In this document: positions 1 through 20,000 of the stretch, piece by piece
How positions within the stretch are numbered: the first letter of the stretch is position 1
Layout of the letters: each line of letters opens with the position of its first letter
Virus record (IMG/VR): IMGVR_UViG_3300045051_001511
Origin: an uncultured virus (IMG/VR IMGVR_UViG_3300045051_001511)
Lineage: Duplodnaviria > Heunggongvirae > Uroviricota > Caudoviricetes
DNA: 20,000 bases
Reading direction: 5' to 3' (one strand)
Translations under genes and position numbers: made by a program
Notes under the pieces: generated by a model
The model's database searches: none
The model's input: only the letters and a program-made list of their open reading frames with translations
Told to the model about the DNA's origin: nothing

Positions 1-23
1 GGCCGCCCTTGGAGGAGAGCACC

Positions 24-866
24 TTGAAGAACAACATTGGCTTTTTCACAACCGAAATCGAGGCCCTCGATGAGCGCCGGCATCTCATCCTCCGCGCCTA
101 CTACGGCGGCGACAAAGGCTGGGCAATGGAGTCAAGGTTCTACGGCCTCCAATGTCTCCTTGGTCGGGCGGAAGGCTGCAGACTCGATCTCTCGCAGAAA
201 GGCGAGAAAGCCAGAATTGCCCGCGCGCTCGAGCTCAGCCTTGTTGATCTCGAGGAATTCCTCAACGTTCTCAAGACCGAGGCCGAGCTGCTCCAGGAGG
301 AAAACGGAAGGGTCTGGGTCAAAGAAATTGACGAAGATCTCGAGCGAGCGATGGCCGCCAGAGTTGAGGCCTCAAACCGTCGAAAAGGCAAGGAAACGCC
401 CGCGTCGGCCGACAATTCAAAAACGTCGGCCGACAAATTGAAAACGTCGGCCGACAAAACCCACGGAGAGGAGGGGAGAGGAAAGGAGAGGAGTAGAGAA
501 GAGGGGGGAAGGAAGAGCCCCGCCGCCCCTGTGGATAACTTTCCTGAAGACCAAGAACCTGCCCTCTTCGCCTTCGCCCTGCAACGGATCCTTGCCAGGA
601 AGAAACGACCTGGAGACCCGGATGCTATGGCGAGGAAGATCATGCACGAACCTGACGTCATCGCAGATTTCAACGCTTCCCGGTCCCCTGCCCCATCGCC
701 GCCCGCAGAGCGACTAGCTCCTGCGCCGGGACCCTGCGATTGCAAGGGCACGATTCGCTGGGAGAACTCGCTCGGGGAAGGGAAATGCCTCGAATGCGGA
801 GCCTGGTGGCGGTACGACTGGACTTGGGAACTTTGGAAGAAAGACCCAATTCCGCAAACGGGATAA
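24..866 (+). CDS. Phage replication initiator-like protein (DUF4373/Lin1244-like N-terminal domain, low-complexity linker, C-terminal Cys cluster)
   Basis: TTG at 24 follows SD GGAGGAG (11-17). The helical N-terminus resembles phage replisome-organiser proteins. The linker carries DNA tandem repeats (SADNSKT/SADKLKT/SADK), an E/R/G-rich run and PVDN. The C-terminus has CDC...CLEC, a possible Zn ribbon. Confidence 0.6.
   Translation: MKNNIGFFTTEIEALDERRHLILRAYYGGDKGWAMESRFYGLQCLLGRAEGCRLDLSQKGEKARIARALELSLVDLEEFLNVLKTEAELLQEENGRVWVKEIDEDLERAMAARVEASNRRKGKETPASADNSKTSADKLKTSADKTHGEEGRGKERSREEGGRKSPAAPVDNFPEDQEPALFAFALQRILARKKRPGDPDAMARKIMHEPDVIADFNASRSPAPSPPAERLAPAPGPCDCKGTIRWENSLGEGKCLECGAWWRYDWTWELWKKDPIPQTG
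403..457. repeat. Three iteron-like direct repeats, 21-bp period, core CGTCGGCCGACAA containing the palindrome GTCGGCCGAC
   Basis: Identical 13-mers start at 403, 424 and 445 inside the replication gene. Confidence 0.85.
530..538. promoter_or_regulatory. Perfect DnaA box (TGTGGATAA, reverse complement of TTATCCACA)
   Basis: Exact consensus match about 70 bp downstream of the iterons, after a purine-rich tract. Confidence 0.6.
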
Positions 867-897
867 CGATTAGGGGTTTTTAATTCCATATTTCGTG

Positions 898-906
898 TGA
901 TAGATT
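898..906 (+). promoter_or_regulatory. Possible extended -10 promoter (TG-A-TAGATT) for the late operon
   Basis: TGn-TAnnnT motif in the AT-rich part of the rep-terS intergenic region. No convincing -35 element. Confidence 0.3.
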
Positions 907-927
907 CCGAACTGCACGACGAACCCC

Positions 928-1085
928 GGGCATCGCCAGAGATGGCGGAGCCCCCTGCCAGTCCCAGGAGCGGGATCGTCCGATGCAAGGAGCCCCAGGC
1001 GTTGCCTGGTCATCGAGGCCATTTGAAATGGTCCTGATATTTCCTTGCTCGGACGGTCCCGCTCTTGCGCTTTTGGGACCAGGGG
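928..1085 (+). ncRNA. Structured RNA or leader upstream of terS (long helix closing a three-way junction)
   Basis: 965-991 pairs with 1042-1067 (one bulge, two G-U pairs). Internal hairpins lie at 995-1009 and 1017-1033. Outer pairing CCCCTG (952-957) with CAGGGG (1080-1085). Upstream hairpin CGCCA-GAGA-TGGCG has a GNRA loop. Confidence 0.55.
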
Positions 1086-1094
1086 AACTGCTCA

Positions 1095-1730
1095 ATGGGT
1101 CGGAAGGAATCGAAGAGTCCGGCACAAACGAAAGCCCGGAAAGCGCCTGCAAAGCGAAAAGCCGCGGCCTCGAAAGACGTGCCCTCGGATCTTGAGCTAG
1201 TCCAAGCTCGAGCCGACTTCGTCCGATTTCTCATTGAGCAAGACTTCCAGGACGCTCGCGGCGCTTATCGCAAGGCATACCCAAAAGCGAATCTTTCGAC
1301 GGCCGGCGTCGAGGCCTGCCGGCTCCTAAAAGATCCCAAAGTCCAGGAAGCTATCGCTGTCGAGCTCAAAGCCGTCCTTGACGACAAGCGCCTTCCACTC
1401 GAAAAGCGGATCCTCGATACATGGGTCGTTCGTGCGTTTTACGATCCCACCGAGATCCTTGACCTCAAGGGAAACCTCAAGATTACCGAGGCCGCACTTC
1501 GAAAGCGGGGCCTCCATGTCTGCATCGACTCGATCAATCGCAAGCTCAACGCTCAAGGCCTCTCCTACCTCGAGTACAAGCTCGCGAATAGGGACACCGC
1601 GCTCGACATGCTCCAGCGCTATATCGCCATGATCAAGACCCCGGACCAGAAACCTCTCGAGGTCAACCTCTCGATCGGTCTACCACCAAAACCCTCCGAT
1701 CTTCCGCCGGAAGGAGGGCAGGATGCGTAG
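1095..1730 (+). CDS. terS: Terminase small subunit
   Basis: ATG at 1095 follows AGGGG. Motifs AYRKAYP...A.VEACRLLKDPKV, AFYDPTEILD and YKLANRDTALDML are typical of TerS. Directly upstream of terL. Confidence 0.85.
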   Translation: MGRKESKSPAQTKARKAPAKRKAAASKDVPSDLELVQARADFVRFLIEQDFQDARGAYRKAYPKANLSTAGVEACRLLKDPKVQEAIAVELKAVLDDKRLPLEKRILDTWVVRAFYDPTEILDLKGNLKITEAALRKRGLHVCIDSINRKLNAQGLSYLEYKLANRDTALDMLQRYIAMIKTPDQKPLEVNLSIGLPPKPSDLPPEGGQDA

Positions 1731-3015
1731 AGCGGCTGTCTTTCTTCTCATGCTCACAATCTCCGGAGCAGCCATGCCCCAAATAGATTTTGCGACTCTG
1801 CCCGCGTGGATGAATACGAAATTCTATCGAACGGTCTGGGATCATGCCCGGTTCAATGTCTGGAAAGGCGGCGCCGGTTCTGGGAAGTCCGTCGCCGCGG
1901 CACAGCGTTATGTGTATCGCCTCACTGCAGAGCGAGGGCATAACCTCATGTGCGTCCGCAAGGTCGGCGAGTCGAACAGATTCAGCACCTTCGCGAACCT
2001 CGTCAATGTGATCCACTCCTGGAGGCTAGATTCCCTGTACGATATCAGCGAATCGAACCTCACCATCAGGAATCGGTTCAACGGCAATCAGGTAATATTC
2101 CGGGGAATGAATGACTTCAAGGCGCGCGAGCGCGTGAAGTCCGTAACCTTCACGTCGGGCCCACTGACCGACATTTGGATCGAAGAAGCGAGCGAGCTCG
2201 ACCCCGATGACTTCAGGCAGCTCAACCTTCGCCTCCGTGGCCAAGCGTTGCAGCCCTTCCAGATATTGCTCACCTTCAACCCAATCAGCGTCGACCACTG
2301 GATAAAGTCCGAGTTTTTCGACAATCCAAAATTGAATGCCTCGATCCTCAATTCCACCTATCTGGATAATCGATTCATCGATCGCGATTACCGATTCGAG
2401 CTCGAGTCCTACAAGGTAACAGACCCGACCTTTTATCAGGTTTATGCCTTGGGCGAATGGGGTCAGCTTGGTGACAAAGCTTTCCCGAATGCTATCTTCA
2501 CGGTTTGTCCCTACAAGATGAGCGATTTCGATCGCGTCCTTTTCGGCAAAGACTTCGGCTTCCAGCATTACGACGCAACCGAGGGAATCGGCCTCAAGGA
2601 TGGGGCGATCTACTCCTTCCGAGAGCTCTACGTGAAGCAGAAGACGAACCCAGAGATCATCTCGCTCGCCGAGCCCATCCTTCCGAAGGCCCAGCGATGT
2701 ACGGCCGACTCTGCCGAGCCCAAGAGCATAGCGGAATGGAACAATGCAGGCTTCCGTCTTGTGCCGGCCAAGAAAGGACCGGACTCCGTCGAAGCCGGTT
2801 TTGCGTTCCTTCGCTCGCGCCCTTGGTACATCGATCCCATAGCCTGCCCGGGCCTCGCTGCCGAGGCCCGCGGCGCTGTCTACAAGAAAGACCGCAATGG
2901 GCGACCGACCGAAGAAATATTCAGCTTCCACGACGATGCCCTGGCCGGCACGAGGTATGCGATCGAAGAGCTCATTCCGTCGAAGAAATCCGAAGCAAAG
3001 TCGCTGTGGGAATAG
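1723..3015 (+). CDS. terL: Terminase large subunit, PBSX family (alternative start at 1774)
   Basis: Walker A GGAGSGKS, Walker B IWIEEA, coupling motif LTFNP, STYLDNRFI, YALGEWG, and nuclease motifs GKDFGF, ADSAEPKSI and AKKGPDSV. Confidence 0.95.
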   Translation: MRRAAVFLLMLTISGAAMPQIDFATLPAWMNTKFYRTVWDHARFNVWKGGAGSGKSVAAAQRYVYRLTAERGHNLMCVRKVGESNRFSTFANLVNVIHSWRLDSLYDISESNLTIRNRFNGNQVIFRGMNDFKARERVKSVTFTSGPLTDIWIEEASELDPDDFRQLNLRLRGQALQPFQILLTFNPISVDHWIKSEFFDNPKLNASILNSTYLDNRFIDRDYRFELESYKVTDPTFYQVYALGEWGQLGDKAFPNAIFTVCPYKMSDFDRVLFGKDFGFQHYDATEGIGLKDGAIYSFRELYVKQKTNPEIISLAEPILPKAQRCTADSAEPKSIAEWNNAGFRLVPAKKGPDSVEAGFAFLRSRPWYIDPIACPGLAAEARGAVYKKDRNGRPTEEIFSFHDDALAGTRYAIEELIPSKKSEAKSLWE

Positions 3016-3023
3016 GGGGAAGG

Positions 3024-4568
3024 ATGAAAGATATAGGAATTGCGCTGGCTTCCAAGCGCCGAAGCGATCTCAAGGCCCGGGTGCAGATGTACGACAACGA
3101 CTGGGTCGATCTTCTCCGGAAAGAGATCAAGGCGCAGTTCCATGAGAAAACCTATCCGAATGTCGTGAAGATGCTCGATACCTCGATGAATATCTTCCGG
3201 AGGATCGTCCGGGAGATTTGCACGGTCTACCGCGAACCTGGCGAGCGCAAGATCAAGGACGCTTCGGAAAACGTTCAAAAGGATTTCGAAGAGTTCATCG
3301 GGAAGATGCTCATCGATCAGACAATGCAGGTCGCCCATCGATATGCCAAGGCTGCAACGTGCAGCTTCATCCTCGTGCGCCGCGTCACCAATGAAGAACG
3401 CCTCATCCTACGTGTACTCACACCTGACCAGGTCTATGTCGAGGTCGACGCTGACGACCCGACAAAGATGACCCTCTTCGCCTATGTCGCAGACATCACC
3501 GATTCGAAGGGAAAGAAGAAAAGCATTTGGACCGCCTACACCGACGACGAGCGCTGGTTCTGCGACGACGCAGGGAGGATCCTCACGCAGGACAAGCTCA
3601 TCGAGGCCTTCGGCGCAGAGAGGGCCGCAGAGATCATCGCGGCAGAGTTCAAAAATATCTATGAGCTAATCCCTGCTGTCGCATTTCCGTCCGAGTTCCA
3701 GATCCGCGACTTCTGGAACGACAATTGGAATCGCGATGCCGCCGATGCGAACAAGATGATCGGGCTTCTCACAACCTACGAAAACTACCTTGTGAAGACC
3801 CAGAGCTTTAAGCAGATCGTCCTAACGGTAGACGAGATTTCCGAATCGCTCAAGGACGGGGTCCTCGATCCCCTTTTCCCGATAATCCTCAAAGGCCAAG
3901 GCCAGGCGAATACCCTGGACCTCAACACCGCCTTGGAATCAATCGACCAGGTCATCCGCGGCAAGGTCGCCGGCATTGCCAATAATTACGGCATCAGCCA
4001 AGAGAACTTTACCTTGACGACCCAAGCCGCCTCCGGGTTCTCCCTCAAGATCGCCAATCAATCGCTCCAGGACATACGATCATCGGACATCCCCCTTTGC
4101 AGTTCGATAGAGCGCGCTCTATATCGGATTATCGCTAAGGTCGCCTTCGTCGAAGATCTGGGCACCTTCCCTCTTGACGGCATCATCACCTTCAACCCCG
4201 GCGAAGTCTCTTGGCCCGAAGAGTGGACGACAGAGCAGTCGCGCTGGGTTTTCGAGTTCAGCAACGGAATCAGCTCACCTGTCGACTACGTCATTTCTCG
4301 AGATCCCCAGAAATCGAGAGCGGATGCACTAAAGGAAATCCTTGAAAAGCAGGCTGAGATCAAAAAGCTCAAGCCCACCATGTCCCCGTGGGAAATGATT
4401 GCAGACCAAATGACAAGCGGCGCCGCTGCCATGGGTGCAGGGCCTGCCCTTGCCTCTCTCTCACTGGCGACTGGAAATCAGCCCATATCTACTACGCCTG
4501 TCTCGCCCTCTTCCGCTCCTGGAGGCGAGAAGGTATCGAAGACCATAGGAAGCACAGGTAATGATTGA
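3024..4568 (+). CDS. Portal protein
   Basis: ATG at 3024 follows GGGGGAAGG. 514 aa, immediately after terL. Portal-like motifs NIFRRIV, NIYELIPAVAF and ASGFSLKI. Confidence 0.8.
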   Translation: MKDIGIALASKRRSDLKARVQMYDNDWVDLLRKEIKAQFHEKTYPNVVKMLDTSMNIFRRIVREICTVYREPGERKIKDASENVQKDFEEFIGKMLIDQTMQVAHRYAKAATCSFILVRRVTNEERLILRVLTPDQVYVEVDADDPTKMTLFAYVADITDSKGKKKSIWTAYTDDERWFCDDAGRILTQDKLIEAFGAERAAEIIAAEFKNIYELIPAVAFPSEFQIRDFWNDNWNRDAADANKMIGLLTTYENYLVKTQSFKQIVLTVDEISESLKDGVLDPLFPIILKGQGQANTLDLNTALESIDQVIRGKVAGIANNYGISQENFTLTTQAASGFSLKIANQSLQDIRSSDIPLCSSIERALYRIIAKVAFVEDLGTFPLDGIITFNPGEVSWPEEWTTEQSRWVFEFSNGISSPVDYVISRDPQKSRADALKEILEKQAEIKKLKPTMSPWEMIADQMTSGAAAMGAGPALASLSLATGNQPISTTPVSPSSAPGGEKVSKTIGSTGND

Positions 4569-4797
4569 GCGCCAAGACGTTATCGACTACACGGCGAGCA
4601 AGCAGGAGCTCCAGGTAATCGTCGAAACGCTTTTTGACGAGATGATGACCGAGTTCAACTTGACCGCGTTCCTCGCGGATCCTCGAGGCTATACCCGCGC
4701 GTTTCTTGCGCTAGCTGCTGTCAACGCGATCCGAGCCGTCGCGCCCGAAGCCTATCGACTAGGCCAGGACCTAGCATCGAAGGCGGCAACAACATGA
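4561..4797 (+). CDS. Hypothetical head-module protein
   Basis: 78 aa helical ORF overlapping both neighbours, consistent with translational coupling. Confidence 0.6.
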   Translation: MIERQDVIDYTASKQELQVIVETLFDEMMTEFNLTAFLADPRGYTRAFLALAAVNAIRAVAPEAYRLGQDLASKAATT

Positions 4798-5216
4798 CCA
4801 AACAAGAATGGGAACTCAGCAAGCCGGTTTTTTCCGACCTGCAGGAAACCCTCACCTTGTGCGGCCGTCATATGGTCGACGGGATCATTGGATGCGTGAC
4901 GACAAGGCGAAAGCCTGACGGCTCGGCACAAAAACAGAACGCTCCGTCAACCATCGCCAAGAAAGGACACGATCATCCCATTTTCGACAAGATCGGGCGA
5001 TTCATGAAACAGGGCACGTATCGAGTCGAACCTCGTGACGAGATGTCCGCCATGATTTCTATCTTTTCTCCCGCCGACTCCGAGATAGCCGCCTCCCTCG
5101 AGGAGCGTGGTTACGAGTTTTTCGGAATTACTGATCCGGCCGCCGACAAGGCCTACGAGGAAATGGACAAGTACCTGGTACGGAAGGTGAACGAAGCATT
5201 CGGGGGAGAGCCATGA
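4794..5216 (+). CDS. Virion morphogenesis / tail-completion-like protein
   Basis: ATGA overlap. NAPSTIAKKGHDHPIFD resembles the NAPSTIxxKGxxxPLID motif of phage morphogenesis (Mu gpG/HK97 gp10-like) proteins. Confidence 0.55.
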   Translation: MTKQEWELSKPVFSDLQETLTLCGRHMVDGIIGCVTTRRKPDGSAQKQNAPSTIAKKGHDHPIFDKIGRFMKQGTYRVEPRDEMSAMISIFSPADSEIAASLEERGYEFFGITDPAADKAYEEMDKYLVRKVNEAFGGEP

Positions 5217-5800
5217 ACCCAGTCTACTTTGATTTTGAAAAAGAGATGCAGCAGGTCGCTATCTTCTTGAATGCAGACGCCGACCTTGTCGCCGATCGCC
5301 TCGAGCTTCGGATCAAATCGATGATGGCAACAGGGATGGGCCCTTCGGACATTCTCGCAGTTCTGAGGAATGACTTGAAAATAGGCGGCCCCCTGTTTTC
5401 GAGCTTCGCATCGACGTTCAAGCGCAACGTCTTCCCAGTCGTCGATAACGTCGCGCAAGGGGCAATCGTGACAGCAAATCCTGTTGCTCGAAAATGGGAG
5501 TGGATCACTACATCCGCGGATCCATGCAATGACTGCCTTCCGCGGCACGGCGTGAAGCGACCCTACTCGGATTGGGTGCGCCTAGGTTTGCCTCGCTCTG
5601 GCTTTTCCGTGTGCGGGGATTATTGCAAGTGCGCAATCGTCCCCGAAGGATCGGTGGGCAGTGATGTCCAAGGCAGTCCGGTCGAAGTCCCGACCCTCGC
5701 ACAGGCGCGCTCATCGCTCAAGGATCGTCTATCGACAGATTCATCTCTGCAAAAACGAATGGCTGAATACCGCGCCTCGATGAGCGCGCGGAAAAAGTAA
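5213..5800 (+). CDS. Minor head protein, MuF/SPP1 gp7-like
   Basis: W.W.T...PCNDCLPRHG...GLP....CGDYCKC.I Cys/His pattern. Lies between portal and scaffold. Confidence 0.7.
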   Translation: MNPVYFDFEKEMQQVAIFLNADADLVADRLELRIKSMMATGMGPSDILAVLRNDLKIGGPLFSSFASTFKRNVFPVVDNVAQGAIVTANPVARKWEWITTSADPCNDCLPRHGVKRPYSDWVRLGLPRSGFSVCGDYCKCAIVPEGSVGSDVQGSPVEVPTLAQARSSLKDRLSTDSSLQKRMAEYRASMSARKK

Positions 5801-5832
5801 ATAGGGGATTGTTAGTTCCCAAAGGAGCGCGT

Positions 5833-6513
5833 ATGTTTGTATCCAGACCGATGCAGTTCTTCTCCCCAGGTGCGGGAGGATCGAGCGGCAGCGGGGCCGG
5901 CGAAGGTCAAGGCGGCGCGGGAGCAGGTAGCTCCGGCGAAGGTCAGGCCGGAGAAGGTCAAAGCCCCTCCAGGCGGGAGGGCGAGGCATCCCAGGTCGGG
6001 ACCCTCCCTGACGATCCAGCAGAACTCAAGAAACTCCTCGCAACTGAACAGGCCGAGCGCAAGCGCTTAGCCGAGGTCCACGAGGAAATGAAGGGCAAGT
6101 TCACCAAGCGTGAGCTTGAAGAAGAAGCTGCTCGTCAGGACAACCTCAAGAAACAGGGTGAATTCCAGAAGCTGCTCGAGGAGCAGACGCCGAAGTTCCA
6201 GGCGGCCACGCAGGCCGTCAAACGCTATGAGGAAGTGCTGAACAAGTACCTCGAAGCGGAACTGAAAGCGATCCCGGAAAACCTGAAGGCACTCATGCCT
6301 GACGGCGATCCGGCCTCGAAACTCGAATGGATCGCAAAGGCCAAGGATGCCGGTGCGGTCAAGCCCGCGCAGCCCCCTGCACGCAAGCCTGGCGACGGAT
6401 CCCCGCCTCCGGGAGGATCTTCGGCCGGGACGATGACTAGGGCAGCATTCGATGCGCTTACGCCGACCGAAAGGCGAGACGCCTCGAAGGCGGGCGTGAA
6501 GCTGGTGGATTAA
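5833..6513 (+). CDS. Capsid scaffolding protein
   Basis: SD AAAGGAG precedes ATG 5833. Gly-rich GEGQ-repeat N-terminus, coiled coil, Pro/Gly linker and C-terminal MTRAAFDALTP motif. Directly before the capsid gene. Confidence 0.8.
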   Translation: MFVSRPMQFFSPGAGGSSGSGAGEGQGGAGAGSSGEGQAGEGQSPSRREGEASQVGTLPDDPAELKKLLATEQAERKRLAEVHEEMKGKFTKRELEEEAARQDNLKKQGEFQKLLEEQTPKFQAATQAVKRYEEVLNKYLEAELKAIPENLKALMPDGDPASKLEWIAKAKDAGAVKPAQPPARKPGDGSPPPGGSSAGTMTRAAFDALTPTERRDASKAGVKLVD

Positions 6514-6518
6514 GGAAA

Positions 6519-6566
6519 TCGGGTTCATCTATGTGAACCCGAAAGATCATCCCGCTCGTAGGCGGG
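6519..6566 (+). promoter_or_regulatory. Tandem hairpins in the scaffold-capsid intergenic leader
   Basis: TCGGGTTCA-tctatg-TGAACCCGA (6519-6542) and CCCGCT-cgta-GGCGGG (6551-6566), ending just before the capsid SD AAGGAGG. Confidence 0.55.
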
Positions 6567-6581
6567 CGCAAGGAGGCCGAG

Positions 6582-7739
6582 GTGGCCAACGTATTCACGG
6601 GGCTTATCCCCATAATTTACCTGGCTATGGACCAGGTCGCGCGGGAACTCGTAGGGTTCATTCCCTCGGTGTACCGCAACTCCTCCGCCGAAATGGCCGG
6701 CAAGGATCAGACGGTCCGCTACCCCATCAGCGCCCCGGTAGCGGGCGAGGATATCGCTCCGGGCGACCTGCCCAAGGATTCCGGGGACACGACTGAAGAC
6801 TTCGCCGATATGAAGATCACGAAGGCGAGGGCTTTCCCGGTCCGGATCACCGGCGAGGACTACAAGACCCTCGACTCGCAGCCGGGCCTGTATGACTTGA
6901 TCATGCAGGACCGCTTTGCGCAGGCGATCAGGGCCGCTGTCAATGAGATCGAGACGGACCTGGCCGGGCAGGCCATATACGCCTCGCGCGCTTATGGCAC
7001 TCCTGGCACCACGCCCTTCGCCACGTCGATGGCCGATATCGCGGCCGTCAAAAAGATCCTCAAGGACAACGGATGCCCGGACGGCGATATCAGCCTGATC
7101 ATCGATACCGCGGCGGGCCTCAATATGAGGTCACTGACCCAGTATCTCCAGGTCTCCGCCGCCGGCAACGATCGCGGTCTCCGCGAGGGCGTCCTTCTCC
7201 CGCTGCAGGGCATCGACGTGCGAGAATCCGCCCAGGTTGCCTACCACAACAAGGGCACCGCGACCGGCATCGATGTCAACTTCGGCGCCGGCTACAACAT
7301 CGGAGACAGGATCCTCGTTTGCGATGGTTCCGATTCCGGCACCTTGCTGGACGGTGACCTCGTGACCTTCGCGGGTGATGTCAACAAGTACCTCATCGCA
7401 CCCGGCAACACGATCACCGGGGCAGCCGCCGGAAACGTCAGCCTCGCAAAGCCCGGGCTCAGGGCCAGTCTTGCGAATGCGGTCGAAATGACGATTGGTG
7501 GCAGCTATCGCGCCAATCTTGCTTTCCACCGTTCGGCGCTCCATCTCGTCACCCGGGCCCCGGCCTCCCCGAAGGAAGGGGATTCCGCTATCGACTCGGC
7601 CATCATCACCGATCCCATATCGGGGCTCTCGTTCGAGGTCCGCGCTTACGCCCAGTACCGCCGGGTCAAGTACGAAGTCGCCCTGGCCTGGGGCTGCAAG
7701 ATGGTCAAGCCGGAGTTCGCCGCGGTACTCCTCGGCTAA
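6582..7739 (+). CDS. Major capsid protein (P22 coat/HK97-fold family with insertion domain)
   Basis: GTG start follows AAGGAGG. 385 aa. Motifs MANVFTGLIP.IY.AMD.V.RELVGFIP, ITDPISGLSFEVR.Y.QYR and LAWG.K.VKPE. Follows the scaffold. Confidence 0.9.
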   Translation: MANVFTGLIPIIYLAMDQVARELVGFIPSVYRNSSAEMAGKDQTVRYPISAPVAGEDIAPGDLPKDSGDTTEDFADMKITKARAFPVRITGEDYKTLDSQPGLYDLIMQDRFAQAIRAAVNEIETDLAGQAIYASRAYGTPGTTPFATSMADIAAVKKILKDNGCPDGDISLIIDTAAGLNMRSLTQYLQVSAAGNDRGLREGVLLPLQGIDVRESAQVAYHNKGTATGIDVNFGAGYNIGDRILVCDGSDSGTLLDGDLVTFAGDVNKYLIAPGNTITGAAAGNVSLAKPGLRASLANAVEMTIGGSYRANLAFHRSALHLVTRAPASPKEGDSAIDSAIITDPISGLSFEVRAYAQYRRVKYEVALAWGCKMVKPEFAAVLLG

Positions 7740-7745
7740 TTGATC

Positions 7746-7767
7746 GGGCGGGGCTTCGGCTCCGCCC
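7746..7767 (+). promoter_or_regulatory. GC-rich cUUCGg hairpin after the capsid stop (no U-tract)
   Basis: GGGCGGGGC-TTCG-GCTCCGCCC. Probably stabilises capsid mRNA or attenuates read-through. Confidence 0.6.
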
Positions 7768-7784
7768 AACTCAAGGAGAAATGC

Positions 7785-8201
7785 ATGTTCACTAGCGATC
7801 AGGCGATCAGGATAAACAAGATGAGCCCGGCCGCAGAACGCGACGGGCTAGGCGACGAGGTCAAACGTCTCGGCGATACGGGAGCCTTCCAAGGGATAAC
7901 CCTCGTCTGCAATGTCGTTGCAGATGCCACTGGCGGAAAGGCCGTTCCCATCCCTTATGCGATGGAGGTGCTCGACGTCTGCACCCAGTGCCGCGCCGCC
8001 AATGCGAACGGAACCATGAAAATCAAGAAGGGCGCTTCGGACATCACCGACGCCATGATCTGCGCGGTCGACAAGGTCGTCACCCGAGCGGGCACGATCG
8101 ACGATGCGCAATCGACCCTAGCCGCTGGAGACACCGTCACCGTCGTGGCGGCTCAGGCCGGAGATCGCGGCCTCATCACCATATTCGGGAGGCTCCTGTG
8201 A
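7785..8201 (+). CDS. Probable capsid decoration / head fibre protein
   Basis: SD AAGGAG precedes ATG 7785. Beta-rich 138 aa protein ending LAAGDTVTVV...GLITI. Directly after the capsid gene. Confidence 0.5.
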   Translation: MFTSDQAIRINKMSPAAERDGLGDEVKRLGDTGAFQGITLVCNVVADATGGKAVPIPYAMEVLDVCTQCRAANANGTMKIKKGASDITDAMICAVDKVVTRAGTIDDAQSTLAAGDTVTVVAAQAGDRGLITIFGRLL

Positions 8202-8470
8202 GCGACGCAATCGAGACGGTCAAGATCGTTAAGGACAACGCCACAGGGTACGCGATCATCAACAAGAGCAGCTTCGACCCCGAGAAGCATGAGCTCTTCG
8301 AAGAGATCACAGAGCCGAGGCGCGAGATCTCCACCGAAAAGGCGCCTCTTGTGCAAGAGGCCCTGGCCCTCATGGTAGCCGACAAAAAGGGCAAGCCCTT
8401 CCCGGAGTCCATCCTTGAGCGCTGGAGCGTAGAGCGACTTAAGGAAGCGATTACGAAGGCGAAGAAGTAG
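8198..8470 (+). CDS. Small head-associated hypothetical protein
   Basis: GTGA overlap and SD GGGAGG. ETVKIVKD..GYAIINKSSFDPEKHELF motif, then a short helical C-terminal domain (WSVERLKEAI). Confidence 0.6.
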   Translation: MSDAIETVKIVKDNATGYAIINKSSFDPEKHELFEEITEPRREISTEKAPLVQEALALMVADKKGKPFPESILERWSVERLKEAITKAKK

Positions 8471-8479
8471 AGGTTGAGA

Positions 8480-9358
8480 ATGAAGCAGGAAGTCCTCAAG
8501 GGCGGAACAGACAAAATCATGCTAGGCCTCAAGGATCATGGGCGGGCGGTCACGCCCTCGTCCTGCAGCGTTCGCATTCTCCAAGGCACGACCGTCTTGG
8601 CTTCAGGCGAGGCACCAGGTGGAGAGTTCATCGTTCCCGCTTCGGTCGTCGAAATTGTCCGAGAGGATCTCGTCGCCGACTGGACATTCACAATTGGCTC
8701 TGCGCCATCACAGCGCCGCATTGAGCTCTTCGATGTAGTTCTATTCAAACTTTTCCCCGTGGTCAGCGATGCGGACCTAATCGCAGAAACCGCGGTCCTG
8801 GCGTCGAATGAATACACCTGTGTCGGCGAGGTCTCGGACCCAACGGCTCTAGGGTTTGTGGATCGCGCGCTTATCGGCTCCCGAGAGGACTGGCTCGGGG
8901 CGATCCTTACCATGCTTTCAGGTGCAGATGCAGGAGGCCAGTATGTCGTTACCGGCTTTTCGCCCGTCACGGGGCAGATTAATTATTCACCGACGACCGA
9001 GGCTTTCGAAGGCGATTCCTTTTCCCTTCGACGTTCGTTCCAAGGCGAAATTGATGCGGCCTGGGCTGACATCTATGACAAGCTCACCCAGGCATGCGCC
9101 GCGGCGCCCGATGGATCCCGGCCAGAATTGATTATGACCCCGGATCGCCTTCGCCGGCCGCACCTCCTCAGGGCCTTGGAGAAGATCTTCCGCGGCTTAG
9201 CCGACGACCCTAGCGGCATCGACTGGGCAAGGGCCGAGAAATACGCTTCGGAGTTCGAGGCTGTATGGAATGGCCTACAGCTTGTTTTCGCCCATGATCA
9301 TGGGACCGAGCCCACCCCCGCGCGGGAGACTTCGGCCCAATGGGGATTCGGTCGATGA
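8480..9358 (+). CDS. Head-tail adaptor-like protein with extra beta domains
   Basis: Neck-module position. Helical C-terminal half (EIDAAWADIYDKL...LRALEKIFR...AEKY..EF) resembles adaptor proteins. Confidence 0.5.
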   Translation: MKQEVLKGGTDKIMLGLKDHGRAVTPSSCSVRILQGTTVLASGEAPGGEFIVPASVVEIVREDLVADWTFTIGSAPSQRRIELFDVVLFKLFPVVSDADLIAETAVLASNEYTCVGEVSDPTALGFVDRALIGSREDWLGAILTMLSGADAGGQYVVTGFSPVTGQINYSPTTEAFEGDSFSLRRSFQGEIDAAWADIYDKLTQACAAAPDGSRPELIMTPDRLRRPHLLRALEKIFRGLADDPSGIDWARAEKYASEFEAVWNGLQLVFAHDHGTEPTPARETSAQWGFGR

Positions 9359-9711
9359 TCGGCACCATCTGGGAGTACATCGTCGAGACGATGACAGGCC
9401 TTGGCTATCGTCTCGATTCTACGGAAGCCGATTCTTTGCAGGATCGGCATTACACCATCGCCCTTCCCTCCGTTCAGAGAAAGACCGATTCCTCGACTTT
9501 CGCGCGCCTCCGGGTCGCGCGTAGCGTCCAGATCCGTCTTCAGTTCCGCGAACGCAAGGATGCGTGCTTTCAGCGCGACATCACCAAGGAGATCGAGCAG
9601 GTGGCAACCACCGTCCGCTCGGTCCTTCTCTTCGAGTCCTCCTCCCTCATTGGAAGGGCGGGAGGCATGGTCGCCGAGATCCAGTTCACGGCGATCGACA
9701 GCATGAATTAA
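9355..9711 (+). CDS. Tail terminator-like protein
   Basis: ATGA overlap. 118 aa alpha/beta protein immediately before the tail tube gene. Confidence 0.45.
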   Translation: MIGTIWEYIVETMTGLGYRLDSTEADSLQDRHYTIALPSVQRKTDSSTFARLRVARSVQIRLQFRERKDACFQRDITKEIEQVATTVRSVLLFESSSLIGRAGGMVAEIQFTAIDSMN

Positions 9712-9721
9712 GGAGGCCCTC

Positions 9722-10921
9722 ATGGCGGCGGCTGATGCCCTTTCCGGGCGCAATGTGTGGGTGGGGGTCGGGAAGCAGGCAGCCTTCGGCACGCCGGTGG
9801 CCCCTTCGAAATTCTTCGAGGTCACGGCTCTTTCGGGTCTCCTCGAAGAATATCAATTCAAGAAGTCCGACCGGCGCGTCGGATCACGGTTCAAGCCCCT
9901 CGGCTTCAAGTCGGCGAAGAAGGTTCCGCTCAGCTTCACCGTGGAGGTCAATGCACAAAACATCGGCCTGCTTCTGATGCTCGGCTTTGGGGCCGATGCC
10001 GTCGCGGCCGCTGGCGCTGCCTTCAAGCATGCGGCGTCCCTCGTCGACGTCCTCCCTTACTTCACCTTCTGGGCCTCGACAGACCTCGTCGCTGATACCG
10101 ACGCGGCAGATACGATTCACCAGGTGATCAACTGCAAAGTGATCTCATTGAAGCTCGATGGTGCCGTGGACGACGTACTCAAGTGCACAATCGAAGCGGT
10201 CGGGACGGCCCGCTTCCCTGCTTTCAACAGCAAGGCTGGCATTGCGGGAACTGGTGCCTCCGCAAGTCCCAATATTAACGCAATTGCTTCGACGGCAGGC
10301 ATCGTCCCTGGGCAGACTATCACCGGGGCGAATATTCCGGGTGGAACGACCGTCCTTTCAGTCGCCGCCACATCCTTGGTCATGAGCGCGAATGCCTCGG
10401 GCGTCGTGGCCTCCTTTTCGGTCGCCGCGCCGGTCCCGACCTTCCCCACAGTCCGCTCGCTCTACCTAAAGGCCGAGGAAGGTCAGGCAAAAATCGAAGT
10501 AGGCGCAGCGGTCGGCTCCCTCGCGGAATTCGATGAGGCGACCGAGTTCCATTTCTCTATCACGAACGGCGTCTCCCCCGATATGCGAATTGACACCACC
10601 CCGAACGCATCTGCTTTGAAGGAAGGCGATTCCGAAATGACCGGATCTTTCAAGGTTGTCTACAATCGGAATTCGTTCGTCGAAATCAAAGCCTTCCAGG
10701 CGGGCACAGGGAGGGCGATCCGCTTCACAGATACGTCGGTAGAGCTCGCGGCAACAGGCCAGCCCTACAAGCTTACGCTGACGTCCGATAAGGCCCGGTA
10801 TTCAGGCGCGCCGGCATCTTTCGATCCCGACCTTATTTCGGCTGACGCCCAGTTCGAAATCGAGAAGACAGCGGCTTATCCCATCATCGAAGTCATCAAC
10901 ACCGATTCGGCCGCCTACTGA
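9722..10921 (+). CDS. Tail tube (major tail) protein
   Basis: SD AAGGAGG. Tube-family motifs VGVGKQAAFGTPVAP, CKVISLKLDG, FHFSITNG and MTGSFKV. Followed by chaperones and tape measure. Confidence 0.85.
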   Translation: MAAADALSGRNVWVGVGKQAAFGTPVAPSKFFEVTALSGLLEEYQFKKSDRRVGSRFKPLGFKSAKKVPLSFTVEVNAQNIGLLLMLGFGADAVAAAGAAFKHAASLVDVLPYFTFWASTDLVADTDAADTIHQVINCKVISLKLDGAVDDVLKCTIEAVGTARFPAFNSKAGIAGTGASASPNINAIASTAGIVPGQTITGANIPGGTTVLSVAATSLVMSANASGVVASFSVAAPVPTFPTVRSLYLKAEEGQAKIEVGAAVGSLAEFDEATEFHFSITNGVSPDMRIDTTPNASALKEGDSEMTGSFKVVYNRNSFVEIKAFQAGTGRAIRFTDTSVELAATGQPYKLTLTSDKARYSGAPASFDPDLISADAQFEIEKTAAYPIIEVINTDSAAY

Positions 10922-10937
10922 GCGGCAAAGGGGAACT

Positions 10938-11387
10938 ATGAACGAAGAGAAGAAAATGAAGGTCCGGGGACTCCAGACGGTGAAGCCGGTTAAGGTCGTT
11001 CTCGACAAGTATTTCGACGAGCCGCATTCCGTCACCGTGAAGCCCCTGCCCGTTCCCGCCCGGGCGCGGATTCAGGAGCTCACGACCGACGGGATGCGGT
11101 ACGCGACCAGGCAGACGAAAAAGGCGCTCGACATCGAGGCCATCGAGCAGGCAATGCCGGCGGAGGTTACCCTCGAGATCCGGCGTGTGAAACTTGCTGA
11201 GGCATATTCCAGCCATGACCTTGTTGGGGATGACGGCCAGGCCCTTCCCTGGGGCGAAGATCTCTGGAACATGCTGGATGACGCGAATCCCCTAATTCTG
11301 GCCGAGGTCCTCGAGGCAATCACGGAACTTTCCTATCCGGATGACGAAGAAGACCCTACTTCTCCCGGACGGAGCGGGAAGAAGTAA
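10938..11387 (+). CDS. Tail assembly chaperone (gpG equivalent)
   Basis: Between tail tube and tape measure. Acidic end DDEEDPT. Confidence 0.75.
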   Translation: MNEEKKMKVRGLQTVKPVKVVLDKYFDEPHSVTVKPLPVPARARIQELTTDGMRYATRQTKKALDIEAIEQAMPAEVTLEIRRVKLAEAYSSHDLVGDDGQALPWGEDLWNMLDDANPLILAEVLEAITELSYPDDEEDPTSPGRSGKK

Positions 11388-11662
11388 AGCTATGCGTGGA
11401 GGCCGCCCTGTCGAAAGGGAAATTCAGGGCAGGCTCTCCGCGATGGCGCGCACTCCGTAAATGGGGTTTTTGGGTCGACGTATTCAGCGCGATCTGCAAT
11501 CCCGACAACATGAGCTTGCAGATGGGACCGCTCGAGTACCTGGAGGCCTGCAAGAGCGATCCAAGAGAGATGGCGATCCTTCGCGCAGTACAGGACTGCA
11601 TGAGGGAACACGAGACCAAGAAGCGGGAGGCCGGCGCCAATGGGAATAATCGGACGACGTGA
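11354..11662 (+). CDS. Tail assembly chaperone gpT part, probably made by a -1 frameshift from the upstream ORF
   Basis: The -1 frame is open from 11345 to 11662 with no clear SD. It overlaps the end of gpG and the start of the tape measure gene. Confidence 0.6.
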   Translation, partial: PYFSRTEREEVKLCVEAALSKGKFRAGSPRWRALRKWGFWVDVFSAICNPDNMSLQMGPLEYLEACKSDPREMAILRAVQDCMREHETKKREAGANGNNRTT

Positions 11663-13409
11663 ATTCAAGCTTATCATGTCGCTTGACGATCAGACCAGGC
11701 GCGAGCGCGAAAGCATTAACCGCGGGTTGGGCGATGTTCAGCGCACAGCAAAGAAGGCGCAGGAAGAGGCGAAGGGATCCATCATCGAAATGGCGAAAGC
11801 CTCCAAGCAAGGCATGGAAGGAATCAAGGCCGTTCTGGAGCTGGGCGGCTGGCTCATGATGGCCCAGCAGATCGGCAAGGCTTTTATGGATATCACCGCC
11901 GAGGCACGCAAAAATTCCGCAGCTTTCCGTGATGCCGGCGCCGCCCTCTCCGTCGTAAAGTCTGAAATTGGGGAAAGCCTCGTAAAGGCCCTCGAGCCGC
12001 TGGCTGAAGGATTCTCAACCGTCCTGAAATATGGAACCGCCATTTTTAGACATTTCCCGGAAATCGCGAAAGAGACGTTCAAGTATATCGAAGACATCAT
12101 AACCGCTACATTCTCATGGGAAGGGCTCAAGACCATCTTCCTCTCCCTAGGGGAAGGTATTATTTCGATCTTCCGGTCAGCATTCGAGCATATCCCAAAG
12201 CTCTTCGTTGCAATGATAAAGCTGCTTATTTCCCCTATTTCTAGCCTTGGCGAATACCTCGGCGATACCCTCAAGAAGGCCCTTTCTGGAGAATGGAAAC
12301 AAATCGAATCCCCTGGAGCCTTCATCGCTCGGTCGCTGAAGGAGAATGTTGCCAATCTCAAAGGCGCTGGGACCGAAGCACTAGACTATATAAAGGCCCA
12401 GGCAGGCAACGTCGTCGCCGCCGCATCGAATATTGGAACGCTCTATGCCGATGCAAAAAGCAAATATGACAAGGCGACGATGAGCATTATTGCTCCCGAC
12501 TTGGCGGATTTCGATAATCAACTAAGGCTAAAGCGAGACGCAGGGATACCCGATTCCGAAAGCGTCCAGGGCGGATACAGGCAGGCGACTTGGAATGATG
12601 TCGCAATTTCCAGAGCGTTCGCGAACGGAATGAAGGACGGAATTCGGAATGTCGACTGGGCTACTGTAGCCCTAAATAGACGCGTCTCCGAGCCGGCATG
12701 GATGGATAGCGCACGCAATGTCACCTCTGGCCTCAAAAACACGGAGGCCGTCGCAGGCTTCGGTTCTGCAGGACCGCTCGGCGCCGTATTCGCCTCGGTA
12801 TCGAAATTCCTCCCGACACTCACGAACTTGATGAACATCCTCAATCCTCTTCAAACGATCCTCGATGCTGCCATGGGGGTCCTAGGGCCGATAATAAACG
12901 ATCTGCTTGCCCCGCTCTCGGGAGCCTTAAAGGTCCTCGGCTACGCCTTGGGGCACATCCTCGGACCGGCTCTGCAAATTCTGGAGCCTATCATCAAATT
13001 CGTTGCAGAGCTATTTGTCTGGGTATACAACACCATCATCGTTCCAGTCGGGAATCTCGTGATCGGTATTTTCAATTTCCTCTACAACGCCATTGCCGGC
13101 TTTATCAATGGGGTCATCTACCTTGTTGATCAAATCCCGTTCGTGGACATGCAGGGGAAATATATTACCTACCGGGACTTAACTGCAGGCCAGCTTGCTG
13201 CTATCGATACCTCAACGCTCGCAACGGCAGCTTCCTCCTCGGGGTCCGGCTCTTCGGGCGGCGGCTCGGCATCCTATGCGGCTGGAACCTCAATCACTAT
13301 TGAGAAAATCGAAATAAAGGCCGACTTCATCGCGGGTGACGCGGGCATGATGGACGTCGCCGTAAAGATCCGGGATCTCATCCGGGAAGCCGACAGGATC
13401 GGGAGATAG
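11640..13409 (+). CDS. Tail tape measure protein
   Basis: 589 aa, helical and amphipathic, with hydrophobic Pro-spaced repeats (LNPLQTIL, LGPIINDLLAPL, LGPALQILEPI). Follows the chaperones. Confidence 0.85.
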   Translation: MGIIGRREFKLIMSLDDQTRRERESINRGLGDVQRTAKKAQEEAKGSIIEMAKASKQGMEGIKAVLELGGWLMMAQQIGKAFMDITAEARKNSAAFRDAGAALSVVKSEIGESLVKALEPLAEGFSTVLKYGTAIFRHFPEIAKETFKYIEDIITATFSWEGLKTIFLSLGEGIISIFRSAFEHIPKLFVAMIKLLISPISSLGEYLGDTLKKALSGEWKQIESPGAFIARSLKENVANLKGAGTEALDYIKAQAGNVVAAASNIGTLYADAKSKYDKATMSIIAPDLADFDNQLRLKRDAGIPDSESVQGGYRQATWNDVAISRAFANGMKDGIRNVDWATVALNRRVSEPAWMDSARNVTSGLKNTEAVAGFGSAGPLGAVFASVSKFLPTLTNLMNILNPLQTILDAAMGVLGPIINDLLAPLSGALKVLGYALGHILGPALQILEPIIKFVAELFVWVYNTIIVPVGNLVIGIFNFLYNAIAGFINGVIYLVDQIPFVDMQGKYITYRDLTAGQLAAIDTSTLATAASSSGSGSSGGGSASYAAGTSITIEKIEIKADFIAGDAGMMDVAVKIRDLIREADRIGR

Positions 13410-13410
13410 A

Positions 13411-16400
13411 ATGGCTTGGCTTTTCGAGTTCAACCTCGGCGCAGGATTTTTGGACTACACCCATTCGGTGAAGGCAGAAAGCGTCCTTCGCCGATTGGAT
13501 ATCCATAATGAATCCCTTGGCCCGACCACAAACCAGATTTCCTTCCTAATGGCGCCGACCGCTGCCTTCATCGCGTCCCTTATGGCCGGGACATCAGATA
13601 TTCTGGTCCGAGTAACGAAGGATGGGGCGGCGTATTTTTATGGCATCTATCAACGCACCCTGGAGGCCTCGGAGCTCGTCGCCCTCGAGGATATTCAGGT
13701 CACGGTCTATGATCCATCGATCCTCCTCAAAAGAAAGCTTACAGCCCCCTACAAGAAGTGGGCCTCGACGGCGGTCGTCATTGTCGGGGAGCTTCTGACA
13801 GCCGGGGGATGGACCCAACAATCCCTTTCCTCGATCACCAATGCCATCGACTCAGCGACTTTCGAAAAGGGCGGTATTACCTACTTCGACGCAATAGATG
13901 CGATCCTTTCGAACTTCGGTTATGTCCTTTATTTCGACGAGGCCGGAAATGCGAAGACGTTTCTCCTCTTCCCGAATGCCCCGGCCTCATCGAAGACCTA
14001 TTCCACAGGCTCGGCCGGAAACATAATTGGCGAATTAAAGCTCTCGAGGAAGACTCGCCGTTATGCTGGATGCAAGGTCACTTTCTGGAAGCACGAAACG
14101 CGAGCGAATGCAGTTGTATTCTCCGATCCTTCCGGCGCCGGCCAGCTTAACAAATGCAATATTGACTTGACGCAGCATGCGAACGTCTACCCCGAACGGA
14201 CCGGGTCCGAAGACGTCTATTGCGAGTACTCTCTTGTCGAGAATGGCGTCTCTCGAGATCTCGTTGCGACGAACGGCGTGACTTCCGATATCCTCGGTTC
14301 CGGCATCGTGGTCGCCCAATTCGTCGACTATGGGCGAAAAGCCGCGGTTAAGATTACCGGATCCGGAACCGTAACTCGCCTCGACGTTAAGGCAACCTCG
14401 ACGATCATCAAAGGCTCGGCCGTGGTTAAGGAATCGATCATCGCTGGGCTTACCGATGCCCTGGACGAGTTCGAAGCCTCCTTCATCCAGGCCGACGCCG
14501 ATGCGGATTTCCTCGTTTCAGGTCGCCGTCGTTACTGGGAGTTTTCGGGCACCACATACTCCTTCAGGACTCAGGATACGGTGGCCCTCGGCGCGATTGC
14601 GACCATATCGAGCACGAACCTAGACATCAATCAACTCGTCCTCATTACCGGTTTCCAGGAGGACGACCTCGGGTTTAGGACAGTCTCTTGTGAGGCCGTC
14701 TCCGCCTATGCGCTCGCGACCGTTTCTACGATAAGGGAAACAATACCAGCCCCTAACCCTCCGGCCGGTGCCCCCGTAGTCGTGGTCAATGACATCACAG
14801 CGCCATCAGTTCCTACTTCGGTCGCAAGCGCCCAGCTTTCAAATGGACAGCTTCGTATCACTTTCGGAAAGTCTACCGATACCGAATCTGGGATGTCTCT
14901 ATACAAGATCTACCGTCGTGAAAACGGCACGACGGCCGAGGCCTGTGTTATGGACGTAGCAGATACTGCAAGTCCGACCTACGCCGTGGACGACTCCTCT
15001 CCAGTCGTCCGAAAATCCTATCAATACGCAGTCTCGGCCGTGGATCATCGTGGCAATGAGTCTGCTAAATCCGCCTGGACGGCGGCACTCGCGATCATCG
15101 ACACGAATGCGATCTATCGCGGCTTGAGGACTAAGGCACAAATAGCAGCCCTTACTAACAACAATGTCTCCGATTACGTTCTATGCTCAGAAGCGGTCGC
15201 AATTGGCGACGCGACTTTCCTTGAAGCGAATCCGATCTATTCGGTCTATCAGTGGAATGGTACGAAATGGTCAACTGTTGGAGTAACATCGACCCAGATC
15301 ATGGATTCAATGCATGATTACGTGGCCCAAAATCCTTCCACCGGTGCGTCCCTTTCTTTCATCCAAAATCTAGCGACGAATACAGCCCTGATAGATAGGC
15401 TTTTCGCCAACTTCATTCAATTAGGTGGAGCAATCTACTCCGGTGGGTACGATGCCGCCGGAAACAACCCTCTGAATTTGCCTGGCTTTTTCCTAAACAG
15501 CGCAGGCGGCCTAAATGCAGTAGAAGCCCTTATTGCGTCGATCAAGGCAATTGATCTTCAGACTATCGTCGCCTACAAAGGCTCATGGACCTATGGTGGA
15601 TCTTTCGGCGCCCCCTCGACATCTTTCGCGGGGCTATGTCCATCATTGTTAGCGCTACCGGACAAAACGGTGCTTTGCTTTTACTCAGGAACTGTACTCA
15701 CCGAGCGTATCTTCCTTCCTTCCGGCGTCTGGACGGAAGCGAAACCGATACCTGGCAATATCCCAAGCAGCATAAGCTCGGCATGCAGATTCGCTGACGG
15801 GCGTGTATTGTTGGTATATGCAAAACCAGGGTCGATGTATGCCTATTGCAAAATAAGGGGTACTGACGGGTCCTATGGCCCTGAGATAAAGATCTCGGCT
15901 TCGACAGTACAATCCCTATCTGTTGTTGCGCTATCAGATGACACTGCCGTCCTAATGTATCAGCGGGATTCTGATAATTATATAGTCGAGCAGGTTCGTT
16001 CCAAAGACGGTTCTTGGGGAGCACCTGCCATCGTAAACGGTGCTGTATCTGGAGGAAGGGGCTCGGGCACTGCGCTGGCAGACGGCAGCATCGTTTTTTA
16101 TTACAAGACCTACAATGTCGCCTATCTTGCAGAACGAGTACGTTCTCCGGCCGGGATTTGGGGTGCAGAGACTCTTCGCCTAGGTCCCGGTCTGGGCGAT
16201 CCAGCGGCGACAACCTTGCCAGATGGACGTGTCATCGTCGCATACACGCGTCTCTCCGATAATTTCCTATTGTTCGGCATCAGGAATACTAATGGCACAT
16301 TTTCAGGCGGGAACTCTTTAAATCCCTCGCCGTGTGGATTTCCGTCACTAGCTGTTCTTAGCGATGGAAGAGTCTTATCTCTATTCTCGCAATTGCCAAA

Positions 16401-16806
16401 TCTTGGAATTGGGCAATGCATTGACAATTCCCATTTCGGCAGTGTCGGATTTAAGGACGAATACGCCCAAGTCGGGGCCGGCATTGTTGAGGCGGGAGAG
16501 AATACAAACGGCAAATGGATTTTGTTTGGCGACGGTACAGCTATTGCGTGGTTCATTGGCACTTCATTTCTAGCATGCACAATTGCGCTGGCTCCGGTTT
16601 ATGTATCAGCTGGTGGCCATTATTACTATCCTATTGAGTTCGTAGGCAACAACCCAATCGTCGTTCCTATGCCGGGCAATGGCGCAGGTTATGCATGGAT
16701 AGGAAACGTCGTCACGTATGGGGACCATGTAGACATTTATGCCGTCGGTGGTCGGGCGACCGATACAATAGCTCCTGGATATATCGCGATTGGAAGGTGG
16801 AAATGA
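13411..16806 (+). CDS. Large tail tip / receptor-binding protein (hub-like N-terminus, FN3 domain, six-blade propeller, C-terminal fibre domain)
   Basis: FN3 signature DITAPSVP...YKIYRR...YQYAVSAVDHRGNESAKS. Six repeats of the L.DG.V...Y type. C-terminal IVEAGENTNGKWILFGDGT...YIAIGRWK is typical of tail-fibre ends. Confidence 0.8.
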   Translation: MAWLFEFNLGAGFLDYTHSVKAESVLRRLDIHNESLGPTTNQISFLMAPTAAFIASLMAGTSDILVRVTKDGAAYFYGIYQRTLEASELVALEDIQVTVYDPSILLKRKLTAPYKKWASTAVVIVGELLTAGGWTQQSLSSITNAIDSATFEKGGITYFDAIDAILSNFGYVLYFDEAGNAKTFLLFPNAPASSKTYSTGSAGNIIGELKLSRKTRRYAGCKVTFWKHETRANAVVFSDPSGAGQLNKCNIDLTQHANVYPERTGSEDVYCEYSLVENGVSRDLVATNGVTSDILGSGIVVAQFVDYGRKAAVKITGSGTVTRLDVKATSTIIKGSAVVKESIIAGLTDALDEFEASFIQADADADFLVSGRRRYWEFSGTTYSFRTQDTVALGAIATISSTNLDINQLVLITGFQEDDLGFRTVSCEAVSAYALATVSTIRETIPAPNPPAGAPVVVVNDITAPSVPTSVASAQLSNGQLRITFGKSTDTESGMSLYKIYRRENGTTAEACVMDVADTASPTYAVDDSSPVVRKSYQYAVSAVDHRGNESAKSAWTAALAIIDTNAIYRGLRTKAQIAALTNNNVSDYVLCSEAVAIGDATFLEANPIYSVYQWNGTKWSTVGVTSTQIMDSMHDYVAQNPSTGASLSFIQNLATNTALIDRLFANFIQLGGAIYSGGYDAAGNNPLNLPGFFLNSAGGLNAVEALIASIKAIDLQTIVAYKGSWTYGGSFGAPSTSFAGLCPSLLALPDKTVLCFYSGTVLTERIFLPSGVWTEAKPIPGNIPSSISSACRFADGRVLLVYAKPGSMYAYCKIRGTDGSYGPEIKISASTVQSLSVVALSDDTAVLMYQRDSDNYIVEQVRSKDGSWGAPAIVNGAVSGGRGSGTALADGSIVFYYKTYNVAYLAERVRSPAGIWGAETLRLGPGLGDPAATTLPDGRVIVAYTRLSDNFLLFGIRNTNGTFSGGNSLNPSPCGFPSLAVLSDGRVLSLFSQLPNLGIGQCIDNSHFGSVGFKDEYAQVGAGIVEAGENTNGKWILFGDGTAIAWFIGTSFLACTIALAPVYVSAGGHYYYPIEFVGNNPIVVPMPGNGAGYAWIGNVVTYGDHVDIYAVGGRATDTIAPGYIAIGRWK

Positions 16807-17066
16807 TGTGGCTAAAATATAGTCCGTGTCGAGGAAATAAGGATACAATAATTAGCATGTTATCCGCAAATAAACTTGCGATCGATGGAAATGACTACGA
16901 GTTCGAAAGCGATGACGTGCAATGGCCTGATATCGCAAAGGACACCGATTGCGCTATCCTGGAGGCCCATCGCGAATGTGGACAATTATACCTAACCGTA
17001 TTGCGCGTATATTCCGGAACGTCCACAGAATGGGACTCTGGCAAATACCATGAGGTGACAGCATGA
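16803..17066 (+). CDS. Tail-fibre-associated small protein
   Basis: ATGA overlap with the fibre stop. Pattern LKYSP.R....L.IDG.DYEF...GQLYLTVL resembles proteins found after phage fibres. Confidence 0.55.
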   Translation: MMWLKYSPCRGNKDTIISMLSANKLAIDGNDYEFESDDVQWPDIAKDTDCAILEAHRECGQLYLTVLRVYSGTSTEWDSGKYHEVTA

Positions 17067-17287
17067 TGCTGAAAGGCAAGACTCAGGCTTCGGTCGACGC
17101 GGATGCCCGCGTGGCCGCCCTGAAGGCCGAGGAGATGTCCTTGCTGGCTTGGATTGACTCTACGGACTGGATGGCTGCCCGCAAGACAAGAACCGGGAAA
17201 GACATCCCCCAGGAGGTGCAGGACAAGTATCTCGAGGCGACAGCGCGGATATCCGAAATCCGATCCCTCTGCAAGGCAGCGTTATGA
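17063..17287 (+). CDS. Tail fibre assembly-like small protein
   Basis: ATGA overlap. DSTDW..ARK..TGKDIP.EV....ARI motif typical of fibre-assembly C-terminal domains. Confidence 0.55.
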   Translation: MMLKGKTQASVDADARVAALKAEEMSLLAWIDSTDWMAARKTRTGKDIPQEVQDKYLEATARISEIRSLCKAAL

Positions 17288-17712
17288 ATATCAAGATAGA
17301 CACCTTGCCCGAGATCATCGCCGCGGGCATTCTTTGCCTCATGGCCCTAATTATTGTCATCAGAGCGGCAGGAAGGCTTTCAAGGAGTATCCTCGAAGCA
17401 TCCAAACGAGGAACAAAAACGAAGCTCGGTCCCCTCGAGGTCGTGAGCGAGGCCCCAGCCCCTCCTTTGTGTGCGCCAATCGAAGAGCATAGTCTCCTTC
17501 TAGAGGAGCTCAAATCGGCTATGTCGATGCTGGCGCCAGTGGTCAGGGGAATAGACGAAATGCAGCGGGCACAAAGCCAAGCACTCGATGTACTTCTTGG
17601 AATTGCAGAAGGGGAGAAAATAAATGGCCAAGTTAAAAAAGCGCGCCTAGGATTGGCTACCGCAGATGGATATAAGGCCGCGACGGCCGACGTCGCAGGA
17701 GGAAGGGAATGA
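17284..17712 (+). CDS. Single-TM membrane protein, holin or antiholin-like
   Basis: N-terminal TM segment (IIAAGILCLMALIIVI) followed by a coiled region. First gene of the lysis position. Confidence 0.5.
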   Translation: MNIKIDTLPEIIAAGILCLMALIIVIRAAGRLSRSILEASKRGTKTKLGPLEVVSEAPAPPLCAPIEEHSLLLEELKSAMSMLAPVVRGIDEMQRAQSQALDVLLGIAEGEKINGQVKKARLGLATADGYKAATADVAGGRE

Positions 17713-18152
17713 TAGACAAGGTCCAAATTATCGCCAAGGCGACGGGAGAATCCGGATGCTACGCCCTCACCGGCCTAAAGATTGCCGAACGAGGCGGGCA
17801 CGCGCTTCCCATTCTCGAGACTATCGCTGCCGAGATGGCCAAGGGCAATCTAGGGAGCGACTGCTTTCTGAAAGATCCGGATGCTTATTTCAGCGACCTT
17901 TTCGGCGAACCCATGGAGGTAATTAAGGCAGGGCCAGGGCATCCCCTCCCCCTCGATTATAAGCTCCAACCCAACGAGGCAGAGGCCCTTCGCTTCGAAC
18001 GCCCCGGAGAAAAACCCGGCGATGAGCCTCTTGCGCATTTCGTCGAAGGCGCCGGGGACGGAAAGACCGTCTCCTGGGATCCATGGCCAGGGAGCAGAAC
18101 GGTCCGCGATGGCAAGCTCGTTTCCCGCCGCATAATAAGGCGAAAGAATTGA
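17709..18152 (+). CDS. Papain-like Cys-His-Asp peptidase (DUF261-like), putative endolysin
   Basis: SD GGAGG. Motifs Q...GCY, HFV and WDP match the C39-like catalytic order. Sits between two membrane-protein genes. Confidence 0.6.
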   Translation: MIDKVQIIAKATGESGCYALTGLKIAERGGHALPILETIAAEMAKGNLGSDCFLKDPDAYFSDLFGEPMEVIKAGPGHPLPLDYKLQPNEAEALRFERPGEKPGDEPLAHFVEGAGDGKTVSWDPWPGSRTVRDGKLVSRRIIRRKN

Positions 18153-18379
18153 AGAAAAGTCGCATGACGAAATCAAAGGCCTTCTGGGCATCCTATTGGG
18201 GGCTCCTCGGCTGCTACGGGCTCACAGCCTGGCTTGTCCCCGCTGCACTGCCCTCGGTTGGCCCGGGCATCGTTCTGGGCATCGCGGCCGCCGGCGGGCT
18301 CTATCAGGCAGCCAATGTTGCGGACAACCAGGTGAAGGGAGCGCACTATCGCCCCGAGCTCGACAAGGAGGGGCCGTGA
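18149..18379 (+). CDS. Two-TM holin-like protein (alternative start at 18164)
   Basis: TTGA overlap. Basic N-terminus (KSKAFW), two hydrophobic segments and a charged C-terminus. Confidence 0.6.
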   Translation: MKKSRMTKSKAFWASYWGLLGCYGLTAWLVPAALPSVGPGIVLGIAAAGGLYQAANVADNQVKGAHYRPELDKEGP

Positions 18380-18909
18380 GATGCGTATTCGTGGTGGTCT
18401 TGTTCTTCTCGTTCTCGGTGTCGTCCTGGGGGCAGGCGGAGTCCTCCTCGCCGACCGACTTTCCCTTATTAATCTTAGCGCCCCCGTATCAATCGACACC
18501 CTTTCTCCCGCGGCTCGGGCCGCTATCAATAGCGCCGAAGCTGCCGCCGTCAAGCACGGTACCGGCGCCGGAGTCAACGCAGGGCTTACCGCTCTACACA
18601 GAGGAACAGGCGCAGGCGGCGATAAGAGTAGCAGCAGCCGAGGCGGCCCAGGTGGCTGTCGCTGAGGCTGTGCCGGCGGCCGTCGAGATCGCGCTGAAGG
18701 ATTATTCGAGGAGAGAGGGCTTCAAAGTGGGCCTGTGGCGCGTCGCCGCACTGTCCCTAGGGTCTGCGCTCGCTGGGAGCCTCCTCAATGCAAGACCGAC
18801 TCGGGGAGCTGCCTGGGGTGCAGGGATAGGCGCGGCCGCCGGCGGGATTTGGCTTGTCCTGGAGCGCTGGCCGCCAGCCGTGAAAAGGCCATTGGAATCG
18901 CTACCGTAG
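18376..18909 (+). CDS. Secreted spanin-like protein: signal peptide, Pro-rich linker, Ala-rich helix, C-terminal hydrophobic anchor
   Basis: GTG at 18376 overlaps the holin stop and follows AAGGAGG. N-terminus MRCVFVVVLFFSFSVSSWGQ. C-terminal Gly-zipper hydrophobic segments. Confidence 0.55.
   Translation: MRCVFVVVLFFSFSVSSWGQAESSSPTDFPLLILAPPYQSTPFLPRLGPLSIAPKLPPSSTVPAPESTQGLPLYTEEQAQAAIRVAAAEAAQVAVAEAVPAAVEIALKDYSRREGFKVGLWRVAALSLGSALAGSLLNARPTRGAAWGAGIGAAAGGIWLVLERWPPAVKRPLESLP
18381..18665 (+). CDS. Nested out-of-frame membrane protein (i-spanin-like)
   Basis: ATG lies 9 nt after AAGGAGG. N-terminal TM GGLVLLVLGVVLGAGGVLL, then an Ala-rich helix. Fully embedded in 18376-18909. Confidence 0.5.
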   Translation: MRIRGGLVLLVLGVVLGAGGVLLADRLSLINLSAPVSIDTLSPAARAAINSAEAAAVKHGTGAGVNAGLTALHRGTGAGGDKSSSSRGGPGGCR

Positions 18910-18937
18910 GAGTCCCGGGGAGGGCGAAGTCTTGGCG

Positions 18938-18966
18938 GGTCGGGTTGAGACACCGGCCTCTTATTT
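18938..18966 (+). terminator. Possible weak intrinsic terminator of the late operon
   Basis: GGTCGG...CCGGCC stem followed by TCTTATTT, at the convergence with the minus-strand cluster. Confidence 0.25.
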
Positions 18967-19200
18967 ATGCAAGACCTTAATAGTCAGCGTTCCCATCGCA
19001 GGCCCACGCGCGATTCCCAGGCAGAGGTCCGCCAGCTCGCCCGCCTCCATCCCGCGCCATGTCTCGGACCATGTTGGCATGGCGTTTGCTTTATCCATCC
19101 CGACGCCCAGCCCCCACAACCAGTCGGTGAAAGCTATGAAGCCGGCTATATCGATTTCCTCGGCGTGGGACATTTTTGAGGTTTGATAGGAGAATCTCAT
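18961..19200 (-). CDS. Small hypothetical protein
   Basis: Its ATG overlaps the HTH gene stop (ATGA coupling at 19197-19200). 79 aa. Confidence 0.5.
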   Translation of the reverse strand: MRFSYQTSKMSHAEEIDIAGFIAFTDWLWGLGVGMDKANAMPTWSETWRGMEAGELADLCLGIARGPAMGTLTIKVLHK

Positions 19201-19430
19201 GCTGAGATGACCGCGAGCCGGTACTCGTCCAGCGTCATCGTCCCCGTATAGAGCCTCAGGAGTATCCAAGCCGCCCATGGAATGCTTCGAGACCCCGGCT
19301 GATCCTTAGGCGCTGTCCAGCGACGGACTGCGCGGGAATCCACGCCGACCAATTTCCCGGCCTGGGCCCCGGTCATCTCGTGCGCAAGCAGAAAAGCGCG
19401 AAAATCCTCAGGGCTAGGTACCTCATACAT
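19197..19430 (-). CDS. HTH transcriptional repressor, KorC/Aca-like
   Basis: SD GAGG precedes the ATG at 19430. PSPEDFRAFL...MTGAQAGKLVGVDSRAVRRW....IPWAAWILL matches the KorC/Aca1-type HTH pattern. Confidence 0.75.
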   Translation of the reverse strand: MYEVPSPEDFRAFLLAHEMTGAQAGKLVGVDSRAVRRWTAPKDQPGSRSIPWAAWILLRLYTGTMTLDEYRLAVISA

Positions 19431-19635
19431 AGTTCGCCTCAGCAATCGCTTCGATAATCGTTACTTCCTCGGCTATTGGCCGCCCCATCGCATCTTCAGA
19501 GCCGAGTAGTGCGGGGAATTCCAGGTACTGCAAGCCGGCGGCCAAAAGCTTCGCGCGGGCGGCCGCCTTCTTATCCTCGACTTTCGCCGCCGAGATCCTT
19601 AAGCCGTGGTCTGATGATCTGATCACATATTTCAT
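19423..19635 (-). CDS. Small hypothetical protein
   Basis: SD GAGGAAGG upstream. 70 aa, overlapping the start of the HTH gene. Confidence 0.6.
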   Translation of the reverse strand: MKYVIRSSDHGLRISAAKVEDKKAAARAKLLAAGLQYLEFPALLGSEDAMGRPIAEEVTIIEAIAEANYV

Positions 19636-19660
19636 AGCTACCTTCCTCGCTTTTGGGATA

Positions 19661-19678
19661 GGGGCCCTTTCGGGCCCC
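19661..19678 (-). promoter_or_regulatory. GNRA-capped hairpin between genes of the minus-strand cluster
   Basis: Reads GGGGCCC-GAAA-GGGCCCC on the minus strand. No good U-tract. Confidence 0.55.
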
Positions 19679-19685
19679 CGTTGGG

Positions 19686-20000
19686 TTATAGGAACCGGAC
19701 CTCGTGGTCCTTGCGGATCATAACCGCTTCCTGTTTGAGCTCGACCTTGATCCTAGAGGCGAGTCGCTCGACGAGCCCGTCATCCTCGGTGTCGAAGGCA
19801 GCCTCGACGAGGTAGACGCGCTCCTCGATAAGCTCGCCGGACTCGGCACGGTAGCCCCCAGTCGCGACGGTCTCAGTATAGCCGCCGAAAGCCGCGGCGA
19901 ACGCCCCCTTGACTTCGATGCGCAGGGCATCGACGATGGCGGTCGGGGCCACCTGGTTAAAGATTGTGGAAGGGATCACGATCACGTAGAAGTGGTTCAT
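19686..20000 (-). CDS. Putative S-adenosylmethionine lyase (T3 SAMase/DUF3574-like ferredoxin fold)
   Basis: Motif order FYVIV...FGGYT...TGGYR...EE..YLV...LKQEAVMI. The ATG is at the window edge, so the true start may lie further upstream. Confidence 0.55.
   Translation of the reverse strand: MNHFYVIVIPSTIFNQVAPTAIVDALRIEVKGAFAAAFGGYTETVATGGYRAESGELIEERVYLVEAAFDTEDDGLVERLASRIKVELKQEAVMIRKDHEVRFL

Follow-up and report, generated by a model that had tools for sequence, protein, structure and literature searches.

A probable KorC/Aca-type self-repressed anti-defence operon, led by a SAM-lyase-family gene, at the end of a temperate spirochaete-type phage

The destruction of the cell's methyl donor is a known trick of phages against restriction. 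Phage SAM lyases such as the T3 gene 0.3 SAMase and Svi3-3 are one of the three kinds of described systems that come closest to the locus considered here. In the Svi3-3 family, according to PMC7877911, G56, E69 and Q104 are the sole strictly conserved residues, Y58 and E105 are active-site partners, and a double acidic pair is reported in which E68 of T3 corresponds to E69 of Svi3-3. The kilC operon (klcA antirestriction-klcB-korC) of IncP and IncU plasmids is another: on RP4, according to PMC7314908, entry induces klcA about 120-220 fold, and KorA and KorC hold it down. The last are the acr-aca operons, of which the aca1 operons are described in PMC13551039 as having a promoter-embedded DNA motif and then a 5'-UTR hairpin.

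The locus that we compare with these systems lies at the end of a stretch of 20,000 nucleotides from an uncultured virus of the Caudoviricetes (IMG/VR record IMGVR_UViG_3300045051_001511), and we call this whole stretch the window. We think that it is probably an anti-defence operon that represses itself through a KorC/Aca-type regulator and that lies at the end of a temperate phage infecting spirochaete-like bacteria. An anti-defence operon had been proposed from the window's letters alone, and our computational checks support this reading. In particular, the four short minus-strand genes of the original prediction (104, 70, 77 and 79 aa) are found in the ORF listing and in the sequence where it had put them, and the last three do overlap. 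In the order of transcription, the features are the following:

19686..20000, minus strand: gene A, 104 aa, first gene of the operon, its ATG being the last three bases of the window (ORF listing)
19660..19679, minus strand: GC-rich RNA hairpin, 8 bp with a GAAA loop (folding)
19641..19648, minus strand: Shine-Dalgarno-like GAGGAAGG, 6 nt before the ATG of B (sequence read)
19423..19635, minus strand: gene B, 70 aa, truncated paralogue of A as judged by sequence and model
19197..19430, minus strand: gene C, 77 aa from its MYEVP start, predicted KorC/Aca-type helix-turn-helix (HTH) repressor
18961..19200, minus strand: gene D, 79 aa, orphan in a variable fourth slot

We confirmed that these four genes are more than chance ORFs, because the homologues of A are of constant length, the A-B-C order and overlap are conserved, and C is a HTH protein. 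Indeed, 40 homologues of A were found and nearly all of them are exactly 104 aa long, which also fixes the start of A. The genes A, B and C follow one another in the same order in 14 of the 14 first-round related loci, which come mostly from spirochaete MAGs. Among 15 metagenome loci, B is present in 11 and C in 9, and those without B or C are either contig ends (L017, L018, L022, L025) or L029 and L030, two distant A-like genes that are 34% identical. In the window, A and B are separated by a 50-nt spacer that contains the GC-rich hairpin, while the end of B shares 8 nt (ATGTATGA) with the start of C, and the end of C shares 4 nt (ATGA) with the start of D. The 8-nt overlap is retained in every locus showing both genes, and B and C are translationally coupled. 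Longer forms of C (82 aa, with a TTG start at 19445) and of D (105 aa, from 19278) are also open; we rejected the former because the relatives keep the ATGTATGA overlap together with the MY... start, and the latter because they retain the ATGA overlap. No internal promoter was found within 18700-20000. A-B-C is the conserved core of the operon, and D alone occupies a variable cargo slot.

The first gene had been predicted to be SAM-lyase-like, and fold, profile and signature residues agree in upholding A as a member of the SAM-lyase family. Its AF2 model (pLDDT 94.7) has a PII-like ferredoxin fold (beta-alpha-beta-beta-alpha-beta), for which the top solved match in Foldseek is Svi3-3 (6zm9, E 1.1e-5, TMq 0.74). 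The same structure is top in VIA (Z 10.8, rmsd 2.9, 102 of 104 residues aligned), by a small lead of about 1 Z unit over designed ferredoxin folds (Z 10.8 vs 9.8), the ferredoxin/PII fold being very common. Against the PDB, a narrow profile of A gave only chance-level TFIIS matches and no lyase, and a wide one, built from 102 diverse relatives, reached 6zm9_A at E 1.1e-4, with SAM or SAM-AMP lyases making up 5 of its 8 matches at E<=10. The profile alignment places G48, Y50, E60, Q90 and E91 of A on G56, Y58, E69, Q104 and E105 of Svi3-3, respectively. All five residues are invariant in the close A family; in the 102 distant relatives Q90 remains invariant, and G48, E60 and E91 are each at least 90% conserved. 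In hhalign, E59-E60 of A also fall on E67-E68 of the T3 SAMase, at a probability of only 4%.

The window's A itself is below the cut-offs of both Pfam families to which it is close, S-AdoMet_lyase (PF23780; 13.8 bits vs 28) and DUF3574 (PF12098; 18.3 bits vs 25). DUF3574 is a family of unknown function. At thresholds looser than these cut-offs, 27 of 29 members of the close A family match DUF3574 and 21 of 29 the lyase family (E<=1, best 7.1e-5); of the 102 distant relatives, 53 match the former and 16 the latter. The A family and DUF3574 are thus related, as judged by these matches at looser thresholds. The superfamily is a large one (999 representative clusters at E<=0.001), and A is without any match in the cultured-phage collection. 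A resembles the phage SAM lyases and the SAM-AMP lyases in its fold, in its signature residues and in coming from a phage. It differs from them in its size (104 aa against 125-152), in its 14-16% identity and in a much shorter T-loop, of about 5 residues in the model against the 10-12 that PMC12255297 gives for solved lyases. Moreover, A is not the leading early gene of a lytic phage but part of a temperate-phage operon that represses itself, and it is accompanied by a truncated paralogue. Enzymes of the SAM-lyase family split SAM into methylthioadenosine and homoserine lactone; by analogy with them, A would cleave SAM or a SAM conjugate as a trimer, with the active sites between subunits.

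This paralogue is B, one of the two ORFs (19423-19635 and 18961-19200) that the original prediction regarded as unknown. That description holds for the second, D, and not for B, which belongs to the conserved core. When the A and B families are aligned with hhalign, the probability is 94.7% (E 6.3e-8), with residues 7-69 of A on 3-65 of B. The AF2 model of B (pLDDT 92.2) is strand-helix-strand-strand (E2-6, H16-32, E36-47, E53-64); B keeps the Glu and is without helix 2, the Gln-Glu of the B-loop and strand 4. From sequence and model taken together, B can be described as a truncated, catalytically incomplete half-copy of A, and it is likely to be a partner or modulator of it. Taken by itself, B has no match in Pfam, NCBIfam or PADLOC and only a weak one in PHROG (phrog_21720, E 0.035), its model finds nothing at E<=0.001 in Foldseek (6zm9 is third, at E 0.28), and its best score in Atlas is 0.77.

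The hairpin between the two genes starts 6 nt past the stop of A, ahead of the ribosome site of B. All 20 distinct A-B spacers (19 loci and the window) have a hairpin at this place, with loops of the GNRA/UUCG type and mostly no U-tract, and it is probably a partial terminator or a stabiliser of the mRNA 3' end. We also considered this hairpin, and the leader hairpin P2, as mimics of the operator and rejected the idea, as neither could be seen by eye to vary together with the operator type.

The third gene had been called a HTH, to be compared with Aca and KorC proteins, and both comparisons bear this out. The profile of C matches the HTH of AcrIF24 (E 4.7e-8), Aca3 (E 2e-7) and Aca1 (E 2.8e-5) over residues 5-58 of 77, and these three proteins account for 7 of its 7 significant PDB matches (E<=0.001). 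It is also matched by phrog_8351 at E 1e-12, and weakly by the Xer activation factor in NCBIfam (E 0.012). With tblastn, C found 361 plasmid records, one match being annotated KorC (38% identity, E 1e-6), and the KorC homologues on plasmids are 38-40% identical to it (E 1e-6 to 4e-6). The two plasmid contexts inspected, out of 361, read antirestriction-KorC-kleE and antirestriction-klcB-regulator-kleE. Among cultured phages, C matches three Yersinia phage records only, at 39.7% identity and in another context; used alone as a query for viral loci, it gave no confirmed locus, and the tools used place it in no curated Aca family. Its sequence thus makes C a KorC/Aca-type HTH protein and the putative self-repressor of the operon. 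Some relatives carry a C with an additional C-terminal domain (193 aa in L002, 129 aa in L007).

The probable target of this regulator is seen only in the relatives, where a near-consensus promoter with an inverted-repeat operator, of the kind that the original prediction had proposed to look for, stands in front of the first gene. In 24 of 29 related loci, A is preceded by TTGACA, a spacer of 17-18 nt and TATACT/TATAAT, with a 7+3+7 palindrome inside. This operator, of the form TAGGxxx-N3-xxxCCTA, is a perfect palindrome of 17 bp; it takes up the promoter spacer and reaches into the -10 box. When 16 distinct operators are compared, the two arms pair in 91.7% of 144 cells, and both sides have changed in 14 cells; 0 of 500 shuffles reached this score. 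The operator co-varies with C, the half-site going with the recognition helix in 21 of the 21 loci having both parts:

Half-site GGGCC with helix R-A-x-R-R: 10 loci
Half-site GGCCC with helix R-T-x-R-K: 6 loci
Half-site GGCAC with helix R-T-V-R-S: 3 loci
Half-site GGACA with helix RTLRR: 1 locus
Half-site GGGCA with helix RTFRR: 1 locus

Part of this agreement could stem from common ancestry. On an E. coli korC plasmid (L038), TAGGACA-N3-TGTCCTA stands at the corresponding promoter position ahead of both the antirestriction gene and kleE; the KorC helix of this plasmid, SRTVRRW, is like SRTLRRW of L005, and the half-site is common to both. No exact TAGG-N9-CCTA site was found in the stretch of a Tardibacter korC plasmid (L037). 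In 5 of 5 records the exact operator is present a single time, so that C appears to be a local and not a global regulator. In the window itself, promoter, operator and leader are not found because the sequence ends at the ATG of A, and from the relatives we place the promoter and operator of this phage beyond base 20000. Since the recognition helix of its C (GVDSRAVRRWTA) equals that of L015, the predicted operator is TAGGGCC-N3-GGCCCTA, which should lie between TTGACA and TATACT, followed by the P2 and anti-SD hairpins, all within about 110 nt of the ATG of A. Between promoter and A, the relatives have a conserved three-hairpin leader that buries the ribosome site. In 11 loci, Rfam at gathering scores matched no family in the leader or around the operon, its only hits being tRNAs, and at E<=10 it gave nothing in L004 1480-1620.

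The likeness to kilC therefore goes beyond the identity of the regulators quoted above. A counter-restriction gene comes first with the repressor later in the same operon, the 17-bp operator sits in the promoter spacer over the -10 box, and the burst on entry followed by repression, documented for klcA in PMC7314908, is what we propose for the phage operon. The differences are that the lead gene of the phage is of the SAM-lyase family and not of the ArdB/KlcA type, that the carrier is a temperate phage of spirochaete-like hosts and not a proteobacterial plasmid, and that C would regulate locally through a single operator, with B and D having no counterpart in kilC. To the acr-aca operons, the phage operon is linked by the homology of the HTH of C to those of Aca3, Aca1 and AcrIF24, by a promoter inverted repeat followed by a structured 5' UTR (as described for aca1 in PMC13551039), and by the C extensions of L002 and L007, which resemble Acr-Aca fusions. 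It is set apart from them by the absence of any known Acr match, its conserved upstream genes being instead an enzyme and a half-copy of it, and by a variable gene that lies downstream of the regulator and not upstream. The general family and PADLOC libraries, none of them Acr-dedicated, gave no known Acr match for A, B or D, which is a weak negative.

The variable gene of the window, D, was found in its own record only among 5.8 billion proteins, and it gives no lead in family libraries, PADLOC or Atlas (best score 0.84, with a pLDDT of 0.46 for the Atlas's own model). Weak relatives of D, with 10 invariant columns, are encoded in the same slot of L004 (85 aa) and L008 (114 aa), where the ATGA overlap is likewise present. 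There is no similarity between D and the C-terminal extension of C in L007 (hhalign probability 0.4%). PADLOC matches none of the four proteins A, B, C and D at E<=0.1, and on the cargo proteins of the relatives it returned three chance-level matches.

The operon belongs to a spirochaete-type prophage, and in the relatives it is always at the prophage end, between late/lysis genes and integrase or host DNA. The integrase is its upstream neighbour in 6 of 12 scanned loci and is not adjacent in L005, L006 and L009, while the adjoining late region encodes an Amidase_2 or DUF261 protein and small membrane proteins. The original prediction had put the operon directly after the lysis genes; this is plausible by synteny, but the seven small plus-strand ORFs at 16695-18909 of the window match no lysis family. 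The stretch is contained in four rhizosphere metagenome DNA runs, with no RNA runs listed. The nearest record (G001) is a fragment of 6.5 kb in which the operon region is missing, and an exact search of viral contigs with 33 bases of the window end gave zero matches.

Taken together, these elements lead us to propose the following course of events. On entry of the phage DNA, the host RNA polymerase would fire the near-consensus promoter just beyond base 20000, and A would be made first and most abundantly, as a trimeric PII-fold SAM lyase cleaving S-adenosylmethionine or a SAM conjugate. The loss of SAM would starve SAM-dependent defences, for example type I restriction or BREX. The GC-rich hairpin past A would pass only part of the transcripts into the coupled B, C and D, and dimeric C would then bind the palindrome in the promoter spacer, over the -10 box, and shut the operon. 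In the lysogen, this repression would keep low a lyase that may be toxic when over-made. B would likely serve as partner or modulator, and D would be one of the various cargoes found in the relatives' slot. Two observations run counter to this preferred reading: A-B-C is a fixed core, when many acr loci are shuffled small genes, and a site at the prophage end also suits lysogenic-conversion or defence cargo.

Such cargo is what one would see if the module served the lysogen as a prophage accessory (moron), with A as a tightly held SAM-depleting toxin, B as its inhibitor and C as regulator, the whole acting by abortive infection or addiction to counter superinfecting phages or the loss of the prophage. 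The position at the very prophage end, beside integrase or host DNA, is typical for this, SAM lyase is toxic at higher expression according to PMC7877911, and B, coupled to C in translation, keeps the Glu and lacks the Gln loop as a poison or decoy subunit might. We nevertheless find it unlikely: the absence of PADLOC matches for all four proteins speaks against a defence system, the Aca and KorC relatives of the regulator control counter-defence genes, the hairpin should make B scarcer than A, which is the opposite of an antitoxin, and a near-consensus self-repressed promoter fits a burst on entry. Still within anti-defence, A could be a lyase of a SAM conjugate such as the type III CRISPR signal SAM-AMP, and hence an anti-CRISPR that destroys a second messenger, or could act mainly by binding the host SAM synthetase rather than by cleaving SAM. 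SAM-AMP lyases do resemble SAM lyases in fold and in having the Glu/Gln pair, and one encoded by a phage is described (PMC12255297), their chains 9gad and 9gab match A (Foldseek E 3e-3 to 7e-3, profile E 0.7), the closest solved relatives of C are anti-CRISPR-associated, and inhibition of MetK is reported for the T3 SAMase (PMC8406200). This is quite unlikely in our view, as Svi3-3 clearly beats the SAM-AMP lyase (TMq 0.74 vs 0.50, profile E 1e-4 vs 0.7) and the short T-loop of the model would leave no room for the AMP-stacking residues described in PMC12255297 for the SAM-AMP enzyme.

We consider it very improbable that A is no lyase at all, but a small-molecule-binding or regulatory PII-like protein of the DUF3574 kind with a non-defence role in the phage, for example next to a C acting as directionality factor for integration and excision. 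DUF3574 matches do outnumber lyase matches and the fold is a common one; the frequent upstream integrase and the weak Xer activation factor match of C would also suit such a role. However, the G/Y/E/Q/E signature is conserved across the superfamily in alignment with Svi3-3, three loci have no adjoining integrase, and the operator of C lies in its own promoter, once per record, and not at an attachment site. Rather unlikely, finally, is an extended form in which the operon would be a self-limiting SAM-depletion device with two further control layers. Catalytically dead B, made in step with the repressor, would join the lyase trimer or the repressor and so provide gating by SAM or its products, and the three-hairpin leader would be a sensor or a second site for C. 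These two layers, B gating and a leader sensor, are without described counterpart.

If the anti-defence operon is what we think, a single small operon links phage SAM lyases, the KorC control of plasmid antirestriction and the Aca control of anti-CRISPRs, in a poorly studied host group. These themes have so far been described apart, and our full-text literature search turned up no description of a SAM lyase controlled by an Aca-type regulator. The pairs of operators and recognition helices offer a natural specificity table for the C-type HTH family. The conserved Gly/Glu/Gln-Glu residues suggest that many small phage proteins, and DUF3574 with them, may be relatives of SAM lyases. The fixed regulator marks a slot, and cargo genes like D can be gathered through their association with it; were the reading with B gating and a leader sensor true, this fourth slot would be a place to look for new anti-defence proteins of spirochaete phages.

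The window is a tailed-phage late region, its PHROG matches covering the small and large terminase, portal, major head, tail and tape measure, together with a tail fibre of 1131 aa. At its right end, the ORF listing and the sequence itself bear out the four minus-strand genes of 104, 70, 77 and 79 aa in the original prediction, laid out as follows.

19686-20000, minus strand: gene A, 104 aa
19660-19679, minus strand: GC hairpin of 20 nt, 3' of A
19423-19635, minus strand: gene B, 70 aa
19197-19430, minus strand: gene C, 77 aa
18961-19200, minus strand: gene D, 79 aa

Gene B shares 8 nt with C, and C shares 4 nt with D. The window ends on the ATG of A, a gene we consider complete because almost all of its 40 homologues have the same length of 104 aa. 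These genes are convergent with small plus-strand ORFs of membrane-protein character that come after the tail genes. In the predicted lysis cassette, no small ORF within 16695-18909 (plus strand) matches a lysis family. A 147-aa protein of this stretch has a relative in the related locus L005 that matches DUF261, a Borrelia family, and a 98-aa ORF ends in a ...YRPELDK motif common to small membrane proteins of L005 and of another related locus, L002.

We collected 29 related loci, from 7 viral contigs, 7 species genomes and 15 metagenomes. Five of the species genomes are labelled as spirochaete or Treponemataceae MAGs, one as an uncultured bacterium and one as Methanolinea. All 14 viral-contig and species-genome loci contain A, B and C as a block in the same order; among the 15 metagenome loci, B is present in 11 and C in 9, and those lacking either lie at contig ends or are two distant A-like genes (34% identical) in another context. 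The block lies at a prophage end in every case: lysis and tail genes converge on it in L002, L005, L009 and L011-L014, and it adjoins a tyrosine integrase in 6 of the 12 loci scanned, and directly adjoins host genes in L005, L006 and L009. The prophages of L005 and L006, which have the operon as their outermost part, both abut a gene for a MoxR-type AAA_3 ATPase (L005:4657-5601 and L006:602-1594), a hint at a common integration site. In L004, the operon comes after an ImmR/ImmA-like pair (HTH_3 and Peptidase_M78, L004:194-1152) and before a gene for a host-like PAS histidine kinase, another prophage-end layout. L007 has a tRNA gene (4601-4672) beside its integrase and two more (9276-9347 and 9498-9571) in the prophage interior. 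The Methanolinea contig, L008, has the bacterial-type promoter, operon and integrase of the spirochaete loci, and its archaeal label is probably a binning error.

The first gene had been described as SAM-lyase-like, and this description holds. The AlphaFold model of A, built from 29 sequences (pLDDT 94.7), has a beta-alpha-beta-beta-alpha-beta fold whose best solved match in Foldseek is the phage SAM lyase Svi3-3 (6zm9; E 1.1e-5, TMq 0.74), ahead of CutA, PII and SAM-AMP lyase. A second structure aligner again ranks Svi3-3 at the top (Z 10.8, rmsd 2.9, 102 residues); ferredoxin folds, either generic or designed, come next at Z <=9.8 and <=84 aligned residues. Because the window's A falls under the Pfam cut-offs for both DUF3574 and S-AdoMet_lyase, and a narrow family profile matches no lyase in the PDB, a wider profile was built. 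An exhaustive profile search gathered a superfamily of 999 representative clusters (E<=0.001), small proteins of about 100-130 aa, some of them fused to longer proteins. The alignment comprises the window's A and 101 full-length members, each about 100-130 aa long, chosen among 150 listed, 102 in total; Q90 is invariant, and P10, G39, G40, T42, G48, E60, A81 and E91 are at least 90% conserved. This profile finds Svi3-3 at E 1.1e-4, and SAM or SAM-AMP lyases account for 5 of its 8 PDB matches at E<=10. It places G48-x-Y50 on G56-V57-Y58, E60 on E69, and K-Q90-E91 on K-Q104-E105 of Svi3-3. According to PMC7877911, the only strictly conserved residues of active SAMases are Gly56, Glu69 and Gln104, Tyr58 and Glu105 also make up the active site, and T3 SAMase and Orf1 have a consecutive acidic pair; hhalign puts the invariant E59-E60 of A on E67-E68 of T3 SAMase, at a low probability (4%). 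We conclude that A is a SAM-lyase superfamily member with its signature intact, SAM or a conjugate being its candidate substrate. Its T-loop is short, at about 5 residues in contrast to 10-12 (PMC12255297). Gly, Glu and Gln-Glu are common to the superfamily at the SAM-lyase positions, and 53 of the 102 members also match DUF3574, so that DUF3574 may itself be a SAM-lyase relative.

B, one of two small genes predicted to be of unknown kind, is a relative of A, homologous to its residues 7-69 (profile-profile probability 94.7%, E 6.3e-8). Its model (pLDDT 92.2) is strand-helix-strand-strand. It retains the equivalent of E60 as its invariant E56 and lacks those of the Gly and the Tyr, together with the whole of helix 2, the Gln-Glu loop and strand 4. 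By itself, B cannot be a lyase. Its origin from A, and the coupling to C that relatives conserve, point to B as a possible partner protein. The other gene, D, does remain without a homologue apart from its own record, two weak relatives occupying the same slot of related loci. Elsewhere this fourth slot holds zinc-ribbon-like proteins (68 and 53 aa), membrane proteins (219 and 117 aa), a 142-aa protein or a C-terminal domain fused to C, or is empty, a varied content that has the pattern of a putative cargo position.

For C, comparison with Aca structures and plasmid neighbourhood agree on the KorC/Aca-like HTH originally proposed. A profile of 17 C proteins matches 7 PDB sequences at E<=0.001, all AcrIF24, Aca3 or Aca1 (4.7e-8 for the AcrIF24 HTH domain, 2e-7 for Aca3, 2.8e-5 for Aca1; aligned residues 5-58). 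By tblastn, C matches 361 plasmid records, 244 of them conjugative. In the two records whose gene context was inspected, the matches are annotated 'KorC repressor protein' or 'transcriptional regulator' and lie in IncP-like backbones, as antirestriction-KorC-kleE and antirestriction-klcB-regulator-kleE. C has an additional C-terminal domain in L002:836-1417 (193 aa total) and L007:6564-6953 (129 aa total), which recalls Acr-Aca fusion proteins; these extensions have no similarity to D.

RK2 KorC operators are 17-bp palindromes. The promoter with an inverted-repeat operator anticipated before the first gene was found in the relatives: upstream of A in 24 of the 29 loci stand TTGACA, a 17-18 nt spacer and TATACT/TATAAT, with a 7+3+7 palindrome, TAGGxxx-N3-xxxCCTA, occupying the spacer and the beginning of the -10 box. 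The five exceptions are L010 and L028, cut at contig ends, the two distant loci L029 and L030, and L022, whose promoter differs and contains another small palindrome. The 16 distinct operators comprise six half-site variants, all staying symmetric: 91.7% of 144 cells pair, 14 are changed on both sides, the three variable positions contain no unpaired cell, and 0 of 500 shuffles score as high. Half-site type follows the recognition helix of C in 21 of 21 loci, an agreement that relatedness can inflate. This is evidence that the palindrome is a putative protein-binding operator read by C. A conjugative E. coli korC plasmid, L038, is an independent case that agrees. It carries TAGGACA-N3-TGTCCTA twice, once ahead of its antirestriction gene, at the equivalent promoter position, and once ahead of kleE (L038:1234-1250 and 3229-3245; 2 matches vs 0.07 expected). 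Its KorC has the helix SRTVRRW, and the C of L005, whose half-site is identical, has SRTLRRW. The two hosts are very distant, L005 being a spirochaete prophage locus. The exact site was not found in the stretch of the Tardibacter plasmid, the other inspected record. Each of the 5 records searched has the perfect operator once. The window has no perfect operator, as expected if its copy lies beyond base 20000, and no promoter-like site within 18700-20000.

Between promoter and A, the relatives have a leader of 55-80 nt, for example:

L004 (related locus), 1522-1594: leader upstream of A
L015 (related locus), 5930-6003: leader upstream of A
L005 (related locus), 5948-6003: leader upstream of A

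The 19 distinct leaders have an optional hairpin 1, a sequence-conserved hairpin 2 with one bulged base, and a third hairpin of 4 bp (CUCC/GGAG) that covers the ribosome site. RNAalifold gives 9 pairs, of which 3 show compensatory changes; the z-scores of folding, at -0.8 to -2.6, are modest, and no Rfam family matches. The same layout is described in PMC13551039 for the aca1 and aca2 operons, in which a promoter DNA motif is followed by a 5'-UTR hairpin and Aca1 and Aca2 also bind RNA. The leader could likewise be a binding site for C, or else a sensor. A hairpin also follows A in 20 of 20 distinct A-B spacers, with GNRA- or UUCG-type loops and mostly without a U-tract, and may act as an attenuator or a stabiliser. 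In L026:3313-3604, an insertion of about 240 bases, which may hold a small ORF, separates it from B.

In our best reading, a strong host-type promoter would drive a burst of A, as a lyase, on entry, after which C would repress its own operon. The same logic applies to RP4 klcA, which PMC7314908 describes as induced ~120-220 fold when the plasmid is transferred, with KorA and KorC as its repressors. We think it unlikely that the operon is instead a toxin-like module serving the lysogen, with B as inhibitor. That A is a lyase of a SAM conjugate, or a MetK binder, seems unlikely as well. With the signature residues aligned to Svi3-3, a PII-like non-lyase with a role unrelated to defence is very improbable.

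The separate parts of the operon are of known kinds. Their combination in prophages of spirochaete-like hosts was not found in the searched literature: a lead gene from the SAM-lyase family, a half-copy of it, and a repressor of KorC/Aca type whose operator code can be read. Something new is likeliest to come from B, the leader and the cargo slot.
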